DNA from: Pyrinomonadaceae bacterium
GTDB taxonomy: Bacteria > Acidobacteriota > Blastocatellia > Pyrinomonadales > Pyrinomonadaceae
Length of the DNA stretch: 64,000 nucleotides
Direction: 5' to 3'
Assembly (NCBI GenBank): GCA_050246275.1
Contig: JBFWWI010000001.1
Location: 1,116,913 to 1,180,912 of the forward strand
Shown: in pieces, positions 1 to 64,000 of the stretch
Layout of the letters: each line of letters starts with the position of its first letter
How positions within the stretch are numbered: the stretch's first letter is position 1
The notes under the pieces: model-generated
Database searches by the model: none
What the model was told of the DNA's origin: nothing
The model's input: the letters and a program-made list of their open reading frames with translations, nothing else
Made by a program: the position numbers and the translations under genes

Positions 1-268
1 CGAGCGCGCCGTGCTTGTCTGCGACAGCAATGTGATCCACGGCCACCATCTTCCGCCCTCGCTCCAGACGGCTGAGCTTTCCGATACCGAGACGCACCTG
101 ACGCTCGCCTCCGCTGTCGCCGCATTCGAGCGAGATATGATCATCGACACGCTGAAATCGACTCAAGGCAACATCGCAAAGGCGGCGCGACGGTTGGCAT
201 CGACGGAACGGATACTCGGATACAAGATAAAGAAATACGGAATTGATACAATGCGGTTTCGCAAATGA
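1..268 (+). CDS. 3' end of a sigma-54-dependent (NtrC-family) transcriptional activator. Only the C-terminal Fis-type HTH lies in the window.
   Basis: The ORF is open to the window edge. The tail DMIIDTLKSTQGNIAKAARRLASTERILGYKIKKYGID is a typical Fis/NtrC HTH. An ATGA stop/start overlap joins it to the next gene. Confidence 0.6.
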   Translation, partial: ERAVLVCDSNVIHGHHLPPSLQTAELSDTETHLTLASAVAAFERDMIIDTLKSTQGNIAKAARRLASTERILGYKIKKYGIDTMRFRK

Positions 269-2925
269 GCGTTCCCGAACATCTGATCCGAGATCTGCCC
301 GACCCTATTGCGGTGGGGCAATTTGCCGACCGATTTGCCCAGGATCACCCGTCGCGCTTCCGGCTTCTTTCCAGGAACTCCGCACTTCTCAGCGACGTGC
401 TTACCCTCGCCGCATACAGTCCGCTCCTGGCTGCGACGCTTCTTCAAAACCCCGATCACGTGGCGTGGCTCGACCGGCGGCGAAAGGACAAGGGCATTCG
501 CGGGAAAGAGGAATTGCTCGAATCCCTCGCCCGGTTCGCACTTACGAATTCGCAGCTCGACCACCAGGTGATGCTCGCGCGTTTTCGACGGCGCGAACTC
601 CTCCGGATCTATCTTGCGGACATCCGGCGGCAGCTTGGCATCGCCGAAATAACTGAGGAGCTTTCGAACCTTGCCGACGCGATTCTCGAGTTTGCCCTCA
701 GGCTCGTCCGTCAGGAACTCGACAATCGCCATGGGCCGCCGTTCGAGATCGATGAGAAGGGCCGTGAGATCCGCTCCGGCTCGTGCATTGTTTCGCTTGG
801 AAAGCTTGGTTCGCGCGAACTCAACTACTCGTCCGACATCGATCTGCTGTTCATGTATTCGGCCGAGGGAACGACCTCGGGCCTCGGAAACAGGGGCAAG
901 GTCACCAACCGCGAATACTTTGTAAAACTTGCCGAGCTCGTCGCCAAGATGATCGGCCAGCAGACCGGCGAGGGTGCGACCTATCGGGTCGATCTGCGAC
1001 TTCGCCCGCACGGCCGTGTCGGGCCGCTGGCGATGTCTGTCCGCGACACCGCCCTCTATTACGAGAATGAGGCCGCCGATTGGGAACGTCAGGTGCTTAT
1101 CCGCTCGCGTTCAAGCGCCGGAGAATCCGACCTTTTTGCGGACTTTTACGCGCGGACCGAGTCGCGCATCTTCTCCCGTTCGCAATCCGTTTCATCCGCG
1201 CTTAGGAGCGTAAAGCGGTCAAAACAAAAGATCGATATCGAGCACAATGCCGAGAAGGGATACGACGTCAAGCTCGGCCGCGGCGGGATACGCGAGATCG
1301 AATTCGTGGCCCAGGCCTTACAGCTTGCGTATGGCGGCCGCGATCCGTGGCTTCGTGCGAGCCACACGCTTATCAGCCTTTCACGGCTCACCGATCGCGG
1401 GTTGATCTCGAAACTCGAACAATCCGCACTGTTCGAAGCATACGAATTTCTACGCCGGCTCGAACACATCCTGCAGATGGAGAACGGCCTGCAGACACAT
1501 CTTGTACCGGGCGATCCTGTGCGGCGTACGCTCGTCGCAAGGCGTATGCGTTTCGACGACACAGCGGCGTTCGATCGCGCTCTCGAGCTGCATTCGGCGA
1601 ACGTGCACGCGGTGTTTCGCCGTGTTTTTTCCGATGAGAATATCAGGTCCTCGGAGCGGGACGCGGGCGGGCCGGTCGATGGCGCTTCCGCTCCACCCGC
1701 GGACGAGCCCGAGGTACAAGAGTTTGCGGATAGCCGTCTCGATCTTCTTCGTTCCGCTTCCCAGGCCTTCGCGACGCTGCTGAGATCGACGCCCGACCTC
1801 CCGGAGGCTATCCCTTTCGAGCCGCCTGACTTCCTTGTATGCCTCAAAACGGCAGCAAATGAAGGCTCCGATCGGCGATCGAAGCTTTCGTCAATCCGCC
1901 GCGAGTGGCACCGCCAGCTGATCGCGATCGCGGCATTGGATATGGCGGGCGACATCGACATTCGCGAATCGAAACGCCGTCAGACGCTGCTTGCTGAGGC
2001 AAGTATCGAACTTGCCCTCGCGATAGCCCGCGACGAACTCGCGGCTAGATACGGCACAACCCCGGAGCCTTTTGCTCTCGCTGTGATGGGCGTGGGAAAG
2101 CTCGGCGGCGCCGGCGTGGATTACGGATCGGACCTCGACCTCGTCCTTGTCTTTGACGAAACGCAAAAGGCAGATACCGGCGGCATAACAGCAATGGAAT
2201 ATTACAGCAGGGCCGCGGATCTATTCGTCAACGTGCTGTCGGGCTATACGCGCGACGGCAATCTTTACCGGGTCGATCTGCGGCTTCGTCCGCACGGCAA
2301 GAACGGGCCGAACGTTATCTCGCGTTCGTCCTTTGCGGCGTACTTTGCGGAATCGGCCGCCATTTGGGAGCTTCTCGCCTTCGTGAAACTGCGTGGTGCA
2401 GGCGGCAGGCCGCTGTCTGCCGATATCGAAAGCGAGGTCTCCGCCGTGGTTCACGAGAGAGCATCCCGGATCGAGGCCGCCGAGCTTGCCGCTGAGACGC
2501 GCCGCGTCCGCGAGCTGCTCGAAGCCGAACGCACCGATCGCCGCCGCAGCGAAGTAAATATCAAATACGGCGCCGGCGGAATGCTGGATATCTATTTTGC
2601 CATCCGCTTCCTTCAGCTTCGCGACAACGTGCCCGATGCACAGGACGATAGATCGAGCGAGGCGATGCTCGGCCGCCTTCGTGCGGGCGGCTCGATCACA
2701 TCGGGGCAATTTGACGCGATGCTGTCGGGATATTTATTCCTTTCGCGGCTCGACCATGCGATGCGTCTGACCATCGGACGTTCCCACGTCGTACCGTACG
2801 CCGATCATCCCGCGATGCTCCACATCCTCGAACGCCTCGGGATCATCTCGGCCTCCGACCTTCTCGAGCAGCTCACCCTTCAGCGCTTTGCGGTCCGCGA
2901 AGCCTTTGACGAGATCACGAAGTAA
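265..2925 (+). CDS. glnE: Bifunctional glutamine synthetase adenylyltransferase/adenylyl-removing enzyme
   Basis: 886 aa with two nucleotidyltransferase halves, each carrying G-x-LG-x-RE/SDIDL/YRVDLRLRPHG-type motifs (SSDIDLLFMY...YRVDLRLRPHG and GSDLDLVLVF...YRVDLRLRPHG). Confidence 0.9.
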   Translation: MSVPEHLIRDLPDPIAVGQFADRFAQDHPSRFRLLSRNSALLSDVLTLAAYSPLLAATLLQNPDHVAWLDRRRKDKGIRGKEELLESLARFALTNSQLDHQVMLARFRRRELLRIYLADIRRQLGIAEITEELSNLADAILEFALRLVRQELDNRHGPPFEIDEKGREIRSGSCIVSLGKLGSRELNYSSDIDLLFMYSAEGTTSGLGNRGKVTNREYFVKLAELVAKMIGQQTGEGATYRVDLRLRPHGRVGPLAMSVRDTALYYENEAADWERQVLIRSRSSAGESDLFADFYARTESRIFSRSQSVSSALRSVKRSKQKIDIEHNAEKGYDVKLGRGGIREIEFVAQALQLAYGGRDPWLRASHTLISLSRLTDRGLISKLEQSALFEAYEFLRRLEHILQMENGLQTHLVPGDPVRRTLVARRMRFDDTAAFDRALELHSANVHAVFRRVFSDENIRSSERDAGGPVDGASAPPADEPEVQEFADSRLDLLRSASQAFATLLRSTPDLPEAIPFEPPDFLVCLKTAANEGSDRRSKLSSIRREWHRQLIAIAALDMAGDIDIRESKRRQTLLAEASIELALAIARDELAARYGTTPEPFALAVMGVGKLGGAGVDYGSDLDLVLVFDETQKADTGGITAMEYYSRAADLFVNVLSGYTRDGNLYRVDLRLRPHGKNGPNVISRSSFAAYFAESAAIWELLAFVKLRGAGGRPLSADIESEVSAVVHERASRIEAAELAAETRRVRELLEAERTDRRRSEVNIKYGAGGMLDIYFAIRFLQLRDNVPDAQDDRSSEAMLGRLRAGGSITSGQFDAMLSGYLFLSRLDHAMRLTIGRSHVVPYADHPAMLHILERLGIISASDLLEQLTLQRFAVREAFDEITK

Positions 2926-2965
2926 AACTTCGACTGCCTTGCTGCATGCGGTTATAATCGCAGAT

Positions 2966-4030
2966 GTGAATTCCCTCGCATCTTTGGCCGCGGCCGTTTT
3001 GATCGGTTCATTGTTCTCGATAGGTGCTTTCGCTCAATCGGGCCGGCAGACCGGCTATTCGGAAGGAACTGCACGAATAAAGGCAAAAAAGGCGGATCTG
3101 CCCGACGCGGCCGACGACACGATACGCGTGGAAACCGACCTCGTAACCGTCCCCGTAAGGGTGACGTCGAAGGACTCAAAACCGCTTTCGGACCTCAAGC
3201 AGGCGGAGTTTCGTATCTTCGAGAATGGCGTCGAACAGAACGTCGCCTACTTTTCCAGCGTCGATCAGCCCTTCACCGTCGCATTGCTTCTCGATATGAG
3301 CTACTCGACGGTCTTCAGGCTCAACGACATACAGGCCGCGGCGTTGCTTTTTGTGCGCCAATTGAAGGAGAACGACCGGGTCACGGTGATCGCTTTCGAT
3401 CAAAAACCGCGGGTGCTGTGCCGTCCGACGAGCGACCGCCGCGTTCTGCAGCTCGCGATCGAGGCCGCAAAGACCGGCTCCGGTACGAGCGTGTATGATT
3501 CGCTCGATGTCGCCCTGAACTCACAGCTTGCCGGCGTTTCCGGCCGAAAGGCCATCGTGATGCTTAGCGACGGCGTCGACACATTCAGCGCAAGATCATC
3601 TAAGAAGGAGATACTCGGAATTCTCGAGGAGGAAGACGTCATCGTTTACCCGCTGCGTTACGACACCTACGACGATGTGCGCAAGAATCGCCGTAAAGAT
3701 GCCGAGATCCGCTACGACGATGACGACCGGCCGTACGTCTACGAACGTGCTCCGGTGAAAGGCGAGCGCGAGATCGACTACGTCGAGGCCCGGGAATTTC
3801 TCGATGAGATCGCAGGTGTATCGGGCGGCCGCGTTTTTAAGGTTTCTTCGACGACCAACCTCAACAGCGCTTTCACAAAGATCGCCGAAGAACTTCGCAA
3901 AACATACAGTTTGGGGTATTATCCTACGGATGAGCGCCGCCCGGGCGCCGTTTACACCCTAAAAGTCAGGATCAACCGTCCGAATCTGAACATTCGTACC
4001 CGCGAGAGCATTATCAAGCGGCCCGAATGA
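2966..4030 (+). CDS. Secreted VWA-domain protein (VWFA-related acidobacterial-type)
   Basis: The GTG at 2966 gives a signal-like N-terminus (VNSLASLAAAVLIGSLFSIGAFAQ). FRIFENGVEQNVAYF followed by LLLDMSYS...MLSDGVD fits a VWA/MIDAS-like fold. The longer ORF from 2888 would overlap glnE. Confidence 0.75.
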   Translation: MNSLASLAAAVLIGSLFSIGAFAQSGRQTGYSEGTARIKAKKADLPDAADDTIRVETDLVTVPVRVTSKDSKPLSDLKQAEFRIFENGVEQNVAYFSSVDQPFTVALLLDMSYSTVFRLNDIQAAALLFVRQLKENDRVTVIAFDQKPRVLCRPTSDRRVLQLAIEAAKTGSGTSVYDSLDVALNSQLAGVSGRKAIVMLSDGVDTFSARSSKKEILGILEEEDVIVYPLRYDTYDDVRKNRRKDAEIRYDDDDRPYVYERAPVKGEREIDYVEAREFLDEIAGVSGGRVFKVSSTTNLNSAFTKIAEELRKTYSLGYYPTDERRPGAVYTLKVRINRPNLNIRTRESIIKRPE

Positions 4031-4081
4031 CCAATTCCTCCCCGATCGGGAACGGCGGTTAAGTGATAAAAGGAGAATCGT

Positions 4082-4957
4082 ATGAGAAGCAGAATCTTTG
4101 TTCTTTCGCTCGCCATTGTCCTCACATTCGGCGCGCTCAATGCCGCGATCGCGCAGGAGGAGGTGATGACGAATGACGAGGTCATCTCCCTCACCAAGGC
4201 AGGCCTCGCCGGGTCGGTGATCATCGGAAAGATCCGTACGTCAAAGTCCAACTTCGATATGTCGACCGATGCCCTTATCAAGCTGAAGCAGGCCGGCGTC
4301 GGCGATGACGTGGTCGGTGCGATGCTCGAGGCAAAGACCGGCAGATCGACGGAGAGTTCGTCCGGTGCGGCACCGGTCGGCGCTACCGGGGACCCGAACG
4401 ACCCGATGGCGAAACACAGCTACGGCATCTACCTTTACGAAGAAGATGGCGGACAGCGAAAGATGACACAGCTGCAGCCGAACGTCTCAGCCCAGAACCG
4501 CACAGGCGGTGCATTTACGGCGTCGATCACACCCTTTGGACTTGGCAAGGTCAAGACCAAGGCGAACCTGCCGGGACGCAATGCCAGCCTTCAGATCAGA
4601 TCGACCTCGCCCGTCTTTTACTTCTATCTCGATGTCTCGAGCGGCGGCCTGAATACGGCCAGCGGCATCCCCTCGACACCGAACGAATTCACCCTCGTCC
4701 GTTTTAACCAGCGGAGCGATAACCGCGAGGTGACGATCGCAAAGGCGAACTCGTGGGGCGGCAAGGGCGGCCTTTCGGACGAGTATGTGGTTCCCCTCAA
4801 GGCCGAAGACCTCGGCAACGGAGTTTTCCGCGTGACCGCCGCTGTCGACCTGAAGAAAGGCGAATACGGCTTTTATCTTGTCAATTCCGGCAACTCGAAT
4901 ACGAGCGCGGGCGTCGGCTCTAAGTTCTTTGATTTCGGCGTCAATATGACCCCGTAG
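4082..4957 (+). CDS. Hypothetical secreted protein
   Basis: GGAG-type RBS ahead of the ATG; signal peptide MRSRIFVLSLAIVLTFGALNAAIAQ. No family motif recognised. Confidence 0.6.
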   Translation: MRSRIFVLSLAIVLTFGALNAAIAQEEVMTNDEVISLTKAGLAGSVIIGKIRTSKSNFDMSTDALIKLKQAGVGDDVVGAMLEAKTGRSTESSSGAAPVGATGDPNDPMAKHSYGIYLYEEDGGQRKMTQLQPNVSAQNRTGGAFTASITPFGLGKVKTKANLPGRNASLQIRSTSPVFYFYLDVSSGGLNTASGIPSTPNEFTLVRFNQRSDNREVTIAKANSWGGKGGLSDEYVVPLKAEDLGNGVFRVTAAVDLKKGEYGFYLVNSGNSNTSAGVGSKFFDFGVNMTP

Positions 4958-4992
4958 CTCGATCAACCCCGATGCGTTCGCGCTTCACTTTT

Positions 4993-5034
4993 GGCCCCGG
5001 GCAGAAAATGTGTTCTGTCCGGGCCTTGCTTTTC
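4993..5034 (+). terminator. Rho-independent terminator candidate
   Basis: GGCCCCGGGCAGAA-loop-TTCTGTCCGGGCC hairpin followed by TTGCTTTT, just after the stop at 4957. Confidence 0.55.
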
Positions 5035-5056
5035 AAAATAGGTTCTGAGGATCGTT

Positions 5057-5428
5057 ATGTACGCTATTGCGGCCGTTGGGCTGCTGACGGTCGTTTTTAG
5101 CACGCTGATGGCGGCAAGCCCCGAACGCTGGTCACGCGGGATCATCACGTTCGCCGCCAAGCCTTACTTTCACATCGCGGAGATCTCATCACGCACGCTG
5201 CTGGGTCTGGTCTTGTTGATCTTCGCGGGCTCGACGCTTTATCCCGTATTCATTATGATCGTCGGCGGTGTTTTCCTATTTGCCGGAGTGTTCCTGATCT
5301 TCGCAGGGCCGCGGCGCCACCGCGAATTCGCCGTCCGCTCGGCGGGGTTCAAAAAGGTCTTTCGTCCGGCCGGGATCGCCGGAGCGGCCTTTGGCGCATT
5401 CATCATCTACACCGCACTCGCAGGCTGA
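5057..5428 (+). CDS. Small integral membrane protein (hypothetical)
   Basis: 123 aa with four hydrophobic segments (e.g. LLGLVLLIFAGSTLYPVFIMIVGGVFLFAGVFLIFAG). Confidence 0.5.
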   Translation: MYAIAAVGLLTVVFSTLMAASPERWSRGIITFAAKPYFHIAEISSRTLLGLVLLIFAGSTLYPVFIMIVGGVFLFAGVFLIFAGPRRHREFAVRSAGFKKVFRPAGIAGAAFGAFIIYTALAG

Positions 5429-5622
5429 GCCGCAGACGGCCCCAACGCGAGCAGATTGCTATTTCCCCGAAATAAGCACATACTCATAGACGAAACGAGT
5501 CTCGCTCACTCCTTTTTCAGCCTTCCCGAATACGTCGGATCGATCCTGAGACAAGCAGCAAGTTGAATGGCCGTTCATCTTCAAACGATGGCCGAAGCTG
5601 TTTTGGAACCAGGAGAATTTTT

Positions 5623-6168
5623 ATGTCCGACAAATTAGATCTGATCGAAACCATCAAGAAAGAAGATAAGTGGTCCACATTCGCCCGCGTTATGGAATCG
5701 TCGGGTGCGTTCAGCGCCATCGCCAGCGGCAGCGAATTCACGGTCTTTGCACCGACGAACGACGCCTTTGGCAAGATCGCCGACGCGACGATCGACGAGC
5801 TGTTGAACGAGCCGAACCAGATAAAGCTCAAGGCGATCCTGACCAATCACATCGTCGCCGGTAAGCTGATGGCCGCCAATCTGCCGTCGAGCCCGACAAG
5901 AACTTCCGTTGCGGGTGACGAGCTGGCTTTCGGCGACACGAACGGCCTTAGAGTAAATGGAGCGACGATCCAGGCACGCAATATCGAAGCGACAAACGGC
6001 GTGATACACCAGGTTGATGCGGTCCTTATCCCGACCCCAAAGCGATCGATCGCAGCCGCCGGAGCATCGGAAGCAGCCAAGACGGTTTCCGCCGCGCCCG
6101 TCACCGCACCGCTCGAAACACCGGCAGCAGCCGCGACCGAGCCCAAAAAGCCGACAACTATACTCTAG
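5623..6168 (+). CDS. Fasciclin (FAS1) domain protein
   Basis: The ATG at 5623 is preceded by AGGAGA. FTVFAPTNDAF ... NGVIHQVDAVLIP are the conserved FAS1 H1/H2-type motifs. The C-terminal tail is Ala/Pro-rich. Confidence 0.8.
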   Translation: MSDKLDLIETIKKEDKWSTFARVMESSGAFSAIASGSEFTVFAPTNDAFGKIADATIDELLNEPNQIKLKAILTNHIVAGKLMAANLPSSPTRTSVAGDELAFGDTNGLRVNGATIQARNIEATNGVIHQVDAVLIPTPKRSIAAAGASEAAKTVSAAPVTAPLETPAAAATEPKKPTTIL

Positions 6169-6205
6169 TTCGCCCTTATCGATAACGTCTACCACACCAC
6201 ATACA

Positions 6206-6241
6206 GGGCCCGCGTTCCAGATTGGAGCGCGGGCCTCTTGT
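6206..6241 (+). terminator. Rho-independent terminator candidate after the fasciclin gene
   Basis: GGCCCGCG (6207-6214) pairs with CGCGGGCC (6228-6235), followed by TCTTGT. Confidence 0.6.
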
Positions 6242-6496
6242 CCGTAGGCTCCGAACCGCCGCCACTCGGCAGAAAGCCCAACCCATTGACGCGATAATGT
6301 GCTATACTTGTAACGGCGTGCTCTCGTCGATTCAGGTCGGCGCGAGCATTGGTTCTTTGAAAATAGAAGGATCGGGCCGGCTGTAGCGGGCGAAGCCAGG
6401 AAACAGGAAATTTTACTTAACAAGAAGTACTGTTCCCAACCGTTCGCGAACGCCGTAACCGCAACGACAACAATAACTTAGAGCGTCAACCTGAGG

Positions 6497-6565
6497 AGTT
6501 TCCAAGCAGGTTTCCAAGCGGTTTCCAAGCTGGTTTCCAAGCTGGTTTCCAAACGGTTTCCAGGC
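6497..6565. repeat. Six head-to-tail copies of an 11-12 bp unit (consensus GGTTTCCAAGC)
   Basis: Read directly: aGTTTCCAAGC aGGTTTCCAAGC GGTTTCCAAGC tGGTTTCCAAGC tGGTTTCCAAaC GGTTTCCAgGC. Intergenic. Confidence 0.9.
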
Positions 6566-6743
6566 AGATGCCGCGCGAGGTTTACGCTGAGGCTAACCCT
6601 CTTGTTTGCTTTGGTTTACACCGGCGGACCGGGTGATCGCCCGAGATCGGCCAGGGGAGACGTTTGGTGCGTACGTGCCGTCCGGCGCATAATGTATGTT
6701 CCCCTTTCGTGCCCGCTCTCGTTGTGATAGTGAGGAGAGACCA

Positions 6744-7190
6744 ATGCAAAAATACGCCCGATTTGGGGCAATGATCGCGGCTTCGACAGCATTGATGTTC
6801 TGTCTTATGTACCTCAACACATACAGTTGGGATCATGCCTTTTTCAGCGAAACGCGCACTTATATGGCGTTCTTGATGGGGGCGTCGATGGCGGTCTTGA
6901 TGCTGCTTTTCATGATCGATATGTACCCGAGCCGCAAGGCGAACATCGGGATCGTAGTGGGCAGCATCGCGGTCTTTGCCGTCTCGCTTTGGCTTGTGCG
7001 GAGCCAGGAGACGGTCGAGGATGTATCGTGGATGAAGGCCATGATCCCGCATCACTCGATCGCCATACTGACCAGCGAACGTGCAAACATCTCGGACCCG
7101 CGTGTAAGAAAACTCGCCGACGGGATAATCGAAACGCAACGCCGCGAGATCGCTGAGATGGAGGCATTGATCAAGGAGTTGGACCGATGA
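6744..7190 (+). CDS. DUF305-family protein (membrane-anchored; the family is often linked to metal/copper stress)
   Basis: The ATG at 6744 is preceded by GAGGAGAG. N-terminal TM segments are followed by MIPHHSIAILTSERA...LADGIIETQRREIAEMEALIKEL, the HH...Q..EI..M pattern of DUF305. Confidence 0.75.
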   Translation: MQKYARFGAMIAASTALMFCLMYLNTYSWDHAFFSETRTYMAFLMGASMAVLMLLFMIDMYPSRKANIGIVVGSIAVFAVSLWLVRSQETVEDVSWMKAMIPHHSIAILTSERANISDPRVRKLADGIIETQRREIAEMEALIKELDR

Positions 7191-7211
7191 TCCGCAACGG
7201 CGCACCGGAGA

Positions 7212-7245
7212 GGCCCCGGATGTAACCTCGGGGCCGTTCTGATTG
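7212..7245 (+). terminator. Terminator-like hairpin after the DUF305 gene
   Basis: GGCCCCG (7212-7218) pairs with CGGGGCC (7229-7235). The T tail is weak (GTTCTGATT). Confidence 0.45.
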
Positions 7246-7695
7246 TGTGGGTGACGTTTGGTGGGACTGAATTCTACGGACCTACCAAAGGGATCGACTA
7301 AACTATGTCAGGTGCCCGATGCTGCCGTGGATGTCAGGCGGTTTTGCGATACGAACGCCTCGACAGGGTTATCGATCCTTTTGGTTGGCGGTTTCAAAGG
7401 CATCGTCGATGTGATCGAGCTTGGACCGATCGGGCGATTTTTTCGGCTTCGGGGCGATCGGCCTTCCGCCTCGTACCTTTCTCCGTGATCCGTGGGTGGG
7501 ATCACCTCAAACTGATTTATACCCCAATGCTCGTGATCGCTCATATGTGTCTCGGTCGCCTTCGGATCGTTCCTTCAGAATGTTTTGATTATAGTGGCGA
7601 TCTGCTCGTCCTGTATGTACGGTTGCACACACACACTCAGCGGGCAGCGACGATCGGGGGATTCCGGGGAACATTCATCTTTCGAAAGCGACAGA

Positions 7696-8934
7696 TCACT
7701 TGGCCTCGCCGGAACGCCGGCGGCGGATGAGCGAACGGGCGGCGGCGAGAGCCTCTTTGTAGGCGTCTTTGTCGGTCTGCGGGCTGCACATCACAGCTCG
7801 GTCGTCGATGAAGGCGGACGCGACGGGCTTTCCGCGGCCGATGTAAACATCGCGAAAGGGTATCTTGTACCGCTCGAGCCAATCGATGATCTTTACACGC
7901 ATACGGACCGGGTCGATCATTCTGCCCGTCTCGTCGCCGAGGTCTTCGCTGCAGCGGGACGAATAGATCACGATGTCCGCTATCTTGTCGAGGGCGAGGG
8001 CGAAATCGCGGGCACCCTTGAGCGGTTCGCCGATCAGCTCAGGGCCTTTCCAGCCGTCGTACGAGGCGAGAACGCCGTCGAGGTCGATGCACACGCGCGG
8101 CTTGCGCTTGACCGCCGGCTTTTTAGGTTTAGGGGCGGGTTTTGGATCTTTCTTTACTGCACGCTTCTTTACTCTTGGCAGCGGTGCAGGGCGTGCGGAG
8201 AGCATCGCCTCGATCGCTTCGCCGCCCTCGAGCCATTCCTGCCCGATCATCGGGTCGAAATTCCTTACGCGTGTGAAATGCTTTCGCGTATGATGTCGGC
8301 CCGGCAGACGCAGCGTATAAGGCAGATCGTCCGGCCCGACTTCCCGCTTTGGCGGAAAGATCTCCGGCTTGCGCGGAAGGTCGAGTTGCTGCCAATCGGA
8401 GCGGACCGAATCGGCATAATCGTAAACATCGGCGAGCGGGTATTCGCGGTCGAGAAGTACCCATATGTGATAACCTCCCACGCCGTTGCTGTCGAAGACG
8501 AGCGGATCGAAACCGGCTGTCCGCAGACGCCCGGCCCAGACCATCGCGGCGTTCAGATTGGCCTCAGCGATCTCGCCGGCATTCGCCAGCGTTTCGTCGT
8601 GTAGGTCGATATCGATCGCGAACCACTTGGCCGTCTGATGATCGCTGATCGAATGAAGGCCGATGAGGTGCGAAACGACGCGGCCGGCAAAATGACGCTT
8701 GAGCTTGGTGATCGTCACCATATCGGTGCCCGCCGCTCGACGTTCTTTGATAGGCAACATCACAACGCGCACCTCGCCGTTGCGAAGCGTGTACTGGCTC
8801 CACACATCGCGGCGGTTCGCGAGGTGCTCCATCGCCCACTCGGCGAGTCGCTCGGAATAGTTTTGCCATTCCGACGCGATCCAGAGCATCCGGCGGTCGC
8901 CCGCAAATTCGATACCTATGTCGGTAGCTGCCAT
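7696..8934 (-). CDS. Archaeo-eukaryotic primase-polymerase (AEP/PrimPol) domain fused through a Lys/Pro-rich linker to a C-terminal HAD-superfamily phosphatase domain
   Basis: AEP motifs: FAIDIDLHD (DxD), NGVGGYHIWVLL (sGxxH) and LRLPGRHHTRKH (motif III region). Linker: KKRAVKKDPKPAPKPKKPAVKRKPR. HAD motifs: I CIDLDGVL, II VIYSSR, III GRGKP, IV AFIDDR. Confidence 0.75.
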   Translation of the reverse strand: MAATDIGIEFAGDRRMLWIASEWQNYSERLAEWAMEHLANRRDVWSQYTLRNGEVRVVMLPIKERRAAGTDMVTITKLKRHFAGRVVSHLIGLHSISDHQTAKWFAIDIDLHDETLANAGEIAEANLNAAMVWAGRLRTAGFDPLVFDSNGVGGYHIWVLLDREYPLADVYDYADSVRSDWQQLDLPRKPEIFPPKREVGPDDLPYTLRLPGRHHTRKHFTRVRNFDPMIGQEWLEGGEAIEAMLSARPAPLPRVKKRAVKKDPKPAPKPKKPAVKRKPRVCIDLDGVLASYDGWKGPELIGEPLKGARDFALALDKIADIVIYSSRCSEDLGDETGRMIDPVRMRVKIIDWLERYKIPFRDVYIGRGKPVASAFIDDRAVMCSPQTDKDAYKEALAAARSLIRRRRSGEAK

Positions 8935-8964
8935 CGAGGAATGCCTTCGCCTAAGCGATCGTGG

Positions 8965-10431
8965 TCAGGAGGCCTTCTCCCAACCGCCTACAAAATATTT
9001 CTTGGCCATTTCGTCCAGGAGCCGGCGTGCGGTCTTTTCGTTATTAGAGACCTTGATGTCGCGCTCGAGCGGCACCTTGCGGTTCGGGCTGAAGTCAGTG
9101 CCATAAACGACGTAACCGGGAAAATCGCCGGTGTCTTCTTTATTCGTCTTCCACAAGAGCAGCTTGCGGACCATCGGCGAGCCATGCATCACCTTGGTAT
9201 AGACTATGCGCTCGAGCAGTTCGCTGGGCTTAAGCTCGCCTGCACGGGCCGGTTTATCGGCATCCTGCACCGGAACGAGATCTTTTACCTGGCTGATGTT
9301 CACGTCCTCGCTGTTCGCCTCTTTATCGTCACGAAAACGTACGAATTGCGGGGAGATGACGCTGACGAGCGGCATTCGCGAAAGCGCAGAGTACCGCTTG
9401 CCGTTGAAATCCAGGACCATCTTTTTTACAGGGTCGCCCTTGGAGTTCTCAGGGATCAGGTCGAGAAAGGAGATCTCGATAACGGGTCCGGGCTCGATCA
9501 TCTCGTACGCGACGTAGTCATTGTTGACGGCGACGTACTCCGACGGAACGATCCGCTTGCGAAGGTCGGCAAAGATCTCTTTCCGATCATCCTCGGTAAA
9601 ACCTCCGCCGACCCGGGCGATCTCATGAAATGTACCATCGTCACGCATCACGGCGACGAGCAGATCGTGAAGCATGCCCTTGCGGTTATCGCTGCCCTCG
9701 GAAAAGCCGATGATCGCGGCATCGAGGTTATGGCGAGACTTTATTTTGTAATAGCCGAGCCGGTCATGCCGCAGGACGACGCCCTCAGCACCGTCGCCGA
9801 TAACCCAGTTGGTGAACGCGTCCTCGATCGTTTGGTGTTTGTCGGCGACAATGTGCTCGGCGGCCCGCACCAGCTTTCCGTTCTTGAACCATTTGTCGAG
9901 ATGTTTAAAGACCTCGGCAACGGCATCGACCGGCTTGCCCTCGAGCTGGGCGATATCAAAGACGGCAAGGCCGATACGCTTGAGATCGGCAGCGGACTTT
10001 GGATTTCTCAAGAGCGAAACGATCGCCTGCACCGGATTCCGGTTTCCCATATCGCCGGTGACGTACAGTTCCGCAGCGAGAACGCAGGACGTGACCTTTG
10101 CCTTCCTCAAAAGCTCGGCCGTTTCCTCAAAACATGGCAACCCGACGCGGACCGTGCCCCCGGGATTTACGCTGAAAATAGACGCGCCGTCGTAAACGAC
10201 ATATGTGAACTCGCCGTCGTACTTTCGGATAGCGTAGACCGAACGAACTTTCGGGAGCGACTGAATATCATGCGACGCGACGGCCCGCATCGCGCCGCTC
10301 AGGCGTCGGCGGTACTCGCGGGCCTTGCCCTGCCACGTCGGATCGGCGAGGTCCTGGGCTTTCCCGACCGCGTATTCACCTTTCTTTACGGTGAGTTTCT
10401 TTTTGTCGATGCTATCTTTCTTTTTCGCCAT
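8965..10431 (-). CDS. ATP-dependent DNA ligase (minimal NTase+OB type) with a ~110-aa C-terminal extension
   Basis: Motif I AIRKYDGEF (Lys70), III AELYV, IV EGVVLRH, V YYKIKSRHNLDAAIIG; OB region VGGGFTEDDRKEIF; motif VI QFVRFRDDK. The N-terminus is Lys-rich. The extra C-terminal domain ends ...ARRLLDEMAKKYFVGGWEKAS. Confidence 0.85.
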   Translation of the reverse strand: MAKKKDSIDKKKLTVKKGEYAVGKAQDLADPTWQGKAREYRRRLSGAMRAVASHDIQSLPKVRSVYAIRKYDGEFTYVVYDGASIFSVNPGGTVRVGLPCFEETAELLRKAKVTSCVLAAELYVTGDMGNRNPVQAIVSLLRNPKSAADLKRIGLAVFDIAQLEGKPVDAVAEVFKHLDKWFKNGKLVRAAEHIVADKHQTIEDAFTNWVIGDGAEGVVLRHDRLGYYKIKSRHNLDAAIIGFSEGSDNRKGMLHDLLVAVMRDDGTFHEIARVGGGFTEDDRKEIFADLRKRIVPSEYVAVNNDYVAYEMIEPGPVIEISFLDLIPENSKGDPVKKMVLDFNGKRYSALSRMPLVSVISPQFVRFRDDKEANSEDVNISQVKDLVPVQDADKPARAGELKPSELLERIVYTKVMHGSPMVRKLLLWKTNKEDTGDFPGYVVYGTDFSPNRKVPLERDIKVSNNEKTARRLLDEMAKKYFVGGWEKAS

Positions 10432-11134
10432 CGCCGTCCAGGATCTTTGGCCGCTTCAGTTCCATATTCGATAAATGAAGGATCAGACAGTAGGTATCCT
10501 TTTTGGTCCGGCCCTCGAGAAACGCGTTATAAGAACGCCCGCCGCGATTCATTACGATCGGCTGATCGCCTTTTTCTCCGCCGCGGACGAGCAGCAGCGA
10601 ACCGCGTTTCTCCAGGTCTTTTGCCATCTCATAAAGAAAGTCGAAGGTAAGGCCATTGATATGAACCAATTGCTTCTTACCGGTAAAAACAAAGCGGTGG
10701 ATCGCGTCTTCTTTCTTGATGTACTTTCCGGTCCATTTCAGGGGCTCGTCCGTATTGATATTCTGGAGTTCCTTTCGTCGTGGACGACGATCACGCAGTG
10801 TCCCGTCCGGGTCCTTGATCACCTCAAATTCGTCCACAACGTGAACGATCCCGCCTGGCGAAACATATACTCGCGAGGTCTCAGCCAGGAACTTGCCAAA
10901 AAGTTCGATGTTGATCTCCGGGTCTTCCTTGATCAACGCCATAGCGACCGAATCGAGTTTTTTTCGGCGCTTCATCAGTTGCGGAAGATCATGATCGATG
11001 TCGCTTTTCAGGATCTTTCGTGTCGTTATCGGGTCGCCGTTCCGGTCCCGGTAATAGACCTCACGTTCAGGCATGAGACCTTCCATCGCCACGACCGCGT
11101 CCCGGTTTTTCGCATTGCTGATGTTGATCGGCAT
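10412..11134 (-). CDS. Hypothetical protein (240 aa), operonic with the ligase
   Basis: Its stop overlaps the ligase start by 20 nt, and it starts 29 nt after the upstream ORF. No motif recognised by eye. Confidence 0.6.
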   Translation of the reverse strand: MPINISNAKNRDAVVAMEGLMPEREVYYRDRNGDPITTRKILKSDIDHDLPQLMKRRKKLDSVAMALIKEDPEINIELFGKFLAETSRVYVSPGGIVHVVDEFEVIKDPDGTLRDRRPRRKELQNINTDEPLKWTGKYIKKEDAIHRFVFTGKKQLVHINGLTFDFLYEMAKDLEKRGSLLLVRGGEKGDQPIVMNRGGRSYNAFLEGRTKKDTYCLILHLSNMELKRPKILDGDGEKER

Positions 11135-11163
11135 ATTGGCCCTGCTTTTACTCCCTGCTTTTA

Positions 11164-11772
11164 CTAAAGAAGATCGAAACTAATGTCGTCGGCCGAGATC
11201 TCCTGCTCCTCGACCTGATCGAGCCTAGCGGCCTGATTCAACCCGACAAAACCGATCTCTGCCCGCTTTCCGACGATCATAAATGCGTCTTTGCCCTGGC
11301 CGACAACGAATGCATCGTCGTATTCAAGTCCGCCGCGATAGCTGAATGGGAACGTATATATCAGGCCGGCAGAAAGATGATCTGTAAGAAGATCGAGCGG
11401 CCGCTCACCCGGGGACAAATAATAAACAGACTTCACTATCAGATCGAGATAATCGTCGATCTTGCTCTTCTGAAGTATGTTCGGGCCGTCAAAGGAAGAC
11501 GGTACCCGCTTGATCACTTCACCGTTCTCGTTGACGGGGACCAGGTCGGCCCGATCGATAGAGTCGCCTTTCGCATCGACGGTGGCGAGCGCCGTGCCGC
11601 CCTTGTCGATCAGGGTCATACCGTCTGCGTCGAGAACCTTTATCTCCGCAGGCCTGCCTTTTTCGTCGAACGCCTCGATCTCGACCGAGCCATAAAGCTT
11701 CTCACGGTCGACCTTAATTATCTCGACCGGAAACTCTTCGCCATCCAATGAAAGTGTCAATATCCTAGCCAT
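11164..11772 (-). CDS. Hypothetical protein (202 aa), first large gene of the ligase/PrimPol operon; faint Ku-like features
   Basis: Same strand, 29-nt gap to the next ORF. The N-terminus MARILTLSLDGEEFPVEIIKV and the central IDDYLDLIVKSVYYLSPGE resemble bacterial Ku patterns (M..iWkG.isFGLV.iPvkly and id..yf..sYyl.P), judged by eye only. Confidence 0.6.
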   Translation of the reverse strand: MARILTLSLDGEEFPVEIIKVDREKLYGSVEIEAFDEKGRPAEIKVLDADGMTLIDKGGTALATVDAKGDSIDRADLVPVNENGEVIKRVPSSFDGPNILQKSKIDDYLDLIVKSVYYLSPGERPLDLLTDHLSAGLIYTFPFSYRGGLEYDDAFVVGQGKDAFMIVGKRAEIGFVGLNQAARLDQVEEQEISADDISFDLL

Positions 11773-11950
11773 CTGAACAGAACTCTATATTTTAATCAGA
11801 CCCCGAATTGTGATGATTGCAAAACCGAACGGTTCCGACAAATCTGCTGCCATGGCCGGACGATCAATAGGGTAAATGCGGATCGATCCTCCGCCGGTGA
11901 ACCGTATATAGATGTTGAGATAAGACGTCGGCTGACATTTACCGGGATGC

Positions 11951-12154
11951 TCAGGCAAAGGTCTCCCGTGCCACCTCTCGCCGATGCCAGCACTTTGTAC
12001 AAAAGCGGCTTTCGCGAAGTTCTGACATCGTCAGGTCCTCAAAATCAGGGAGACAGCTAATCAGGTATTGCTGATCCTCCGTAAGCTCGGACCAGTTTCG
12101 GACTTTCATTGCGTTGCATCTCGGACATTGCGATTCTGAACCAAAGGCTTCCAT
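11951..12154 (-). CDS. Small zinc-ribbon-like protein (67 aa)
   Basis: Two Cys pairs, CPRC ... CTKC. Same strand and about 180 nt upstream of the operon. Whether it is really coding is uncertain. Confidence 0.4.
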   Translation of the reverse strand: MEAFGSESQCPRCNAMKVRNWSELTEDQQYLISCLPDFEDLTMSELRESRFCTKCWHRREVARETFA

Positions 12155-12287
12155 CGGTTTTGGCGTTTTGGGGATGTATGTTTAGAATCAAGATACTAAC
12201 CCGACGACGCAGGAAACTCAAAGCTATTTTCGACGCAACCGTACGGGTTTGATCTATCTAATCCTTTCGACCGACCCGTAAAGATAA

Positions 12288-15092
12288 ATGAATATCAAAA
12301 AGCTTCTGTTTCTGGCGACCTTTCTGGCAGTCAACTGTTTGACCGTTTCTGCTCAAACCGAAGAGAAATTCGATTTCTACACCCGCGGAGAATACCGGCC
12401 AAATGTGCCTAGGCCGCAATCGATCTTGCGTTACGATGTGGGCGACCATCATACGACCTATGCTCAAATGGAGCAGGTGATCAACGCGATCGCCTCAGCG
12501 GCGCCGGACCGTGTGAAGATCCTCCCAATCGGAACGACAAATGAACACCGTATGCAATATCTGATTGCCATCTCAGCGCCGGAGAACATGGCACGCCTTG
12601 ATGAGATCAAGGCTCAGAATGCCAGATTGGTCGATCCGCGTCGGACCTCAGCGGGCGAAGCTGAGGCGATAGCTCAAAATAACCCTGCGATCGCATGGAT
12701 GGCATACACCATCCACGGTAACGAGTCTTCGTCGTTCGAGGCATTTATGCAGGTGGTGTATCAACTTGCTGCTTCAAATGAGCCGACGACACTGGACATT
12801 CTCAAGAATACGGTTGTACTTGTCCTCGCTGGCGAGAACCCGGACGGCCACGAGCGTTTTGCTACCTGGTACAACTCGGTTGCCGTCGGCGATCCAAACC
12901 GTAACGCAATCGAACACCGCGAGCCATGGGCAATTTGGGGGCGGGTGAATCACTATCGATTCAATTTGAACCGCGACACACTAGCGTTTACTCAAAAGGA
13001 ATCGCGGAATATGCAGAAGGCATACATGGAGTGGAATCCGCAGCTCGCGGTAGATCATCACGGCCAGCCTTCGCAGTATTTCTTTCCGCCGGTCTCGTTG
13101 CCTATAAACCCGAATCTCCCGCAGCCGCAATATAACAAATGGCTCGATGTTTATGGGCGAGCCAATGCGGCCGCGTTCGATCGCAACAAATGGGATTACT
13201 ACGTAAGGGACGTGTTCGACGCCTTTTATCCGGGGTATTGGGATATGTATCCCTCGCTCAACGGCGCCACGGGAATGACTTATGAAACCGACGGCGGCGG
13301 ATTCAAGGGGCTCAAATGGACCCGGGATGACGGAACGATCGTTACATTTCGTTCATCCATCGCGAAGCATTACGTCGCGTCGATGACCACACTCGAATCG
13401 ACCGCGAAGAACAAGGTCGAAAGGATCAAGGACTTCTATGATTTCCGAGCCAGAGGTATGGCTGACCAGGCTCGTTCGAAGATGAAGCGCGTTGTGATCG
13501 ATCCGACCAGTGACCGCGTGAAGGCGGCCGAACTTGTCGAGGTGCTGCGACTTTCCAATGTCGAAGTTAAAGTTGCGTCGTCCTCATTCACATCGCCGAC
13601 CGCACACTCTTATATGGAAAAGGATGCAAAGGCGGCCTCACGCACTTTCCCGGCCGGTTCATACGTCATCGACCTCGACCAGCCTCAGAGAATTTATATA
13701 AAAGCAGTGCTCGAACAGGACACGCCGCAGGACAAAGCCTTCGTTGATGACAACATGGCCCGATTCAAACGAAACCAGATGCGTGGAAAGGGCCAGCCAA
13801 GGGAAGACTACGGGTTTTACGACATAACCGCTTGGTCAATGCCGCTCGCGTTCGGCGTGGATGCATGGTGGACCGAAGAATCCACAAATGTGGCGGGATC
13901 GATAGTCGATCAGACGATGCTCGAAAATGCGAAACGGGGCGGCGTGACGGGCCGCGCCGCGATCTCGTACATCATCCCGTACGAGACCGATTCTACCGGC
14001 GCCATGGTGATCAGGCTCTTGCAGGAAGGATTCAAGATCGCTGTAGCTACGCGGCCACTGAATGCGGGCGGGCGAAACTGGAAACGTGGAACGTTCGTGG
14101 TAAGAATTTCTAGAAATCCGGATACGATTCACGATGCGATCGCTAAATATGCTCGGGACATGGGCGTCAACGTAACGGCGGTCAATTCTGGATATAGTGA
14201 AGAAGGTGACACAAGCGTCGGCGGTGAGGCGGTTGTCTCGCTTCGCAAGCCGAAGATAGCGATCGCGGCTGACGAAGGCGTCACGCAGGAATCTTACGGA
14301 TCGATCTGGTGGACATTCGATAAACACGGCATCGCCTTTACGCCGATGACGATACCGACGATCAGGGGAGGAGGCCTCAAGGATTATAATGTCCTTATTA
14401 TCCCTGAAGGCTCGGCCGGACGTTACATGAGTTCGTTCGGGTCAGGTGGGGTCAGCGCCCTGAAGGACTTTGCGTCAGGCGGCGGAACGATCGTAACTAT
14501 AAGCGGTGCTTCGGTCTTCGCCGCGTTGAAGGATGTCGGACTCTCGTCGGTCAAGTTGGTCGGCAGTGACGACGACGAGCAAAAAGGAAAGGCCGAGGAT
14601 GAAAAGGACGCAAAACCCGCCGCCACCCCAACTCCCGAACCGGCAGGAATGGATCCAAAATCGGACCGCGAAGAGGGCATCGCCCCGAGCCTACCTCCGA
14701 TCGCATCGCCATCGGCAAATGCCAACAAGGTTCCGGAGGCACTTCCGGGAGCTATCTTTCGGGCGACCGTCGACCGTACGACCTATATCAATTACGGCGT
14801 CGAAAAGAACGAGATACCTGTTCTGCTCGCAAACGGTTATTTCTTCCGCTATTCAAAGGAAGGGACAAATGCTCTGGTCTTTGACGCCTCTCCGAAGAGA
14901 CCGCTTACAATATCCGGTTTCGTTTGGGAGGGTAACACTGAGCGTCTCTTAAAGGGAACAGCATATGTCATAGACGAATCGCTTGGAGGCGGGCATGTGG
15001 TCCTTTTTGCCGAGGATCCGTTCTATCGTGGAATGACCCGATCGACCTCTCGACAATTTTTCAACGCCATCGCCTTTAATGGTATATTCTAA
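12288..15092 (+). CDS. Secreted M14-family zinc carboxypeptidase-like protein with a large C-terminal extension
   Basis: Signal peptide MNIKKLLFLATFLAVNCLTVSAQ. The HGNESSS (HxxE zinc ligand motif) context TIHGNESSSFEAF is followed by ENPDGHE and a later DHHGQ. Confidence 0.85.
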   Translation: MNIKKLLFLATFLAVNCLTVSAQTEEKFDFYTRGEYRPNVPRPQSILRYDVGDHHTTYAQMEQVINAIASAAPDRVKILPIGTTNEHRMQYLIAISAPENMARLDEIKAQNARLVDPRRTSAGEAEAIAQNNPAIAWMAYTIHGNESSSFEAFMQVVYQLAASNEPTTLDILKNTVVLVLAGENPDGHERFATWYNSVAVGDPNRNAIEHREPWAIWGRVNHYRFNLNRDTLAFTQKESRNMQKAYMEWNPQLAVDHHGQPSQYFFPPVSLPINPNLPQPQYNKWLDVYGRANAAAFDRNKWDYYVRDVFDAFYPGYWDMYPSLNGATGMTYETDGGGFKGLKWTRDDGTIVTFRSSIAKHYVASMTTLESTAKNKVERIKDFYDFRARGMADQARSKMKRVVIDPTSDRVKAAELVEVLRLSNVEVKVASSSFTSPTAHSYMEKDAKAASRTFPAGSYVIDLDQPQRIYIKAVLEQDTPQDKAFVDDNMARFKRNQMRGKGQPREDYGFYDITAWSMPLAFGVDAWWTEESTNVAGSIVDQTMLENAKRGGVTGRAAISYIIPYETDSTGAMVIRLLQEGFKIAVATRPLNAGGRNWKRGTFVVRISRNPDTIHDAIAKYARDMGVNVTAVNSGYSEEGDTSVGGEAVVSLRKPKIAIAADEGVTQESYGSIWWTFDKHGIAFTPMTIPTIRGGGLKDYNVLIIPEGSAGRYMSSFGSGGVSALKDFASGGGTIVTISGASVFAALKDVGLSSVKLVGSDDDEQKGKAEDEKDAKPAATPTPEPAGMDPKSDREEGIAPSLPPIASPSANANKVPEALPGAIFRATVDRTTYINYGVEKNEIPVLLANGYFFRYSKEGTNALVFDASPKRPLTISGFVWEGNTERLLKGTAYVIDESLGGGHVVLFAEDPFYRGMTRSTSRQFFNAIAFNGIF

Positions 15093-15133
15093 GACGGTGC
15101 GAATGAGATGATCATTCGGGCAGGTATACATTT

Positions 15134-15619
15134 ATGTTCACTGTTAAGGCAGGCTATAGCGATGCGATCGAGGTAAGGTCGCCGGCGGATCAGGTCCGCG
15201 AGTTCTTTGCGGACCTGCGTAATTTTGCCGATCTGATGCCGGGCATTGCCGGTATCCACACCGACGCTAAGGGCGTCGCCCATTGGAAGATCGAAGCTGA
15301 CATCCCTGTGGTTGGCAAGATGATGCAGAAGTTTGCCGTCGAACTTGCGGAAAAGAACGAGGAACGCATCGAGTGGTTCCCGGTCGCTAAAGAGACTCAG
15401 AACTTTCTACGCTTTTCTGCTGAGTTTCTTGAGAAGGCTCGCGATACGACGTTGATCCATTTCTCTCAGATGGTCGAATTGAGGCGAAGGTCCGCACGTG
15501 AACTGCATATGCTTGCTGGCCTTGCAGGCGAATCACTTATCAGCACCGAAATGAGCAAAAAGGTGACCGAAATGATAAAGGTCTTCATCCAGAGGGCAAA
15601 AGAAAAACTCGAAAAATAG
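15134..15619 (+). CDS. SRPBCC/START-like small protein (hypothetical)
   Basis: 161 aa. The pattern of the N-terminal beta-strand region followed by a long C-terminal helix resembles CoxG/polyketide-cyclase-like folds. The family call is weak. Confidence 0.5.
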   Translation: MFTVKAGYSDAIEVRSPADQVREFFADLRNFADLMPGIAGIHTDAKGVAHWKIEADIPVVGKMMQKFAVELAEKNEERIEWFPVAKETQNFLRFSAEFLEKARDTTLIHFSQMVELRRRSARELHMLAGLAGESLISTEMSKKVTEMIKVFIQRAKEKLEK

Positions 15620-15643
15620 ATCGGAAGATCTGAAATAAAGCTA

Positions 15644-15692
15644 GGATCCCGTGCAATTTCACGCGTAGTAGATTGACGGGATCTTTTTTTTT
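15644..15692 (+). terminator. Rho-independent terminator
   Basis: GGATCCCGT (15644-15652) pairs with ACGGGATC (15676-15683), followed by T9. Confidence 0.75.
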
Positions 15693-15730
15693 ATATAATT
15701 CTTATTGAAATTGATTTTCAATTTCGAGCT

Positions 15731-16003
15731 ATGCAGAGTAATTCCGCCACAAAATTTTTACCGGCCGTTTCGGGCGAAAGCCGTATCGACCTTGCCATCG
15801 ATGGTGAAGAGACCGTTATCGAGCTTTCAACCTGGATCGAGGGTCTTGGCTGGAGCACTCAGAAGACGATGCGGCTTGATCCAATTCTGTTGGACCAGAT
15901 GCATCGCGTGATCACCGCTGCCCGGACACGTTTAAGGTCTGCGAGATCAGAGATCGGCGAACCAATGTCGTCACGTGTGCTTCCCTTTCCCGTAATTTCC
16001 TGA
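15731..16003 (+). CDS. Hypothetical small protein (90 aa)
   Basis: ORF only; no motif. It sits in AT-richer DNA after a strong terminator. Confidence 0.3.
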   Translation: MQSNSATKFLPAVSGESRIDLAIDGEETVIELSTWIEGLGWSTQKTMRLDPILLDQMHRVITAARTRLRSARSEIGEPMSSRVLPFPVIS

Positions 16004-16079
16004 GCTGGTTTCACCTTTAACGAATGGGCCGGGCGAATCGTGTTCACCTGGCCCAAACATAACTCAACCGTTAACGAGA

Positions 16080-16541
16080 TCAGCTTACCTCACGAAGCAC
16101 GATCCTCTCGGAATTTACCTTCGCCCTTCTTTCAGAAGTAAGTTTTTCAAGTTCTTCGATGTGCATCTGCTCGTCTGAGATCTGCCCCTCCAACCAGAAC
16201 TTCTGCGGGAGGTCGTCGTCGTCGCATGCCGCCCCTGCCGCCATGTAGGTTGCGATCGCCTCGCGCTCGAGTTCCAGGTCTTGTTTCAGCATTTCTTCGA
16301 GCTCTACCGATTGCCGGATCATCCCCGGTTCGACCGCCGGTACACCTCCAAGAGCTACGATCTTATCGCCCAGCGTGTCGGCGTGATCTTGAGCTTCTTC
16401 GGCCTGATCACGAAACCAGTCCTTAAAGACCTCGCGGTCGGTACCAGTCACGAGATAGCTGTGCTGCGAGTATTGAATGACCGCAGCGAGTTCCAGGCTC
16501 AACGCCTTGTTTAAATTTTCGACAAGTTCCGCTCTTCCCAT
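16080..16541 (-). CDS. Ferritin-like (bacterioferritin/Dps-superfamily) protein
   Basis: LNKALSLELAAVIQYSQHSY ... EEAQDHADTLGDKIVALGG ... DLELEREAIATY ... ISDEQMHIEELEKL shows the four-helix-bundle di-iron ligand pattern (E, ExxH twice). Confidence 0.8.
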   Translation of the reverse strand: MGRAELVENLNKALSLELAAVIQYSQHSYLVTGTDREVFKDWFRDQAEEAQDHADTLGDKIVALGGVPAVEPGMIRQSVELEEMLKQDLELEREAIATYMAAGAACDDDDLPQKFWLEGQISDEQMHIEELEKLTSERRAKVNSERIVLREVS

Positions 16542-16560
16542 ATCGCTCTCTCCCGATCTT

Positions 16561-16593
16561 TGAATAATAATTCAGGGTGGGTTCAGTTGTCAA
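16561..16593 (-). promoter_or_regulatory. Sigma-70-like promoter with an overlapping AT-rich palindrome (Fur/PerR-box-like) for the ferritin-like gene
   Basis: On the minus strand: TTGACA (16588-16593), an 18-nt spacer, then TATTAT. The palindrome TGAATTATTATTCA (16561-16574) covers the -10 region, 20 nt upstream of the ATG. Confidence 0.45.
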
Positions 16594-16643
16594 TATAAGT
16601 GCTTTATTCACAACATCTTAGAATTGACTTTCATTTTGAACAA

Positions 16644-17213
16644 TCACCCGCCGATTCGTTTCTTCAACTCGTCTCGGGTGGTGATTATCTGTCTAGCGAG
16701 TTCGTCCGTTTCCGCCCCCGACAGGTCGCCGCAATTGACCACGCCGTTCAGTGTACCACCATCCGCCTCATTGATAACGAATTGGAGTTCGCGACCCGAC
16801 AGGAATCTGGACGCCGGGGTACATTCAACGATTTGATCCAGGAAGTAGATCCAGCTACCTTCATTGTCGAGCGCGGAAAAGTCAGACTCGGAAGCGGCGA
16901 CGTTCCGCTGAGCCGAGTAGAGTTCGCCGGCGATCCCTTTGGTCCCCGACGTTGCCGCCATACCGGTCGAGAGGAACATCAATTGTTCTTCCAGCAGTAC
17001 GAGGCGGCCGGCATATCCGCCCGAATTCAGGAACACGTCGAAATGTACATGCTGAACGTCACCGGCGATCCCTCGACGCTCTGCCTCTGCCTCAAATATC
17101 CGGATGACGGAAGGGCTGTAGTGAGGACGGTTGATACTAAGGGCCGCGATCAGTTGATCGTCAAACATCGCTGCCGCCTTTTCTGCAAATGCTGTGGGGT
17201 CGATCTCACTCAT
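16644..17213 (-). CDS. Hypothetical protein (189 aa)
   Basis: Clean ORF with coding-like composition; no motif recognised. Confidence 0.5.
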   Translation of the reverse strand: MSEIDPTAFAEKAAAMFDDQLIAALSINRPHYSPSVIRIFEAEAERRGIAGDVQHVHFDVFLNSGGYAGRLVLLEEQLMFLSTGMAATSGTKGIAGELYSAQRNVAASESDFSALDNEGSWIYFLDQIVECTPASRFLSGRELQFVINEADGGTLNGVVNCGDLSGAETDELARQIITTRDELKKRIGG

Positions 17214-17249
17214 TTGAACCTCGATCGGATCTCCGGCAAGAGCATTTAA

Positions 17250-17999
17250 TTAGGTTATTGTACCGCCGTCAACCGTGATTACCTCGCCATTCATATAGGA
17301 ATTTCGTTCGCTGACAATAAACGCAGCAAACTCGGCCAGTTCTTCCGGCCTTCCGAGCCGGCGAAGTGAAACCCAGTTCTCATGGGCCTCCAGAAGGCGT
17401 GCGGGTAGTGTATTTCCCAGATCTGTGTCGAATATTCCAGCCGCGATCGCATTCACTGTGATGCCGAAGTTCGCCGCTTCACGGGAGAGACATTTCGTGA
17501 ACCCGATCATCGCCGCCTTTGAAGTTGCGTAGTGCACAGACGTTGGCAGGGCCCTGATGGCACCGATGCTGGTGATATTCAGGATCGTGCCCTTTCTCTG
17601 TCTAATCATCTGCTTGTAGAACGGTTTGGTGACGGCGAAAAGGCTGTTCACGTTAGTATCCACCACCCAATCCCAGGATCGGTCGGTCGTGGTGGCAAAA
17701 TTGTCACCCTTATTGACGGCCGCATTATTGACAAGTATCTCGACCGTGTCCCATTCTTCGTGTATCTCCCGGGCAACTCGCTTCATACCGACGCGGTCAG
17801 TTACTGAAACCTTAAAGGTAAGGCACTTCCGTCCGTAGTCTTCGACCCTTTGCCGTACCTCTTTCGCAAGGTCATCGCTTGAGTGATAGTTAAATGCAAT
17901 GTCTGCGCCCTCACGTGCAAAAACGTCGCAGAGTGCTGCCCCGATACCGCGCGTTCCTCCCGAAATGAACGCATGTTTGCCTTCGAGTAAAAGACTCAA
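17250..17999 (-). CDS. SDR-family oxidoreductase (FabG-like 3-oxoacyl reductase)
   Basis: Cofactor motif SGGTRGIGAA, NNAAV, and catalytic YATSKAA (YxxxK). Confidence 0.85.
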   Translation of the reverse strand: MSLLLEGKHAFISGGTRGIGAALCDVFAREGADIAFNYHSSDDLAKEVRQRVEDYGRKCLTFKVSVTDRVGMKRVAREIHEEWDTVEILVNNAAVNKGDNFATTTDRSWDWVVDTNVNSLFAVTKPFYKQMIRQRKGTILNITSIGAIRALPTSVHYATSKAAMIGFTKCLSREAANFGITVNAIAAGIFDTDLGNTLPARLLEAHENWVSLRRLGRPEELAEFAAFIVSERNSYMNGEVITVDGGTIT

Positions 18000-18308
18000 A
18001 TCCGTATCTCCACCGGCCCCGAATTAAAAGTGTGTTTATGCAAACCTCAAGGTTAATGAAATGATTGCAAACTGACAAGTTAAGGGCACGCCTGACCATC
18101 AGATATCAATGGCACTCGCGTTGCCTTGTTATTGGTGGCCTTACTCCCCGCATCCTCGAAAGGCCGATTAACTGAGGTTTTATGGGCGCGAACAGTAAAA
18201 GCTTCGCTAGTGTGCTGAATTTCGTCATTTTCTTGGTGACACTTTTTGGCAGATTTGAGCGCTTTCTTCGCGTTCTATATTGAGCCTCCACCCCGTCCTG
18301 TCAAGCGT

Positions 18309-18725
18309 ATGCCCAGAACCTACGAGCGAGGATTCACGCTCATCGAATTGCTTTTGGTACTTGTGATCGCAGGGCTTGTCGCTACGGTCGCAGTTCCTTC
18401 ATTCTTGAAGGCTCGCGATGCCGCGGACTCGGCGGTGGCGGTCGGACGCCTTCGTGCGATGCATACCGACCAGTCGATGTACCGGATCCAGAATTCGCGT
18501 TATGCCCGCCTTTCCGAGCTGAATGCATTTGCGAACAATGCCCACGGCAAGACCGTCGGCTCGACGCTGCGACATCGCGATTTCATCTTTTTGATGTTTC
18601 CAAATCCGACGGACCAGAGTTTAAGGCGCAATTACAATATTATCGCGTACCGGGTCCGTGAGGCCAGGGTCATTTCCCAATACGATATGGGAGAAGATGG
18701 GCAGATCGCGACCGTACTCCCGTAA
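18309..18725 (+). CDS. Prepilin-type N-terminal cleavage/methylation domain protein (pilin/pseudopilin-like)
   Basis: MPRTYERGFTLIELLLVLVIAGLVATVAVPSF is a class III signal sequence (G|FTLIE). Confidence 0.7.
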   Translation: MPRTYERGFTLIELLLVLVIAGLVATVAVPSFLKARDAADSAVAVGRLRAMHTDQSMYRIQNSRYARLSELNAFANNAHGKTVGSTLRHRDFIFLMFPNPTDQSLRRNYNIIAYRVREARVISQYDMGEDGQIATVLP

Positions 18726-18747
18726 CACGGCAATCCCCAAATACAAG

Positions 18748-20676
18748 ATGCTACAGGGAAACAACACTCCTGCCAGATCAGATAGCAGTCCGGCTCTTAT
18801 GCCTCGGCTGCGGCACCTTGGTGAAAGGGCCCTTCATTTAAGGATCGTTGAAGAGTTTCTTACCCAACTCGAGCTGCACTTACTAAAATCGACGAACGAA
18901 CACTTCAACCTTGATCCGGTCAAGCAGTGTTTGAGCGAACTCAAGACGTTGAGCGATGATCAAGCGGAGAGCGATCGCCGAAAGCGAGTCGAATTTCAGT
19001 TGGCCCATGAACTAGTGCTCTGGCAAGATCACCTTGCGAAACGCGACGAACAGATCGAGGCCTATCATATCCGGCGGTATTGTGACGGCCTGCGAAAGCC
19101 TCTCGATAGCGAGGTTTATGTCGCCCTCGCACGTTTTTACCGTGAGATCCCGCGCTCACGGCTTAGCCTCAGCAAGTTCGATCTGGCCATCACGCGTGCT
19201 TACAGCGTGCAGCTTACCGACATACGTCGACAGCTTGTCTCACCTAGAAAAGCGATCGCGGAGAGCATATCGGCCCATTATTGTTCATGGGACCGCGTTG
19301 CCGTCACCTCTCAGGGATCTCACCGGGACGAGGTCGTATTCGACGCATTTCTCAACGAATGCAACACTATCGCCGATTTCCATTCGCTCACAGCCTCGCG
19401 TCTCTTCGATCGCATCCGGGAATACAAGTCCGAACTGGGGGACCGATTTTGGGACCCAATCGTCGTGGCTGCCGCTATTGAATGCAACGTTCTGGTCGGC
19501 AACAAGCTGAACTTTCTGATGGCTAAGGCGAGTGAAATGCTGGGCGAGCGACTCGGATCGGAATTTGACTTTGCGGGAGCGTTTCAGGATGCGTCGCCGA
19601 ACGCCGGCAATTACATCTCCGAGGTGATAAGAGCGATGGATAAGAAGGATTCGCTTATTACCTCGGTATCGGAATCGGACGACCTGAAGTTTCTCCGGTC
19701 GCGTTTGGCGCTCACCGATACCGTACGCAATGCGGCCGAAACAACGAACGACGAAGCAGGCGAAGAGCCGGAGGCGGCATTCGCCTTGTCGATCAGCACA
19801 CCCGAATTCCAGTCGATCCTATCGCTTCTTTCTCAGCATAATCCCTCAACCAGGAGCATCGTGAGGTTTATCGATTCTCTGCAGATCGGCCATTCACTGG
19901 ATCTCTCGGATTTTCTATTCGGGGAGGACGACCTGCCCGATCCGTTGGGACGCGAGGCGTTAGCCACCATCCTCTCACTCGAATCTCTGCGATCGGTGGA
20001 GCTCCACGAGCCAAAGGAGCTGCCCTCGATCGTACGAGATCGTGTTATGGCGCTTCTGAGAACGGCCGAAGACCTTGGCAACCGCATCGAACGATCGCTA
20101 TCGGAAGCGAATGTATCAGCCGGTCGGCGGCTGATAGTCGCGAACCGGCTTCTCGAAGCACGTATGCGGACCGAGCGCGCCGTCTACAAATTCACGAGCC
20201 GGGGCCTAGGTATAGCTAAGGAAGAGGAATCCGATGAACCGGCCGTCGAACCGATGCCGTCGACCTTCTCTTATGTCGACTATGCGTCGCTTAGCGCAAA
20301 CAAGTGGCTGGTAGGGGCAACACTCGCCGCCTTAGTACTTTCCGGCTTCCTGTATTTCTCTGCGGGCAGCGGTACAGCCTCGCTCCCGGACGACGTCGAA
20401 AGAATTGAGGCCTCGCGGCTCCCCGGCGGAAGAGTGCTGAGCAATGCGCACCGTCAGGGCAGCACCCTTTATGTGGTCGCGACCGATGCATGGCGTCAAA
20501 AATCCGATTCGGAAAAGACCGAGTCGCTAAAGGACCTGATCGGCATCCCTTCAAAAACGAGACTTGAGACCGTGCTCGTCATGGACGATCAGGGACAACC
20601 GCTCGCCGACATATCCGGCAACGGTATGAACCTCAACACCGTCGCACCTGTGTATTCTGAAGAAGGAAAGAATTAG
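18748..20676 (+). CDS. Large hypothetical protein with one C-terminal TM segment
   Basis: The ATG at 18748 follows the pilin-like gene. The protein is mostly helical/acidic with a TM segment WLVGATLAALVLSGFLYF. No motif recognised. Confidence 0.55.
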   Translation: MLQGNNTPARSDSSPALMPRLRHLGERALHLRIVEEFLTQLELHLLKSTNEHFNLDPVKQCLSELKTLSDDQAESDRRKRVEFQLAHELVLWQDHLAKRDEQIEAYHIRRYCDGLRKPLDSEVYVALARFYREIPRSRLSLSKFDLAITRAYSVQLTDIRRQLVSPRKAIAESISAHYCSWDRVAVTSQGSHRDEVVFDAFLNECNTIADFHSLTASRLFDRIREYKSELGDRFWDPIVVAAAIECNVLVGNKLNFLMAKASEMLGERLGSEFDFAGAFQDASPNAGNYISEVIRAMDKKDSLITSVSESDDLKFLRSRLALTDTVRNAAETTNDEAGEEPEAAFALSISTPEFQSILSLLSQHNPSTRSIVRFIDSLQIGHSLDLSDFLFGEDDLPDPLGREALATILSLESLRSVELHEPKELPSIVRDRVMALLRTAEDLGNRIERSLSEANVSAGRRLIVANRLLEARMRTERAVYKFTSRGLGIAKEEESDEPAVEPMPSTFSYVDYASLSANKWLVGATLAALVLSGFLYFSAGSGTASLPDDVERIEASRLPGGRVLSNAHRQGSTLYVVATDAWRQKSDSEKTESLKDLIGIPSKTRLETVLVMDDQGQPLADISGNGMNLNTVAPVYSEEGKN

Positions 20677-21887
20677 GCCGCTGCGGAGGTGGCACTTTCA
20701 GGAGGCAGAAGGGTGAGGATCTCTTTTACGATCGACTCCGTTGAGTTAGGTAAAGAGAGGCCTGACGTCGCATTCCTCATTTCGGAATAACGGCCGGGAT
20801 CAGTCGAGAGCAGTCGAACCACCGATACAATATCAGAGGGCTTTTCAAGCAGGATCCCGGCGCCTTTTTGAGACAGCATCCGAGAGGTGCCCGCCTCTTG
20901 CGGCATTGGCGGCGTCGTTACATCCGCAATGATCGGCAGCCGGCAGGCCAAGGCTTCGAACGTCGTCAATCCGCCCAGCTTCGATATCATGACGTTTGCC
21001 GATTGCATAAGCTTCTCGATCTCGTCCGAATACCCGATCACCTTGACGGGAAACTTGGCGTGCTTGGCCATTTCCTCAGCCTCAAGTCTCAGATCATCGT
21101 TCCGGCCGGCAAGAAATATAGCCTGAACATCAAGCTCACCGCGGACCAGTTCCTTGAAGATCGCCGGAATATTACCGCCGCCGATCCAACCCGCATTCAC
21201 GAACACGGTGAACTTCTCGGCATCGAGCCCAAATGCCGTTCGCGCGAGTTTCGCCTCGGCCTCGGTGACCTCTTGAAACTTGGGATGCACCGGCATACCG
21301 GAGATCTTGATCTTGGTCGCCGAGACGCCATAATCGACGAGCTGCCGCTTCGCATCCTCGTTTGCCACCAAATAGAGCGAGACATCGTCGCAGGCCCAGC
21401 CCTTCCAAAATCCGTAGCATGGATCGGTAACGACCGTTACGAGCGGGATCTGATCGGACAGGTTAAGTTCGCGTAATATGCGCCCGAAGATGTGCTGCGT
21501 CAGCGGGTGAACACTAACCACCACGTGCGGACACCATTTCTCGAACGATGCTTTAAGCGGCACGATGCAGCGTTTAATAAAGAACTCCCGCGTTTCCGGC
21601 CTAAAGCGGTTGACCGCCCAGTACAAGTACTTCATCCACCCCTGCTTGTTCCTCAGGAGCCAGTTGTAGACTCTCACCAGTTTATCGGTCAAATGATGCG
21701 ATTCCTCGATCGCCTTGATCGTGCGCACCGCCATCGATTCGCCATGCCAAAACCGCTCGAGGCCGTCGGCAAGCGTTTTCGCCGCCGACTTGTGCCCGCC
21801 GCCCGTATCCGACGAGATAATTAGTATTTTTGGTGAACCTGACAGCATCAGCGCACTTCCATCGACGTCGGTCGGATCGGCAGGCAA
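20673..21887 (-). CDS. MGDG-synthase-like glycosyltransferase (GT28; diacylglycerol glycosyltransferase family)
   Basis: The N-terminal ILIISSDTGGGHKSAAKTL signature and the C-terminal GT-B half (KLGGLTTFEALACRLPII) are both present. Confidence 0.8.
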   Translation of the reverse strand: MPADPTDVDGSALMLSGSPKILIISSDTGGGHKSAAKTLADGLERFWHGESMAVRTIKAIEESHHLTDKLVRVYNWLLRNKQGWMKYLYWAVNRFRPETREFFIKRCIVPLKASFEKWCPHVVVSVHPLTQHIFGRILRELNLSDQIPLVTVVTDPCYGFWKGWACDDVSLYLVANEDAKRQLVDYGVSATKIKISGMPVHPKFQEVTEAEAKLARTAFGLDAEKFTVFVNAGWIGGGNIPAIFKELVRGELDVQAIFLAGRNDDLRLEAEEMAKHAKFPVKVIGYSDEIEKLMQSANVMISKLGGLTTFEALACRLPIIADVTTPPMPQEAGTSRMLSQKGAGILLEKPSDIVSVVRLLSTDPGRYSEMRNATSGLSLPNSTESIVKEILTLLPPESATSAAA

Positions 21888-21910
21888 AAGAGAGATTTGA
21901 ACTTGCGGTT

Positions 21911-23080
21911 TCAGGCTTTTAAGGCGACCTCTTTCGCCGCCGCAAAAACGCCATTCTTCGCTGCTTTCTTCATCTGGCCCTCTAGTTTCTTGATCTTAAC
22001 CAGGTGACCCGCGTTGAACGGTAGCGACGGATAATAGCAATTTGATTCGTGCGTGCAGTAGCAACCGTTACCGGCTTCCTTGCGGCGGGTTTTCATCGCG
22101 TCCGTTTTCCACGCGGCCTGAAAATTCCAATCGTAATCGCGAAGGCTCAATACGTCCGGCTTATTCTCACACGACGACAGCACGCCGTTATCGTAAATGA
22201 CCGCTCCCGCACTGCCTGCATAACATTTTAGCTGGGCCTTATTCTCTTCCTTGGTCTTGGCTATAAGGTCATGCATATAGATGTCGACCGCTGCCTTGAA
22301 GAAACCTGATCGGCCTCCGTAGTTATTTTTCAATGCGGCGTTCTTGGTGTCCTCGAGGATCATATTCGAGAGCTGGCCGTACCGTTTATGATCAAACTCG
22401 AGCTCAGTCGGATCGGCCGAAGGCGGACGGATATAATTGATGTTCACCTTGTCCGGCTTTAAGTCGTACTTAAGGAAATCGTACCAATCAAAGATCGTCT
22501 CCTCGTTCGACCTCATGACGCAGGTACATGTCTGGATATCGAGCTGCGGATACTGTTCCCGCTTCATCTGCTGCAGCGTGCGGGCAGTGTGTATCGCCTT
22601 ATCCCAGCTTCCCTCTTTTCGGCGGATCTTTTCGTGCGCATCCTTCATTCCGTCGATCCCAAGGGCCACCGTTACATTCAATTTCGGACACTCATCGAGG
22701 ATCCTTGTCACATCGGGAAATATCCGCGGATGGATCTGCCCGTTTGACATGAGGTAAACAGAATCGAGTTTGTTGTTCTCGTAGAATGCTCTTACGATCT
22801 CGGGTAGGTCCTTTCTCGTGAACGGTTCACCGCCGGCGAGAACCAGAACGCCGAGGTTGCCGCCGAGAGTTTCGGAGATCTTTGCGATCTCGTCGGTCTT
22901 CATCTGCAGTTTCTTTCGCGGGCGGTCATCCAGTTCCTCGGTAAAGAAACAGTGCGTGCAGCGCATGTCGCAAACGCTCGTGACCAAAATATTCAAGAAT
23001 ACCGGCGAGATTGGCCGGCCGACGACGATACTCGCATACCGCTTAAATATCTCTTTTGTAGTAAAGTCCAAAAAGTCCAT
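21911..23080 (-). CDS. Radical SAM protein with a Cys-rich C-terminal (SPASM/twitch-like) region
   Basis: CDMRCTHCF (CxxxCxxC), the GGEP motif LAGGEPF, and C-terminal cysteines CYAGSAG...SSCE...GCYCTHESNCY. Confidence 0.85.
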   Translation of the reverse strand: MDFLDFTTKEIFKRYASIVVGRPISPVFLNILVTSVCDMRCTHCFFTEELDDRPRKKLQMKTDEIAKISETLGGNLGVLVLAGGEPFTRKDLPEIVRAFYENNKLDSVYLMSNGQIHPRIFPDVTRILDECPKLNVTVALGIDGMKDAHEKIRRKEGSWDKAIHTARTLQQMKREQYPQLDIQTCTCVMRSNEETIFDWYDFLKYDLKPDKVNINYIRPPSADPTELEFDHKRYGQLSNMILEDTKNAALKNNYGGRSGFFKAAVDIYMHDLIAKTKEENKAQLKCYAGSAGAVIYDNGVLSSCENKPDVLSLRDYDWNFQAAWKTDAMKTRRKEAGNGCYCTHESNCYYPSLPFNAGHLVKIKKLEGQMKKAAKNGVFAAAKEVALKA

Positions 23081-23325
23081 TATTTTCCTGCCTTATCGCC
23101 AAGCGCAAAACACACTTCGGCAATAATAATTTACTTCATTTTGATGGGAATGAGAAACGATTGGATGGCTGTAATCGTTGGCACTGAGGCAAAGGAAAAT
23201 TCAACTATTGTAACTTTATTCGATATCCCGTATGATGCTCCGCGATACAGTTCTCTTAGGTCGCTCGATCAATTCGCTTTCATTTCTTGTACATGTCTCA
23301 ATTTAACTTGCTAGGAGGACCCAAA

Positions 23326-24210
23326 GTGAACCGAAAACCCCTGTTTCTACTGGGACTATTTGCGGCTGTATTCGTGCTTGCCGGTACCGCGGCGGCCCAG
23401 ATTCGCGATCTCCGCAGCCCTATCGGCCAGCGGATCACACGATTTTGTCCGATCAATCCGACGGCCGAAGAGGTCACCCGAATGGAGGCCGACTTTAACT
23501 TTAAACGATACGCTCTCGGATCGTTTACCAAGGCCGCCACTGGCGGAGTAATAAATGTCTATGTTCATGTCATCTGGACGTCGAGCGGCACGGGCGGCCC
23601 GACGGTGGGACAAATGAGCAGCCAGATAAACGTGCTGAATGCTGCCTATGCCGCAACCGGCTGGTCGTTTAACGTCGTGTCGACCGATTACACTAACAAC
23701 AGCACTTGGTATACAGCGGGCTACGGCACCTCCGCCGAGGCCGAGATGAAGAATGCTCTTCGCCAGGGCACGGCAGACGACCTTAATATCTATTACAACA
23801 ACATGGGTGGAGGCTTGCTCGGCTGGGCGACGTTCCCCTCGAGTTACGCTAGCCAGCCGAGCAACGATGGTGTTGTGATCCTTTACTCATCGCTTCCGGG
23901 TGGATCGGCTGCCCCATACAATCTGGGTGACACCGCGACGCATGAGGTCGGCCATTGGATGGGCCTCTATCACACGTTCCAGGGTGGATGTTCCAGGACA
24001 GGCGATTCCGTCAGTGATACTCCTGCCGAACGGTCCGCGGCTTACGGCTGCCCGGTAGGACGCGACTCGTGCGCGGGCAGAAAGTATCCGGGAGCCGATC
24101 CGATCACCAACTTTATGGACTACACGGACGACGCATGCATGGACCGTTTTTCCGGCGGCCAGGACACACGCATGGATGCCCAATGGACGTCTTACCGTCA
24201 AGGTAAATAG
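23326..24210 (+). CDS. Secreted M43 (pappalysin/cytophagalysin-like) zinc metalloprotease
   Basis: AGGAGG then GTG at 23326; signal peptide; [13 protein letters not shown] (HExxHxxGxxH); [10 protein letters not shown]. Confidence 0.8.
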
Positions 24211-24287
24211 ACTTTTCCCCGCTAGAAGTCGAAAGGCAGGAGGTTCGCCTTCTGTCTTTTTCTATTTTGGGTAAGTACAATATTGAT

Positions 24288-25718
24288 ATGTTTCGCCGCA
24301 TCTATATGGACCACAGCGCGACCACGCCGGTCGACCCGCGAGTGGTCGAGGCGATGATGCCTTACCTGACCGAAGCATTCGGCAACGCGTCGAGCATCCA
24401 TTACTTCGGCCAACAAGCCAGGGCTGCGGTCGATAAGGCCCGGCATCAGGTAGCACATCTGATCGGGGCTCGTCCGAACGAGATCGTCTTCACATCGGGC
24501 GGGACGGAATCGAATAACCTCGCGATCAAGGGGGTTCTCGATAGGTGGAACGCGGACATCCTTGTCCGCATGAGCGCCGCTTCGACGCGAACGAGCGCGG
24601 AGCATCCTCACGCCCAAATAGACAATGCGAGTTTCTCCGGAGGAATCGGCGTTGGGGGACGGAGCGGGGACACTCCTGTCCCCATGAGCGTCGCCTCGAC
24701 GCGAACGAGCGCGGAGCATCCTCACGCCCTGACCGGCAACGCGAGTTTCGCCGGAGGAACCGGCGATGGGGACAAGAGTGTCCCCGCTCCGCACATCATC
24801 ACATCCTCGATCGAGCACTCGGCGGTCAAGAACGTCTGCGAAGACCTTGAAAAGCAGGGCTATCGAGTGACGTATCTGCCCGTTTACGAGGACGGTATCG
24901 TCCGCATCGAAGACGTGAAGGCGGCGATAACGGACGACACTCTGCTTATCTCGATAATGGCTGCGAATAACGAGATAGGCACAATTCAGCCGATCGAAGA
25001 AGTCGGAAAGTTTGTAAGAGAACTGCGGGCCGGCGGACAGAAGATCTGGTTTCACACCGACGCGGTACAGGCCGCGGGAAAGGTCCCGATCAACGTCGAA
25101 GAGATCGGCTGCGACCTGCTCTCGATCTCGGCCCACAAGCTGTACGCACCTAAGGGCGTCGGAGCATTGTACGTCCGACGCGGCGTCCGCCTTCATCCGC
25201 AGAATATCGGCGGGCATCAGGAACGCGAACGTCGCGGAGGGACCGAATCCGTCCCGAATATCGCCGCTTTCGGCAAAGCCTGCGAGCTGGCCGAGGAGGA
25301 AATTGCATCGGAATCGACAACGCTTAAAGATCTGCGGGACAAGCTCGAAACCCGCGTCGGCGAGATGATCCCGGACGTCGTCTTCAATGGCGACCGCGAC
25401 CGCCGCCTGCCGAACATCTCGAACATCTCATTTCGCTCCGTCGAGGGCGAGGGCCTGCTCATCAACCTGGATATGCAGGGCATAGCCGTCTCGACCGGCT
25501 CGGCCTGCTCCTCCGGCACGCTCGAACCGTCCCCCGTCATCCGAGCCCTCGGACCGCAGACGCCATCGTCCGCCGGTGGTGATGACGAAGACCGTGCCCG
25601 CGGAGCCATCCGCTTTTCCCTCGGCCGCACCAACACGGCCGCCGACGTCGACCGCCTCCTCGAAGTCCTCCCAACCTCCGTCGAGAACCTCCGCCGCCTA
25701 ACTGCCTCAGCCCGCTAA
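24288..25718 (+). CDS. Cysteine desulfurase (NifS/IscS class) carrying an ~76-aa in-frame insertion
   Basis: IYMDHSATTP, GGTESNN, HIITSSIEHSAV, PLP-lysine SISAHKLYAPKG and active-site GSACSSG are all present. The segment between IKGVLDRW and HIITSS is far longer than the short link I recall for E. coli IscS. Confidence 0.85.
   Translation: MFRRIYMDHSATTPVDPRVVEAMMPYLTEAFGNASSIHYFGQQARAAVDKARHQVAHLIGARPNEIVFTSGGTESNNLAIKGVLDRWNADILVRMSAASTRTSAEHPHAQIDNASFSGGIGVGGRSGDTPVPMSVASTRTSAEHPHALTGNASFAGGTGDGDKSVPAPHIITSSIEHSAVKNVCEDLEKQGYRVTYLPVYEDGIVRIEDVKAAITDDTLLISIMAANNEIGTIQPIEEVGKFVRELRAGGQKIWFHTDAVQAAGKVPINVEEIGCDLLSISAHKLYAPKGVGALYVRRGVRLHPQNIGGHQERERRGGTESVPNIAAFGKACELAEEEIASESTTLKDLRDKLETRVGEMIPDVVFNGDRDRRLPNISNISFRSVEGEGLLINLDMQGIAVSTGSACSSGTLEPSPVIRALGPQTPSSAGGDDEDRARGAIRFSLGRTNTAADVDRLLEVLPTSVENLRRLTASAR
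24554..24785. repeat. Two tandem 114-bp units bounded by three short hairpins, inside the cysteine desulfurase CDS
   Basis: catgagcg recurs at 24569 and 24683 (period 114 = 38 codons). Hairpins: GGACAtcctTGTCC (24554), GGGGACActccTGTCCCC (~24667) and GGGGACAagagTGTCCCC (~24768). Confidence 0.85.
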
Positions 25719-25917
25719 GGAGAAAACGTAGGAGTCGTGATAATCCGAAATCCCACATCCGAAGTCGCCCTGTGCCACCGCCGCGCGCACCGCATTTTTA
25801 TTCAAATAACTGGCCCGGCCGACGATCGACCGGGTTCAAGGATTGTCCTAGTTAAACACGACGCCGTGTCAATATTTTCAATCGGCTCTGAATTAGGAAT
25901 TCGCGGGCTGCGGGCCG

Positions 25918-27348
25918 TTACGGATTCGCCGTGAAGTCGAACCCCGTTAGCTCGCCGGTAAGTGCCACCGATCTCGGTTCGAAGGTATAACGCCGCGACG
26001 ATACCGCCAGTTCGTAAGACTGACCGGTAAGAACATCATCGAATCGATAGTACCCGAACGTATTTGTCCGAAAGGTTCGCGCGCCACCTTGCGGATCGGT
26101 TAGGGTGACGAACGCCCCCGAGATCGGGCGGCCGGAAGAATCCATCACCCGCCCGGATATTGAAACTAAGGATGCGGTTACAGGACTTGAGCGGTTACCG
26201 ACGTTGTCGTCAGCGAATGCCTCCAACGAGTTAGCTGTCGGGACAAACGGAGCCGTGTAGATCTGGAAGCTAGCATCCCCGGCATATCGGTAATAGATCG
26301 TGCCGACACCAGATTCGGAATCCGTGGCATCAATGGAAACAAGCCCCGTAGCGCTATCCTTGGCAAAGCCGACAGCCGGAGCCGTGACATCCTGCGCCGC
26401 CGCCCCGCTGACCCGAACATGAGCGGGTACAACAACATCGTAGGTACCGTCGCCATTCGAATCGTAGCGAAGATCCGGCACACCTTGCGGGTCGAAGGTA
26501 AGCAGACACTCGACATCAGCAGGCAATTCAAGATCAATGTATCGAATCGCCAAATTGGGCGAGGTATTCCCGACCCCCTTCAGAATCTCAATATCGATCG
26601 AATCGGTCCCCGTGCGGAATTTTATTGTATAAGCGCCCTCGTCGGCCGGCATCGCTATCTCTTGATAGCTTCCCTCACCTTCGTATATCCCGCCCGCAAA
26701 GCTAACACCTGGGACGCCAAGCTCAAACCCGGCATCTCCGATCGGAGTATTTGTGATACCCGATTCATCGGTGATGGAAACTCGATCGCCGCCAGAGATA
26801 GATAAATAGTACCCTTGGTTCACTGTTGGTAATGTCGCTCCAGTCGGGCCATTCTTGTCGCGCGTCTTGATTATCATAGATGTTGTCTTGCTTTGCTGCA
26901 CAATCGACGGTTGGTAAGGCAGATCAAGAATATTCAGAATCTCCTGCCGAACGTCTTGAGCCTTTACGAGTCCCACATGGTCGCAAAGTGCATCTTCCGT
27001 CTTGTTTCGAGAAATGCATTTTGTAATCTCGGCTTCGGTAGAGTTATAGTTCAGACCCGTTTGGCAGTTCTCGATCTCGCAACGCTCGCTGCTCAAGTTG
27101 GGAACGGTTTTGTCACCGATACCTCTTTTCGAACGTAAACGCAACTCACGCCGGGCGTCAAATCGAGGCCTTTTCAACACCGGGGTCGCAATAAACCTAT
27201 CGACCGTATCAGCAGGCTCGAATCCAGTTCGCGGTCGGAGAATTCGAACGTGGCGTCTCGACACTAGAGGCTGCCCTTTCGAAAGGGTCGCCCGAACTTG
27301 TGTCGATAGCGGTCGATCCACGTTGGCATCCTGCAATGAACTCGTCAC
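25918..27348 (-). CDS. Protein with a C-terminal carboxypeptidase-regulatory-like (CarboxypepD_reg) domain; start uncertain, possibly N-terminally damaged
   Basis: The C-terminus ISGRVMDSSGRPISGAFVTLTDPQGGARTFRTNTFGYYRFDDVLTGQSYEL is typical of CarboxypepD_reg. GTIYYRYAGDASFQIYTAPF resembles the chitobiase C-terminal-like motif. The first ~90 aa are Arg-rich and there is no signal peptide. Confidence 0.55.
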   Translation of the reverse strand: MTSSLQDANVDRPLSTQVRATLSKGQPLVSRRHVRILRPRTGFEPADTVDRFIATPVLKRPRFDARRELRLRSKRGIGDKTVPNLSSERCEIENCQTGLNYNSTEAEITKCISRNKTEDALCDHVGLVKAQDVRQEILNILDLPYQPSIVQQSKTTSMIIKTRDKNGPTGATLPTVNQGYYLSISGGDRVSITDESGITNTPIGDAGFELGVPGVSFAGGIYEGEGSYQEIAMPADEGAYTIKFRTGTDSIDIEILKGVGNTSPNLAIRYIDLELPADVECLLTFDPQGVPDLRYDSNGDGTYDVVVPAHVRVSGAAAQDVTAPAVGFAKDSATGLVSIDATDSESGVGTIYYRYAGDASFQIYTAPFVPTANSLEAFADDNVGNRSSPVTASLVSISGRVMDSSGRPISGAFVTLTDPQGGARTFRTNTFGYYRFDDVLTGQSYELAVSSRRYTFEPRSVALTGELTGFDFTANP

Positions 27349-27470
27349 GATTCGATGCGATCATCAGTGAAGTTGGAATGGGAAAATAGCCCGCGAGATC
27401 GCGGATGAGCCAATGGCGGATGAGAGTTAACTCTGCGCGGACTCCCGCCGACGCAGGGGTGCCTCAACAA

Positions 27471-27502
27471 GTTAAGAAAGCCCCTTCGATCGCTCGAAGA
27501 GG
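27471..27502 (-). terminator. Terminator candidate after the repeat-peptide gene
   Basis: On the minus strand: CCTCTTCGA-gcga-TCGAAGGGG followed by CTTTCTTAA. Confidence 0.5.
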
Positions 27503-27579
27503 CCTAGGTGCGGGATACCTTGTAGTGCTTTACAAGGGGTTTCGTATTGTGAAAGTCGATCGATAATCGAGTCTAAGGG

Positions 27580-27897
27580 TTAGTCGCCGACGATGATCCC
27601 GGTCTTGTCGCCTACGATGATCCCGCATGTGCGGTCGCCTACGATGATACCCGTGCGGTCGCCTACGATGATGCCCGTGCGATCACCGACGATGATGCCT
27701 GTGGTAAAGAATGTAGCTACCTTGCCAAGGAATGACGTCACAACGCCGGGGTTTTCCTGTTTTTCACAAGTAGTCTCGTCTTTGCCCGTCGATCCGGTGC
27801 GGTCGCCGACGATGATCCCTGCATTAGCCGCGGTTGCTCCGAACATCAGCGTGAAAAGCATTAGTGTGGTCGGGATGAATCCTTTTAGTTTTGTCAT
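27580..27897 (-). CDS. Small secreted protein (105 aa) with six GIIVGD(R/K)T repeats
   Basis: GGAG RBS ahead of the ATG at 27897. Sec signal MTKLKGFIPTTLMLFTLMFGATAANA|G. The mature part starts with GIIVGDRT and ends with five tandem copies (GIIVGDRT x2, GIIVGDRTC, GIIVGDKT, terminal GIIVGD). Confidence 0.6.
   Translation of the reverse strand: MTKLKGFIPTTLMLFTLMFGATAANAGIIVGDRTGSTGKDETTCEKQENPGVVTSFLGKVATFFTTGIIVGDRTGIIVGDRTGIIVGDRTCGIIVGDKTGIIVGD
27583..27705. repeat. Five tandem 24-27 bp units encoding the GIIVGD(R/K)T repeats
   Basis: gtcgcc[g/t]acgatgat[c/a/g]cc... recurs five times. The copies differ mainly at synonymous positions (Gly GGG/GGT/GGC, Val GTA/GTC, Thr ACA/ACG/ACC). Confidence 0.85.
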
Positions 27898-28076
27898 TTT
27901 TTTCTTCTCCAGTTTCTTCAGTTTGTCCCGGAAGTTGATCGCTTCCTGCTGACCCGTATATTTCAATACACGTGCCACGATTTTCCTGGAGATCAAACGT
28001 ATTTGTAACCACTTTATCTGCTTAACTTACGGTCAGGGTTTCGACCCGGATGAGCCTTGTTTAGGGTTTGGCAGGG

Positions 28077-28097
28077 TTTGTATACGTGGTATACAAA
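28077..28097. promoter_or_regulatory. Perfect 9-3-9 inverted repeat TTTGTATAC-gtg-GTATACAAA in a divergent intergenic region
   Basis: Read directly. A further ACGTATAC copy lies near 28155. The repeat sits about midway between the repeat-peptide gene (minus) and the GGDEF-EAL gene (plus). Confidence 0.5.
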
Positions 28098-28287
28098 TGA
28101 GTTTTGCACTTCGGCTAAGAGTTGCAGTTTCAATTAGTTACGGTAATGGATAGCACGTATACACTAGAATTTGGCTACCTAGTATCCAGATTCCCACGTC
28201 GCCTAAAGAAATATCTATATTTTCCTCAGTTGAACGTGCTATCATTACTACGGCTTTTTACGCCCCACGCTTCCATATCCCTGTTCA

Positions 28288-30579
28288 ATGCAGACCACCA
28301 GCCAACTCCCGGATACGTTAAGGTTTCAGCCGACTGATCAATACAAGGTTGCGATCATCGTTGCGGGGTTGTCGTGTTTGATCTTTGCCCTGCTCACGAT
28401 ACCTGAGGGCGCATTGAGCCTTGGGTTCCTGGCTATCGTGGCATTCGCGATATTCGTCGCCCCGCGGATGAGCCTTACGCTCCCTCGCTCAAAGTTCTTT
28501 ATTAGCTTTTCCGAGTCGATAGTGTTCTTTGCATTTCTCGTCTATGGCGGCGAAACAGCTATCGTGGTCGCGTTCATCGAGACGTTTGCGAACTGCATTT
28601 TCCTGATGCGGAACAGCGGGCTCTCCGGAAAGTGGGTCATCCTTTGGAATTCGGCCTTGGGCTCACTGGTGGCGACATTCGTATTCGTCGCGTTTACATT
28701 TACGTCGAAAGCATATGGTGGGAGTGTCGCTCTCTCGGACACGCGTAATCTGATAATTGTGCTCGGCGTCCTCGCAATAACACATTTCCTCGCGACTTCG
28801 CTCCTGGTCTCTTTCTACAGGCGGATAAAAACGGAAGGCGCTAGCCTTTGGCAGATTTGGAAAAGGGAATGCCTGTCCACATCGATGGCACAGCTCACGG
28901 GTGCCGGGCTTGCAGGAGTGATCTACAAGCTGATCAACTACGCCGATCCGCTTGTGATGGCTGTGGCCGCCGCGGTGGTAGGCGTTTTTTATCTTAGCTA
29001 TCGGCAGTCCATCAGAGATATTAATTCTGCGTTCGAGCAGGTCGAAGAGGCCGAGCGGGAAAAGGCGGAAGCAGAACGCCAGAGAGCCGAGGCAGAGCGA
29101 ACACGGCGTGTGGAAGCAGAGGAGTTCGCAAATCAGCTGAGCGTGGCCCTTGCAAAAGAAGAGCAGGCAAATAAGGCCCTTAGAAAAAGCGAACGCGATT
29201 TTCAACATGCGGCTCTGCACGATTCGCTGACAACTCTCGCCAACCGAAAGCAGTTTGGCGACGTACTTCGCCGGTTGATCACTGATTATAAGGTCGACCC
29301 GTCAAACGAGTTCCAAGTACTTTTTCTCGACATACGCAGTTTTAAGAACATCAACGATACGCTCGGCCACACCATAGGCGACAAGGTTCTCGCCATCGCG
29401 GCAAAACGGTTCGTACGGATGCTCGACACCAAGGACACGGTGGCACGCATCGGTGGAGACGAGTTCGCGATCATTCTCCGAGGGCTCGGCTCGACCGCAA
29501 AGGCAGAAAAGGTCGCCCGCCGTATTTACCAGAACATCACACAGCCGTTTTCGCTAAGCGGCAACAGCATTACGGTGGACATCAATATCGGTATTGCCCC
29601 TTGCGATGTCGAATACGACACCCCGGAAGAGATACTTCGCGATGCGGATATCGCCATGCATTACGCGAAGGAGAAGGGGAACGGGCTGGCCGTCTTTACA
29701 AAAGAGCTGCGGTCGCGGTTTCTCGAACGCGTCCGGTTCGAGATGGACCTCCGTCACGCGATCGATCGCAACGAACTCATCCTTCATTATCAGCCGATCA
29801 TCTCATTGCAGGACGGCCAGCTGATCGGATTCGAGGCCTTGATCCGGTGGCACCACAGCGAATTTGGGCTTATTCCGCCAAGCAAGTTCATCCCTATCGC
29901 CGAAGATTCCGGCCTGATCAAGCCGATAACCGTCTGGATTCTCGAGGAAGCCTCGCGTCAGCTCGTTCGATGGCAGGGCCTCGCACCGGATTATAGATCC
30001 CTCATTGTGAGCGTAAATATCTCCGGCAAACATCTCGGCGACAACGATCTTATCGACGACGTGCAGCGGGCGCTCGAGATATCGAAGATCGACCCTTCAA
30101 CACTGAAACTGGAGATCACGGAAAGTGCGGCAATGGAAAGCCCTGACCACACGGTAAATATGCTGCACCGCCTGAAGCAAGTCGGGGTTCAGCTCAGCAT
30201 CGACGATTTTGGAACGGGATATTCCAGTCTCAGCCATCTGCACAAGCTTCCATTCGATACGCTCAAGATCGACCGCTCATTCGTGTACAGCGTAGGGGCT
30301 GCAGGCGAGAATTCCGAGATCTTGCAGACGATCATTTCGCTCGCTAAGAATCTGAAGATGCGCGTTGTGGCAGAAGGCATCGAGACCGCTTCTCAACTTG
30401 CACTGCTCCAAACGCTCGGTTGTGATTACGGCCAGGGCTTCCTTCTGGCTAAGCCAAAACCGCGTGAAGAGACCGAGGCTCTCCTGTATCAGCGACCCTC
30501 TTGGCTTCCTGAAGAACCACTCGTCGCCTATACCGAGCACATCTCAGAACCCGCCGATGCTCATCTGCCGGTATTTTGA
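28288..30579 (+). CDS. Membrane-bound GGDEF-EAL protein (diguanylate cyclase/c-di-GMP phosphodiesterase)
   Basis: Multi-TM N-terminus, coiled coil (EAEREKAEAERQRAEAER), RIGGDEFAIIL (GGDEF), EALIRW and DDFGTGYSSL (EAL). Confidence 0.9.
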   Translation: MQTTSQLPDTLRFQPTDQYKVAIIVAGLSCLIFALLTIPEGALSLGFLAIVAFAIFVAPRMSLTLPRSKFFISFSESIVFFAFLVYGGETAIVVAFIETFANCIFLMRNSGLSGKWVILWNSALGSLVATFVFVAFTFTSKAYGGSVALSDTRNLIIVLGVLAITHFLATSLLVSFYRRIKTEGASLWQIWKRECLSTSMAQLTGAGLAGVIYKLINYADPLVMAVAAAVVGVFYLSYRQSIRDINSAFEQVEEAEREKAEAERQRAEAERTRRVEAEEFANQLSVALAKEEQANKALRKSERDFQHAALHDSLTTLANRKQFGDVLRRLITDYKVDPSNEFQVLFLDIRSFKNINDTLGHTIGDKVLAIAAKRFVRMLDTKDTVARIGGDEFAIILRGLGSTAKAEKVARRIYQNITQPFSLSGNSITVDINIGIAPCDVEYDTPEEILRDADIAMHYAKEKGNGLAVFTKELRSRFLERVRFEMDLRHAIDRNELILHYQPIISLQDGQLIGFEALIRWHHSEFGLIPPSKFIPIAEDSGLIKPITVWILEEASRQLVRWQGLAPDYRSLIVSVNISGKHLGDNDLIDDVQRALEISKIDPSTLKLEITESAAMESPDHTVNMLHRLKQVGVQLSIDDFGTGYSSLSHLHKLPFDTLKIDRSFVYSVGAAGENSEILQTIISLAKNLKMRVVAEGIETASQLALLQTLGCDYGQGFLLAKPKPREETEALLYQRPSWLPEEPLVAYTEHISEPADAHLPVF

Positions 30580-30604
30580 TCTCACATTTTTGCTGATCTG
30601 TTGA

Positions 30605-30640
30605 AACGGTCCCGATCAGATCTCGGGGCCGTTTTCGTTT
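30605..30640 (+). terminator. Rho-independent terminator candidate
   Basis: AACGGTCCCGA-loop-TCGGGGCCGTT followed by TTCGTTT. Confidence 0.6.
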
Positions 30641-30784
30641 ACTGACCGTGGACGTGAAACGCAGAAGGTTCTTTCAGTTGATGCTGATGTGCGCGGCCGC
30701 CCAGCAACGTGACGTTGGCGTTAACTCGGCCAACGAATCTGTGCTATCTTAAGGTATACAAAACTGAGAGGTCACGTTATTTCT

Positions 30785-32905
30785 ATGTACAGAAAGCTCC
30801 TTCTGTCTCTTGTCGTAGTTTCGTTCATTACCGCTTCGATCCCCGGGCAGAATGGTGTGGGGTATCCGAAGGCGAAGAAGGTCGACCAGGTTGACGATTA
30901 CCATGGGGTGAAAGTGTCGGATCCATATCGCTGGATGGAAGACACGGCGTCGGCAGATACCCAAAGCTGGATCGAACAACAGAACAAGATCACCGATGCA
31001 TACCTCGCGACCATCCCCCAACGCGAAAAGATCAAAGCACGGCTCACCGAGCTCTGGAATTACGAACGCTACGGAGCTCCGTCAAAGATCGCGGATGGAT
31101 TTTACATCTATGCGAAGAATGACGGCCTGCAGAACCAGAGCGTTTGGTACCGTGCGAAGTCGATCGACGATCCCGGCGAGGTTTTCTTCGATCCAAATAA
31201 GCTCTCTACCGACGGCACTGCTGCGCTAAGTGGATCTTCGTTCACCGACGACGGCAAACTATGGGCATACGGTGTTGCAAGATCGGGCTCGGACCGCACC
31301 GAATGGAGGGTAATGAACGTCGAAACGGGCGAGTATCTGCCGGACACGCTGCGGCCCAACAGACAGGGCGGCGTCTCATGGTTACGGGACAACTCCGGTT
31401 TCTTTTACAGCCGCTTTCCGGACGCGTCCGAAGGTGCGGAGCTTAAGGGTGCCAACAAATTCCAAAAGATGTACTTTCATAAGCTCGGCACGCCGCAATC
31501 AGAGGACAAGGTCGTTTACGAACGTCCCGAAGACGGCGAGCTATTTATGGGCGGCGGCGTCACCGAGGACGGTAAATGGCTGGTCATGAGCGTTTCAAAG
31601 GGCACCCAGCGAATGAACGAGGTCCATTTCAAAGACCTCACACGGCCGGACTCGCCGATCGTTCCGCTCGTTAGTGACCGGAATAACAGCTGGTCGTTCG
31701 TTGGCAACGACGGACCGGTCTTCTATTTCCGCACGGACAAAGATGCAGAGCGCGGAAGGCTCGTAAGCGTGAACGTTCTCGCCCGTACGCGGGTGTGGAA
31801 CGAGATCATTCCCCAGGCGTCTGAGACGCTTAATGGGGTTCAGTTCATCAACGACCAGTTCGTCGCGAATTACCTCAAAGATGCCTACACCAACATCAAG
31901 ATCTACGACAAGAATGGAAAATTCGTCCGTGATGTCGCTCTTCCGGGGATCGGAACGGCGGGTGGGTTCGGCGGACGCCAGACAGACACGGAGACCTTTT
32001 ACACGTACTCGAGCTATAACGCACCGCCTACGATCTATCGTTACGATATGAAGACCGGCAAGAGCCGGCTCTTTCGTCAGGCTAAGGTCAAGTTCGATCC
32101 GTCTCTGTTCGAGGTGAAGCAGGTCTTCTATTCGAGCAAAGATGGGACAAAGGTGCCGATGTTCATTGTCCACAGAAAAGGCATCAAATTGGACGGCACC
32201 AATCCGACACTGCTTTACGGCTATGGCGGTTTTAACATTTCTATGACGCCGGGATTCTCGGTAGCCCGTTTGCCATGGCTGGAGATGGGCGGAGTGTATG
32301 CGGTCGCGAACATTCGCGGCGGAGCCGAGTATGGCAAGTCCTGGTGGGCGAACGGCGCCCGGTTGAAAAAGCAGAACACGTTCGACGACTTTATCGCAGC
32401 CGGCGAATGGCTGATCGCGAACAAATACACCAGTACCCCGAAACTTGCGATCCAGGGCGGGTCGAACGGCGGATTGCTGGTCGGAGCGGTACTGAATCAG
32501 CGGCCCGATCTTTTTGGGGCGGCACTTCCGGCGGTGGGTGTTATGGATATGGTGCGGTTTACCGAGTTTACGGTAGGGGCTGCGTGGAAATCAGATTACG
32601 GCGATCCGAAAGATCCGACCGATTTCAAAGTGCTCTACTCATATTCGCCGCTCCACAACATCAAGCCGGGCACAAAGTATCCGGCGACCTTGGTAACGAC
32701 CGCCGATACCGATGACCGTGTATTCCCGGCCCACAGCTTTAAGTATGCGGCCACGCTGCAGGAGGCTCAGGCAGGTAAGGCTCCGATATTGATCAGGATC
32801 GAGACAAAGGCCGGACATGGCGCCGGCAAGCCCACAACCAAGCAGATCGAGGAACAAGCCGACATTTACGGTTTCCTGGTAAAGGAACTGAAGGTAAGGA
32901 TGTGA
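30785..32905 (+). CDS. Prolyl oligopeptidase (S9A family)
   Basis: Signal peptide; DPYRWMED start of the propeller domain; catalytic GGSNGGLL; C-terminal DDRV...HGAGKP. Confidence 0.9.
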   Translation: MYRKLLLSLVVVSFITASIPGQNGVGYPKAKKVDQVDDYHGVKVSDPYRWMEDTASADTQSWIEQQNKITDAYLATIPQREKIKARLTELWNYERYGAPSKIADGFYIYAKNDGLQNQSVWYRAKSIDDPGEVFFDPNKLSTDGTAALSGSSFTDDGKLWAYGVARSGSDRTEWRVMNVETGEYLPDTLRPNRQGGVSWLRDNSGFFYSRFPDASEGAELKGANKFQKMYFHKLGTPQSEDKVVYERPEDGELFMGGGVTEDGKWLVMSVSKGTQRMNEVHFKDLTRPDSPIVPLVSDRNNSWSFVGNDGPVFYFRTDKDAERGRLVSVNVLARTRVWNEIIPQASETLNGVQFINDQFVANYLKDAYTNIKIYDKNGKFVRDVALPGIGTAGGFGGRQTDTETFYTYSSYNAPPTIYRYDMKTGKSRLFRQAKVKFDPSLFEVKQVFYSSKDGTKVPMFIVHRKGIKLDGTNPTLLYGYGGFNISMTPGFSVARLPWLEMGGVYAVANIRGGAEYGKSWWANGARLKKQNTFDDFIAAGEWLIANKYTSTPKLAIQGGSNGGLLVGAVLNQRPDLFGAALPAVGVMDMVRFTEFTVGAAWKSDYGDPKDPTDFKVLYSYSPLHNIKPGTKYPATLVTTADTDDRVFPAHSFKYAATLQEAQAGKAPILIRIETKAGHGAGKPTTKQIEEQADIYGFLVKELKVRM

Positions 32906-32926
32906 AGATCTTGCATTTGATTTAGG

Positions 32927-32958
32927 GGCACCTTGTTGATAACGCAGGTGCCTTTTCC
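32927..32958. terminator. Hairpin between convergent genes (possibly a bidirectional terminator)
   Basis: GGCACCT (32927-32933) pairs with AGGTGCC (32946-32952), followed by TTTTCC. Confidence 0.55.
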
Positions 32959-32968
32959 GCTTGTAACG

Positions 32969-35806
32969 TCACCGGTGAAAGGTGCAATTTTCCTTGGGTT
33001 CCCGGCCCTCCGGATACGAACGTATCTCGGACTTGGGACACGCAGCCGTCGCCCGCATACCGGTTAGCGGACAGACGACGGCCGTTACTTTCACTTCGGG
33101 CCTTTCCCTGCCCTTCTTTGGGTCTGTTGAACCCTGTGGGCCGAGCTGGTCTTCCCAGGTTTCGTCAACCGGCAGCGGGCTTTTCTCAGGCGTTGGATAA
33201 AGGATCGGTTCACCCGTCTCCGGGTCATATTCAACATTTGCGGAATCCCCAGGGAGCACCGCCTTGTTTGGCACGGTTCCCGCGACGAAGAGCTCAACGC
33301 GGCGAAATTCTGACGGCACCTCGGTGACGTATATATCCGGTGGCTGGTCCTTCAGAGTTGTCGCCCATGCGGGGTCATTCACGGGCAAATCAGGCGAACT
33401 GGGCGTCGGCGATGGCGTCGGCGTCTCGTTGGTCTTGGTGGCGGCCTCGACCCCATCGAGTTCGCGGATCAATGCTCCGTTGCGAATGTCGACCTCGGCC
33501 TTGCGGACGGTGGCGGGCATCGTCCAATCCCCGTTCCATTCCGGATACCGACGAAGGGCTTCCTGCATAAAATCGGCCCAGATCGGCATTGCCGAATCCG
33601 ACCCCTTCATCCCCAGGTCGTCTCCGTCGTCAAACCCGACGTAAACTACGCAGACCAGCTCAGGCGTAAAACCCGCGAACCAGCCATCCCGCGAAGTTCC
33701 GGTCTTTCCGGCATAGGCCGCCTTGCCGGCGACATTTCGAAAACCCCAACCCTGCGCCTGTGCGGCGGTTCCGCGGTTGATGACATCCTTTAATATGTCG
33801 TCGACAATATACGCGACGTCCGGCCGGATCACGTTCTTCTTATCGACCTGGGGCATCGCGACGGCGGCCCCGTCCCCGGCGGTGATCTGTGTGATCGGCA
33901 TGGGAGCGACCCGGTCGCCCAAGTTCGCAAACATCGTGTAGGCGGTGGCAACCTGCAACGGGGTGGCCTCAGAAGTTCCGAGCGCCATCGACGGATATGC
34001 CTTTTCCACTTTCGGCATTCCCGCTTTGTGGGCTAGGTTCATCACACGGCCTATATTGACCTGCATTCCAATATCGACCGTGATCGTATTCTTGCTCTTT
34101 ACCAAAGCGTCGCGGAGAGTTATCTCCTTATTCGAGAAAGTGTCGCCGTAATTATTCGGGGCGTAGCTGTCTCGTCCAAAAGTGAATACCTTCTTTTCGT
34201 CTTTTAGAACGGTCGCTGCCGTAAAAACTCGCGTCGCCGTATCGTACGCCGAGTTGATCGCGGCCGCATAAACGAACGGCTTGAAGACGGAACCCGGCTG
34301 GCGCATCGCGTTGGTTGCCCGGTTGAATTGATTCTCAAGATAATCGCGGCCGCCGATCATGGCCACGATCTCGCCCGTCTTGGGGCGTATCGCGACAAGC
34401 GACGCGTTCAGGCTGCCCTTTGGCTTCTTCGGAAAGTACTTATCCAGCTTTTCGAGACGTCTGCTTACGATCTCATAAGCCATCCGCTGAAGATCAGGGT
34501 CGATCGAGGTATACACCCTCAAATGCTGAAGGGCCTCCGGGTCACTAACGAGTTTCGGAATCTCCTCAATGACATACTGGGAAAAATACGGCATTCCCTG
34601 CAGTTCTTTCTTGCTCGATATCTTCTTTAGCTCGAGTTTAGTGTTTCGCGCCGACGCATGTTGTTCCGGCGATATCTCGCCTGCTTCAAGCATCGAATCG
34701 AGGACCTGATTACGGCGTTCGGCGACCCGCTCGGGATTCTTGAATGGGTTGTAACGGTTCGGGCTCCGAATGATACCAGCGAGGAATGCCGCCTCCGGAA
34801 GGGTTAGCTGTGAGACGTCCTTTCCGAAGTACACGCTTGCCGCCTCACCCACCCCATAGATAGAAACGCCGGACTGCTGACCCAGATAGATCTGATTGGC
34901 GTAGAGAGAGAATATCTCCTGCTTCGAAAGCCGAGTTTCGAGGATGATCGACATGAACGCTTCCTTGGCCTTACGCTCGAGGGTCTGTTCATTCGTCAGC
35001 AGCAGATTCTTCACGAGCTGTTGAGTGATCGACGATCCTCCCTGGTTAGCGATCGGGGAATCATCATCGCGTTCGTATCGCCGCCACGCGGCCCGCACTA
35101 TTCCCCGGAAATTCACCCCGTAATGTTCGAAAAACGCACGATCCTCGGTCACGGTTATCGCCCTGATCAGGTGCGGCGGAAGGTCGTCAAAGTTTACGAC
35201 TCGACGGCGGCCATCGCCCTCTGCCGCCACGGTGCTTAACATCTTCGGCTCGAGCTTCGCGGAAGGTTCTACTCGGCCTGACGCAAGATTCTGGATCGAA
35301 TCGACAGATCTTCCGTCCTTGGCAAACTTTACCTGGAGGGGCGCAAATGCCTTTTCGCCATTTATGACGCCGGTCGATCCGGGTTCGATCAACAGGCGGG
35401 CGTCGGCAACTGAATAACGGCTTCGGGAAAGATCAGCCTTATTATTCTTTTCGATATAGCCCGCAGATTTAAGATATTCGATCAGCTCCTGCTGGGTTAT
35501 CGTGTCGCCTGCTTTGAGAAGCTTAGGTGCGGAATAGATGCCTGCCGTGGGTGTAAAGATATCTGAACTCAGTAACTTACGATCGATGAGGTCGGAGTAT
35601 TGAAACCAATAATAGGTAAAGGTCAGGAAGCCGAAAAGAAGTATAGTCAGCGCAAAGCCGATCGTCCATGGGCTGAAAAGGCGTCGCACACACCGACGGA
35701 ACCACGACGGAGGCGGAGACTGATACGCCGAAACGCGATTCGCCTTCACCCATCCCCGGGGAGGCAGTTTCGAGCGCCTGCGTTTGACCATCGGCCGTTC
35801 CTGCAT
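32969..35806 (-). CDS. Class A penicillin-binding protein (PBP1A-type transglycosylase/transpeptidase) with a long Pro-rich C-terminal tail
   Basis: GT51 motifs TVTEDRAFFEHYG and GGSSITQQL; transpeptidase SVFKPFVY (SxxK), SKN and KTGTS. Confidence 0.9.
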   Translation of the reverse strand: MQERPMVKRRRSKLPPRGWVKANRVSAYQSPPPSWFRRCVRRLFSPWTIGFALTILLFGFLTFTYYWFQYSDLIDRKLLSSDIFTPTAGIYSAPKLLKAGDTITQQELIEYLKSAGYIEKNNKADLSRSRYSVADARLLIEPGSTGVINGEKAFAPLQVKFAKDGRSVDSIQNLASGRVEPSAKLEPKMLSTVAAEGDGRRRVVNFDDLPPHLIRAITVTEDRAFFEHYGVNFRGIVRAAWRRYERDDDSPIANQGGSSITQQLVKNLLLTNEQTLERKAKEAFMSIILETRLSKQEIFSLYANQIYLGQQSGVSIYGVGEAASVYFGKDVSQLTLPEAAFLAGIIRSPNRYNPFKNPERVAERRNQVLDSMLEAGEISPEQHASARNTKLELKKISSKKELQGMPYFSQYVIEEIPKLVSDPEALQHLRVYTSIDPDLQRMAYEIVSRRLEKLDKYFPKKPKGSLNASLVAIRPKTGEIVAMIGGRDYLENQFNRATNAMRQPGSVFKPFVYAAAINSAYDTATRVFTAATVLKDEKKVFTFGRDSYAPNNYGDTFSNKEITLRDALVKSKNTITVDIGMQVNIGRVMNLAHKAGMPKVEKAYPSMALGTSEATPLQVATAYTMFANLGDRVAPMPITQITAGDGAAVAMPQVDKKNVIRPDVAYIVDDILKDVINRGTAAQAQGWGFRNVAGKAAYAGKTGTSRDGWFAGFTPELVCVVYVGFDDGDDLGMKGSDSAMPIWADFMQEALRRYPEWNGDWTMPATVRKAEVDIRNGALIRELDGVEAATKTNETPTPSPTPSSPDLPVNDPAWATTLKDQPPDIYVTEVPSEFRRVELFVAGTVPNKAVLPGDSANVEYDPETGEPILYPTPEKSPLPVDETWEDQLGPQGSTDPKKGRERPEVKVTAVVCPLTGMRATAACPKSEIRSYPEGREPKENCTFHR

Positions 35807-35908
35807 TTTGAATTGAATCGTGCTGCGAATTAGAGAGGTTTCTAAAATGGACGGTTGCCCTGTAAAATTCTATTTCGTTTAGGGGTCTGTGTCTAGGGGT
35901 TTGTCAGA

Positions 35909-36757
35909 ATGAAGACTATCGTAACAGGTGGAAGCGGATACCTCGGCACGCATGTTCGCCGATACTTCCGGGCGGATGATCTGTCACGCCGTTCGGGGTC
36001 CAGCGTTCTTGATCCGGCCGGCTTGTCTAAATTGGAGGACTACGACCTTGTCATCCATCTCGCCGCCCATCTGGACAAGTCGCCCGATGCCGCAGAAGAG
36101 GTCTTTCTGACCAACGTCGAAGGGACCGTGAACGTGCTGAAGAATATCCGAGAGGATGCAGCCTTCATATTCGCATCGACGAAGGACGTCTATGGGAGGT
36201 TCGCCGACGGTTTTGCGGAGGTCCCGGAGTCTTGTCAGACCCTCTTCGCCGGCCAGTCAGCCCTGGAATGGTCAAAACTGATCGCTGAGAAGTATGTGGA
36301 ATATTTCGCTCACCAAAGGCGGTTTCGGTCGTGCATTTTTAGACTCTCAAACATATATGCACCCAATAGTGAGGGAAATACGCCGGGTTTCGTTGGGGCT
36401 TTCGTGGATGCTTTAAATCGCGGCGAACCGGTTCGGCTTCCCGGCGGCGGTTCGCCAATCCGCGATCTTCTTCATGTCGATGACCTGGCCGCCGCGTGTG
36501 AGGCCTTCAGCACATCGGTGATCCGTCATGGCACCTACAATCTCGGCGGCGGCCGTAATAACGCTGCTTCGATAAAGGAGCTGGTGGAAAAGCTCGAGGC
36601 GGTCTCGCGGTTGCAAATGGTCCTTAGTGACGAAACGCTTCCGGCCCCGGTTCCGTTCAGATATGTCTCGGACCTTTCGCTGATTATCCAGGAACTGGAC
36701 TGGGAACCAAAGATCGGGATCGACAGCGGTCTTGGATCCTTGTTCGGCAAACAATGA
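35909..36757 (+). CDS. NAD-dependent epimerase/dehydratase family protein
   Basis: Rossmann motif VTGGSGYLGTH. Translationally coupled (ATGA) to the heptosyltransferase gene. Confidence 0.8.
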   Translation: MKTIVTGGSGYLGTHVRRYFRADDLSRRSGSSVLDPAGLSKLEDYDLVIHLAAHLDKSPDAAEEVFLTNVEGTVNVLKNIREDAAFIFASTKDVYGRFADGFAEVPESCQTLFAGQSALEWSKLIAEKYVEYFAHQRRFRSCIFRLSNIYAPNSEGNTPGFVGAFVDALNRGEPVRLPGGGSPIRDLLHVDDLAAACEAFSTSVIRHGTYNLGGGRNNAASIKELVEKLEAVSRLQMVLSDETLPAPVPFRYVSDLSLIIQELDWEPKIGIDSGLGSLFGKQ

Positions 36758-37782
36758 AGATCGTCGTTCGATGCCCTAATTGGATCGGTGACGCGGTAAT
36801 GTCGATTCCCGCGCTTCGATTCCTGCGCGGGGCCTATCCTGAAGCCCAGATAGTCTTGCATACGCGAAGTTGGGCCGAGGGCGTTTTTCGTGATTCTGCC
36901 CTGATCGACGGCATGGTCCTGATCGGGGAAGGCAGATCGCGGATCGGGAATGTCAGAGAGCAGGTACGCGAACTCCGGAAGCATGACTTCGATATCTCAA
37001 TTCTTTTTACAAACTCATTCGAATCCGCGCTCGTCAGTCGGTTAGCCGGCATACCCGAACGGGTCGGGTATTCGACCGAAACTCGCGGATTCCTGCTGTC
37101 CAGGCCGGTCCGAGTCCCATCGTGGAAAAAGGAACGCCATGAGTCCGAATACTATCTGAATCTCGTAGATGGCTTGGTCGAAGGAAACCCAAATTTATCG
37201 ACCTCGGAGATAGGGCTTGAGGTTTCAATGAAGCGCCGGGCAGAGGCCCGTGAACACCTGCTTGAGTTCGGGGCTTCTCCGAACGAGTTGATGATAACGA
37301 TCGGCGCGGGCTCGACAAATTCTATGGCAAAACGCTGGCCGGCAGAAAACTTCGCCACGCTATGCGACCTTTTTGCCGCTAAACTCTCAGCAAACATTGT
37401 GTTCCTCGGTTCACCCGGCGAAGCGGTTGTCACAGCCGAGATCGCATCTAGGATGACCTATCATCCGATCGATCTGACCGGAAAGACGGACCTGGATCTT
37501 GCGACCGCGATCCTCAGCGAATCGGATCTTTTCGTCTCGAACGATATGGGCCTCGCCCACATTGCGGCCGCGGTCGGCACGCCCACTTTGGTGATCTTTG
37601 GCCCAACGAATGAAATTGCTACCAAGCCGTTGGGGAGAAACGTTCGAATAGCGAGGGAACCGGTTGAATGTGCACCGTGTATGCTGCGAGAATGCCCGAT
37701 CGATCATCGCTGTATGACTAGGATAAGCCCGGCTCGCGTCTTTGAATCAGCCGCGGAAATGTTGGAAACTCTAAGCAAATGA
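36754..37782 (+). CDS. GT9 ADP-heptose:LPS heptosyltransferase (type II-like)
   Basis: The N-terminus MKIVVRCPNWIGDAVMSIPALRFL and the C-terminal NDMGLAHIAAAVGTPTLVIFGPT are typical of GT9. Confidence 0.8.
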   Translation: MKIVVRCPNWIGDAVMSIPALRFLRGAYPEAQIVLHTRSWAEGVFRDSALIDGMVLIGEGRSRIGNVREQVRELRKHDFDISILFTNSFESALVSRLAGIPERVGYSTETRGFLLSRPVRVPSWKKERHESEYYLNLVDGLVEGNPNLSTSEIGLEVSMKRRAEAREHLLEFGASPNELMITIGAGSTNSMAKRWPAENFATLCDLFAAKLSANIVFLGSPGEAVVTAEIASRMTYHPIDLTGKTDLDLATAILSESDLFVSNDMGLAHIAAAVGTPTLVIFGPTNEIATKPLGRNVRIAREPVECAPCMLRECPIDHRCMTRISPARVFESAAEMLETLSK

Positions 37783-38342
37783 TGATCGGAAGCGGAAAGC
37801 GACCTGCGGCATTCATAGACCGCGACGGAACACTGATCGAAGAGGTAAATTTCCTTTCCAGGGTGGAGGACCTTCGTGTGTTTCCCCACACAGCGGAGGC
37901 TCTCCGCCAGCTAAGGTCTCGCGGCTATCTGCTCGTTGTGGTCACTAACCAGTCCGGCATCGGCCGCGGCCTATATACTGAGTCGGATATGCGTTCGATA
38001 CATGCCGCAATGCAGACAGAACTGGGTGGTATCATTGATGGCTTCTATCATTGCCCTCATCTTCCCGACGCGGGATGCGAATGCAGGAAGCCCGGCATTG
38101 GTATGCTGCGCTTCGCTGAACGCGATCTGGAAATCGACCTCGCCGCGTCGTGGATGATAGGCGATAAACGCATCGACGTAGAAACGGGCCAAAATGCGAA
38201 CATCCGGTCGGCCTTGGTACTTACCGGATACGGTACGCTGCATCGAGATCATCTCGTTGCCGAACCCGACGTCATCGGTGAGACTCTGCTCGAAGCGGTG
38301 GAAGAGATCGTCAGCTTTGGATCAGCGGCAGCCGGACTGTAA
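37779..38342 (+). CDS. gmhB: D-glycero-D-manno-heptose 1,7-bisphosphate phosphatase
   Basis: HAD motif FIDRDGTL, the zinc-loop CPHLPDAGCECRKP and MIGDKRIDVE. ATGA overlap with the upstream gene. Confidence 0.8.
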   Translation: MMIGSGKRPAAFIDRDGTLIEEVNFLSRVEDLRVFPHTAEALRQLRSRGYLLVVVTNQSGIGRGLYTESDMRSIHAAMQTELGGIIDGFYHCPHLPDAGCECRKPGIGMLRFAERDLEIDLAASWMIGDKRIDVETGQNANIRSALVLTGYGTLHRDHLVAEPDVIGETLLEAVEEIVSFGSAAAGL

Positions 38343-39819
38343 ATTTTGCGCCTTTGTTCTCGCCATCGCTTGTCACGCTTACCGATCCGCCGTGCATCTC
38401 AACAAGATTGCGGACTATCGCAAGGCCCAAACCGAGGCCACCGTTCCGGCCGGGCTGTTTTAGGTCCTGCCTGAACCTCTCGAAAACAACCGGGAGAAAA
38501 TCACTGCTGATCCCGACACCTTCGTCCATTACTTCAACGACCGCCTGTTCCCCGTCGACCAAAAGGCTCACGCTGACACGCCCACCCTCGTGACTGAATT
38601 TGACTGAATTGGTCAGGAGATTTGAAAAGACCTGCCTTAGACGGTTGCTGTCACCCAGTATCGAAACGGGAGTGTTAGGGGATCCGTTGTAGAAATCAAA
38701 TTCGACGTCCTTGTGGTTCGCCGCCGGACGAACACTTTCGATCGAGTCGGTGATCACATCCAGCAGGTCTACTGGCTCGTTAGCCAGTTCCAGCTTGCCC
38801 GAGATGAGACGCGCAACGTCAAGCAGGTCTTCGATCAGCCGGTTTTGGGTCTCGGAATTCTTTATAATTGTCGTAACGGCCCTCTCCGACTGTGTGCGGT
38901 CGAGCGTGCCGTCTTTCAGCAACCGAGCCCATCCGAGAATCGAATTCAACGGCGTCCGGAGTTCATGCGATACCGTGGCCATGAACTCATCGCGAAGGCG
39001 GTTGGCAATCTCAGCCTCTTGCCGCGCACTCTGCTCGCCCCTCAAGAGGATCTCGCGTTCAGATCCGATCTCGATTAGCCGTTCATTCATTTCCAAAAGC
39101 TCTTCCGTACGTTCCTCCACCTTTTCTTCAAGATTTCGGTTGGTCTCGATCAATTCTGTTTCGGCCGATTGCCGCTTTTTGATCTCGCGGAAAACTATAA
39201 AGTTGGCTAGGCCCAACGCGATGATCCCCGCCAGGCTGGCAGCAATCAGGACCCAGATCGACCTGCTTAGGCCCTTATCCATTCCAGAATCGCGTGACTG
39301 GAGCCGATCTGTAACGGTGTCTTTGTACTGCCGGACGGAAAGCTGGACCGCCTCGACCTTTGGCCGGGCCATTACGTTCGTGATTTGCTCGATCCCGGCA
39401 CTAGGGCCGCCCATCTTTCGTGCCGCGACCATCTGGTCTGCTTCCGAAAGCAGGGCATTCGCGGCGGATTCGATCATCGCGATCTGCGTCGTTTCATGTT
39501 CGTCGTCGATCGCCAATAATTTAAGATCCGATATCTTTTGAGGAATGACGGTCTTGGCCCGCGTATAGGGTTCGAGATAAGTGTCGTTGCCTGTATAGAC
39601 GAACCCGAAGACGCCGCGATCGACGTTCATCGCCAATCGGCCGATCTCATCAGCCGACCAGATCGATGCGTTCGCACGTCGCTGCCACTCGAGAGCTTCC
39701 TGGAACGACGCGGTACTCTGATAGAAAAGGAAACCGACGATCGTAAGCGTGAGGAATACGACGAAGAGAACTATAGGCAGTTTTTGTTCTGTCTTTAACG
39801 CCATCGGACCGCGATGCAA
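38311..39819 (-). CDS. Sensor histidine kinase with a CHASE3-like periplasmic domain
   Basis: TM segment, then GNDTYLEPYTRAK (CHASE3-like), a second TM segment, a coiled coil, H-box SHELRTPLNSILGW and G-box GGLGLGLAIV. Confidence 0.85.
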   Translation of the reverse strand: MHRGPMALKTEQKLPIVLFVVFLTLTIVGFLFYQSTASFQEALEWQRRANASIWSADEIGRLAMNVDRGVFGFVYTGNDTYLEPYTRAKTVIPQKISDLKLLAIDDEHETTQIAMIESAANALLSEADQMVAARKMGGPSAGIEQITNVMARPKVEAVQLSVRQYKDTVTDRLQSRDSGMDKGLSRSIWVLIAASLAGIIALGLANFIVFREIKKRQSAETELIETNRNLEEKVEERTEELLEMNERLIEIGSEREILLRGEQSARQEAEIANRLRDEFMATVSHELRTPLNSILGWARLLKDGTLDRTQSERAVTTIIKNSETQNRLIEDLLDVARLISGKLELANEPVDLLDVITDSIESVRPAANHKDVEFDFYNGSPNTPVSILGDSNRLRQVFSNLLTNSVKFSHEGGRVSVSLLVDGEQAVVEVMDEGVGISSDFLPVVFERFRQDLKQPGRNGGLGLGLAIVRNLVEMHGGSVSVTSDGENKGAKFTVRLPLIQS

Positions 39820-39849
39820 CTTTGTCGGGGGACGGTCATTTAATAAATG

Positions 39850-40239
39850 CTAAATGCCGGTTCGGCCAAAATCGTCCTCAAAACGTTCGATGTCGTCCTC
39901 TCCAAAATAGGTGCCGGTCTGCACCTCGATAAAAATAAGGACATCGCTTTCATGCGGATTCTCGACGCGGTGGGCATCACCGATCGCTATATCGACCGCA
40001 TTTCCGGCAGTAACTAGAAATTCCGATCCGTTTAGTGTTACCTTAGCTGTACCTCGAACTATGTACCAATGTTCGGACCTTTTGCCATGACGCTGATAAC
40101 TCAGGCGTTTTCCGGGAAAAACCTCGATCCGCTTCACTTTGAACTCGGGACGTTCGTCCAGGATGGTAAAACTCCCCCACGGACGGTCCTCCCGATCGTG
40201 GGCGGTATCGTTGAATGCCGGCTCGGTCTCTGACTGCAT
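39850..40239 (-). CDS. Cupin-domain protein (mannose-6-phosphate isomerase type II C-terminal-like)
   Basis: RPWGSFTIL...VFPGKRLSYQRHGKRSEHWYIVRGTA...GDAHRVENP. Start set at the internal ATG (40239). Confidence 0.7.
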   Translation of the reverse strand: MQSETEPAFNDTAHDREDRPWGSFTILDERPEFKVKRIEVFPGKRLSYQRHGKRSEHWYIVRGTAKVTLNGSEFLVTAGNAVDIAIGDAHRVENPHESDVLIFIEVQTGTYFGEDDIERFEDDFGRTGI

Positions 40240-41992
40240 GATGTTAAGTTTAATAGAAAACAACTCATCAGCCAACGCCCAACTCAGCCAGCGTATCTTG
40301 ATGCTGATCGTCGGACGTCTCGTCGCGATCTTTCTTCTGTTGGTCTCAAGCTGGATTTGGTACAGCGGTTCCACGGATTTTACGCTTCAGACCATTCCGC
40401 AGAGCGCCCTTTTTGTCTTCATTATCTCGGTCGGGTTGACGGTCGTTTATTTCTTCCTGTTACGCTTTGGCCGACTGATCCGATGGCAGATAAGATTTCA
40501 ATTCCTGGTCGACGCATTGCTGATCACGTGGCTTGTATGGAGAACGGGTGACCTGACGTCTCCATACATAACCCTCTACATCGTTCTTATCTCGGTCTCG
40601 AGCGTGTTCTTGCGGCCAAGGTCGACGATCTTCATGGCCCTGCTTTGTATCGGGTTCTTCATTGCATTGGCGTTTTTGACCGGATTTACCGTGATCGATT
40701 CCTTCGGCGTTCCGCAGCAACCTGGAAAAGTCGTGCAGATCATAAGTTTCCACGCCGTTGCGTTCTTTGTCGTCGGGCTGCTTGCTTCCCGGCTTGCCGA
40801 CCGTCAACGTTCCGGCGAAGAACTGCGGGAGGCCACCAAAAGCCTTGCCACATTGCGGGCCCTGCATGAAAGGATCATCGAATCGATCCGGTCGGGCCTT
40901 ATCACCACGGACCTCGAGGGAACCATCTACACGTTTAACGCCGCGGCTTCGGAGATCACCGGCTATCATTCAGAAGATGTCCGCGGAAGCTCGATCTACG
41001 ATCTGATCCCCAACATCGGGAGCGATCTGGACGACGCATCCGACGAGACCAACGAAGCTCAGTCGAGATTTGAAGCAGACTTGAAAACACCTGATGGCTT
41101 CGTCGTCCGGATCGGCTACAGCGTCGCAAAGCTCTATTCGGAAGAGCAGGAATCGAGCGGGTACATTATTACCTTTCAGGATCTGACGGAGATCCGAACG
41201 ATGGAGGAGAGCATACGTCGAAAAGACCGTCTTGCGGCGGTGGGCAGGGTCGGTGCCGGACTCGCCCACGAGATCCGTAATCCGCTCGGCGCGATGCGGG
41301 GAGCCATACAGGTCCTTGAATCGAGCATGCCGCCTAATTCGATCCATACCGATCTGATGGGAATCATCCTGCGCGAATCGGATCGGCTGAACAGCATCAT
41401 CACCAATTTTCTGAGCTACGCCAAACCTAAGGTCGGGAACTATTCAGAGATCGACCTGAGGGAAGCTGTTCACGACACAGTCAAGCTCTTTCGCCACAGT
41501 CCTGACGTCAGCGAACGACACCAGATCTCGGAGGAACTTCCGTCAAAGCCGCTGTTCATTTCTGCCGATCAGACCCAGATCCAACAGGTCTTTTGGAACC
41601 TAACGCGCAACGCTATACAAGCCATGCCGGATGGCGGAACGCTCTCGATAAGAACGGACATCGCCCCTAATGGAAAGGCAAGGATCGTGTTCGTGGACAC
41701 TGGCAAGGGAATGCCCCCCGAACAGGTCGAACAACTGTTCGAACCCTTTGCCCGGTCGACGACCGGAGGAACGGGTCTCGGCCTATCGATCGTCTACCAG
41801 ATAATTCGTGACCACAACGGTACGATAAATGTCCGGAGTTCAGAAGGCGAAGGGACGACGATAACGATCGAGCTGCCGCGCGAGCGAAGGCATCCCTCCC
41901 CGACTTCCGACGGCAAAGACGATGGCGAGGGACAGTCGCTTATTGAGGCGTTTGTTCATGTCAGGGGAAACGGTACGGAAAATAGCACTTGA
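40238..41992 (+). CDS. pilS: PilS-like membrane sensor histidine kinase (multi-TM, PAS, HisKA, HATPase)
   Basis: Six hydrophobic helices; a PAS region (ITTDLEGTIYTFNAAASEITGY); H-box AHEIRNPLGAMRGA; G-box GGTGLGLSIV. It is followed by a sigma-54 response regulator and pilA. The start (40238/40241/40301) is uncertain. Confidence 0.75.
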   Translation: MMLSLIENNSSANAQLSQRILMLIVGRLVAIFLLLVSSWIWYSGSTDFTLQTIPQSALFVFIISVGLTVVYFFLLRFGRLIRWQIRFQFLVDALLITWLVWRTGDLTSPYITLYIVLISVSSVFLRPRSTIFMALLCIGFFIALAFLTGFTVIDSFGVPQQPGKVVQIISFHAVAFFVVGLLASRLADRQRSGEELREATKSLATLRALHERIIESIRSGLITTDLEGTIYTFNAAASEITGYHSEDVRGSSIYDLIPNIGSDLDDASDETNEAQSRFEADLKTPDGFVVRIGYSVAKLYSEEQESSGYIITFQDLTEIRTMEESIRRKDRLAAVGRVGAGLAHEIRNPLGAMRGAIQVLESSMPPNSIHTDLMGIILRESDRLNSIITNFLSYAKPKVGNYSEIDLREAVHDTVKLFRHSPDVSERHQISEELPSKPLFISADQTQIQQVFWNLTRNAIQAMPDGGTLSIRTDIAPNGKARIVFVDTGKGMPPEQVEQLFEPFARSTTGGTGLGLSIVYQIIRDHNGTINVRSSEGEGTTITIELPRERRHPSPTSDGKDDGEGQSLIEAFVHVRGNGTENST

Positions 41993-42104
41993 TAAACAAG
42001 TCCTATATTTGGGAAAATAGAGTTTGCGGCATTCCGCATGCCGCAATAAGCATCCTTACCTCCATTTTGTTTCAACTAGACCTTCGGTAAAGTCAGGCCA
42101 AAAG

Positions 42105-43499
42105 ATGTCCAACATTCTGATCGTTGATGACGAGCAAAGCTATCGACAGCTTCTCACGCTAGTATTCGAAAGTGATGGCCACTCCATTAGGACCGCCTCA
42201 AACGGACGCGAGGCCGTTACTCAGGTGAACCGTGAAGCACCCGATGTGATCATCTCCGACGTTAGAATGCCCGATATGGACGGCATCGAGATGCTCCGCA
42301 CGGTCCGCGAGACGCACCAGGACCTTGGTGTAGTCTTTATGACGGCACATGCGTCGGTGGAATCGGCCCGGGAGGCCTTTAAGTTGGGTGCCGACGATTT
42401 CATCACCAAACCGTTCGATGTAGAAGAACTAAAACTTATCGTCAAAAAGACGCTGGAAAAGCAACAGCTTATCGACGAGAATCGGGCGTTCAAACGAGCG
42501 CAGCGAGAGCGCGGTAGTATCAAGAATATTGTTGGAAATTCGGCAAGAATGCAGGCGATATTTCAGATGATCGAGACCGTCGCCGAGGTACAGTCAACGA
42601 TCCTGATCACCGGCGAATCCGGGACTGGTAAAGAGCTTGTTGCACGGGCGATCCACGACCTAAGCCCGCGGGCCGAGAAGCCTTTCATCTCGATAAACTG
42701 CGGTGCTTTCACGGAAACCCTGCTGGAGTCCGAGCTTTTTGGCTATGTAAAGGGGGCATTTACGGGTGCCAATACAAACCGAAAAGGGCTTTTTGAGGCC
42801 GCCAACCACGGGACGATATTTCTGGACGAGATCGGTGAAATGTCGCCGGCTATGCAGGTCAAACTGCTCCGCGTGCTCCAGGAGCGAAAGGTTCGGCCGG
42901 TCGGAGCGCATGACGAACTTCCGGTCGACGCCCGTGTGATCGCTGCGACCAATCGCGATCTGAAAAAAATGTCGGTGGAAGGCACATTTCGCGAGGACCT
43001 ATTCTATCGGGTCTCGGTGATCCCGATCAACCTTCCGCCGCTGCGGGATAGGCGCGAGGACATCCCCGATCTGGTAAATCACTTTATCGGAAAGTTTTGC
43101 GACCTTTCAGGCAGGAATCTTACGATCTCACCTCGAAGTATGCAGCTGCTGGAAGGATATATGTGGGGCGGCAACGTCCGTGAACTCGAACATACGATCG
43201 AACGGGCCGTTGCATTGGAACGCGGCGATGAGATCTTGCCGGAGCGGCTTCCTGAGAACATAACCAACTACAATCCGGATCGCATCAGTGCTGAGTTCGA
43301 CCTGCCGGAGACGGGCATCAACCTGGCCGCACATCTCGATAATTTGGAGAAGACCTACGTGGTCGAGGCCCTTCGAAAAACGGACGGCAATCAGACGAAG
43401 GCCGCCGACCTGCTTCAGATGCAGGTACGTTCTCTTCGTCATCTACTTGATAAGCACAATTTAAGATCGCTCTCGGCTCAAATGCGAAACGCGGATTAG
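42105..43499 (+). CDS. pilR: Sigma-54-dependent response regulator (REC, AAA+, Fis HTH), PilR-like
   Basis: ILIVDDE...DVRMPDMDG (REC), GESGTGKE (Walker A), GAFTGA and a C-terminal HTH ([21 protein letters not shown]). The gene context matches pilS-pilR-pilA. Confidence 0.85.
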
Positions 43500-43505
43500 C
43501 GATGC

Positions 43506-43530
43506 GGGCGGCTTTCGGGCCGCCTTTTTA
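43506..43530 (+). terminator. Rho-independent terminator after pilR
   Basis: GGCGGC-tttcgg-GCCGCC followed by TTTTT. Confidence 0.6.
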
Positions 43531-43699
43531 CTTCAAGGTTATTACCCGTAAATTGACACTTTTTGTCATAGCGGCTTTACCAAAATCTGGTAATCGCCCC
43601 TTCCAAGAGCGTTCACGAGCTCGGTCGCGGTTCCTTTGCAATTCGCATATACCCTTTATTTACTGCATTTATAGTTTGCTCAGCCAGCCGCTGCACGTT

Positions 43700-43715
43700 T
43701 GGCACACGTCTTGTT
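43700..43715 (+). promoter_or_regulatory. Sigma-54 (-24/-12) promoter candidate for pilA
   Basis: TGGCAC-acgtc-TTGT has the spacing of the TGGCAC-N5-TTGC consensus (the -12 element is GT instead of GC). It lies about 70 nt upstream of the pilA ATG. A TGACA-N6-TGTCA inverted repeat lies ~150 nt further upstream. Confidence 0.5.
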
Positions 43716-43782
43716 ATAGGTATTCACGCCTGGGAAAGGTAGACGAAGACTTATACAAACTTTAGGAGATTGTGAATCAGAA

Positions 43783-44286
43783 ATGAAAAATCAAAAAGGT
43801 TTCTCACTCATCGAACTTTTGATCGTTGTCGTTATCATCGGTATCATCGCAGCGATCGCTATCCCGAACCTGCTGGCGGCTCGCCGCTCGGCTAACGAAG
43901 GTTCAGCCATTTCCTCCTTGCGTACACTGCACGGAGCACAGATGACATATGCAGCAACTTCCGGTAACGGTCAGTTTGCTGGTACGGCTGGTGCGGTTGG
44001 CATCACGGCTATGACCGATATGGCAGCAGTTAACCTGGTTGACGGCGTCCTTGCTACGGGTACCAAGAGCGGCTACGCATTCGTTGGCGATCGCACAGCA
44101 GCATCGACGACGGTTCCGGCCACGTTCTACTTCTCGGCCATCCCGACCGCAGGATCAGGCTTGACACAGACCGGTACGCGCCGCTTTGGTATCGCTACGG
44201 CCGGTGTGATCGTTGCCGAGGCTGGCACCCTGACCACGCATTATGATGCGACAACGATCGGAACGGGTACACCCCTTGCTAACTAG
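43783..44286 (+). CDS. pilA: Type IV pilin
   Basis: MKNQKGFSLIELLIVVVIIGIIAAIAIPNLL is a canonical class III leader (G|FSLIE) with a hydrophobic alpha1-N helix. RBS: AGGAG. Confidence 0.85.
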   Translation: MKNQKGFSLIELLIVVVIIGIIAAIAIPNLLAARRSANEGSAISSLRTLHGAQMTYAATSGNGQFAGTAGAVGITAMTDMAAVNLVDGVLATGTKSGYAFVGDRTAASTTVPATFYFSAIPTAGSGLTQTGTRRFGIATAGVIVAEAGTLTTHYDATTIGTGTPLAN

Positions 44287-44313
44287 TTGAATTCAAGTCA
44301 ACTTAAATTGACT

Positions 44314-44352
44314 GGGCGAGATACTTCGGTTTCTCGTCCTTTTCCTTTTTTT
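44314..44352 (+). terminator. Rho-independent terminator after pilA
   Basis: GGGCGAGA-loop-TCTCGTCC (one G-U pair) followed by TTTTCCTTTTTTT. Confidence 0.7.
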
Positions 44353-44419
44353 GCTCACTTTCTCGTGCCTCAACTGCTATTATCTCAACCAAACGCCGCC
44401 CGGTGGGCACGAATTCCAG

Positions 44420-46408
44420 ATGCATTCAGACGCGATCAGAATTAATGAGCTTACCGGTCAAACGACGATCCCCTTGTGGGCGGGGTCGCTTTTTGTGCTG
44501 GCTCTGATCTTCCCTCTCATCGAATTGCCAAGGCCTGCCCTACTTACGACCCCATCGTGGAAGGTCGAACTCCTCACGTCCGCGCTGCTGATCCCGATAT
44601 TGATCTATCGAAAGTTCTCACTTGGTCGCGGACTCACGCTCTTCTCGCAGGTGAATGCGCTCGCTTACACGCGACGGGGTATGTTGCTCTTCGCGGCATG
44701 GAGCGGGGTCTCGGTAATCTGGTCGGCGGCATCGGGTGCGGCGGTGCATCATTCCCTGGTCTGGTCGGTTTATTTAGTGTTCCTTATCCTGGTCACGGGC
44801 CTGGCGAGCACTGAGGACGGGATCGACAGTATCGCAAAGCTCGGGGCAATTTTGGCCGTTATGCTCGGCTTCATATGCCTTATCGACTACGCTACACTGG
44901 TCGACTTTTCGGTTTCCGAGGGGACATTGCGGATTCGATGGGCAAAGTATGCGGAACTGCTCATCACCATTTCTCCGCTGTTGTGGGTGTATGCGTTCTC
45001 CGGCCAAATCCGAGGTCGAGGCTTGTTCATTGCCGGGGCACTTCTTGGGTGGCTGACCGCGATGCTGTCTTTGAGCAAAGCCGCGTTCATCTCGGGCGTG
45101 ATCGCGTTCGTCATCTTGTTCATCGGACAGATGCTTGTCTGTCCGATCCGGCAGCGTAGAACGGCGATCTTGTCCGCAAGCCTGTGGCTGATCTTTACGG
45201 TTGCGGTACAGGTCGCGTTCACGGCCTTTTCTCCGGTTCCGTCAACTGCGCAATATATTTCGGGAAGTGCAGATAGCACGCGCTCTACATCGTCGATGCG
45301 GGTCTTCACATGGAAGGTCACCGGCGAGATGATCCGTAAACATCCCGTCCTGGGAGTCGGAGCCGATAATTTCGGCGCTCGGTTCAACGATGGTCGTGTG
45401 CTTTATGCCGAAAGCCACCCGGAGGACCCGGACATTGCCATCGGCGAAGACTATTTGTTCGAGCGTGCTCATAACGAGTATTTACAGATATTTGCCGAGC
45501 TCGGCATTATCGGTTTCGCCCTTTTCGTTGGCGCCTTTTCGGCATTTGGCTATTGGGTCATAAGAAGGCTTATGCAGGACATAGGGAATTTGCAGCCTCT
45601 CGCAGTGGCCGCACTTGCGGGGATGATAGGCTTCGCCGTAAGTTCGCTTTTCACTTCGTTTTCCTTCAGGGCCTTCCAGAACGGACTGGCCTTCTTTGCG
45701 ATGATGGCGGTCGTGATCGTTGGGCTTTCAAAGCGGGGCGATAAAGGCGGAGATGAAGATCCGCCCGATCTGAAGCCAAACCGCATCTGGAGACTGACCT
45801 GCTTTAGTGTCCTCGCCACGATGGCGGCCTTTTCGGGATGTGTAGCGGCCAGCCAGATCTTCGCAACAATGGGCGAACGCCAGGCGGATACCGGGCGGGC
45901 GCAGAATTATTTCGATCTCAGTCTCGCGTTCTTTCCTGAAAATGGCGGTGCCCAGTTGGCTTACTCGTCCCGCGCCGCGTCACAGGGCCGATACGGCGAA
46001 GCGGCAAGGCTCGTCGAAGCGTCCATCCAAAATGGGACCGGAGCGAGCGTGACATACGCAAGGCTGGCGGAACTCTACCTTGAGGCCGGCGACACGGCCG
46101 CGGCCGAGGGATCTTTGAAACGGGGTATCCGGGTTTTCCCGCGTTCGCTCTATCTCAGGGCACGGCTCGCCGTACTTCTCGAAAGAACAGGGCGCAGCGA
46201 AGATTCCCGGGCAGAATTAGAAGCGGCTCGCGCGCTCGACCTTCGGCAGGCGAATGGATGGTATGCGATCATCACGAAGGGCAGCTCGGAAGCCTACCAG
46301 ATCTCGCGAAACGATCCGACGGTTGCCGGGCCTGCGGAATTGCTGCCTTCGAACGCCGTCTATCCATATCTCGACGAGAAGATGGGCGCTGCCGATCCGC
46401 AGCAGTGA
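44420..46408 (+). CDS. O-antigen ligase family (Wzy_C) polytopic membrane protein with a C-terminal TPR region
   Basis: More than 10 TM helices; the Wzy_C-type loop GVGADNF...ERAHNEYLQIFAELGIIGFALF; TPR-like C-terminus. Start placed after the pilA terminator. Confidence 0.75.
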   Translation: MHSDAIRINELTGQTTIPLWAGSLFVLALIFPLIELPRPALLTTPSWKVELLTSALLIPILIYRKFSLGRGLTLFSQVNALAYTRRGMLLFAAWSGVSVIWSAASGAAVHHSLVWSVYLVFLILVTGLASTEDGIDSIAKLGAILAVMLGFICLIDYATLVDFSVSEGTLRIRWAKYAELLITISPLLWVYAFSGQIRGRGLFIAGALLGWLTAMLSLSKAAFISGVIAFVILFIGQMLVCPIRQRRTAILSASLWLIFTVAVQVAFTAFSPVPSTAQYISGSADSTRSTSSMRVFTWKVTGEMIRKHPVLGVGADNFGARFNDGRVLYAESHPEDPDIAIGEDYLFERAHNEYLQIFAELGIIGFALFVGAFSAFGYWVIRRLMQDIGNLQPLAVAALAGMIGFAVSSLFTSFSFRAFQNGLAFFAMMAVVIVGLSKRGDKGGDEDPPDLKPNRIWRLTCFSVLATMAAFSGCVAASQIFATMGERQADTGRAQNYFDLSLAFFPENGGAQLAYSSRAASQGRYGEAARLVEASIQNGTGASVTYARLAELYLEAGDTAAAEGSLKRGIRVFPRSLYLRARLAVLLERTGRSEDSRAELEAARALDLRQANGWYAIITKGSSEAYQISRNDPTVAGPAELLPSNAVYPYLDEKMGAADPQQ

Positions 46409-46491
46409 GTCCTTGATATCGATGTGATAATATCTCCTTGCGGGCGATCGTCCGCCGTTCAGAAGCATCAAAACTCTGATCTTCATTTCCG

Positions 46492-47283
46492 ATGGGCTCT
46501 GCGAATAATTTCGTCTCAAGGATCTTCTCGATAGGCAAAAACACCTTTCGAGAAGCTATCCGCGACCGCGTTCTATACAACCTGGTCATCTTTGTATTGC
46601 TGATCACGGCCTGCGCGGTGCTGCTCGGTGAACTGACGGACGGCCAGGAGGCCCGGACCATCGTGAATATCGGCCTGAATGCGGTGCTTCTGTTCGGGAC
46701 GTTCATAGCTATATTCGTCGGCGTTGGCCTCGTTTCAAAAGAGATAGAAAGAAAGACGGTCTACGCGATCTTTGCAAAACCCGTCCGCCGGACCGAGTTC
46801 ATTGTGGGCAAGTATCTCGGGCTGTGCGCGACGCTATTCGTCAATACGGCGGTCATGGCGGTCGGCATTTCGCTTGCCCTGTTGTACGTCAGAGGCAGCG
46901 GACTTATCGGACCCGTATGGGCATCTGCGACGCTGATCTATTTCGAGCTGATGATAGTCACAGGGGTCGCGATCCTCTTTTCTTCGTTCTCGTCGCCGTC
47001 GCTCTCGGCCCTTTTGACCTTTCTCGTTTTTGTCATCGGCCACCTGAGTTCATCGCTTCGCGACCTCGGCAAGACGATGGGTTCGGCAATGGCGGGATAC
47101 GTATTGGAGGCCGTGTATTATTTGCTTCCGAACCTTTCGCTCTTTAGCTTCAGGACCGAGGCCGCGATCGGGATGACCGCCACACCCGTAATGATCGGAG
47201 GTGCTTTTGCGTACGCTATCGCCTACATCGTCGTGATCCTAACGATCGCATCGGCTGTTTTCGCACGTCGAAACTTCAAATAG
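46492..47283 (+). CDS. ABC-2-type transporter permease
   Basis: N-terminus KNTFREAIRDRVLYNLVIF plus six TM segments, typical of ABC-2/NosY-like permeases. Confidence 0.65.
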   Translation: MGSANNFVSRIFSIGKNTFREAIRDRVLYNLVIFVLLITACAVLLGELTDGQEARTIVNIGLNAVLLFGTFIAIFVGVGLVSKEIERKTVYAIFAKPVRRTEFIVGKYLGLCATLFVNTAVMAVGISLALLYVRGSGLIGPVWASATLIYFELMIVTGVAILFSSFSSPSLSALLTFLVFVIGHLSSSLRDLGKTMGSAMAGYVLEAVYYLLPNLSLFSFRTEAAIGMTATPVMIGGAFAYAIAYIVVILTIASAVFARRNFK

Positions 47284-47285
47284 AA

Positions 47286-48221
47286 ATGACCTCTCAGAGT
47301 AAAGACCTGGTGTTGAGGATGGCGATCGTGATCGTCGCCTTCGGCGGTGTTTTTGCTCTCAGCGGAGCCGTCGAGAAGGGACGCGTCAGCCTGCCCGAGG
47401 GATTTGAGGACTCGGATCTCGCACTTGAAGGAAAACGGCTAAGGGGTTATGCACTTGGTGCCGAGGGACTGCTCGCCGACTGGTATTGGATAATGTCGCT
47501 GCAATATATCGGCGCAAAGATCGTCGCGAGGGAAAACGAAGATATCAACATCGAGGACCTCACATCGCTTCAGCCCCGGCTCTTATTTCCCTATCTGGAC
47601 AACGCCACCGACCTCGACCCAAGATTTTACGCCGCGTATTCGTACGGTGCGATAGTCCTGCCGGCGATCGATGCGTCGAAGGCGATCGAGCTGACGGAGA
47701 AAGGGATCCGGAACAATCCCGATAAATGGCGGCTGCACCAGTATCTCGGTTATATCTACTGGCGGGAGAAGAATTTTGAGAAGGCTGCCGAGACGTACGA
47801 GGCCGGTTCGAGGGTGCCCGGGGCTCCGCCCTTCATGCGGGAGATGGCGGCCCTTATGCGGGGCCAGGGCGGCAGCCGCGAGACCGCCCGTGCAATGTAT
47901 GTACAGATGCTCGCCGAGGCCGAGGACGAACAGAGCAAGCGGAATGCCCAACTCCGGCTCTTCGAACTCGATTCAATGGACGAACTGGATGCGGTCAACG
48001 GCCTTTTGGGGCAGTTCCGCGATTCGAACGGCCGCTGCCCGGCCCGCCTCAGCGACGTGTTCCGATCGCTGTCAAAGATAAAACTCCCGCGTGGACGCGA
48101 CTTTCGGGTCGATGCGGACGGATCGCTCCTCGATCCCACCGGCGTCCCATATTCGTTTGACCAAAATTCGTGCTCCGTGTCCCTAAGCAAAGATTCAAAG
48201 ATCCCGAAGCCCCTAAATTAA
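47286..48221 (+). CDS. Membrane-anchored TPR-like hypothetical protein
   Basis: One N-terminal TM segment, then helical-repeat-like sequence (YLGYIYWREKNFEKAAETYEAG). Lies between the ABC permease and ATPase genes. Confidence 0.55.
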   Translation: MTSQSKDLVLRMAIVIVAFGGVFALSGAVEKGRVSLPEGFEDSDLALEGKRLRGYALGAEGLLADWYWIMSLQYIGAKIVARENEDINIEDLTSLQPRLLFPYLDNATDLDPRFYAAYSYGAIVLPAIDASKAIELTEKGIRNNPDKWRLHQYLGYIYWREKNFEKAAETYEAGSRVPGAPPFMREMAALMRGQGGSRETARAMYVQMLAEAEDEQSKRNAQLRLFELDSMDELDAVNGLLGQFRDSNGRCPARLSDVFRSLSKIKLPRGRDFRVDADGSLLDPTGVPYSFDQNSCSVSLSKDSKIPKPLN

Positions 48222-48226
48222 AGAGT

Positions 48227-49174
48227 ATGAACTTCGTCGTTGAGATCGAAAACCTTGTAAAGGACTATGAGACCGGCTTCCTCAAAAAGAAAAAGGTCCG
48301 TGCGGTCGACGGTATTTCGCTCGCGGTCAGCGGAGGACAGATCTTCGGGTTTCTCGGAGGGAACGGGGCCGGAAAGACCACAACGATCAAGATATTGATG
48401 AGCCTGCTGTATCCTACGTCCGGAAACGCAAGGATATTGGGGCGAAGCATCGACGATCTTCGAATGCATGAAAGGATAGGCTATTGCCCGGAGAATCCGT
48501 ATTTTTACGATTACCTTACTCCTCGCGAGCTGCTCGGTTATTTTGGAGAGCTATTTGGGCTCGATGCGGCCAGGACGCGGAAAAGATCCGAAGAGCTTTT
48601 GACTCGGGTCGGGCTCGATGAGAAAGACTGGAACAAGCAGCTCCGCAAATTCTCGAAAGGGATGCTGCAGCGTGTGGGCCTGGCACAATCGCTTATAAAC
48701 GAACCGGAGATCGTGTTCCTCGACGAGCCGATGAGCGGCCTCGACCCGATCGGCCGACGGGAGGTACGCGAACTGATCGCGGATCTTCGCGAGAAGGGGA
48801 CGACCGTTTTTATGTCCACCCACATCCTTTCGGATGTCGAGGCGCTGTGCGATGAGGTGGCGATATTGCGAAAGGGCAAGATCGGCGCGATGGGGAAACT
48901 CGACGACCTCCTTGCCGCCGAAGCCGAACGTCAAAGCTATGAGGTAACGCTAAAAGGCTTAGAGAACGTAACCCTCGGCGAATCGTTCCCCGAGATGCCT
49001 TCGTCGGCGATCACGCTGAGGGGCAATGGGGTTTCGATCGTGTGCAGGGACGAGAACGAGATCGACGCGGTACTTTCGGCATCACGGCGACTAGGCGGAA
49101 AACTCGTGTCGATCCAGCCCGTCAAACAATCGCTCGAAGAGCTTTTTGTCGAGCCGGCGGCCGATGGGTCATGA
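48227..49174 (+). CDS. ABC transporter ATP-binding protein
   Basis: Walker A GGNGAGKTT, signature FSKGMLQRVGLAQ and Walker B IVFLDEPMSGLD. Confidence 0.9.
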   Translation: MNFVVEIENLVKDYETGFLKKKKVRAVDGISLAVSGGQIFGFLGGNGAGKTTTIKILMSLLYPTSGNARILGRSIDDLRMHERIGYCPENPYFYDYLTPRELLGYFGELFGLDAARTRKRSEELLTRVGLDEKDWNKQLRKFSKGMLQRVGLAQSLINEPEIVFLDEPMSGLDPIGRREVRELIADLREKGTTVFMSTHILSDVEALCDEVAILRKGKIGAMGKLDDLLAAEAERQSYEVTLKGLENVTLGESFPEMPSSAITLRGNGVSIVCRDENEIDAVLSASRRLGGKLVSIQPVKQSLEELFVEPAADGS

Positions 49175-49681
49175 CGAGGGAACCCTGATCGCCGTGACTT
49201 TCCAGCGAATGTTCGCCCGGTCGTCCTTTTTCTCAAATCCGTCGATGCTGAGCGTGATCGGGATCACCTCGCCCGGGCTAAGCACCTCTCTCTGTGTCGG
49301 CACGACGAGCACTCGCTTCTCTTTGAGCGTCTGCCCGAACCGATCGACGACCGCGACATTGACCTCAAGCCCGTTGATCGTGCGGCTCCCCTTGTTGCGG
49401 ATATTGCCCGAAATGAACATCGATATTCGGCCGAAAGCGTTGGGCGATTCCACGGTGTTGTCGCCGGTGGAAATGATGATGTCCTTGGTTAACTCCTGAA
49501 ACTGCGGCGAATCTTCGTGGAGAGCGTCCGCCAGGACGGATGCCTTTTGGTCTTCCATCGACGGGCGCTGCATCGCCAGGAAGATAAGGGCGGCGATCGC
49601 AGCGAGGCCGACCAACCCTCCGAACAGGAACGCCTTGTTTATCCCTTTGCTCTTTTTCTCGTTCTCGAACAACGTATCCAT
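49169..49681 (-). CDS. Membrane-anchored hypothetical protein
   Basis: The N-terminal TM segment AFLFGGLVGLAAIAALIFLAM is followed by a beta-rich domain. No motif recognised. Confidence 0.5.
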   Translation of the reverse strand: MDTLFENEKKSKGINKAFLFGGLVGLAAIAALIFLAMQRPSMEDQKASVLADALHEDSPQFQELTKDIIISTGDNTVESPNAFGRISMFISGNIRNKGSRTINGLEVNVAVVDRFGQTLKEKRVLVVPTQREVLSPGEVIPITLSIDGFEKKDDRANIRWKVTAIRVPSS

Positions 49682-49754
49682 AAGTTCCGGTCGTTAGACG
49701 CGGCTTTTCACCCGAAAGTTCCCATAGGTTATCATCAGGCCATAGAGAACAACA

Positions 49755-52229
49755 ATGCCCCTCCGAAAAGCTCCTGATTCAGATCGAACGAAGTTCGTCG
49801 ACGTAGCTCTGCCGATACCGGTCAGGTCCCTATTTAGGTATCGAATGAGCGAGGATATCTCGCGTGCGGCCCTGCCGGGAGCCCGCGTGCTCGTTCCATT
49901 CGGCAAGCGGACGCTGACAGGCTACGCCATCAGTTTCGCCGACGAACTGCGGCCGAACCTCAAGAGCGACGAAACATCTGTACGGGCCGTGATAGAGCTG
50001 ATCGACGACATTCCGCTCCTGACCCCGGAGATCCTTTGGCTTACCGAATGGGCGGCAGATTACTACGCCGCCTCGTGGGGCGAGATGCTAAAGGCCTCGC
50101 TCCCGGCCGGCATAAACGCGAACGTCGATATTTTGATATCAGCCACTGAAAACGGCCGTTTAAGGCTCGCCGCTGACGCGCCGGGCAGAGCGGTCAAATG
50201 GAAAGTGCTCGGCGAGGTCGTAAAGAACGGAGAGACCACGCTCTCGGTGCTGGAGTCAGGTTTTGGCGAAGCAGCCGCAAAACGGGCATATCGCGAGCTG
50301 CTGGCGGAGGAACTCGTAACCTCGCACACGCGGTCAGCCCCGGCCGCCGTGAGGCCGAAAAGACAAAAGATGGTTCGATCGCTGGACGCAGACCGGTCGG
50401 GCCCGTTCACGGAGCCGCAAACCCGAATTCTGGCGGCCCTCGATGATAACGGCGGCGAATTGCTCTTCACCGAACTTCTCCGCGAGGCCGATGTGGGTGC
50501 CTCGCCGATCAACACTCTGGCCAAGCGCGGACTGATCGAGATCGCGGTGGAGGAGGTCCTCCGCGATCCGTTAAAGGGCCAGGTGCTCGCAGGCAAGGAT
50601 GATCTCAAACTCAATGCGGAACAGGCCTTTGTGCTTTCTGAGATAACCAATTCCGTCCGGCATGAGGAGTACCGGGCATTTCTGCTGCACGGTGTGACCG
50701 GAAGCGGCAAGACGGAGGTCTATATCAGGGCGATGCAGCAAGCGCTTGCGCTCGGAAGAGGCTCTCTGATGCTCGTTCCAGAGATATCACTGACACCGAT
50801 ATTTTCCCGCCGGCTAAAGAATGTTTTCGGCGAACAGTTGGCCATCCTGCACTCGAGCCTCTCGCCCGGCGAACGATTTGATGAGTGGCGTAGGATACGC
50901 GCGGGAAACGCGATGATCGTCATCGGGACGCGGTCGGCGATCTTTGCACCGCTCAAGGACATCGGGCTGATCATCGTGGATGAGGAACACGATGCGTCGT
51001 ACCGGCAGAACGAATCGCCTTTCTATAACGCACGCGACCTTGCCGTGATCAGGTCTAATCACGCCGATGCGGTCGTGGTGCTCGGGTCGGCTACGCCGTC
51101 ACTTGAATCATTTCACAATGCAAAGTCGGGCAAATATCAATACCTGCAGCTCCAAAAACGCATCGGTGACCGCCCGATGGCGGTGGCTGAATTGATCGAT
51201 ATGCGTGAGGTGTTTCAACGGGCAGGAAAAGACGTCGTTGTTTCGGATCGGCTGCTCGAAGCGATCCGCGAGACCCACGAAAAGGGCGAGCAGACCATCA
51301 TCCTGCTGAACCGCCGTGGATTTTCGTCATTCGTACTCTGCCGCAGCTGTGGCGAATCGCTCCGCTGTGCAAACTGCGACATCACCTTGACCTACCACAG
51401 GCAGCAGAACAAGCTCATCTGTCATTACTGCAATTATTCGGTCGCGACGCCAAAGCAATGTCCGTTTTGCGAGAGTGAGTTCCTGTATTTTGTCGGCCAG
51501 GGGACCGAACAGCTCGAAGGCATTCTGGAAAAGCGATTTCCCGAGCTCCGGATCGCTCGCGTCGACCGAGACGCGATGAAAAGGAAGGGCGAGATCGACC
51601 GGACGCTGCTGGCTTTTGACCGGGGCGAGATCGATATGCTAGTCGGAACACAGATGCTGGCAAAGGGGCACGATTTTCACAATGTGACGCTGGTCGGGGT
51701 AATCTCGGTCGATATTGGACTAGGCCTGCCGGATTTTCGCTCGGCGGAGCGAACTTTCCAGCTGTTGACACAAGTGGCCGGGCGGGCCGGCCGCGGCGAC
51801 CTTCCGGGGCGGGTGCTTATACAAACCTACTACCCCGACCACTACGCGCTGCGATATGCCATAGAGCAGAACTATGAAAAATTCTACGATCATGAGATCC
51901 GGTTCAGGCAGCGAATGTCGTATCCGCCCTTTGTGGCCCTTGCTTCGATCTTGGTCACACATCGCGACCTGGCGGCGGCCCAGCGCAACGCGGCGATATT
52001 AAAGGATTCGCTCGCTCTGGCCGACGCGGGAAAAAGCTGCAGGATCTTGGGTCCGGCGTTTGCGTCCGTCACGCGGCTGAAGAACGAATACCGCCTGCAG
52101 ATCATCATAAGGTCCGCGAGCCGGCGTTCGCTGAGAGACGTCATCGAAGAAGGCCTCAAGCGGGCCGAAGTATCGGGCGGCGAACTCCGCCATTACAGGA
52201 TAGAGATCGACCCGATAAATCTGATGTGA
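49755..52229 (+). CDS. priA: Primosomal protein N' (replication restart helicase)
   Basis: Walker A HGVTGSGKTEVY, DEEH box IIVDEEHD, and the Cys-rich zinc region CRSCGESLRCANCDITLTYHRQQNKLICHYCNY...CPFC. Confidence 0.9.
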   Translation: MPLRKAPDSDRTKFVDVALPIPVRSLFRYRMSEDISRAALPGARVLVPFGKRTLTGYAISFADELRPNLKSDETSVRAVIELIDDIPLLTPEILWLTEWAADYYAASWGEMLKASLPAGINANVDILISATENGRLRLAADAPGRAVKWKVLGEVVKNGETTLSVLESGFGEAAAKRAYRELLAEELVTSHTRSAPAAVRPKRQKMVRSLDADRSGPFTEPQTRILAALDDNGGELLFTELLREADVGASPINTLAKRGLIEIAVEEVLRDPLKGQVLAGKDDLKLNAEQAFVLSEITNSVRHEEYRAFLLHGVTGSGKTEVYIRAMQQALALGRGSLMLVPEISLTPIFSRRLKNVFGEQLAILHSSLSPGERFDEWRRIRAGNAMIVIGTRSAIFAPLKDIGLIIVDEEHDASYRQNESPFYNARDLAVIRSNHADAVVVLGSATPSLESFHNAKSGKYQYLQLQKRIGDRPMAVAELIDMREVFQRAGKDVVVSDRLLEAIRETHEKGEQTIILLNRRGFSSFVLCRSCGESLRCANCDITLTYHRQQNKLICHYCNYSVATPKQCPFCESEFLYFVGQGTEQLEGILEKRFPELRIARVDRDAMKRKGEIDRTLLAFDRGEIDMLVGTQMLAKGHDFHNVTLVGVISVDIGLGLPDFRSAERTFQLLTQVAGRAGRGDLPGRVLIQTYYPDHYALRYAIEQNYEKFYDHEIRFRQRMSYPPFVALASILVTHRDLAAAQRNAAILKDSLALADAGKSCRILGPAFASVTRLKNEYRLQIIIRSASRRSLRDVIEEGLKRAEVSGGELRHYRIEIDPINLM

Positions 52230-52841
52230 TCAATTGACCGCAGATGAGGTAAGCTGCGATTGCCCGAGCTTGACCTGTGCGTAGATCTCGGCGAGCGAGA
52301 CCTTGCAGTTGATCGAGTCCATCGAGACCACGTCATCGCGCTCGTTGTAGATCTTGTATATCCACTGCTTTGCGTTCTGTTTTGCGTAGTGCTCGATCCT
52401 CATTTCGTCCTCTTTGACCAGGATGCATTCTTTAACGCTGTCCAGGGCGAGAAAGCTCTCGAGCTTTTGCGTCTTATCGGTCGAATTCGTCGCGCTCGAT
52501 ATGACCTCGACCACCACTGTCGGGTTCAGCAGGAGGTCGCTTGCCGGATCGGCGAAGTTTGGTTCGCCATTCACAAAAACAACATCCGGGTAGCATATGA
52601 AATTGTTCTTTAGCCGAACCCGCATATTACCGATGTAAATGTCGGTCTTGGTGCCGTGGATGCGGCTGCCGATCGCGATCGCCACATTGGAAACGATAAG
52701 ATTGTGCCAACGGTTCGAGCCCGACCGGCCTATGACGCGGCCATTCAGATACTCGCTTTTTACTGCGCTTTGACGTTCAGACATAAGGTAGTCTTCCTGA
52801 GATTTGAACTTCGGGGTTGGGGCGTGGGGTCTTTCGGACAT
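52230..52841 (-). CDS. Uma2-family (DUF820) PD-(D/E)xK-like endonuclease
   Basis: EYLNGRV...HNLIVSNV...YPDVVFV...PTVVVEVISSAT...K fits the Uma2 pattern (D...E-V-x-S). Confidence 0.7.
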   Translation of the reverse strand: MSERPHAPTPKFKSQEDYLMSERQSAVKSEYLNGRVIGRSGSNRWHNLIVSNVAIAIGSRIHGTKTDIYIGNMRVRLKNNFICYPDVVFVNGEPNFADPASDLLLNPTVVVEVISSATNSTDKTQKLESFLALDSVKECILVKEDEMRIEHYAKQNAKQWIYKIYNERDDVVSMDSINCKVSLAEIYAQVKLGQSQLTSSAVN

Positions 52842-52977
52842 AGGTGATCCTGCTCCTGCTTTGAATTTCTAGCGATCCAGCCGTGGGCAACAAAGTTTTT
52901 GGGGGACTTTGATAGGGGAAAAATGTCTGGTAAAACTAGTTTTGCACACCGTCCTCTCGATTATCAAGGTACCCGGA

Positions 52978-54009
52978 ATGAAACTTAGCGAATTGGCGGA
53001 AATCACAGGCTCGACGGTCGAGATCGGCTCGCCGGACACAGAGATCAGCGGGGCCGCCGGCCTCGATCTGGCGGGCGAGGGCGACGTATCGTTTCTTGCC
53101 AACCCAAAATATACACCGCAATTGAAGTCCACACGGGCCGCTGCCGTTTTCCTTAATCCGGGTATCGAGACCGACCGGGGCGACCTCGCGGTGTTGCGCG
53201 CCAAGGACGCTTATGTCGCTTACACACGCGCTCTCATGGCCTTTCACCCTGTGGAGCCGATCACGCCCTCGGTACACAGCACCGCGGTGATCGACCCAAC
53301 GGCAACCATTTCGAATAGCGTCGAGATCGGAGCAAATGTTGTCATAGGAAAAGGTTGCTCGATCGCTGATGAAGTAAAGATCTTTCCCAATGCGACGGTC
53401 TACGACGGCGTCAGCATAGGCCCGCAGACGGTGATCCACTCCGGCGTTTCGATCCGTGAGAATTGCGAGATCGGCAGACGATGCATCATTCACAATAACG
53501 CCACGATCGGCTGCGACGGCTTCGGTTACGCAAAGGACGAAGACCGTCGATGGCTGAAGATACCGCAGGTCGGACGCGTCGTCCTCGAAGATGATGTCGA
53601 GGTCGGTGCAAATACCGCTATCGATCGTGCTTCGGTCGGTGAGACCAGGATAAAACGCGGGGCAAAGATCGACAACCTGGTTCAGATCGGCCATTCCTGC
53701 ACCGTCGATGAAGATGCGCTGATCTGTTCGCAGACGGGCCTTGCCGGAAGTTCAGTGATCGGCAAACGGGTCATCCTTGCGGGCCAGGTCGGCATTGCGG
53801 GCCACCTAAAGGTCGGTGATGACGCGGTGCTAACGGCAAAATCCGCGACCTCGCACGATGTCGAACCAGGCAAGGTCATCTCCGGTATTCCGGGGTTTGA
53901 TAATAAGGAATGGCTCCGCTCCACCGCCGCTTTTCGCCGCCTCGCCGAATTCGCCCGGCGGCTCAAAAAGCTTGAGGCTTTGCTCGACAAGTCAGAACCG
54001 CCTGAGTAA
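52978..54009 (+). CDS. lpxD: UDP-3-O-acylglucosamine N-acyltransferase
   Basis: N-terminus MKLSELAEITGSTV...ISGAAGLDLAGEGDVSFLANPKY, followed by hexapeptide (LbH) repeats and a C-terminal helix. Confidence 0.9.
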   Translation: MKLSELAEITGSTVEIGSPDTEISGAAGLDLAGEGDVSFLANPKYTPQLKSTRAAAVFLNPGIETDRGDLAVLRAKDAYVAYTRALMAFHPVEPITPSVHSTAVIDPTATISNSVEIGANVVIGKGCSIADEVKIFPNATVYDGVSIGPQTVIHSGVSIRENCEIGRRCIIHNNATIGCDGFGYAKDEDRRWLKIPQVGRVVLEDDVEVGANTAIDRASVGETRIKRGAKIDNLVQIGHSCTVDEDALICSQTGLAGSSVIGKRVILAGQVGIAGHLKVGDDAVLTAKSATSHDVEPGKVISGIPGFDNKEWLRSTAAFRRLAEFARRLKKLEALLDKSEPPE

Positions 54010-54129
54010 TCGGGCGACGATCTAATGCCTTAATGCTCGAAGGACAAATACCGTTTGCTTCTACGGGCTTGTGATCTTTTGTATCGACGTCTCGAAAACC
54101 GAGCTTGAAAAACCGATAAACTCCTGCGG

Positions 54130-54675
54130 TTACTTGATCCTCTTCATTTTCGAAAAGCCACCATCCCCTTCTACTAAGAGTGCGGAAGGAAGGGTCAAAT
54201 GGAAAACCCAGATTCTTTCAGTACCGTTTCGTACTAAATGCGGTACTGGGTTCACGATTAGCTGCGCCTTTGAGTCGCTCAAGATGTACACCGCAGTTCG
54301 CTTGCCGAAAGCCCATCTCGAGACCCCGATCGTTGCCTTGAAAGGAACCGCCGCACTTTGCAGACTCAAAAGATCGCCAATAAAGTTCGTACCTTCCTCT
54401 TGCAGGACAAACAGTTTAATTTTCTTCCGATTTCTGGCAGTTAGTAGCTGTAATAGAATCGCCTGGTCCATTGTAGACTTCATATAGACCAAGTTTCCCT
54501 CCGGCTGACCAAGAATTTTTATGGGAAGAAGATTTTCGCCCATCACAACACCTTTAGCCAATTCAGCTCTATACCCAAAAGATGCCTTGTAGGACGTGGC
54601 GAGTGCACTTTTTAATCCTTCCGTTGCTGATCCCATATTTATGCTTCCTGCATTCTTTGTTGACCGCTGAGGCAA
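54130..54675 (-). CDS. Hypothetical protein in AT-richer DNA, divergent from a CadC-like regulator
   Basis: ORF only; the start is uncertain (M1 or M14). No motif recognised. Confidence 0.4.
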   Translation of the reverse strand: MPQRSTKNAGSINMGSATEGLKSALATSYKASFGYRAELAKGVVMGENLLPIKILGQPEGNLVYMKSTMDQAILLQLLTARNRKKIKLFVLQEEGTNFIGDLLSLQSAAVPFKATIGVSRWAFGKRTAVYILSDSKAQLIVNPVPHLVRNGTERIWVFHLTLPSALLVEGDGGFSKMKRIK

Positions 54676-54823
54676 ACGTAAGAAAAGTCGCCTAAGATCT
54701 TAAAGTTGGTTTATAATTCATTCTAAAAATCCAGTAGATTATTCGGTGCATTTTAGTCTGGTATCGATTTCGCAGTCCTGAAAAAGCTGTGGAAATTTTG
54801 TGAAAGTCGCGTGAAAGGCCGTA

Positions 54824-56956
54824 ATGTCGGGCAAAGACATCGAGGTTTACAATTTTGCTGACTTTCGTCTCGACACGGGCGAGAAGTCCTTGCTTCGCGG
54901 CGCGAATCGTGTTCCGCTCACGCCAAAGGTTTACGACACGCTCGAGATCTTTGTTGAGAACGCAGGCCGATTGCTCGAAAAAGATGAATTGATGCAACGG
55001 CTTTGGCAAGGCCAATTTGTCGAAGAGAGCAATCTGACATCAAATATCAAGACCCTGCGAAAGGCTCTGGGAGATGACGCCGCGCACCCAAAGTTCGTAG
55101 AAACGGTGTCCCGCCGCGGTTACCGCTTTATCGCTGAAGTCCGCAAGGTGGCGAATAATAAAGATCCGGTCGCCGACCAGGGGCGGACAACCGCGGAACG
55201 AACAAGATTCAATAGGCCGGTATCGACCCGATCAAAGGGCCTGTTCGCGGCCATTGTGATTCTCATTGGGCTTACAGTGACTGGGGTTTATTGGATAACA
55301 AAAAAAACCGCAGACGGTGAGGCCCGAAATTCCCTTCTGCCTCACTCTTTCGTTTCGGAACCGCTCTCCACCAATGGAAAGGTCCATTTCGCGATCATCT
55401 CCCCCGACGGCAAGAATGTTTTCTATACCAACGGAATCGAAGGGCCGCAAAGTATCTGGCTGCGGCAGCTCGAATCCGCTCAGAGCGTTGAGATCATTCC
55501 GCCTTCGGACGATTTTTATTACGGACTCGCTCTTTCCCCCGATGGAAATTTCCTTTATTTCGCACGCAGCGGCCGGCCCAAACGAGATATGGGCATCTAT
55601 CGCGTCTCGATCTTTGGCGGCGTTCCGACCAAGATCATCAGCGGAAGCGAGGGCTGGATGAGCATCTCGCCCGACGGTGCCCGGATATCGTTCGTTCGCT
55701 GCCCGCTTACTGCGGATGAATTTTGTTCACTCTGGATCGCCGACGCACTTGACGGGAAAAACGAACAAAAGCTCACGTCGCGGCCCCAACCGATAAGAAT
55801 AAGCGACAATAAATTCTCGCCGGATGGCAGGACGGTGGCATTTGCGGTTGGGCAATCGCTGAACCAGGCGAACGAATTTGGCCTGTCGGAGATCGACCTT
55901 GAAAGCAAAGTCGAACGGGAGCTCACTCCAGAGACCTTCTTCGACATTAGGAGCCTGACATGGCTTCCGGATCGAAAGGGCCTGCTAATAACCGCCGCGA
56001 GAATTCCAAACAAGCGGTTTCGTATCTGGGAGATCTCCCTACCTACAGGATCGGCCAAGCCCCTGACAAGTGAGGCAGAGAACTATACTCGTTTGAGCCT
56101 GAACAATGCGGCGAACCGGTTGATCTCGACCAAGGAGAAGCAGGACTTTCGCCTGTATCTATTGAATCGAGGATCGTCAAGCGATCCACATATCCTTGGC
56201 GACGCCTCCCGAGGAGCGTTCTTCCCGAATGGTAAGATCGTGTTTGCTTCCGTAATGTCCGGCAACGAAGAGATCTGGAGCACAAACGCAGACGGGACCG
56301 GACAAAGGCAATTGACAAATGATCCGGCTGCCGATCGGGGGCCCATCGTCTCGACCGACGGCGGCCTGATCTTCTTTTCAACGAACCGCACCGGCAGTTC
56401 TCAGGTTTGGCGGATGAATGCCGATGGAACCGACCAAACGCAGGTCACGCTAAAAGAAGGTGGATCACCAATATTCCTGTCTCCGGATGGACAATGGATC
56501 TATTATCACCACGGCGTTGATCGAACGCTCTGGCGCGCTTTGGCAAAAGGCGGCGGTGAGGAAATGGTTTTCAACAGGCGAGCGATCTCATATGCCGTTT
56601 CGCCGGACGGCAAGCAGATCGCCTTCGCCGAACGTGATGTCTCCGGCCGGCTCATAACCGTTGCCTCACTGAACAACGGACATATTGTCAGATCCTTCAG
56701 AGTTGGGTTCAACGAGTCGTCAGGTAATGACCTCTTATGGATGCCCGACGGCATGGCCCTGATATACGTCGACCCGACGAACGGCGGCGAAAATACTCTC
56801 ATGTCCCGGCCGATAGATGGCGAAGCTCCGCTGCGAATTGCGGACCTCGGAAAAGAAGAGATCAATTCGGTCGCCGTCGCACCCGATGGAAGGCAGTTTG
56901 CGATCGTTCAGGGCGGATGGAAACACGATGCAGTGCTGTTGCGGGGAACGAACTAA
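54824..56956 (+). CDS. CadC-like transcriptional regulator: N-terminal winged-helix (OmpR/PhoB-type), one TM segment, TolB-like beta-propeller (PD40 repeats)
   Basis: YNFADFRLDTGEKSLLRG...LTPKVYDTLEIFV...RRGYRFIA; TM FAAIVILIGLTVTGVYWI; repeated SPDG/FSPDG propeller motifs. Confidence 0.8.
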   Translation: MSGKDIEVYNFADFRLDTGEKSLLRGANRVPLTPKVYDTLEIFVENAGRLLEKDELMQRLWQGQFVEESNLTSNIKTLRKALGDDAAHPKFVETVSRRGYRFIAEVRKVANNKDPVADQGRTTAERTRFNRPVSTRSKGLFAAIVILIGLTVTGVYWITKKTADGEARNSLLPHSFVSEPLSTNGKVHFAIISPDGKNVFYTNGIEGPQSIWLRQLESAQSVEIIPPSDDFYYGLALSPDGNFLYFARSGRPKRDMGIYRVSIFGGVPTKIISGSEGWMSISPDGARISFVRCPLTADEFCSLWIADALDGKNEQKLTSRPQPIRISDNKFSPDGRTVAFAVGQSLNQANEFGLSEIDLESKVERELTPETFFDIRSLTWLPDRKGLLITAARIPNKRFRIWEISLPTGSAKPLTSEAENYTRLSLNNAANRLISTKEKQDFRLYLLNRGSSSDPHILGDASRGAFFPNGKIVFASVMSGNEEIWSTNADGTGQRQLTNDPAADRGPIVSTDGGLIFFSTNRTGSSQVWRMNADGTDQTQVTLKEGGSPIFLSPDGQWIYYHHGVDRTLWRALAKGGGEEMVFNRRAISYAVSPDGKQIAFAERDVSGRLITVASLNNGHIVRSFRVGFNESSGNDLLWMPDGMALIYVDPTNGGENTLMSRPIDGEAPLRIADLGKEEINSVAVAPDGRQFAIVQGGWKHDAVLLRGTN

Positions 56957-57040
56957 CGGCTGCATTTCGCCGCCTCGGGGACCTGGGCCGGCGTCTCCGC
57001 GAGATCGAGAAACACTTTCGCGACCCGGCTCCATAAGAAA

Positions 57041-57064
57041 GGCCCGCAGAGGTGTCTGCGAGCC
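57041..57064. terminator. Hairpin between convergent genes
   Basis: GGCCCGCAGA-ggtg-TCTGCGAGCC (one mismatch). Confidence 0.45.
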
Positions 57065-57085
57065 CTTCGACCTCTTTCCTTTGCA

Positions 57086-57634
57086 CTAATTGACCGATCG
57101 GAAGAAGTTGTACGTGGCAGTATAGGGTATTCTCGCCTCGGCCCCGATCTCGGTTCCCGGGACGCACGGAGGCTGGCCGCCGCTGGTATTCACTCGCTGA
57201 ATAAAGCTAACGTCTGAAAATATCCCATGGCCTTCGGTGGCTGCTCCTTCGAGCAAAAGCCAAGGGACGGCAGTCGGGTCCTGAACGCAGCTTGCGACCT
57301 TTCGGCCTAAGACTCGGCTTCCGGTAGAACTTTCCCACACCGGACCGGCGTAATGTTTGCCGATCTTCAGTAAGAACTTAGAGTTCGGATAGAGATTGGC
57401 GTCCGGGGCGACAAAGTCCCAGGTCACGCCATTCCATCTATAAACTTGAACCCCGATCGCGTACACCCGGGTCGTGAGCCGATTTCCAGAGGGGACGGCG
57501 ATCTCCGCACATTCCTGCGGAATGATACCTTCTCCTGCATTCGAGGTTTGACCGAAGGCTGGCGACGCCCCGACGACAGCGCAAAGCAGGAGCGTGAAAA
57601 TGGCAAAATAGGATCTGTTCTTAATTATCTTCAT
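57086..57634 (-). CDS. Secreted DUF3455-like protein
   Basis: Signal peptide FAIFTLLLCAVVGASPAFGQ. YAIGVQVYRW...GKHYAGPVWES..GS.V.G...VPWLLL... matches my recollection of the DUF3455 pattern. Confidence 0.55.
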   Translation of the reverse strand: MKIIKNRSYFAIFTLLLCAVVGASPAFGQTSNAGEGIIPQECAEIAVPSGNRLTTRVYAIGVQVYRWNGVTWDFVAPDANLYPNSKFLLKIGKHYAGPVWESSTGSRVLGRKVASCVQDPTAVPWLLLEGAATEGHGIFSDVSFIQRVNTSGGQPPCVPGTEIGAEARIPYTATYNFFRSVN

Positions 57635-57951
57635 TGTCTTGTTTCCTTGTGTTGTGTTGTGTTTTGTTTTGTCTTAATTGCCGGCCCATCCCATTTAGGA
57701 ATAGGCCGTGAATAATAACCGCCTGCCACAGGGAGGCATCAGGTCAAGATGAGCGGGTCTCCGCAGAGCCTCCGACGATTCGACGGAAAAAATGTGTTTC
57801 ATTTTGTTGTCTATCTCCTTTGATCGATCGTGATCTGCCGCGCACGTCAGCTCGCCAGGTTGAAGAACTCAGGCCGTGAGCTTCCGATCGCGGTATAGAA
57901 AACTGTCATTTCTGGCTGTCGTATCGCCGCCAGGATCCTCGTCTTGCCGAC

Positions 57952-58353
57952 CTAGATGTCAGCCATCCGAACGACCCGCAGCTCCAAGGTGAATGCGGCC
58001 GTTCTGCCGGTAGTTGATCCGACAAATATCTCCACGTCCCCGCTTTCTTCGAGGCCGATCTCGTAGTGGCCGCCGCTCTCCTCCCGCAGCAGGACCATTT
58101 GCCCGAATCGACCTGAGGTTTCGACCCTTACACCAACAGTCTTTACTGGCGATAGATCCAGTACGAGTTTTTGGCCGGAGCGTGCGCGAAGCACGTACCT
58201 GACACCGTTATTGCCGGTTGTTCCTCTGACCACCGCCGAACTCTTTCCCTTGGCAAACTGGATGCGTTTTACGGTCTGGGCTGCGGAAGGCAGCGAATTG
58301 CCCGCGATGAGAGCGATCACCAGTATCAAATTTATCAATGTTCTAATTTTCAT
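57952..58353 (-). CDS. Small secreted hypothetical protein
   Basis: The ATG at 58353 gives the signal peptide MKIRTLINLILVIALIAGNSLPSAAQ. Beta-rich. Confidence 0.55.
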   Translation of the reverse strand: MKIRTLINLILVIALIAGNSLPSAAQTVKRIQFAKGKSSAVVRGTTGNNGVRYVLRARSGQKLVLDLSPVKTVGVRVETSGRFGQMVLLREESGGHYEIGLEESGDVEIFVGSTTGRTAAFTLELRVVRMADI

Positions 58354-58386
58354 CGTTTTGAACTTCCCCACTGTCGTTTCCCCCAC

Positions 58387-58812
58387 TTATGAGAGGTCCT
58401 CGACAAAAAACTCCTTATAGCTCACCTCGACGTGCTGTTGGCCGTTCTTGTGCCGGATCCGGATCACCTTCACGCCATCAAAGTTCAGCAGGTACCGGGC
58501 CGGATAGGCCTCCTCTGTCCTGAGCATCACGTGAACGCGAATATGCAGAGTGGCGCCGCGAAATTTAGAGGCGAATATCGTCTTTTCCTTGGCGGTCGGC
58601 TTCCATGCGAAGAACATCGGCTTCGATTTGTCCGGCATGCCTTTTGTCATCGCCTGAAATTCTGAGAACACAGCAATACGGGCCCCCTCCTGCGGACCTT
58701 CCGCATCTGTCAACTCCCTTCCCGGCCAAACGCCGATGGTCTTGACATCAAAGCCCGCATCCCCGCCTCCCTTTCTCATATTGAGCACGTATGCTCCGAT
58801 CTTGTATCCCAT
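58387..58812 (-). CDS. Hypothetical protein (141 aa, no signal peptide)
   Basis: ORF packed 29 nt after the upstream gene and 33 nt before the downstream gene. No motif recognised. Confidence 0.5.
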   Translation of the reverse strand: MGYKIGAYVLNMRKGGGDAGFDVKTIGVWPGRELTDAEGPQEGARIAVFSEFQAMTKGMPDKSKPMFFAWKPTAKEKTIFASKFRGATLHIRVHVMLRTEEAYPARYLLNFDGVKVIRIRHKNGQQHVEVSYKEFFVEDLS

Positions 58813-58841
58813 TCGTAATCTCCTTAGTTAGTTCTTCCTCG

Positions 58842-60050
58842 TTACTCGACACCGAATCCGCTGATCGGATTCGAATAGAACGACTCGGTCTTCCACGCCA
58901 CGCCATTCCACTTTTCGTCCGGTGCGGTCACTTTTACGGGCACGACGAATGTGTGATACGGAATGAAGACCTGATCAGCAAAGGCTGGTTTGACAAAGCG
59001 CCCGTCGCTGCCGACGGTGAATTCGAGCTCACGGATCTGAACGCCCTTGTTGAAGATCTTTACCGTGTAAACGCCGGGGTTTTTGTCCACATAAAAGGCA
59101 TTCGGAAAGTTGTCGCGGTTGAACGTTCCGTTATTGTCGAAAAGTACGTCTCGCCACTGGAACTGCCAGCGTTTCCACCGGTTAAGCGGTGCAAACGCCG
59201 CCGACATATCGGTCGTCCGCTCGTCGTAGTCCGACGCTCCGCCGGCTTCTTTCGTCGAGCCGATCTGCTTGCCCTTGTAAAAGATACGGCCGTCCAGATC
59301 TGCTGCGTCCGGCGATCCCTTGATCCAAACACTCACGAGGGGAGGCATGCCGCCGACCTCGTCAATGCTGAGGTGAAAGCCGATCGTTCCGTACGGCATA
59401 AGCCAATCGTGGTCGACAAAGAATTCGAACTTGTTCTTATCGGGGCCGCCATTCGCGGTGCTGAACTTCCCGACTTTGAACTTGCCCTGATAGAGCAATT
59501 CCTTCGTATCGTCATTGGTGATCTTGAAGGCGAAGATTCCCGTTGCGGCGGTCGACTTGGTGTCTAAGATCCCGCCGTAAGGGCTTGGACTCTGGTAGAG
59601 TACCGTCCGATCGGCATTCCGGCCGCTGGATTCCAGCTTTTCGCTGTACCATGACGACCCATCCGGGTTGAAGTACTCGACGGTATAGTTCAGCGGTTTC
59701 TCGTTGTTATAGAACTGATTGAACCGGATCATCGGTACCCAGCTCGAATAGTTTCGCTGGCCCTTCATTTTCCAGTATTCGTTATGGCTCTTTGCCTGTA
59801 CGTAGATCGTGCTTTTGATGAGCTGCGGCGTTCCGGTCGGCCGCATTGGGCCATATATGACCTTGGACCCGCTATTAACTCCGGTCGTCCCATCGGTCTT
59901 CGATGTGTCGACACCGTTTCGGCTGGAGTCGGGCTTTGGTTTGCCGATCTTCGGGATCTTCGGAATGTTGATCGTGATCTGCGAGAATACGGTGCGGCTG
60001 ACCGCGAAGTGGACCAGCGTGAGCATGATAATTACAATTAGTTTTTCCAT
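58842..60050 (-). CDS. Secreted hypothetical protein (402 aa)
   Basis: Signal peptide MEKLIVIIMLTLVHFAVSRTVFSQ. Beta-rich and Trp/Tyr-rich. No motif recognised. Confidence 0.6.
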   Translation of the reverse strand: MEKLIVIIMLTLVHFAVSRTVFSQITINIPKIPKIGKPKPDSSRNGVDTSKTDGTTGVNSGSKVIYGPMRPTGTPQLIKSTIYVQAKSHNEYWKMKGQRNYSSWVPMIRFNQFYNNEKPLNYTVEYFNPDGSSWYSEKLESSGRNADRTVLYQSPSPYGGILDTKSTAATGIFAFKITNDDTKELLYQGKFKVGKFSTANGGPDKNKFEFFVDHDWLMPYGTIGFHLSIDEVGGMPPLVSVWIKGSPDAADLDGRIFYKGKQIGSTKEAGGASDYDERTTDMSAAFAPLNRWKRWQFQWRDVLFDNNGTFNRDNFPNAFYVDKNPGVYTVKIFNKGVQIRELEFTVGSDGRFVKPAFADQVFIPYHTFVVPVKVTAPDEKWNGVAWKTESFYSNPISGFGVE

Positions 60051-60151
60051 TTGTATGATCTCTCCTAACTTGTTTGTTTTTTCCCTTGCCGCCTAATGCG
60101 GAAAATGGGTGAAGCCGGGCTCAAGACTGTCACCCGGGCTTTTTGATCGTT

Positions 60152-60604
60152 TTATGTGAGCCAGGGAGCCAGCAGCGGTTCGATCTTGATAAGGCCCTGG
60201 ACGTAATTCGGCTCGGGAGCAAAAAGCGCGGCGTCCGACGCAAAGTAGTGCATCAGCGTGATCGTCATCACCCGTTTCTCACCCGGCGTTATGCTTCGTC
60301 CCGCGTAGGAAGCGGGATGGATCAGGCCGTCGGGATTTCGCAGGTGTTTTGCGTTTGTGATCTGGAACTTCCAGATCGCGCGTTGGGTCTTTGCGTCACA
60401 GATCCCGGTGATCTTTGGAAGCTCGGACATTGGAATTCCCAGTTTGAAGTTGTTCTTTCCCTGCGATGCTCCGATATACCGAAGCATAGTTTGAATCAGC
60501 ATCACGTCCGCCGTTCCGTTATCGCCCCCGACACCTACTGTGAAATGCAGGTTGACTGCGGGCTCCTTCCATTTTCCGATCGTTATCGTCTCCACTTTTG
60601 GCAT
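60152..60604 (-). CDS. Hypothetical protein with a peptidoglycan-binding-like (PG_binding_1-type) motif
   Basis: The ATG at 60604 is preceded by GAGGTGA. DVMLIQTMLRYIG...ITGICDAKTQRAIWKFQ resembles the dV..lQ..L..lG...DG.fG..T..Av..FQ pattern. Confidence 0.5.
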   Translation of the reverse strand: MPKVETITIGKWKEPAVNLHFTVGVGGDNGTADVMLIQTMLRYIGASQGKNNFKLGIPMSELPKITGICDAKTQRAIWKFQITNAKHLRNPDGLIHPASYAGRSITPGEKRVMTITLMHYFASDAALFAPEPNYVQGLIKIEPLLAPWLT

Positions 60605-60769
60605 AATTTCTCTCACCTCGTGTTTTTCGGCTTTGCCCCAGATCATTTCTGATGCAGCCGCAAGACCCGGTACTTTCGGGCACACTTTTACAATCGTTTT
60701 TTATGTCCGTTTCTGTCCTTAGATCGCGTTTAGATTTGTGATTAGAAAGTTATTAGAACGCCTAAGTAG

Positions 60770-62878
60770 TTGGGGGACAGGAAGTTGCTTTCATTTGGAG
60801 AATTCACTCTCTGCGCGAACGAAAACGCCCTGCATCGTAATGGGCAGCCGATCGCACTTACGCCGAAAATGTTCGAGATCCTTTTGGTACTGGTGAAGAA
60901 CCATGGCCGGGTCGTCCAAAAGGAGACACTTCTTCGCGAGGTTTGGCCCGATAGCTTCGTCGAAGAAGGCAATATCACCTTTAACGTGAGGCAAATACGG
61001 AAAGCACTCGGCGACGACGCACAATCGCCCTTGTATATCGAGACCATTCCACGCCGCGGCTACCGTTTTATAGCCGACGTCACCGACCTTTCGCCGCTGC
61101 AGTCAGAACCGGTGCCTGCGCACTCACCGTCAAGAAAACGCCACTGGTACCCGGTCGCGGTGCTGACGGCATTGCTCGTACTGGGAATTTCATTGATCGA
61201 AGCCTTGACGGGAACTGTTTCCGGCCGAACGGCAGCACCGATATTATCAATGCCATTTTCGTCCGAGAGTCTTTCTACCGACGGTGCGGTTTATCATACC
61301 GTGATCTCGCCCGACGGAAAGAACCTAATACTCATCCACCGGAGGGCCGGAAAGGAGAGTATTTGGTTGAGGCAGCTTGAGACCTCCCAGAACATCCAGA
61401 TCGTTCCGCCGTCGGATAACTTCTACGGCGGACTGGCCGTATCTCCTGATGGCAACTTTATCTATTTTGCACGCGGGCAAAGGATCGTACCGCGACTCGA
61501 CGTCTTCAGAATGCCGATCCACGGCGGGGTTCCGCAAAAGGTCCTCGAAGGAACCCAGGGCTGGATCAGCCTTTCTCCCGACAGCAAGAGGATCTCATTC
61601 GTTCGCTGCCCGTATACGATAAGTGACCATTGTTCACTCTTTACGGCGGATGCGGCAGACGGCGGGAATGAGAAAAAAATACTGACCCGCCCGCGGCCCA
61701 TTCGGATCGGTGACAACAGCTTTTCTCCGGACGGCCGACAGATCGCTTTCGCGGTAGGCCAGTCGCGAACCTCGTCCAACGAATTCCGGCTCATCTCCGT
61801 GGACATCGAGACCGGCGCTGAACGTGAATTGACCTCTCAAAAGTTTTTTAACATCCGATACCTGACGTGGCTACCGGACGGGAGCGGACTGTTGGTTTCG
61901 GCGTTGGTCCTTCCGGACAGGATCTATCGAATATGGCGGATCTCGCCAGCGGGCGGCGAGGCCGCGATGCTCACATCCGACGCCGTTTCGTATGCACGGA
62001 TCAACCTTGATGCCCGCGGCCGCCTCCTTGTATCGACCAAGATCGAGCCGGATTTTCGCCTGATCCGCTACTCGACGGACGATGCGGCTGCCGGCGGAAA
62101 ACCCTTGGTCGATGCGTCACATGTGGCATTCGCACCGAACGGCCGGATAATAATCTCTTCGTCGATGACCGGAAATTCGGATATCTGGAGCATCGATGCG
62201 AGCGGCGGCGATCAGCAACAGCTGACGAACGACCCGCGGAATGACACGGCACCGATAGTTTCCCCGGACGGTAGATACATCTTTTTTCAATCCGACCGCT
62301 CAGGGCAGTTTCAGATCTGGCGGATGAACTTTGACGGTTCAGAACAGAAACAGGTCACAACACAAGAAGGCGGCCCTCCGCTGCAGGCTTCGCCCGACGG
62401 CAAATGGCTCTACTATCGCTCCTGCTTTCACGGTTCTCTTCGGCGGGTTTCGCTGATCGACGGGAGTGAGGAATTGGTACTCGAAGAGCCGGGAAAGAGC
62501 ATCGCCATTTCGCCGGATACTCTGCGTGCCGCCGTTTCCGACAGAATCAACGGATCGACCGAGCTTAGGATCATATCTCTGGAAAGCAAACGAACTATTA
62601 GTAAACTCGTGATCCCCGACACGACCGCACATCTCGCCCATCTGGCGTGGGCAGCCGACGGCAGGAATATTGCCTACGTGCTTGCAGACGACAGGTGGGA
62701 AAACGGAAGACTTTGGTTCCAGGATCCCGGCGGTGGTCCCGCAAGATCTATAGCCGACCTCAGTCCGGGTGAAAAAGCTGAGATCGCGACATTCGCCTTA
62801 GCCCCCGACGGAAAGTCCTTTGGGGCAGTGAAAGGAAAATGGAAACATGACGCCGTTTTGATCAGGGGGTTGAAATAA
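60770..62878 (+). CDS. Second CadC-like winged-helix/TM/TolB-propeller regulator (paralogue of 54824-56956)
   Basis: TTG start. FGEFTLCANENALHRNG..LTPKMFEILLVLV...RRGYRFIA; one TM segment; long blocks nearly colinear with the first copy (e.g. SIWLRQLE, SPDGNF(L/I)YFAR, ISFVRCP, FSPDGR..AFAVGQS, KHDAVL(L/I)RG). Confidence 0.8.
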   Translation: MGDRKLLSFGEFTLCANENALHRNGQPIALTPKMFEILLVLVKNHGRVVQKETLLREVWPDSFVEEGNITFNVRQIRKALGDDAQSPLYIETIPRRGYRFIADVTDLSPLQSEPVPAHSPSRKRHWYPVAVLTALLVLGISLIEALTGTVSGRTAAPILSMPFSSESLSTDGAVYHTVISPDGKNLILIHRRAGKESIWLRQLETSQNIQIVPPSDNFYGGLAVSPDGNFIYFARGQRIVPRLDVFRMPIHGGVPQKVLEGTQGWISLSPDSKRISFVRCPYTISDHCSLFTADAADGGNEKKILTRPRPIRIGDNSFSPDGRQIAFAVGQSRTSSNEFRLISVDIETGAERELTSQKFFNIRYLTWLPDGSGLLVSALVLPDRIYRIWRISPAGGEAAMLTSDAVSYARINLDARGRLLVSTKIEPDFRLIRYSTDDAAAGGKPLVDASHVAFAPNGRIIISSSMTGNSDIWSIDASGGDQQQLTNDPRNDTAPIVSPDGRYIFFQSDRSGQFQIWRMNFDGSEQKQVTTQEGGPPLQASPDGKWLYYRSCFHGSLRRVSLIDGSEELVLEEPGKSIAISPDTLRAAVSDRINGSTELRIISLESKRTISKLVIPDTTAHLAHLAWAADGRNIAYVLADDRWENGRLWFQDPGGGPARSIADLSPGEKAEIATFALAPDGKSFGAVKGKWKHDAVLIRGLK

Positions 62879-62890
62879 AACCGGCCGGCG

Positions 62891-63370
62891 GTGGGTTATA
62901 CTCTAGAAATGGAGACTGTATCAGAAAGGCTTTCGGAATCGGGCTATGATATAACGCCGCTGGACAAAGAGACCGTCGAACGGCTGGCCCGGGGTCTGAA
63001 CGAAGAAGAATATCGGGTCCTGCTAGATCACGGCACGGAAGCTCCCTTTTGCGGGACTTTGCTGGACAACAAACTTGACGGGACGTATGCGTGCCGCCTT
63101 TGCGGGCTGCCGCTTTTCACGTCAAAGCACAAGTTCAACTCGGGAACCGGGTGGCCTTCGTTCTACGCACCGTTCGACAAAGGCCATCTGGTCAATATCG
63201 AGGACAATAGCTATGGAATGCGGCGCATCGAGATCCGGTGCGCCCGGTGCGGCGGCCATCAGGGCCACGTCTTTCCGGACGGCCCGCCGCCGACCGGCCA
63301 GCGTTATTGCCTCAACTCCGCCTCGCTCGAGTTTTTTGAAGAAGGCAAAGATATCCCGCAAAAGAATTAA
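62891..63370 (+). CDS. msrB: Peptide-methionine (R)-S-oxide reductase
   Basis: CRLCGLPLF, GTGWPSF, CARCGGHQGHVFPDGP...RYCLNS (two CxxC pairs plus the catalytic Cys). The start may instead be the ATG at 62909. Confidence 0.85.
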   Translation: MGYTLEMETVSERLSESGYDITPLDKETVERLARGLNEEEYRVLLDHGTEAPFCGTLLDNKLDGTYACRLCGLPLFTSKHKFNSGTGWPSFYAPFDKGHLVNIEDNSYGMRRIEIRCARCGGHQGHVFPDGPPPTGQRYCLNSASLEFFEEGKDIPQKN

Positions 63371-63846
63371 CGGTCGACGTATCCGCGAAATAGGTTGGGA
63401 TCGTCAAAAACCGGGTGCTTCATCGCCGCCCGCTTATCCATCAGGTTATTCATTGCCGAGGCCAGTTCGGCGATCTTTTTTCTGGTGTGGCCGGGATTTA
63501 ACATCCCGGTCATCGTCAGATCCGTCTCAACGAGGCTGACGACCCATGCGTCCAGCGTGATCAAATTTTCGGTAAATCTTGAGGTATTGAGCCCGTTGGC
63601 CTTACCATGCCGGTCGTGCATCGCGCTCCTGCAGATGCCCTCCATTACCGCGAGGGCATTCTGGATGTGGACGATCTCCTTTTTGGCTTCGCCGATCTCG
63701 CCCAAAAGGGATCTGAAAATTCCGGTCAGGGCCGCGCTTACTCCGCTTTCGCTGATCTCGCCCCGCTCGAGCATCATCAACAATCCGCGAAAAGACCCTT
63801 CTCTCATGAGAACGTCGATCTGATTTTGAGTTAGTCCGGGCATCAT
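63367..63846 (-). CDS. Hypothetical helical protein (159 aa)
   Basis: ORF only, overlapping the msrB stop by 4 nt (convergent). No motif recognised. Confidence 0.45.
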   Translation of the reverse strand: MMPGLTQNQIDVLMREGSFRGLLMMLERGEISESGVSAALTGIFRSLLGEIGEAKKEIVHIQNALAVMEGICRSAMHDRHGKANGLNTSRFTENLITLDAWVVSLVETDLTMTGMLNPGHTRKKIAELASAMNNLMDKRAAMKHPVFDDPNLFRGYVDR

Positions 63847-64000
63847 TGGCCTCCTTTGTCAGCGGCAATTGTAGTCCCGGAATACTTTCAGACGCAATAT
63901 ATGACCCAAAAGAAAAGGCCGCCAGTAAGGGCAGCCCATATTCTCGGTAGCGTCCGAGCTATTTACGGTCCTTGAAGCTATCGAACAACTCGGTGTGCCT

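Follow-up and report, generated by a model that had tools for sequence, protein, structure and literature searches.

Does a run of genes joining a stand-alone ATP-dependent DNA ligase, an AEP primase-polymerase fused to a HAD phosphatase, and two proteins of unassigned family constitute an NHEJ system, and if so, what binds the DNA ends? The locus raising this question lies on a Pyrinomonadaceae (Acidobacteriota) chromosome, of which a stretch of 64,000 nucleotides (the window) was analysed, and a preliminary description had proposed it to be a rewired NHEJ or end-repair module matching no named system. The four minus-strand ORFs and their spacings given there were reproduced exactly by our computational analysis: from the gene for the 202-aa protein (P202) onward these are a 29-nt gap before the gene for the 240-aa protein (P240), a 20-nt overlap between the end of the latter and the start of the ligase gene, and a 30-nt gap. 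As sequence searches recover homologues in the hundreds for each of the four genes, they are far beyond chance ORFs. The features of the locus, with their bases, are:

11773-11950, minus strand: upstream non-coding stretch, AT-richer than the genes (GC profile)
11164-11772, minus strand: P202, 202 aa, predicted Ku-like subunit A (AF2 model and Foldseek)
10412-11134, minus strand: P240, 240 aa, probable Ku-like subunit B (AF2 model and Foldseek, adjacency)
8965-10431, minus strand: stand-alone ATP-dependent DNA ligase, 488 aa (PF01068, PF04679)
9733-10245, minus strand: ligase nucleotidyltransferase domain, aa 63-233, with the motif I lysine K70 in KYDG (Pfam, conserved motifs)
9322-9684, minus strand: ligase OB domain, aa 250-370, with motif VI, RFRDDK (Pfam, conserved motifs)
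8968-9234, minus strand: ligase C-terminal domain, about aa 400-488 (conservation across triad clades)
7696-8934, minus strand: PrimPol-type AEP fused to a HAD phosphatase, 412 aa (profile and structure comparison, motifs)
8290-8730, minus strand: AEP primase-polymerase domain, about aa 69-215, with D108xD110, GGYH156, E191-IFP and RLPG (7nqf alignment, motifs)
8101-8181, minus strand: Lys/Pro-rich linker before the HAD domain, aa 252-278
7765-8100, minus strand: HAD phosphatase domain, about aa 279-390 (PHROG, TIGR01689, motifs)

As described earlier, the operon sits between two plus-strand genes, coding for a DUF305 protein (6696-7190) and an M14 peptidase (12288-15092), and its upstream end is AT-richer (GC 0.47-0.51 over 11600-12400 versus 0.55-0.61 within the ligase and AEP genes). 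The non-coding stretch directly upstream of the P202 gene is presumably the promoter region; promoter and terminator scans of it returned no element, with matches no more frequent than chance, and the 74 orthologous upstream regions share neither a common motif nor a LexA box. The 67-aa CxxC...CxxC (Zn-ribbon) ORF that had been counted as a further member of the module does exist (11951-12154, 178 nt upstream of the P202 gene). Its one recurrence is on a contig that is 98% identical (L008); the 86 further loci that were scanned lack it, and the gene caller left it uncalled on L096. Sequence comparison thus places it outside the conserved unit.

Nor did the synteny scan bear out a conserved set of four or five genes: judged by sequence, the conserved unit is a triad of an acidic Ku-like protein (P202), a basic Ku-like protein (P240) and a ligase with an extra C-terminal domain. 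We found this triad in about 160 loci, most of which carry no label; they come from Acidobacteriota (Pyrinomonadales), from one MAG labelled as Bacteroidota, and from metagenomes of freshwater, marine and soil origin. The P240 gene directly follows the P202 gene in invariant order wherever the contig permits, and the ligase gene, always on the strand of the pair, lies on either side of it (P202-P240-LIG in 40 loci, LIG-P202-P240 in 20). Among testable loci, it adjoins the pair in 41 of 42 from Pyrinomonadales and in 34 of 36 others. The junctions are tight: of the four sets measured, three have medians between -11 and +37 nt, and overlaps of 17-20 nt account for four of the five smallest P240-ligase junctions listed for Pyrinomonadales. 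This synteny is thus strict across clades, and among 1500 ORFs of 163 loci the only recurring families are P202, P240, the ligase and the AEP-HAD fusion. The last is a lineage-specific add-on seen only in Pyrinomonadales loci: it is present in 55 of these and in none of the other clades, and counting testable loci, in 37 of 41 in Pyrinomonadales versus 0 of 15 elsewhere.

The ligase belongs to the ATP-dependent DNA ligase superfamily, with both the nucleotidyltransferase (PF01068, DNA_ligase_A_M, 31.2 bits, cut-off 26.2) and OB (PF04679, DNA_ligase_A_C, 37.6 bits, cut-off 27.5) domains scoring above their cut-offs and with motifs I-VI in place. Of the motifs read in the preliminary description, K70-Y-D-G, EG, KxK and R..DK are conserved in 120 orthologues, and the catalytic motifs are kept in every clade of the triad. 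The enzyme lacks an N-terminal DNA-binding domain; its nearest relatives in the PDB, matching residues 70-324, are archaeal ligases. The C-terminal domain bears a pattern kept in all triad clades (VRK..WKTNKE..TDFSxxRK..GWEKA), remains without a Pfam match when E values as high as 10 are allowed, and is proposed to be a partner- or DNA-binding module. The protein is not a LigD-type fusion of a ligase with POL and/or PE domains, comprising only the nucleotidyltransferase, OB and unassigned C-terminal domains; it scores far below the cut-offs of TIGR02779 (48 bits versus 227.75) and TIGR02776 (36.7 versus 373.2), and the LigD PE and POL profiles gave no match.

The N-terminal domain of the fusion protein can be assigned to the PrimPol clade of AEPs by its catalytic motifs: motifs I-III (AIDIDL with D108xD110, GGYHIW with H156, and E191-IFP), the first two of which had been noticed earlier, align with those of the Marinitoga CRISPR-associated PrimPol (MsCAPP, 7nqf) and are conserved in 53 orthologues. 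Its Pfam match is to AEP-TOTE (PF22548) at 23.1-24.6 bits, below the cut-off of 27. The HAD domain likewise retains the full set of superfamily motifs (DxDxT/V, S/T, K, DD), as had been claimed, in the form of D284xD286GV, S325/S326, K369 and D377D378, all of them conserved. It matches phrog_1238 (5e-11), TIGR01689 (8e-5, well under its cut-off) and, weakly, the polynucleotide kinase family phrog_415 (0.0076). Eukaryotic NHEJ employs PNKP, whose 3'-phosphatase is of the HAD type; since the HAD domain here is fused to the AEP and encoded in this operon, we infer that it might act as a 3'-phosphatase on DNA ends, and it could plausibly stand in for the phosphoesterase of LigD. Against this reading, its subfamily matches (a capsule phosphatase and a phage 'phosphoheptose isomerase') point to no DNA substrate.

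The two proteins that had been left unassigned, P202 and P240, go unrecognised by Pfam, NCBIfam, PADLOC and PHROGs. Neither matches the Ku profiles (PF02735, NCBIfam Ku); none of 111 diverse P202 members has a Pfam match, Ku included, none of 8 P240 members matches Pfam Ku, and hhalign of the proteins against an 8-sequence Ku alignment gave probabilities below 1%. Structure comparison points to a relationship that standard sequence searches miss. The AF2 model of the P202 monomer (pLDDT 90, pTM 0.75), built from the diverse 111-sequence alignment, was compared with the PDB using Foldseek, and its best 50 matches are all Ku, 16 of them at E < 1e-3. The closest is the Bacillus subtilis Ku core 9vnq_A (E 4.9e-6, TM 0.51/0.46, 204 aligned columns), and the model aligns to bacterial Ku cores along its full length, with a TM of only about 0.5. 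This model shows computationally that P202 is predicted to have the Ku core fold (a β-barrel with bridge and pillar) without the C-terminal arm. The P202 family, comprising 592 clusters when grouped at 50% identity, has a median pI of 4.31, and the protein of the window is itself strongly acidic, with a pI of 4.3. At the end of its acidic tail lies a D-F motif (..ADDISFDLL), of which D198 and F199 are each at least 90% conserved. The net charge of about -20 on P202 is odd for a DNA-end binder and counts against the Ku reading.

P240, for which we found 1721 homologues, yielded a poor AF2 model (pLDDT 50). The best 50 PDB matches of this low-confidence model are without exception Ku proteins, whether bacterial or Ku70 or Ku80, with E from 2e-3 to 8e-2, prob near 1 and TM about 0.3. 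In the viral library BFVD it has a sole credible match, to Ku from Mycobacterium phage Dylan (prob 0.96). Hence, as far as such a model can be read, P240 probably has a Ku fold too. Homology between P202 and P240 is not detectable; the C-terminal halves of the two models, that of P240 being of low confidence, have a common order of elements, strand-helix-strand-strand-strand. Going by these models, the two proteins would be Ku-fold proteins (P240 only probably so), and would thus supply the missing NHEJ component; as expected of Ku, they show operon linkage with an ATP-dependent ligase. P240 is basic (pI 9.2), and the opposite median pI values of the families (4.31 and 9.09) fit an obligate heteromer; taken with the strict adjacency of the genes, this charge complementarity suggests that P202 and P240 form a heterodimer.

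We accordingly favour, with a probability of roughly 0.6, the reading of the locus as a very diverged, uncatalogued and rewired bacterial NHEJ system whose Ku is probably a heterodimer, so that the earlier proposal of a rewired module without a named counterpart is upheld and sharpened by the Ku-fold finding. In the mechanism we envisage, P202 and P240 would form a heterodimeric ring like Ku70/80, which would thread onto broken double-stranded DNA ends and recruit the co-translated stand-alone ligase, perhaps via the acidic D-F tail of P202 and the C-terminal domain of that enzyme, which is basic and conserved. In Pyrinomonadales, the PrimPol-HAD protein encoded directly downstream would prepare the ends, with the AEP filling gaps or adding nucleotides and the HAD domain removing blocking 3'-phosphates, before the ligase seals the break as the last step.

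A precedent for a different role is the mycobacterial ligC-primpolC operon, in which, as here, a stand-alone NTase+OB ligase free of a LigD fusion adjoins a stand-alone AEP. LigC operons act in excision repair, and by this analogy the ligase and AEP-HAD would process single-strand gaps or abasic-site intermediates as a nick-, gap- or excision-repair module, the Ku-fold proteins being DNA-binding accessory or scaffold factors and not an end-capturing ring. We regard this as unlikely: LigC operons have neither a Ku-fold pair nor a HAD fusion, every triad outside Pyrinomonadales lacks the AEP yet the two Ku-like genes are never missing, and to our knowledge the Ku fold has no function in prokaryotes other than the binding of double-stranded ends. 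It is very improbable that the system repairs RNA, with the ligase sealing RNA, the HAD domain healing 3'-phosphate ends and the Ku-fold proteins binding structured RNA. The orthologous ligases of L099 and L180 do have weak Pfam RNA_ligase matches, and eukaryotic Ku can bind RNA hairpins, the Ku-TLC1 structure 5y58 being among the PDB matches of P202 and P240; but the OB domain of the ligase, which bears motif VI, is that of DNA ligases, DNA ligases are also the closest relatives of the protein, the AEP primase-polymerase is a DNA-templated enzyme, and the system includes no kinase or 2',3'-cyclic phosphodiesterase.

A role in conflict or in the life of mobile elements, whereby the Ku-like pair would bind foreign or linear DNA ends (compare Mu Gam and phage Ku) and the ligase and AEP would act on invading or element DNA in defence, anti-defence or element maintenance, draws on the AEP having the AEP of TOTE conflict systems as its best Pfam match and a CRISPR-associated PrimPol as its nearest solved relative. 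The neighbourhoods of the module also differ between genomes, and in some of these toxin-antitoxin cassettes are inserted inside it. We nevertheless hold this role distinctly improbable, and the earlier suggestion of an island-borne module acting on foreign DNA is left without support: the varied flanking genes are mostly of the housekeeping type, the 163 loci show no recurrent integrase or defence neighbour, all five proteins had zero matches in PADLOC-DB at E up to 1, and no relative was found in IMG/VR, the phage collection or the PLSDB plasmids. Moreover, the gene occurs in at least 580 GTDB species, and the 60-80% identity seen inside a single order is consistent with vertical inheritance. 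Assignment to a TOTE conflict system proper (TPR, OB, TBP and effector, as defined in bioRxiv 10.1101/2025.09.15.676423) was rejected, given the sub-threshold AEP-TOTE match and the absence of TPR, OB and TBP partners among the neighbours.

Returning to the NHEJ reading, the proposed system can be set beside those already described. Operons of Ku, a ligase and an AEP were reportedly what defined bacterial NHEJ for Aravind and Koonin in 2001. As in the Ku and LigD systems of M. tuberculosis and B. subtilis, a predicted Ku-fold end binder is encoded beside an ATP-dependent ligase in a chromosomal repair operon, with an AEP polymerase and a predicted 3'-end-cleaning activity in the gene set. However, a single homodimeric Ku is replaced here by an acidic and a basic protein, both with a predicted Ku fold (P240 only probably so), which look unrelated and are encoded by separate genes, neither found by Ku profiles; the ligase stands alone, and its conserved C-terminal domain is novel; the AEP is of the PrimPol/CAPP-like and not the LigD-POL clade; the phosphoesterase domain is absent, with a HAD domain fused to the AEP instead; and AEP-HAD is dispensable in most clades. 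The archaeon Methanocella paludicola, for which Bartlett and colleagues are said in 2013 to have described NHEJ with Ku, Lig, Pol and PE each on a gene of its own, similarly has these activities as separate polypeptides from one cluster, but with a single canonical Ku, LigD-type Pol and PE, no HAD domain and no extra ligase domain.

The system is also reminiscent of the eukaryotic Ku70/80-Lig4-PNKP apparatus in its proposed heterodimeric Ku, a ligase whose C-terminal extension may bind a partner, and a predicted HAD-type removal of 3'-phosphates, while having no vWA, SAP, XRCC4, XLF, DNA-PKcs or kinase domain; this likeness would be functional and architectural, and does not imply orthology. 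A bacterial heterodimer of this kind has genetic evidence in Sinorhizobium meliloti, namely Ku3-Ku4 (PMC6379672), where two adjacent, co-expressed ku genes with a proposed eukaryote-like heterodimer and a dedicated ligase, LigD4, recall the organization seen here. Ku3 and Ku4 are canonical Ku-family proteins and LigD4 is a multidomain LigD, whereas both putative subunits of the present system lie outside the Ku sequence family.

The four minus-strand genes of the operon, together with the spacings read for them in the preliminary description, are reproduced exactly by ORF prediction: a 29-nt gap separates P202 (202 aa, acidic) from P240 (240 aa, basic), the P240 and ligase genes overlap by 20 nt, and a 30-nt gap lies between the ligase gene and that of AEP-HAD, a PrimPol-HAD phosphatase fusion. 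The predicted genes, and a small upstream frame that had been proposed as a fifth member, are:

11951-12154, minus strand: Zn-ribbon ORF (CxxC...CxxC), 67 aa, 178 nt upstream of the operon
11164-11772, minus strand: P202, 202 aa
10412-11134, minus strand: P240, 240 aa
8965-10431, minus strand: stand-alone ATP-dependent ligase, 488 aa
7696-8934, minus strand: AEP-HAD, 412 aa

The neighbors of the operon, genes for a DUF305 protein and an M14 peptidase, both lie on the plus strand, and upstream of it the GC content falls to 0.47-0.51. The P240 gene (window 10400-11000) has a GC content of 0.49 as against 0.56-0.61 in the adjacent ligase and AEP-HAD genes, and a 670-aa open frame on the plus strand (8638-10650) runs antisense over the entire ligase gene, most likely an artefact of composition, the coding strand being GC-rich. 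The window is Acidobacteriota chromosome, since a P240 sequence identical to that of the window is also annotated in a Pyrinomonadaceae MAG, on a contig of 1.58 Mb. No tRNA genes and no Rfam families at the gathering threshold occur in the whole 64-kb window, and promoter and terminator scans of the locus remain at chance level. Among 74 orthologous upstream regions there is no enriched 8-mer that would mark a shared element, and SOS/LexA control was dropped as a candidate, the GTTCN7GTTC box being found in just 3 of them.

A tblastn search with the five window proteins against 87 loci of Pyrinomonadales and Blastocatellia MAGs recovers the order P202-P240-ligase wherever the contig permits, with AEP-HAD next in most. 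The contigs of distant P202 relatives carry ligase, P202-like, and P240-like genes in permuted order, with AEP-HAD absent; one of these relatives (P0411) is Bacteroidota by its NCBI label, the sole label found for the distant clades. Distant P240 sequences, used to seed a scan of metagenomes, bring in 80 further loci from lakes, oceans, and soils, 40 arranged as P202-P240-ligase and 20 as ligase-P202-P240, while the remaining 23 have no ligase, no P202, or neither of the two, chiefly where the contig ends; AEP-HAD is found in none. When the 1500 ORFs from 163 loci were clustered, the P240 family appeared in 150 loci, the P202 family in 140, the ligase family in 129, and the AEP-HAD family in 55, exclusively in Pyrinomonadales, with no fifth family in more than 12 loci. 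Among loci with enough sequence to test, the ligase is adjacent in 41/42 cases from Pyrinomonadales and 34/36 from other clades, and AEP-HAD is present in 37/41 and 0/15, respectively. The gene junctions are tight: of the five smallest that are listed between P240 and ligase in Pyrinomonadales, four are overlaps of 17-20 nt. The feature first noticed in the window is real and conserved, and it matches no protein-family or defence library searched; of the four- or five-gene unit proposed for it, the triad of P202, P240, and ligase stands, AEP-HAD belongs to it in Pyrinomonadales only, and the Zn-ribbon ORF falls away as a member, being present solely in a 98%-identical contig (L008) and in none of the 86 others. 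This ORF may be a small gene particular to the strain, or no gene at all. Gene calling on L096 does not report it, and a 67-aa gene between the two Ku-like genes of another locus (L001) is unrelated to it. L008 (JAJNPX010000197.1) shows 97-100% protein identity to the window over all five ORFs, yet is labelled 'Acidisarcina sp.' (class Terriglobia); all other relatives are Pyrinomonadaceae or Blastocatellia, and L008 has probably been binned or labelled wrongly.

Close relatives of P240 occur in no fewer than 580 GTDB species, the best 80 being without exception Acidobacteriota MAGs; because clade-specific search patterns were used, 580 is a lower bound. Hundreds of metagenome contigs also carry the family. 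The range of the triad takes in Acidobacteriota, at least one MAG labelled Bacteroidota, and uncultured lineages, many in number, from freshwater, marine, and soil habitats. The flanking genes vary by genome and are of ordinary chromosomal kinds (e.g., alpha-2-macroglobulin and hemerythrin; IF-1/RRM/radical-SAM; HslUV and RecO; PolA).

Neither P202 nor P240 has a match in Pfam, NCBIfam, PADLOC, or PHROGs, or by sequence in the PDB with shallow and deep profiles. Both are strongly conserved, with 828 and 1721 homologs, respectively; the best matches among those listed come from MAGs of Pyrinomonadaceae and Acidobacteria and are 62-82% identical, and an exhaustive profile search (E <= 1e-3) expands the P202 family to 592 clusters at 50% identity, far broader than the Pyrinomonadales matches had implied. 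The AF2 model of P202, computed from a 111-sequence alignment (26-61% identity), is confident (pLDDT 90, pTM 0.75), and Foldseek aligns it with bacterial Ku cores across essentially the entire protein: Ku takes all top 50 places against the PDB, 16 of them at E < 1e-3, headed by 9vnq_A (E 4.9e-6, TM 0.51/0.46, 204 aligned columns). The model thus identifies P202 with high confidence as a predicted Ku-fold protein. The P240 model, from a shallow alignment, is poor (pLDDT 50), and with it Ku again fills all top 50 places against the PDB (E 2e-3 to 8e-2, probabilities ~1, TM ~0.3), including Ku80, Ku70, and the Ku proteins of M. tuberculosis and B. subtilis; in a separate viral library its single credible match is Ku of Mycobacterium phage Dylan (probability 0.96). 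A Ku fold is therefore predicted for P240 with moderate confidence.

At the sequence level no tie of P202 or P240 to Ku, or to each other, was found. Both fail the Ku profiles against which they were tested, which places them outside the Ku sequence family, and no homology between the two is detected with shallow or deep alignments. An alignment of eight plasmid ku genes gives no hhalign signal with either family, so that the resemblance to Ku visible by eye is without statistical support; the single long alignment, which pairs P202 25-135 with Ku 19-132 (VYYLSPG/YYVGP), has a probability of 0.23%. Acidity is shared throughout the P202 family (median pI 4.31; net charges of -12 to -29), whose acidic C-terminal tail carries a conserved D-F motif; the P240 family is mostly basic (median pI 9.09), as is canonical Ku. 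Ku works as a dimer, and given the invariant one-to-one adjacency of two distinct genes for Ku-fold proteins of opposite charge, we infer that P202 and P240 form a heterodimer.

The ligase passes both Pfam DNA-ligase domains, and its closest solved relatives are archaeal ligases, the match being confined to the NTase and OB part. The motifs K70xDG, EG, KxK, and R..DK are kept across 120 orthologs. Its C-terminal domain of ~90 aa is conserved (VRK..WKTNKE..TDFSxxRK..GWEKA) and is recognized by no library searched; a WGR domain, suggested by the sequence pattern, was dropped as a candidate, no Pfam match being obtained even at E = 10 in four orthologs. Over motifs I (AIDIDL), II (GGYHIW), and III (EIFP), the AEP half aligns with the solved CRISPR-associated PrimPol of Marinitoga. 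Its top Pfam match is AEP-TOTE, under the cut-off, and membership in TOTE (TPR-OB-TBP-Effector) systems was rejected on this score and on the absence of the TPR, OB, TBP, and Effector partner genes. The HAD half conserves all four HAD motifs and matches phrog_1238 (5e-11), TIGR01689 (8e-5), and, weakly, a polynucleotide-kinase PHROG; among phage genes, two small HAD genes are the sole matches to AEP-HAD.

With a predicted Ku-fold pair, an ATP-dependent ligase, a polymerase of the AEP type, and a putative end phosphatase, the locus has the components expected of NHEJ, combined in a new architecture. The operon is not a LigD system, since its domains are not fused and the ligase scores far below the NCBIfam LigD cut-offs. 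In a tblastn search with eight real Ku sequences, neither the window nor any of the loci yields a canonical Ku. The preliminary description had also considered an island-borne module acting on foreign DNA, or proteins that are ordinary phage or plasmid replication factors. The latter is removed by the lack of relatives in IMG/VR, PLSDB plasmids, and the phage collection; this result, the lack of any PADLOC match, by which the operon is none of the listed defence systems, and the lack of a recurrent integrase or defence neighbor among the 163 loci likewise weaken the former, as well as a defence role. We favor an end-joining system built on a Ku-like heterodimer, at a probability of roughly 0.6. 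In such a system P202 and P240 would form a heterodimeric ring on DNA ends and recruit the ligase, perhaps via binding of the acidic D-F tail to the basic ligase C-terminal domain, and in Pyrinomonadales AEP-HAD would supply fill-in synthesis and 3'-phosphate removal. In its proposed working the system is closest to bacterial NHEJ. In architecture it resembles the eukaryotic Ku70/80-Lig4-PNKP system, with an inferred heterodimeric Ku, a ligase C-terminal extension, and a putative HAD-type 3'-phosphatase. As a precedent, genetics supports a Ku heterodimer of Ku3 and Ku4 in S. meliloti (PMC6379672), but that pair consists of canonical Ku proteins, unlike P202 and P240. The wider reading, that of a widespread, unrecognized class of bacterial NHEJ in which an obligate acidic and basic Ku heterodimer, both subunits beyond sequence recognition, engages its own ligase via a new C-terminal docking domain, is somewhat short of even odds.

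The textbook form of bacterial NHEJ pairs a Ku homodimer with LigD. Mapping by sequence profiles of Ku and LigD has placed it in about a quarter of species (PMC7719229; PMC10932983). Published surveys find Ku by HMMs built on canonical Ku (PMC7719229; PMC11936186) and would for that reason miss the P202/P240 family; if the present reading is true, NHEJ is undercounted in such surveys. The Bacteroidetes are described as having a 'LigD-only, no Ku' state, mostly without POL or PE (PMC7719229); we suggest that this might in part be the triad, in which case that part is in fact a complete system. On the wider reading, heterodimeric Ku with a HAD-type end phosphatase would have arisen in bacteria in parallel to eukaryotic Ku70/80-PNKP. 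If functional, the system would extend the known reach of end joining to abundant soil and aquatic lineages, provide a natural bacterial model for heterodimeric Ku, define a new ligase-docking domain, and add PrimPol-HAD as an end-processing enzyme; as a compact three-gene kit it could aid genome editing in bacteria devoid of NHEJ. An incomplete search of the literature, which leaves novelty unproven, found no description of the family.

In L006, a locus on a MAG contig of 2.8 Mb, a Kelch-repeat gene on the opposite strand (10648-11646) has been inserted within the pair of P202-like and P240-like genes, making L006 one of the few loci with the pair split, here by ~1.5 kb. The ligase/AEP-HAD junction appears to be an insertion hotspot, holding small cassettes in several Pyrinomonadales genomes that, judged from their sequences, look like toxin-antitoxin pairs (HigB/HigA-like, VapBC-like, PIN-like) or a gene of nucleotidyltransferase type. 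By locus and coordinates these insertions are:

L038: 10286-10849
L056: 4547-4822
L073: 10303-10584
L048: 2353-3008
L032: 6272-6622
L067: 4228-4569
L031: 10310-10882
L036: 4461-4895

At a single locus with a distant triad (L097, 6731-11743), genes for an AAA_5 (MoxR-like) ATPase, a 905-aa LRR protein, and a DUF2201 protein lie directly downstream.

Follow-up and report, generated by a model that had tools for sequence, protein, structure and literature searches.

The locus described here raises the question of what is done in the bacterial cell by a protein that joins an AEP primase-polymerase to a HAD phosphatase, and in particular whether the HAD part heals the 3' ends of DNA or, as a (deoxy)nucleotidase, shapes the local nucleotide pool. 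Both options came from an original prediction made from the letters of the window, i.e., the whole stretch of 64,000 nucleotides of Pyrinomonadaceae DNA that was analysed. The open reading frame was recovered as predicted, together with all of the quoted motifs, at a level judged far above chance. Those of the AEP were FAIDIDLHD (aa 105-113), GGYHIWVLL (aa 153-161) and LRLPGRHH (aa 208-215), and those of the HAD were CIDLDGVL (aa 282-289), VIYSSR (aa 322-327), GRGKP (aa 366-370) and AFIDDR (aa 374-379). Profile and AlphaFold/Foldseek matches upheld the division into AEP, basic linker and HAD. The coordinates are collected in Table 1.

Table 1. Position and basis of the features of the fusion gene and of the cassette that it closes.
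Feature	Position in window	Strand	Description	Basis
X (predicted Ku fold)	11164..11772	(-)	202 aa; opens the cassette	AF2 model and Foldseek
Acidic, disordered C-terminal tail of X	11167..11217	(-)	…EEQEISADDISFDLL	Alignment including 37%-identity orthologs
Y	10412..11134	(-)	240 aa; always between X and the ligase	Synteny
ATP-dependent DNA ligase	8965..10431	(-)	488 aa; NTase and OB	Pfam DNA_ligase_A_M and DNA_ligase_A_C above cutoff
AEP-HAD fusion gene	7696..8934	(-)	412 aa; ATG start; final gene of the cassette	ORF list
AEP domain	8179..8892	(-)	aa 15-252	phmmer/hmmsearch to CAPP Prim-Pol 7NQD/7NQF; Foldseek to 7P9J
AEP motif I codons (D108-I-D110-L-H112)	8599..8613	(-)	Predicted metal-binding acidic pair	Invariant in family alignment
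Lys/Arg/Pro-rich disordered linker	8098..8178	(-)	aa 253-279	pLDDT <50 over residues 257-275
Capless HAD domain	7714..8097	(-)	aa 280-407	Profile match to 1XPJ; Foldseek matches; TIGR01689

A homolog search returned more than 671 fusion proteins, each of about 410 aa and 60-97% identical, and relatives were found in 133 GTDB species genomes, those listed all being MAGs of Pyrinomonadaceae/Blastocatellia. The catalytic motifs of the two domains persist across hundreds of orthologs; scored with strict patterns, the eight catalytic or hallmark motifs were each intact in 115-120 of 120. Mean pairwise identity was highest in the AEP (73%), lower in the HAD (65%) and lowest in the linker (28%). The fusion is a genuine, lineage-specific two-domain protein. 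It was said originally to be uncharacterised, and this agrees with the database label of its homologs ('hypothetical protein' without exception) and with a literature search that returned no paper on the AEP-HAD fusion or its cassette, where subscription coverage was partial and absence is no proof. The ordinary chromosomal flanks, together with an identity of 60-75% across the 133 species of a single family, indicate a vertical, core-like pattern; the context of the fusion is chromosomal and vertically inherited. A viral or mobile origin was rejected, as IMG/VR contained no close relatives under search patterns specific to the close family, and the HAD part alone weakly matched two phages.

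The N-terminal domain contained motif I (W-F-A-I-D108-I-D110-L-H112), motif II (DSNGVGGYH156), PE191IFPP and LRLPGRHH215. The fusion-family profile reached E = 5e-4 against CAPP Prim-Pol, and Foldseek aligned the AlphaFold model of the fusion with CAPP Prim-Pol 7P9J (E = 2e-6, TM 0.66 normalised to target), followed by LigD Pol, Mpa NHEJ Pol and Prim-PolC (5OP0/6SA1) structures, so that the predicted model has the AEP catalytic fold. The DxD pair D108-I-D110 was (nearly) invariant in the family, aligned to D-I-D of CAPP and was kept in 80-100% of 20 clade members, while the motif II histidine (GGYH156) aligned to RGYH of CAPP, was invariant in the family and was kept in 95% of clade members. 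Candidates for the third acidic ligand (motif III) are E191 (in PEIFPP, aligned to CAPP EIFP) and D148 (in DSNG). An alignment with 19 mobile-element primase relatives showed that every clade motif was common to the fusion AEP.

With Pfam PF22548 (AEP-TOTE) the 412-aa protein scored 23.1 bits, below the gathering cutoff of 27, although AEP relatives at E ~1e-40 to 1e-50 scored 40-58 bits, above the cutoff, and a precomputed match was present on many fusion orthologs. Placement in the AEP-TOTE clade is therefore by transitivity, through the relatives above the cutoff. Based on these comparisons, the AEP is assigned to the mobile-element primase clade (AEP-TOTE/CAPP-like) and not to the LigD polymerase clade. 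CAPP (7NQD/7NQF/7P9J) and the PriCT/helicase-linked primases gave its best matches in sequence and fold, and had in common with it the motifs DxDxH, DSNGxGGYH, PExFP, LRLPGRHH and WLEG. The nearest relatives usually carry PriCT and then a helicase. In the fusion, a basic linker and a HAD take the place of PriCT, helicase and TPR, and the surroundings are those of neither a CRISPR nor a TOTE system. Because the PriCT and helicase parts are missing, the activity of the AEP is probably that of a polymerase, not of a primase.

The fusion lies in a cassette of four genes, in the order X, Y, ATP-dependent ligase and AEP/HAD, packed so tightly that two of the junctions measure 29 and 30 nt and the third is a 20-nt overlap. 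At 54 of the 60 loci with sufficient flank, X, Y and the ligase were found upstream of the fusion in this order, and in a lineage of ~40% identity the order was permuted to AEP/HAD-X-Y-ligase with linkage retained. The ligase had an adenylation motif (K70-Y-D-G-E) and a basic N-terminus, MAKKKDSIDKKKLTVKK. It matched phrog_114, fell below the cutoff for NCBIfam dnl1 and NHEJ_ligase_lig, and scored 48 bits with TIGR02779 against a cutoff of 227.75, which places it outside LigD. Its closest PDB sequences were archaeal ligases (1e-11), and its C-terminal extension of ~110 aa had no significant structural relative by sequence. Y had 1721 homologs with a mean column identity of 79%, and no match in Pfam, NCBIfam, PHROGs, PADLOC, PDB, or annotated plasmids or phages; it may have some part in the function of the cassette. 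A Ku-like reading of Y, based on motif likeness by eye, was dropped as unsupported and self-inconsistent.

For X, searches for Ku by sequence gave no match in Pfam (PF02735) or NCBIfam, and those with PHROGs, PADLOC, and phmmer and profiles against PDB were all empty. The AF2 model, built on a shallow alignment (mean pLDDT 71.5, core >88, residues 173-202 of the tail <50), retrieved Ku in 50 of the 50 top Foldseek matches in PDB (8V53, 9I91, 9VNQ, 9IG8, 1JEQ and others). These matches had a probability of 1.0 (E = 2.6e-6), with TM-scores of only 0.35-0.45. X thus most likely carries a Ku-like core fold, as judged from the predicted structure, and may bind DNA ends; having a single predicted model as its basis, the assignment weighs to that extent against an end-joining reading of the cassette. 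Residues 28-62, where conservation in X is highest, were left unplaced by the AF2 monomer, which we take to be the behaviour expected of dimer-forming, DNA-encircling Ku arms. A Ku profile was built from 8 annotated plasmid Ku genes, with an M. tuberculosis Ku sequence used as bait only. Its hhalign comparison with X was not significant (E = 0.13-0.29), even with 37%-identity orthologs added, nor was that with Y, and X and Y had no detectable paralogy. The top alignment of X with Ku fell on the Ku segment 'PYYLxP…LLRxAL' and was not counted as evidence.

The C-terminal domain contained the four HAD motifs in the order required of the superfamily, i.e., I (D284-L-D286-G-V), II (S325/S326-R327), III (K369) and IV (D377-D378), all (nearly) invariant, with S or T at position 325. 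It also had a family flap, Y292-D-G-W295-K-G, and the flap signature Y-DGW(K/R)G…IG.P.PGA was restricted to the fusions and a set of phage/stand-alone HADs. The match to 1XPJ (Vibrio cholerae VC0232) reached E = 8e-7 with the family profile and 6.8e-9 with a HAD-only profile, and Foldseek gave TM 0.61, with further matches to AfhF, GmhB, T4 Pnkp and SCP3. Profile and predicted model thus agree on a Rossmannoid HAD fold. The score of 22.5 bits with TIGR01689 (EcbF-BcbF; E = 8.4e-5, curated cutoff 162) makes that family the nearest relative, with the domain outside it.

Together with phage AfhF (9IQW; TM 0.52-0.57), 1XPJ and TIGR01689 are the closest kin of the domain, with the same minimal capless build and four motifs. 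Unlike the HAD of the fusion, they are stand-alone proteins of ~125 aa, AfhF acts on small sugar bisphosphates, and the flap signature sets the domain described here apart from them. No cap insertion was found in the model, where secondary structure showed a loop of ~23 residues after motif I. Capless HAD enzymes are suited to macromolecular substrates, and the absence of the cap therefore fits a substrate of that kind.

The choice between PNKP-type and NT5C-type that the original prediction had left to profile searches had no winner, and assignment to either class was rejected: the domain is a capless, 1XPJ/TIGR01689-like HAD with weak, sub-threshold likeness to HAD_SAK_2, NT5C, NIF and T4 Pnkp. 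Pfam PNK3P had no match, and the PHROG PNK (E = 0.0076) and 5UJ0 in Foldseek (E = 0.017, TM 0.45) did not place it among PNKP-type enzymes. PF06941, the NT5C family, was matched by 2 of 12 HAD subfamily members (best E = 0.0045). PNKP-type HADs remove DNA 3'-phosphates in break repair, and mammalian PNKP serves Ku-dependent NHEJ. With T4 Pnkp and mammalian PNKP the present domain has in common the HAD DxDG and an open active site, and a functional analogy to them is proposed; unlike these enzymes, it has no significant family membership, its partner is a polymerase, and a kinase is absent from both protein and cassette.

The same repair cassette might instead contain a HAD that acts on small molecules, as a (deoxy)nucleotidase or a sugar-phosphate type of enzyme, shaping the pool or removing inhibitory by-products. 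Motif I (DLDGVLA.Y) resembles that of NT5C (DMDGVLADF), and besides the two PF06941 matches there were weak profile matches to mitochondrial/cytosolic deoxyribonucleotidases. The nearest characterised relatives, AfhF (arabinose-1,5-bisphosphate phosphatase) and GmhB, are sugar-bisphosphate phosphatases, and the closest stand-alone homologs (~45% identity) were found in phage-like, auxiliary-gene contexts without repair partners; both observations also count against the end-joining reading. However, the NT5C-type helical C1 cap after motif I is missing, with the loop in its place, every NT5C match in PDB was non-significant (E = 0.2 or worse) and covered motif I only, and an enzyme that shapes the pool has no obvious need of a polycationic tether to a polymerase or of linkage to Ku-like and ligase genes. 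A small-molecule substrate is considered unlikely. Of the two original options, the 3'-end-healing phosphatase is favoured over the nucleotidase because the gene ends a conserved operon that also encodes an ATP-dependent DNA ligase and a predicted Ku-fold protein; gene context thus suggests DNA 3'-phosphate as the probable substrate.

The linker string given in the original prediction, PRVKKRAVKKDPKPAPKPKKPAVKRKPR, was present at aa 253-280. Across 104 orthologs the linker was 22-36 aa long, with 41% K+R, 4% D+E and a net charge of +4 to +14, and its polycationic composition was kept while its sequence was not (28% pairwise identity). Since composition is conserved and sequence varies, it may plausibly tether the protein to DNA as proposed, but docking onto the acidic tail that is conserved in the Ku-like X is equally possible.

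Given the fusion with both motif sets intact and both folds, the four-gene linkage, the identity of the ligase and the predicted Ku-like X, the fusion appears, on balance, to be the subunit that processes ends in a non-canonical Ku/ligase end-joining module specific to the Pyrinomonadaceae lineage. The same reading is favoured by HAD_SAK_2, a HAD of proteins that repair nucleic acids, which came first among Pfam families for the HAD subfamily, although below threshold. Broken DNA ends would be bound by X, and AEP-HAD would be kept at the end through its basic linker, attached either to DNA or to the acidic tail of X. Blocking 3'-phosphates would then be hydrolysed to 3'-OH by the HAD, filling the job of the unrelated LigD phosphoesterase as the PNKP HAD does in eukaryotic NHEJ, after which the AEP would fill gaps or extend the end and the stand-alone ligase would seal it. 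The PE domain of LigD likewise converts 3'-phosphate to 3'-OH and is absent from some LigDs (PMC8656161), which indicates that PE function is modular in NHEJ. Two further observations speak against this reading, namely the origin of the AEP in a clade of replicative mobile-element primases rather than NHEJ polymerases, and the fusions without a nearby cassette (L067, L070, L077, L085, L087 and L097).

The origin of the AEP bears also on another reading, by which the cassette would be no housekeeping repair system but a conflict module or mobile element, domesticated or still active, that serves replication initiation, a TOTE-like system or other anti-phage activity; the AEP would prime or synthesise DNA and the HAD would be an effector or modifier. 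TOTE stands for the TPR, OB, TBP, Effector conflict system (PMC12458937). The closest kin of the AEP are mobile-element/phage primases with PriCT_1/2 or a DUF3987 helicase, which match the 'TOTE conflict system' AEP model; the closest kin of the HAD are phage-borne; and two divergent fusions adjoined unrelated genes, one of them a large PD-(D/E)XK nuclease. Against this, the PriCT and helicase parts specific to primases have been lost, PADLOC matched 0 of the 4 cassette proteins, and close IMG/VR relatives, as noted above, were absent. The flanks are those of an ordinary chromosome, with DUF305, fasciclin and M14 peptidase genes as further neighbours in the window, and the pattern in 133 species is vertical. 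Unlike in TOTE, the neighbourhood held no TPR-CSD/OB or TBP genes; window gene annotation found no TPR, OB or TBP component and no integrase among the neighbours, and window annotation and PADLOC found no CRISPR context near the fusion. A mobile or conflict module is therefore improbable.

Least probable of all is the repair of RNA or RNA-DNA junctions, in which the task of the HAD would be to heal RNA ends bearing 2'/3'-phosphates, that of the AEP to add ribonucleotides and that of the ligase to seal RNA-terminated ends. In its favour, no Pfam family fitted the HAD subfamily better than HAD_SAK_2 ('Swiss Army Knife' RNA repair proteins), which 4 of 12 members matched with E = 2.3e-4 at best; a weak PHROG polynucleotide kinase match was found, and in LigD-type NHEJ the AEP polymerases favour rNTPs and the ligases a 3' ribonucleotide (PMC8656161). 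Against it, the HAD_SAK_2 matches were below threshold, the ligase falls in DNA ligase families, the predicted Ku fold would imply duplex DNA ends, and neither a kinase nor a cyclic phosphodiesterase nor an RtcB/Rnl-type ligase was identified among the cassette genes with Pfam, NCBIfam and PHROGs.

The end-joining module favoured here would resemble Ku-LigD NHEJ, where LigD combines POL, PE and LIG (PMC8656161), in its co-encoded predicted Ku fold, AEP polymerase, putative 3'-healing phosphatase and ATP-dependent ligase, and would resemble archaeal and some bacterial NHEJ in dividing the activities over separate operonic genes. Unlike in Ku-LigD, the cassette is made throughout of non-orthologous or strongly diverged parts, Ku sequence models fail to detect X, the C-terminal tail of X is acidic instead of basic, PE is absent with a HAD in its place, the AEP is of the mobile-element primase/CAPP-like clade, and there is an extra conserved protein, Y. 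A second relative is the mycobacterial LigC/Prim-PolC excision repair, in which a stand-alone ATP-dependent ligase is operonic with a stand-alone AEP gap-filling polymerase (PMC5663958). The operonic pairing of ligase and AEP is alike, and Prim-PolC was among the fold matches. Unlike the AEP of the fusion, however, Prim-PolC is a distant AEP (TM ~0.35), and its operon is not known to comprise a HAD fusion or a Ku-like partner.

A wider proposal, held with somewhat less than even confidence, is that Pyrinomonadaceae (Acidobacteriota subdivision 4) possess a full, so far unrecognised apparatus for joining DSB ends that is assembled from non-orthologous parts: a cryptic Ku that recruits through its acidic tail, the new partner Y, a minimal ATP-dependent ligase, and a Prim-Pol of mobile-element origin joined to a HAD 3'-phosphatase. 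The eukaryote-like solution of a HAD working with Ku would then have been reached independently, a bacterial HAD having taken the NHEJ 3'-phosphatase role as PNKP has in eukaryotes, and a mobile-element primase would have been drafted into chromosomal repair. Surveys of NHEJ in bacteria tally Ku and LigD by means of sequence models (e.g., PMC7719229). If the proposal is true, such surveys give too low a figure for end joining in soil Acidobacteria, an abundant and mostly uncultured group, and Ku-dependent NHEJ is wider than Pfam-based censuses indicate. The AEP-HAD protein itself would be a compact polymerase and end-healing enzyme for which no characterised counterpart was found, and the four small proteins could form a minimal end-processing and ligation kit of possible use as a reagent.

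Little else was detected around the cassette. Rfam identified no RNA family within the 64-kb window, promoter and terminator scans performed no better than on shuffled sequence, and a Cys-rich small ORF (11951..12154, (-)) was rejected as not conserved. Upstream of X, no operator-like motif was conserved among 55 loci; sigma-70-like boxes were seen there in several of the 55.

The gene for the AEP-HAD fusion, a primase-polymerase joined to a phosphatase, is genuine: the ORF put forward in the original prediction was borne out, and all of the motifs quoted for it were found in place. More than 671 homologs were retrieved from 5.8 billion proteins; among the 120 matches listed, homologs were ~410 aa long and 62–97% identical, and every named one was annotated as 'hypothetical protein'. 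An assembly artefact as the source of the fusion was ruled out, because hundreds of independent contigs share the identical architecture. The AlphaFold2 model had a mean pLDDT of 77, with values >90 across the AEP core and over most of the HAD, and <50 for linker residues 257–275. Each motif was intact in 115–120 of 120 orthologs (strict patterns), and mean pairwise identity was higher in the AEP (73%) and HAD (65%) than in the linker (28%); both domains are thus under purifying selection as enzymes. The linker (22–36 aa; K+R 41% vs. D+E 4%; net charge +4 to +14) varied in sequence among orthologs, while its character did not. Opposite the AEP-HAD and ligase genes run two long overlapping antisense ORFs, 7585–8604 (+) of 339 aa and 8638–10650 (+) of 670 aa; the encoded sequences are of low complexity and rich in Arg/Ala/Gly, and both ORFs look like by-products of the GC-rich coding strand.

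Coordinates of the four-gene cassette, its features and one neighbouring ORF (window positions, or residues of AEP-HAD where marked aa)
Feature	Position	Strand	Description
X	11164..11772	(-)	202 aa, upstream of AEP-HAD; Ku-like candidate
X tail	11167-11217	(-)	acidic
X-Y gap duplication	11140-11165		13-nt unit, minus strand AGTAAAAGCAGGG, x2
Y	10412..11134	(-)	240 aa, upstream of AEP-HAD
ATP-dependent DNA ligase	8965..10431	(-)	488 aa, upstream of AEP-HAD
Ligase N-terminus	10381-10431		basic
Ligase C-terminal extension	8968-9309	(-)	~110 aa past the OB domain
AEP-HAD	7696..8934	(-)	412 aa, ATG start
FAIDIDLHD	aa 105-113
GGYHIWVLL	aa 153-161
LRLPGRHH	aa 208-215
Lys/Pro-rich linker	aa 253-280
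HAD motifs I-IV	aa 282-289, 322-327, 366-370, 374-379
Zinc-ribbon-like ORF	11951-12154	(-)	67 aa, upstream of X

X, Y and the ligase were found upstream of AEP-HAD in the same order in 54 of the 60 loci whose upstream flank was 2.95 kb or longer (tblastn). In the window the X-Y, Y-ligase and ligase-AEP-HAD junctions are a 29-nt gap, a 20-nt overlap and a 30-nt gap, respectively. The first is occupied by a perfect 13-nt tandem duplication, which may be a duplicated ribosome-binding region. In a divergent lineage, with proteins 36–42% identical, the order was AEP/HAD-X-Y-ligase, so the four genes remained linked through rearrangement. Several genomes (L029, L042, L066, L040 and L025/L065) carried 0.8–2.4 kb of extra sequence, either separating the ligase from AEP-HAD or lying among X, Y and ligase; the cassette therefore tolerates insertions with gene order kept. 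Nearby partners were missing for a few fusions (L067, L070, L077, L085, and L087). In contig L097 (7001–8175), a copy of 44% identity was called as two genes (314 and 71 aa), both domains of which matched, the split being due to a frameshift or to misassembly; this copy lies head-to-head with a gene for a 971-aa PD-(D/E)XK nuclease, not with X, Y and ligase. The ligase scored over the cutoffs of Pfam DNA_ligase_A_M and DNA_ligase_A_C, carries the K70-YDGE adenylation motif, and is nearest to archaeal ligases among PDB sequences; its C-terminal extension had no Pfam family and no significant PDB sequence match. The small ORF upstream of X (CPRC…CTKC) probably lies outside the cassette, because it was seen elsewhere only in the near-identical contig L003.

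Neither X nor Y had a sequence match in Pfam, NCBIfam, PHROGs, PADLOC or the PDB. Conservation of Y is very strong (79% mean column identity, 1721 homologs), and the gene is always positioned between X and the ligase. The AlphaFold2 model of X had a core pLDDT >88, with low confidence at aa 28–62 and in the tail (aa 173–202), and the best 50 Foldseek matches to the PDB were all Ku. Homodimeric bacterial Ku from M. tuberculosis and from B. subtilis ranked first (8V53, 9I91, 9VNQ, and 9IG8; E about 3e-6, probability 1.0), with Ku70/80 next. TM-scores were only 0.35–0.45, as would be expected if the arm region, which is of low confidence and belongs to the best-conserved portions of X, were misplaced in the monomer model. 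X probably has a Ku fold, an assignment that is structural and predicted only, because a profile built from eight plasmid proteins annotated as Ku matched X and Y without significance (E = 0.13–0.29). A Ku as divergent as X, itself a 'hypothetical' protein, would escape sequence-based censuses of NHEJ. The tail of X is conserved, disordered and acidic (…EE.EISADDLDFDLL or …EEQEISADDISFDLL), is kept in orthologs of 37% identity, and looks like a protein-docking peptide. The C-terminus of canonical bacterial Ku is basic, whereas in the cassette the basic segments are on the partners, in the AEP-HAD linker and the ligase N-terminus (MAKKKDSIDKKKLTVKK). This arrangement suggests that the tail may dock either segment by charge complementarity.

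The best reading of the cassette is an end-joining module rebuilt from non-orthologous parts, and we lean, by a modest degree, towards a bacterial NHEJ-like role with AEP-HAD as the end-processing enzyme. In bacterial NHEJ, Ku recruits LigD, whose POL fills gaps, PE turns a 3'-phosphate into a 3'-OH and LIG seals, the domain complement of LigD differing by species (PMC8656161). In the cassette, the Ku-like X would bind DNA ends; AEP-HAD would be tethered through its polycationic linker to DNA or to the X tail; the HAD would remove 3'-phosphates, the AEP would extend or fill in, and the stand-alone ligase would seal. In its predicted function the cassette comes closest to Ku-LigD NHEJ, yet every sequence measure places it outside that system (Ku models, LigD POL, PE, and LIG equivalog cutoffs). 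In the searchable literature we found no description of the cassette and no account of the fusion, which the original prediction likewise treated as not known to be characterised; many subscription papers fall outside that scope, and absence there is not proof. The fusion itself is moderately surprising. Specialists in DNA repair would care about a cryptic Ku and about a parallel to end processing by Ku plus PNKP in eukaryotes, and the idea is directly testable with four small proteins.

Profile matches of AEP-HAD were weak with the single sequence and stronger with a profile of the 28-sequence family alignment. Pfam AEP-TOTE (PF22548) matched at E = 6e-5 and 23.1 bits, under its cutoff of 27, while the family profile matched the Prim-Pol domain of the Marinitoga CRISPR-associated Prim-Pol (7NQD/7NQF, E = 5e-4) among PDB sequences. 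In Foldseek the AEP was nearest to CAPP (7P9J, E = 2e-6, TM 0.66), followed by LigD polymerase domains, the Methanocella NHEJ polymerase and Prim-PolC. D108, D110, H112, H156, R209, G212, R213, H214 and H215 were invariant in the family alignment. When 1.84 billion cluster representatives were searched exhaustively with the profile, 4498 relatives emerged, most aligning only to profile positions ~17–250 at the N-terminus of 300–1100-aa proteins; the complete fusion was confined to about nine 50%-identity clusters. Sampled relatives bear a PriCT_2, PriCT_1 or DUF3987 helicase-type module and score over the AEP-TOTE threshold, which is how phage, plasmid and integrated-element primase-helicases are built; viral structure matches were consistent with this. 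Aligned with 19 relatives, the window AEP had all of the clade hallmarks (LVNRxDVW, W-x-A-x-D-x-D-x-H, DSNGxGGYH, PExFP, LRLPGRHH, and WLEG), and past WLEG it has the linker and HAD where the relatives have PriCT and helicase. Since these have been lost, the AEP would be expected to behave as a polymerase rather than a primase. It is a CAPP/AEP-TOTE-like Prim-Pol, but without the partners of that family.

The HAD proved to be neither PNKP-type nor NT5C-type, the two possibilities raised in the original prediction, and is instead 1XPJ-like. NCBIfam TIGR01689 ('capsule biosynthesis phosphatase') was matched weakly by the single sequence (E = 8e-5), and PHROG matches were to a phosphatase family and a polynucleotide kinase. 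The small HAD protein 1XPJ was matched over its whole length with the family profile (E = 8e-7, PDB sequences) and with a more diverse HAD-only profile (E = 6.8e-9), and was also nearest in Foldseek (TM 0.61); further matches were phage AfhF, an arabinose-1,5-bisphosphate phosphatase, GmhB, the T4 Pnkp 3'-phosphatase (TM 0.45) and CTD phosphatases. D284, D286, R327, K369, D377 and D378 were invariant in the family alignment. The flap signature Y-DGW(K/R)G…IG.P.PGA is specific to this subfamily and is shared by stand-alone HADs of 128–240 aa (~45% identity), whose neighbourhoods were phage-like wherever context was readable: one (L098, 1399–1803) immediately follows a Mu-type portal gene, and another (L099, 7001–7729) is fused to DUF1653 amid HNH, glycosyltransferase and methyltransferase genes. 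This small-HAD subfamily seems to recur among phages as an auxiliary gene. HAD_SAK_2 is the HAD domain of nucleic-acid repair proteins. As the best Pfam relative, below threshold, it supports a polynucleotide substrate, as do the capless domain in the AlphaFold2 model, the covalent coupling to a polymerase and the operon. Against this count the nearest characterised relatives, AfhF and GmhB, which act on sugar bisphosphates, the nearest match 1XPJ, which has no known function, and the closest stand-alone homologs, which are phage auxiliary genes. In a less favoured, rather unlikely reading, the cassette is otherwise unchanged but its HAD acts as a nucleotidase or on other small molecules: motif I resembles that of NT5C, but the NT5C-type cap is missing and NT5C matches were insignificant.

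When each GTDB species was scanned through one genome, relatives of AEP-HAD turned up in 133 species. The 80 listed were all MAGs, labelled Pyrinomonadaceae, Pyrinomonadales, Blastocatellia, 'Chloracidobacterium' or Acidobacteria gp4 except for one contig of 'Acidisarcina sp. MAG_20' (L003, JAJNPX010000197.1). This contig, which encodes all four cassette proteins at 97–99% identity to the window, has probably been mis-binned or mislabelled. Y matches a Pyrinomonadaceae MAG protein at 100% identity, which places the window in that family. The mobile-element ancestry of both AEP and HAD would suit a mobile-element or defence module, but this is improbable, as there was no PADLOC match, there were no TOTE partners and no close relatives in IMG/VR, and the distribution appears vertical and chromosomal. 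Repair of RNA or RNA junctions by the cassette is more improbable still.

Elsewhere the window carries ordinary chromosomal genes (GlnE, PriA, a class A PBP, GGDEF-EAL, peptidases and histidine kinases), and no integrase or tRNA genes were found. Two ORFs, 18658–20676 (+) of 672 aa and 4082–4957 (+) of 291 aa, had no Pfam family at E ≤ 0.001. At 24547–24771 a 114-nt unit occurs twice (85% match) within the overlapping opposite-strand ORFs 24222..25217 (-) and 24267..25718 (+), where the window reaches its GC maximum (0.599). Between the fasciclin-domain and DUF305 genes, an 11–12-nt unit (GTTTCCAAGCG) is repeated in tandem (~5.6 copies, 6498–6572), ~125 nt upstream of the DUF305 start; this array could be a repeated operator site.

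What the first reader, a model, noticed from the sequence alone, without database searches (positions are those of the whole stretch)
27580..27897. Secreted 105-aa protein built from GIIVGD(R/K)T repeats that are conserved at the peptide level, not the DNA level
Seen: a Sec-type signal with an A-N-A cleavage site is followed immediately by GIIVGDRT. Next comes a ~45-aa spacer with one Cys (a second lies in the third tandem repeat), then GIIVGDRT-GIIVGDRT-GIIVGDRTC-GIIVGDKT-GIIVGD up to the stop. The DNA copies differ mostly at synonymous sites (Gly GGG/GGT/GGC, Val GTA/GTC, Thr ACA/ACG/ACC, Asp GAC/GAT). The peptide sequence is therefore under selection, and the repeats are not simply the product of recent slippage. 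The gene has its own RBS and terminator. It shares a divergent control region, containing a perfect palindrome, with a c-di-GMP (GGDEF-EAL) gene. Inference: the possibilities include a multi-copy precursor released as octapeptides (a signal or bacteriocin-like product), a short beta-strand repeat forming an amyloid or adhesive fibre, or a metal/cation-binding Asp ladder. I do not recognise the repeat family.
Basis: partly seen in the sequence, partly recalled or inferred. Interest (0 to 1): 0.6.

Follow-up and report, generated by a model that had tools for sequence, protein, structure and literature searches.

The report
Secreted hexapeptide-repeat partner of c-di-GMP sensor
This small secreted protein made of GIIVGD repeats belongs to an unannotated family of soil Acidobacteria, and it diversifies in step with the membrane sensor domain of the c-di-GMP enzyme encoded next to it, which suggests a peptide signal and its receptor, a pairing I did not find described.

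Summary
Window 27580-27897 (-) encodes a 105-aa protein: a Sec-type signal ending A-N-A, then six GIIVGD copies whose DNA differs only at synonymous sites.

It belongs to an unannotated family (here "REP"). There are no Pfam or NCBIfam hits. The family has 317 representative clusters, and the 150 listed are all 60-189 aa. In the genomes sampled it occurs essentially only in Pyrinomonadaceae.

Each protein carries its own hexapeptide type (19 types seen). The mature protein starts and ends exactly on a repeat, and 95 of 99 homologues have exactly two Cys.

REP keeps a divergent GGDEF-EAL neighbour whose N-terminal half is a multi-span membrane domain. Among close relatives, DNA divergence peaks over that sensor domain plus the mature part of REP, while both flanks stay conserved. 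Sensor dN is 0.05 where the motif is unchanged and about 0.30 where it differs.

The window's genome holds one other array of this hexapeptide, the C-terminal tail of an S8 protease. That protease sits beside the only paralogue of the sensor domain.

REP has a conserved sigma-54-type promoter.

Best reading (inferred, about 0.4): REP is a multi-copy ligand precursor for the neighbouring receptor. Amyloid, beta-helix and RiPP readings are weaker.

The parts
27580..27897 (-). REP coding sequence (105 aa plus stop). The true start is ATG 27897. The longer TTG-started ORF from 27996 overlaps the promoter.
   Evidence: The start is conserved as MTK(L/V) in homologues, and the conserved promoter and 5'UTR lie upstream.
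27820..27897 (-). Sec-type signal peptide, aa 1-26, ending A-N-A.
   Evidence: Read from the sequence. 96 of 99 homologues have an AxA-like site directly before the first repeat. This part stays 75-83% identical in DNA between alleles whose mature parts are about 50% identical.
27802..27819 (-). Hexapeptide copy 1 (GIIVGD), which forms the N-terminus of the mature protein.
27700..27801 (-). Spacer, aa 33-66, with Cys44 and a weakly predicted amphipathic helix at aa 52-65.
27583..27699 (-). Tandem block, aa 67-105: five GIIVGD copies spaced 8, 8, 9 and 8 residues apart, with Cys91 directly before copy 5. The last copy is the C-terminus.
27963..27977 (-). Sigma-54-type -24/-12 promoter element TGGCACG-TGTA-TTGA, about 65 nt upstream of the ATG.
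   Evidence: It is the only match in the window (0.04 expected) and one of 8 in the genome. The same element lies 65-80 nt upstream of REP in 17 loci, including other genera. rpoN is present in the genome.
27930..27946 (-). Conserved 5'UTR hairpin (GGAAG-N7-CTTCC here; GGAAGC..GCTTCC in relatives), followed by a conserved AAACTGAAGAAACTGGAGAAG leader that contains the SD.
28077..28097 (.). Perfect palindrome TTTGTATAC-N3-GTATACAAA, 100-120 nt upstream of the -24 element. Candidate enhancer (UAS) for a sigma-54 activator.
   Evidence: It is unique in the genome, and the GTATAC core is conserved in orthologous intergenic regions.
28148..28187 (.). Second upstream dyad region (GGATAGCACGTATACAC ... 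GGCTACCTAGTATCC).
   Evidence: conserved GGATAC/GTATAC/GTATCC half-sites in relatives.
27468..27503 (-). Intrinsic-terminator-like hairpin GCCUCUUCGAGC-GAUC-GAAGGGGC followed by UUUCUU.
   Evidence: z = -3.3 for the region.
28288..29022 (+). Sensor half of the GGDEF-EAL protein (c0): about 7-8 hydrophobic spans with short loops and no Pfam match. Proposed receptor for the REP motif.
   Evidence: It lies in the divergence island and its dN tracks the REP motif.
29212..30456 (+). GGDEF (aa 309-465) and EAL (aa 487-723) domains of c0. The GGDEF, EAL and DDFGTG motifs are intact.
   Evidence: The motifs are kept in all 27 orthologues examined.

Best explanation
REP is the extracytoplasmic ligand partner of the GGDEF-EAL protein encoded divergently next to it (c0).

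Proposed sequence of events:
1. REP is transcribed from a sigma-54 promoter driven by an upstream palindromic enhancer.
2. It is exported by Sec, and signal peptidase exposes the first GIIVGD.
3. The chain of six identical hexapeptides is probably cut by envelope proteases into GIIVGD-type peptides of about 572 Da. Candidates are the S8 subtilases that carry tails of the same hexapeptide.
4. Peptides of that size should be able to pass outer-membrane porins.
5. The hydrophobic hexapeptide is read by the multi-span membrane domain of c0.
6. c0 then shifts its diguanylate cyclase / phosphodiesterase balance and so the c-di-GMP level.

The hexapeptide sequence would be the specificity code. It differs between species, and the sensor domain changes with it, as in pheromone-type (pherotype) cassettes.

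What is shown: the anatomy, the conservation, the gene linkage, the co-diversification and the promoter element. What is inferred: binding, proteolytic release, exit from the cell and the effect on c-di-GMP.
For: 1. Family anatomy. Of 99 homologues, 96 start the mature protein on a repeat, 95 end exactly on one, and the dominant motif makes up 88% of copies. There are 19 motif types between proteins.
2. Selection acts on the peptide. Repeat copies differ only at synonymous sites, and the same holds in the S8 tail.
3. Linkage. The divergent c0-REP pair is kept in about 28 of 32 REP loci, including loci whose downstream genes differ.
4. Divergence island. Between close relatives, DNA identity is 80-96% in the GGDEF-EAL part of c0 and in nifS. 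It falls to 45-65% over the c0 sensor domain, the intergenic region and the mature part of REP. The REP signal peptide stays at 75-83%.
5. The sensor tracks the motif. Same-motif pair L030-L031 has sensor dN 0.05 against catalytic dN 0.04. Different-motif pairs have sensor dN of 0.27-0.31 against 0.01-0.05. In L038-L039 the sensor dS is about 2.6 against 0.54 for the catalytic part, which implies old alleles moved by recombination.
6. Independent second pairing in the same genome. Only two ORFs carry these hexapeptide arrays (REP and an S8 protease tail), only two proteins carry this membrane domain, and they sit next to each other pairwise.
7. REP motifs match S8-tail motifs of the same genome: GIYMSD, GILYTD, GLLVSD, GIMMSD+GVLIGD, GIIVSD+GIIVGD. 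This holds in 6 of 16 genomes, against 13 of 240 cross-genome pairs. Codons differ (Ser TCG versus AGC), so it is not recent gene conversion.
8. AlphaFold2 predicts no fold for mature REP (pLDDT 44) or for the S8 repeat tail (pLDDT about 30), although the S8 domain itself is modelled well.
9. Repeat spacing varies across the family (5, 6, 7 and 8 residues), as expected for independent units.
10. A conserved sigma-54 promoter and enhancer-like dyads indicate regulated expression.
Against: No conserved processing site is obvious. Linker position 7 is R/K or F/L/I/Y, and position 8 is mostly T.

Exactly two conserved Cys in 95 of 99 proteins suggest a disulfide-closed intact protein. A precursor that is merely diced would not need one.

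Six of 16 genera with a c0 orthologue show no REP within 1.5 kb, and a few REP genes lack an adjacent c0.

Membrane domains evolve fast in general. The S8-linked paralogue is also less conserved than the catalytic domains.

The co-diversification contrasts rest on a handful of related genomes and are not phylogenetically independent.

The S8 tail scores as a Pfam Hexapep (beta-helix) repeat, which allows a structural reading.
Confidence: 0.4

Rival explanations
1. Intact periplasmic partner. Mature REP (79 aa, closed by one disulfide) stays in the periplasm and binds the membrane domain of c0 as a whole protein. It would act as a multivalent regulator of the enzyme, in the way YfiR controls YfiN or NspS controls MbaA. 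No peptide is released and there is no cell-to-cell signalling.
For: Exactly two Cys in 95 of 99 homologues, one after the first repeat and one directly before a late repeat (80 of 99), which would tie the N- and C-terminal repeats together. A Sec signal without any outer-membrane export genes nearby. The same linkage and co-diversification evidence as the main explanation.
Against: Partners that act inside a single cell have no obvious reason to keep old, recombining allele classes (sensor dS 2.6 against 0.54). Identical copies, free repeat ends and variable copy number and spacing are more typical of multi-copy precursors. AlphaFold2 finds no fold. Three homologues have no Cys.
Confidence: 0.25
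2. Self-assembling beta structure. The identical hydrophobic hexapeptides stack in register (amyloid-like or solenoid-like) to form a fibre, coat or adhesive matrix component. The neighbouring c-di-GMP enzyme would control its production, as curli is tied to c-di-GMP control. Homotypic stacking would explain why the copies must be identical and why REP motifs match the S8 tails.
For: Beta-branched hydrophobic cores (GIIV) resemble steric-zipper segments. Copies are identical under purifying selection. REP and S8-tail motifs match. The S8 tail hits Pfam Hexapep at 46.6 bits. The gene neighbours a c-di-GMP enzyme.
Against: Spacing is not fixed (5-8 residues and long irregular spacers), which does not suit a regular solenoid. 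AlphaFold2 predicts neither a solenoid nor a left-handed beta-helix for REP or the S8 tail. No nucleator, chaperone or outer-membrane channel genes are nearby. This model does not explain why the sensor domain, but not the catalytic domains, diversifies with the motif.
Confidence: 0.15
3. Tail mimic for the S8 proteases. REP is a substrate, competitor or regulator of the subtilases that carry tails of the same hexapeptide. It would bind wherever those tails bind and so tune protease location or activity. The link to c0 would be indirect.
For: Same-genome motif matches with S8 tails that are not due to gene conversion. S8 genes sit directly upstream of paralogous sensor-GGDEF-EAL genes.
Against: In the window's genus the main S8 tails are uniformly GVLVGD/GVLIGD, while REP motifs vary widely (GIIIAG, GIIIDN, GIIINN, GIIIGS and others). 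The S8 gene is on another contig. The divergence island ties REP to c0.
Confidence: 0.1
4. RiPP precursor. The repeats are core peptides modified by the nearby radical SAM enzyme, with nifS supplying sulfur, before export.
For: A radical SAM/SPASM-like gene and nifS lie within 5 kb in most loci.
Against: Neither gene shares an operon with REP: nifS is convergent with it and the rSAM gene lies on the same strand but beyond nifS (and usually the M43 peptidase gene), directly upstream of a glycolipid glycosyltransferase and an SDR gene. REP loci L035, L038, L039, L042 and L046 lack these genes next to REP but keep c0. REP has a Sec signal instead of a leader peptide. The cores have no conserved modifiable residue.
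Confidence: 0.03

Closest known systems
Peptide-pheromone cassettes with a polytopic membrane receptor (staphylococcal agrD/agrC, streptococcal comC/comD, Bacillus comX/comP pherotypes)
   Same: The precursor gene lies next to the gene of a multi-span membrane sensor. There is a sharp hypervariable island covering the mature peptide and the sensor domain only. Old allele classes appear to have been moved by recombination, and the signal sequence and output domains stay conserved.
   Different: The output is a GGDEF-EAL c-di-GMP enzyme, not a histidine kinase. Export is by a Sec signal peptide, not AgrB or a C39 ABC exporter. The precursor holds 3-8 identical copies. The organism is a diderm acidobacterium. 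There is no sequence homology.
Sec-exported pro-peptides of Firmicutes (Phr, PapR, NprX; RRNPP systems)
   Same: A small Sec-exported pro-protein whose proposed active unit forms the exact C-terminus. In Bacillus, extracellular S8 subtilases (subtilisin, Epr, Vpr) are the known processing enzymes (from my own knowledge of the literature).
   Different: RRNPP receptors are cytoplasmic TPR proteins reached by Opp import, whereas here the linked gene is a membrane GGDEF-EAL. REP also has tandem copies and an N-terminal copy.
Multi-copy peptide precursors (yeast alpha-factor MFalpha1, fungal ustiloxin UstA, cyanobactin PatE)
   Same: A signal peptide followed by tandem identical cores separated by short spacers. 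Copy number varies between relatives, and the cores change in concert.
   Different: Those precursors have defined processing sites (Kex2 KR, PatA/PatG signatures). REP linkers are only loosely patterned: R/K or F/L at position 7 and T at position 8.
Bacterial transferase hexapeptide repeat / left-handed beta-helix (Pfam PF00132)
   Same: The unit G-aliphatic-aliphatic-aliphatic-G-D resembles the [LIV]-G-x-x-[STAV]-x hexad. The related S8 tails pass the Pfam threshold.
   Different: REP gives no hit, has a period of mostly 8 (range 5-8), and AlphaFold2 predicts no helix. Canonical beta-helix rungs are degenerate, not identical.
Periplasmic regulators of membrane c-di-GMP enzymes (YfiR-YfiN, NspS-MbaA, LapG-LapD)
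   Same: A Sec-exported protein, or in the S8 modules a periplasmic protease, is encoded beside an inner-membrane GGDEF or GGDEF-EAL protein.
   Different: There is no homology. Those receptors have sizeable periplasmic domains, whereas c0 has short loops. None of those partners is a hexapeptide repeat or shows allele-type diversification.
Functional amyloids (curli CsgA, Fap, streptomycete chaplins)
   Same: Small, Sec-exported, beta-prone and repeat-built. Chaplins also have two conserved Cys. Curli is under c-di-GMP-linked control.
   Different: No nucleator or secretion genes are nearby. The repeats are identical rather than imperfect 20-residue strand-loop-strand units. Spacing is variable, and there is no homology.

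Membership tests
Pfam Hexapep PF00132 / left-handed beta-helix | Profile match above the gathering score | tested here: not met
   Mature REP gives no Pfam hit even at E up to 10. The S8 tail of the same genome scores 46.6 bits against a cut-off of 27.
Pfam Hexapep PF00132 / left-handed beta-helix | Strict 6-residue period (18 residues per coil) | tested here: not met
   Successive repeats are most often 8 residues apart (186 cases). Other spacings range from 5 to 40, and family members with periods 5, 6 and 7 exist.
Pfam Hexapep PF00132 / left-handed beta-helix | Predicted beta-helix fold | tested here: not met
   AlphaFold2 gives REP a pLDDT of 44 with no strands. The S8 repeat tail gets a pLDDT of about 30, although the S8 domain is well modelled.
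Agr/Com-type peptide pheromone cassette | Precursor gene adjacent to a polytopic membrane receptor gene | tested here: met
   The divergent c0-REP pair occurs in about 28 of 32 loci. The c0 N-terminal half has about 7-8 hydrophobic spans.
Agr/Com-type peptide pheromone cassette | Mature peptide and sensor domain co-diversify while flanks stay conserved | tested here: met
   Divergence islands. Sensor dN is 0.05 for a same-motif pair and 0.27-0.31 for different-motif pairs. The sample is small and the genomes are related.
Agr/Com-type peptide pheromone cassette | Receptor is a histidine kinase, with a dedicated processing/export protein (AgrB or C39 ABC transporter) | tested here: not met
   The receptor output is GGDEF plus EAL. 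REP has a Sec signal, and no such exporter is in the neighbourhood.
RRNPP pro-peptides (Phr/PapR/NprX) | Adjacent cytoplasmic TPR receptor (Rap/NprR/PlcR/PrgX) | tested here: not met
   The adjacent gene is a GGDEF-EAL. A Trans_reg_C-TPR gene lies next to REP in some loci (L005, L038, L045, L053) but not in the window.
RRNPP pro-peptides (Phr/PapR/NprX) | Active peptide released from the C-terminus by extracellular proteases | not testable with these tools
   Only the anatomy fits: 95 of 99 homologues end exactly on a repeat.
Functional amyloid systems (curli/Fap/chaplin) | Homology to CsgA, FapC or the chaplin domain, or accessory nucleator/secretion genes nearby | tested here: not met
   No Pfam or NCBIfam hit and no such neighbours.
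Functional amyloid systems (curli/Fap/chaplin) | Forms cross-beta fibres | not testable with these tools
   Needs Thioflavin-T and EM on recombinant mature REP.
rSAM-modified RiPP precursor | Maturase co-transcribed or strictly co-occurring with the precursor | tested here: not met
   The rSAM gene is not in one operon with REP (convergent nifS lies between them) and is absent from several REP loci that keep c0. It has only weak generic rSAM/SPASM hits.
YfiR-type periplasmic regulator | Homology to YfiR, and a partner with a periplasmic sensing domain | tested here: not met
   REP gives no family hit. The c0 loops between hydrophobic spans are short.

The most novel reading that the evidence does not exclude
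Pyrinomonadaceae run a peptide 'pherotype' communication system of a kind I did not find described. Sec-exported multi-copy precursors (REP, and the repeat tails of S8 subtilases) are diced into hexapeptides of about 570 Da. These peptides leave and enter cells through outer-membrane porins and are read directly by a polytopic membrane domain fused to GGDEF-EAL. Cell-cell peptide signalling would then set c-di-GMP without a kinase cascade. Recombining ligand/sensor allele classes would serve as kin or strain discrimination. Several such modules, each with its own hexapeptide code, would coexist in one genome.
Probability: 0.3. Interest if true: 0.9.

Novelty: new variant of a known kind. Interest (0 to 1): 0.75.

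Why it matters
Acidobacteria are among the most abundant soil bacteria, yet almost nothing is known about how they signal. Peptide pheromones are regarded as a Gram-positive speciality.

Here an unannotated family of 317 representative clusters is tied by gene order, by a second independent pairing in the same genome, and by allele-like co-diversification to one membrane sensor domain of c-di-GMP enzymes.

If the link is ligand and receptor, it gives a directly testable case of peptide sensing feeding straight into c-di-GMP in a diderm. It would also assign a ligand class to an orphan multi-span sensor domain that has several paralogues per genome. Finally, it would explain the odd hexapeptide tails on a large group of acidobacterial subtilases.

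Synthetic hexapeptides are cheap, so the central prediction can be tested in a heterologous c-di-GMP reporter strain.

Tried and rejected
- Family searches on REP: Pfam gave only PDZ_6 at E 6.2 and NCBIfam only a histidinol-phosphatase domain at E 0.059. Both are noise. Mature REP alone gave nothing.
- Literature: full-text search for GIIVGD, GIIVGG, GIIVAG and GIIVGN found only an unrelated beetle paper. Two topic searches found nothing relevant.
- AlphaFold2 on REP with 38 homologues gave no fold.
- Left-handed beta-helix reading: rejected for REP on period, profile and model. It is left open for the S8 tails, where the Pfam hit and the AlphaFold2 model disagree.
- Recent slippage or gene conversion as the cause of identical copies and of REP/S8 matches: rejected on synonymous differences and different Ser codon families.
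- RiPP with the nearby rSAM and nifS: rejected on gene orientation and on loci that lack these genes.
- Asp ladder or metal binding: rejected because D6 is not conserved.
- 'REP always accompanies c0': not true. Six of 16 genera with a c0 orthologue show no REP within 1.5 kb.
- The HMM of alignment A1 undercounts divergent members. G074 was missed by the HMM but found by the DNA pattern.
- The search for related loci gave only 12 loci. Most context came from the genome search and the fetch from genomes.
Full report
**1. The observation**

Window 27580-27897 on the minus strand encodes a 105-aa protein. It reads MTKLKGFIPTTLMLFTLMFGATAANA | GIIVGDRT - 32 further spacer residues with Cys44 - GIIVGDRT GIIVGDRT GIIVGDRT C GIIVGDKT GIIVGD - stop.

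The six 18-nt cores differ at a mean of 2 positions. All differences are synonymous: the third positions of Gly1, Val4, Gly5 and Asp6. Ile is always ATC, and copies 1 and 6 are identical in DNA.

The gene has a GGAG ribosome-binding site 9 nt from the ATG. A strong hairpin followed by UUUCUU lies 80-110 nt past the stop. The perfect palindrome TTTGTATAC-GTG-GTATACAAA lies at 28077-28097 in the intergenic region shared with a GGDEF-EAL gene at 28288-30579.

**2. It is a family, and the family has rules**

REP has no Pfam or NCBIfam match. A word-indexed search found 99 small homologues, and the named ones come from Pyrinomonadaceae or other Acidobacteriota MAGs. An exhaustive profile search of 1.84 billion representatives found 317 clusters at E <= 0.001, and the best 150 are all 60-189 aa. 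REP is thus a stand-alone small protein, not a fragment of something larger.

In a sample of 301 genomes across the phylum, the profile hit only the window's own family (7 of 16 genomes; 6 of 7 in the window's genus), plus one marginal hit elsewhere. A DNA pattern for three repeats at 8-residue spacing hit 23 of 401 family genomes, and its reversed control hit none.

Across 99 homologues:
- 96 have the first repeat directly after an AxA-type cleavage site.
- 95 end exactly on a repeat.
- 95 have exactly two Cys in the mature part.
- 80 have a Cys immediately before a repeat.
- Copy number ranges from 3 to 8.

Within a protein one hexapeptide makes up 88% of copies on average. Between proteins there are 19 dominant types: GIIVGD, GIIVGG, GIIVAG, GIIVNG, GIIVGN, GIIVQG, GIIITN, GIIYGG and others. 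Some proteins carry two types, often one at the termini and another inside.

Successive repeats are most often 8 residues apart, but members with periods of 5 (GVILN), 6 (GVIITN) and 7 also exist. In 388 eight-spaced units from 238 proteins, position 7 is R/K or F/L/I/Y and position 8 is T in 61%. Position 6 is G, D, N, S or E, which rules out a conserved Asp ladder.

**3. Gene context**

REP is monocistronic. In 34 loci mapped by ORF clustering, the divergent pair 'GGDEF-EAL (c0) <- -> REP' is kept in about 28 of 32 REP loci. That includes five loci whose downstream genes are different.

The usual downstream genes are nifS, an M43 peptidase, a radical SAM/SPASM-like gene, a glycolipid glycosyltransferase and an SDR. 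None of them forms an operon with REP: nifS is convergent with it and the rest lie beyond nifS. They look like ordinary synteny.

The protein c0 has intact GGDEF, EAL and DDFGTG motifs in all 27 orthologues examined. Its N-terminal ~245 residues form about 7-8 hydrophobic spans with short loops and match no Pfam model.

**4. A regulated promoter**

Aligning the upstream regions of six orthologues shows an almost invariant 110-nt leader. It contains TGGCACG-N4-TTGA, a sigma-54 -24/-12 element, followed by a conserved hairpin and the Shine-Dalgarno sequence.

This element is the only match in the 64-kb window (0.04 expected) and one of eight in the genome. It recurs 65-80 nt upstream of REP in 17 loci, including other genera. 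The genome encodes RpoN.

The palindrome lies 100-120 nt upstream of the -24 element, where enhancer-binding proteins usually bind. It is unique in the genome. This also shows that the longer 138-aa ORF, and the 128-aa database gene call (P0002), start too far upstream.

**5. Co-diversification with the sensor domain**

Over 26 c0 orthologues, mean identity is 0.44 in the sensor domain and 0.72 in the GGDEF-EAL part. That alone could simply reflect weaker constraint. The informative contrasts are among close relatives.

| Pair | REP motif | Sensor identity | Catalytic identity |
|---|---|---|---|
| L030-L031 | same | 0.90 | 0.94 |
| L031-L033 | same | 0.76 | 0.96 |
| L030-L033 | same | 0.78 | 0.92 |
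| L038-L039 | different | 0.56 | 0.98 |
| L031-L032 | different | 0.60 | 0.95 |
| L030-L032 | different | 0.61 | 0.94 |
| L032-L033 | different | 0.65 | 0.93 |

Sliding DNA identity shows an island. Identity is 80-96% in the catalytic part of c0 and in nifS. It is 45-65% over the sensor domain, the intergenic region and the mature part of REP. A local peak of 75-83% sits on the REP signal peptide.

Nei-Gojobori estimates agree:
- For the same-motif pair L030-L031, sensor dN is 0.05 against catalytic dN 0.04, so the sensor is as constrained as the enzyme domains.
- For different-motif pairs, sensor dN is 0.27-0.31 against 0.01-0.05.
- In L038-L039, sensor dS is about 2.6 against 0.54 in the catalytic part. 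The sensor alleles are therefore much older than the rest of the gene, which points to allele replacement by recombination.

This pattern is the signature of specificity-group loci such as agr and com. Caveats: the pairs are few, the genomes are related, and dS is near saturation in several comparisons.

**6. A second, independent pairing**

I searched the family with the c0 sensor domain. It has several paralogues per genome at 25-32% identity. Next to 11 of 13 paralogue loci lies the 3' end of a larger gene carrying contiguous hexapeptides G-phi-phi-phi-[GS]-D, where phi is an aliphatic residue.

The full genes are secreted S8 subtilases of 650-930 aa with C-terminal tails of 8-12 near-identical hexapeptides: GVLVSD, GMVMGD, GIAFGD, GVITGD, GIVMGD and others. 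They lie directly upstream, on the same strand, of the paralogous GGDEF-EAL gene, often with a GNAT gene in between.

In the window's own genome, a genome-wide scan finds only two ORFs with such arrays. One is REP. The other is an 857-aa S8 protease at C7:197815-200385, whose tail reads GVLVGD, GIIVGD, GVLVGD and then GVLIGD eight times. The genome has only two proteins with this membrane domain, and each sits beside one of the two arrays. By rough count, the chance of this happening at random is well below 1e-5.

The eight GVLIGD copies differ by a mean of 3.4 of 18 nt, all synonymous. The tail is therefore under the same peptide-level constraint as REP.

**7. REP motifs echo S8 tails of the same genome**

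| Genome | REP motif | S8 tail in the same genome |
|---|---|---|
| G017 | first motif GIYMSD | GIYMSD, 6 copies |
| G049 | GIMMSD + GVLIGD | the same two motifs, alternating |
| G030 | GILYTD | GILYSD / GILYTD |
| G053 | GLLVSD | GLLVSD, 8 copies |
| G382 | GIIVSD + GIIVGD | contains both |
| G000 (window) | GIIVGD | contains GIIVGD |

Exact sharing occurs in 6 of 16 genomes, against 13 of 240 cross-genome pairs. Ten of those 13 are due to the common motif GVLIGD.

Codons differ between REP and the tail. In G017, Ser is TCG in REP and AGC in the tail. In G053 there are four synonymous differences from the closest tail copy. Recent gene conversion therefore does not explain the matches.

The match is not universal. 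In the window's genus the main S8 tails are uniformly GVLVGD/GVLIGD while REP motifs vary widely.

**8. Structure**

AlphaFold2 with a 38-sequence alignment gives mature REP no fold: mean pLDDT 44, with only a low-confidence helix at aa 52-65.

The S8 tail passes the Pfam Hexapep threshold (46.6 bits against a cut-off of 27), and some homologues carry Hexapep or LbH annotations. However, AlphaFold2 with 45 homologues models the S8 domain well (pTM 0.81) and leaves the repeat tail at pLDDT of about 30 with no strands. A left-handed beta-helix is therefore not supported for REP and is doubtful for the tails.

**9. Interpretation**

The evidence favours the hexapeptide as the functional unit and as the specificity determinant recognised by the membrane domain of c0:
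- The copies are identical under purifying selection.
- The free ends lie exactly at repeat borders.
- Copy number and spacing vary.
- No fold is predicted.
- The pairing is tight and has arisen twice.
- Motif and sensor diversify together.

I favour release of hexapeptides (confidence about 0.4). They weigh about 572 Da, which should be small enough for porins. S8 subtilases are plausible processors, as they are for Phr peptides in Bacillus (from my own knowledge of the literature).

The two conserved Cys argue for a disulfide-closed intact protein acting in the periplasm (rival, about 0.25). The remaining alternatives are:
- a homotypic beta-stacking or amyloid-like role (about 0.15)
- a role as a mimic of the S8 tail (about 0.1)
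- a RiPP reading (about 0.03)

Binding, processing, export and the effect on c-di-GMP are all inferred.

**10. Novelty**

I found no description of this family or of the pairing. The logic resembles known pherotype cassettes. The components do not: a Sec-exported multi-copy hexapeptide protein, a polytopic sensor fused to GGDEF-EAL, related arrays on subtilases, a sigma-54 promoter, and an acidobacterial host. I class it as a new variant of a known kind, with a more radical reading still open.

Noticed in passing
window 24547-24771 (inside nifS, 24267-25718 +): The cysteine desulfurase gene carries an in-frame insertion of two tandem ~111-114-nt copies (85% identical). This makes it 483 aa, against 390-425 aa in relatives. 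The Pfam match is split into two stretches around the insertion.
   Followed up: partly
window 25918-27348 (-): A 476-aa ORF with a C-terminal CarboxypepD_reg domain sits between REP and nifS in this genome only. Relatives (L051, L052, L057) have a ~155-aa signal-peptide-bearing homologue at a different position. The Arg-rich N-terminus here looks like a mis-start or a decayed gene.
   Followed up: partly
own genome C7:197815-200385 (-); also L091 3671-6235, L092 8458-11070: The S8 subtilases with hexapeptide tails have, right after their signal peptide, about 190 residues that match the first AAA+ module of ClpB/ClpA/ClpV (E down to 1e-51). This is an odd domain for an exported protease.
   Followed up: no
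L091-L097; G053, G049, G017, G030: Many Pyrinomonadaceae genomes hold 2-7 S8 paralogues. Those examined each have their own tail hexapeptide (GVLVSD, GLLVSD, GLLMSD, GIYMSD and others). Several sit upstream of a paralogous sensor-GGDEF-EAL gene, often with a 300-aa GNAT gene between them. Whether tail motif and sensor co-vary there was not tested.
   Followed up: partly
own genome C7, about 70-85 nt upstream of the S8 start (about 200455-200470): A sigma-54-like element, TGGTACG-CCGC-TTGA, with one mismatch to the strict pattern, precedes the S8 / GGDEF-EAL pair. Both modules may therefore be RpoN-dependent.
   Followed up: no
L005 8338-10104, L038 8272-9591, L045 9691-11478, L053 10271-12812: A Trans_reg_C (winged-helix) plus TPR regulator gene is inserted convergently right after REP in several loci, and lies a few genes away in L006 and L048. 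TPR proteins are the peptide receptors of RRNPP systems, so this may be worth a look. It could equally be chance, because the family is abundant.
   Followed up: no
L029 (JAJNPX010000071.1): A public MAG contig labelled 'Acidisarcina sp.' carries a REP gene that encodes the identical protein. All other relatives are Pyrinomonadaceae/Pyrinomonadales, so the label is probably wrong, or the record is the same or a near-identical genome.
   Followed up: no
L041 (G245:C1:2531829-2531933): The three-repeat DNA pattern also hit a run of perfectly identical 24-nt tandem repeats encoding GIIGAPAT. There is no REP anatomy or c0 context, so it appears unrelated.
   Followed up: no
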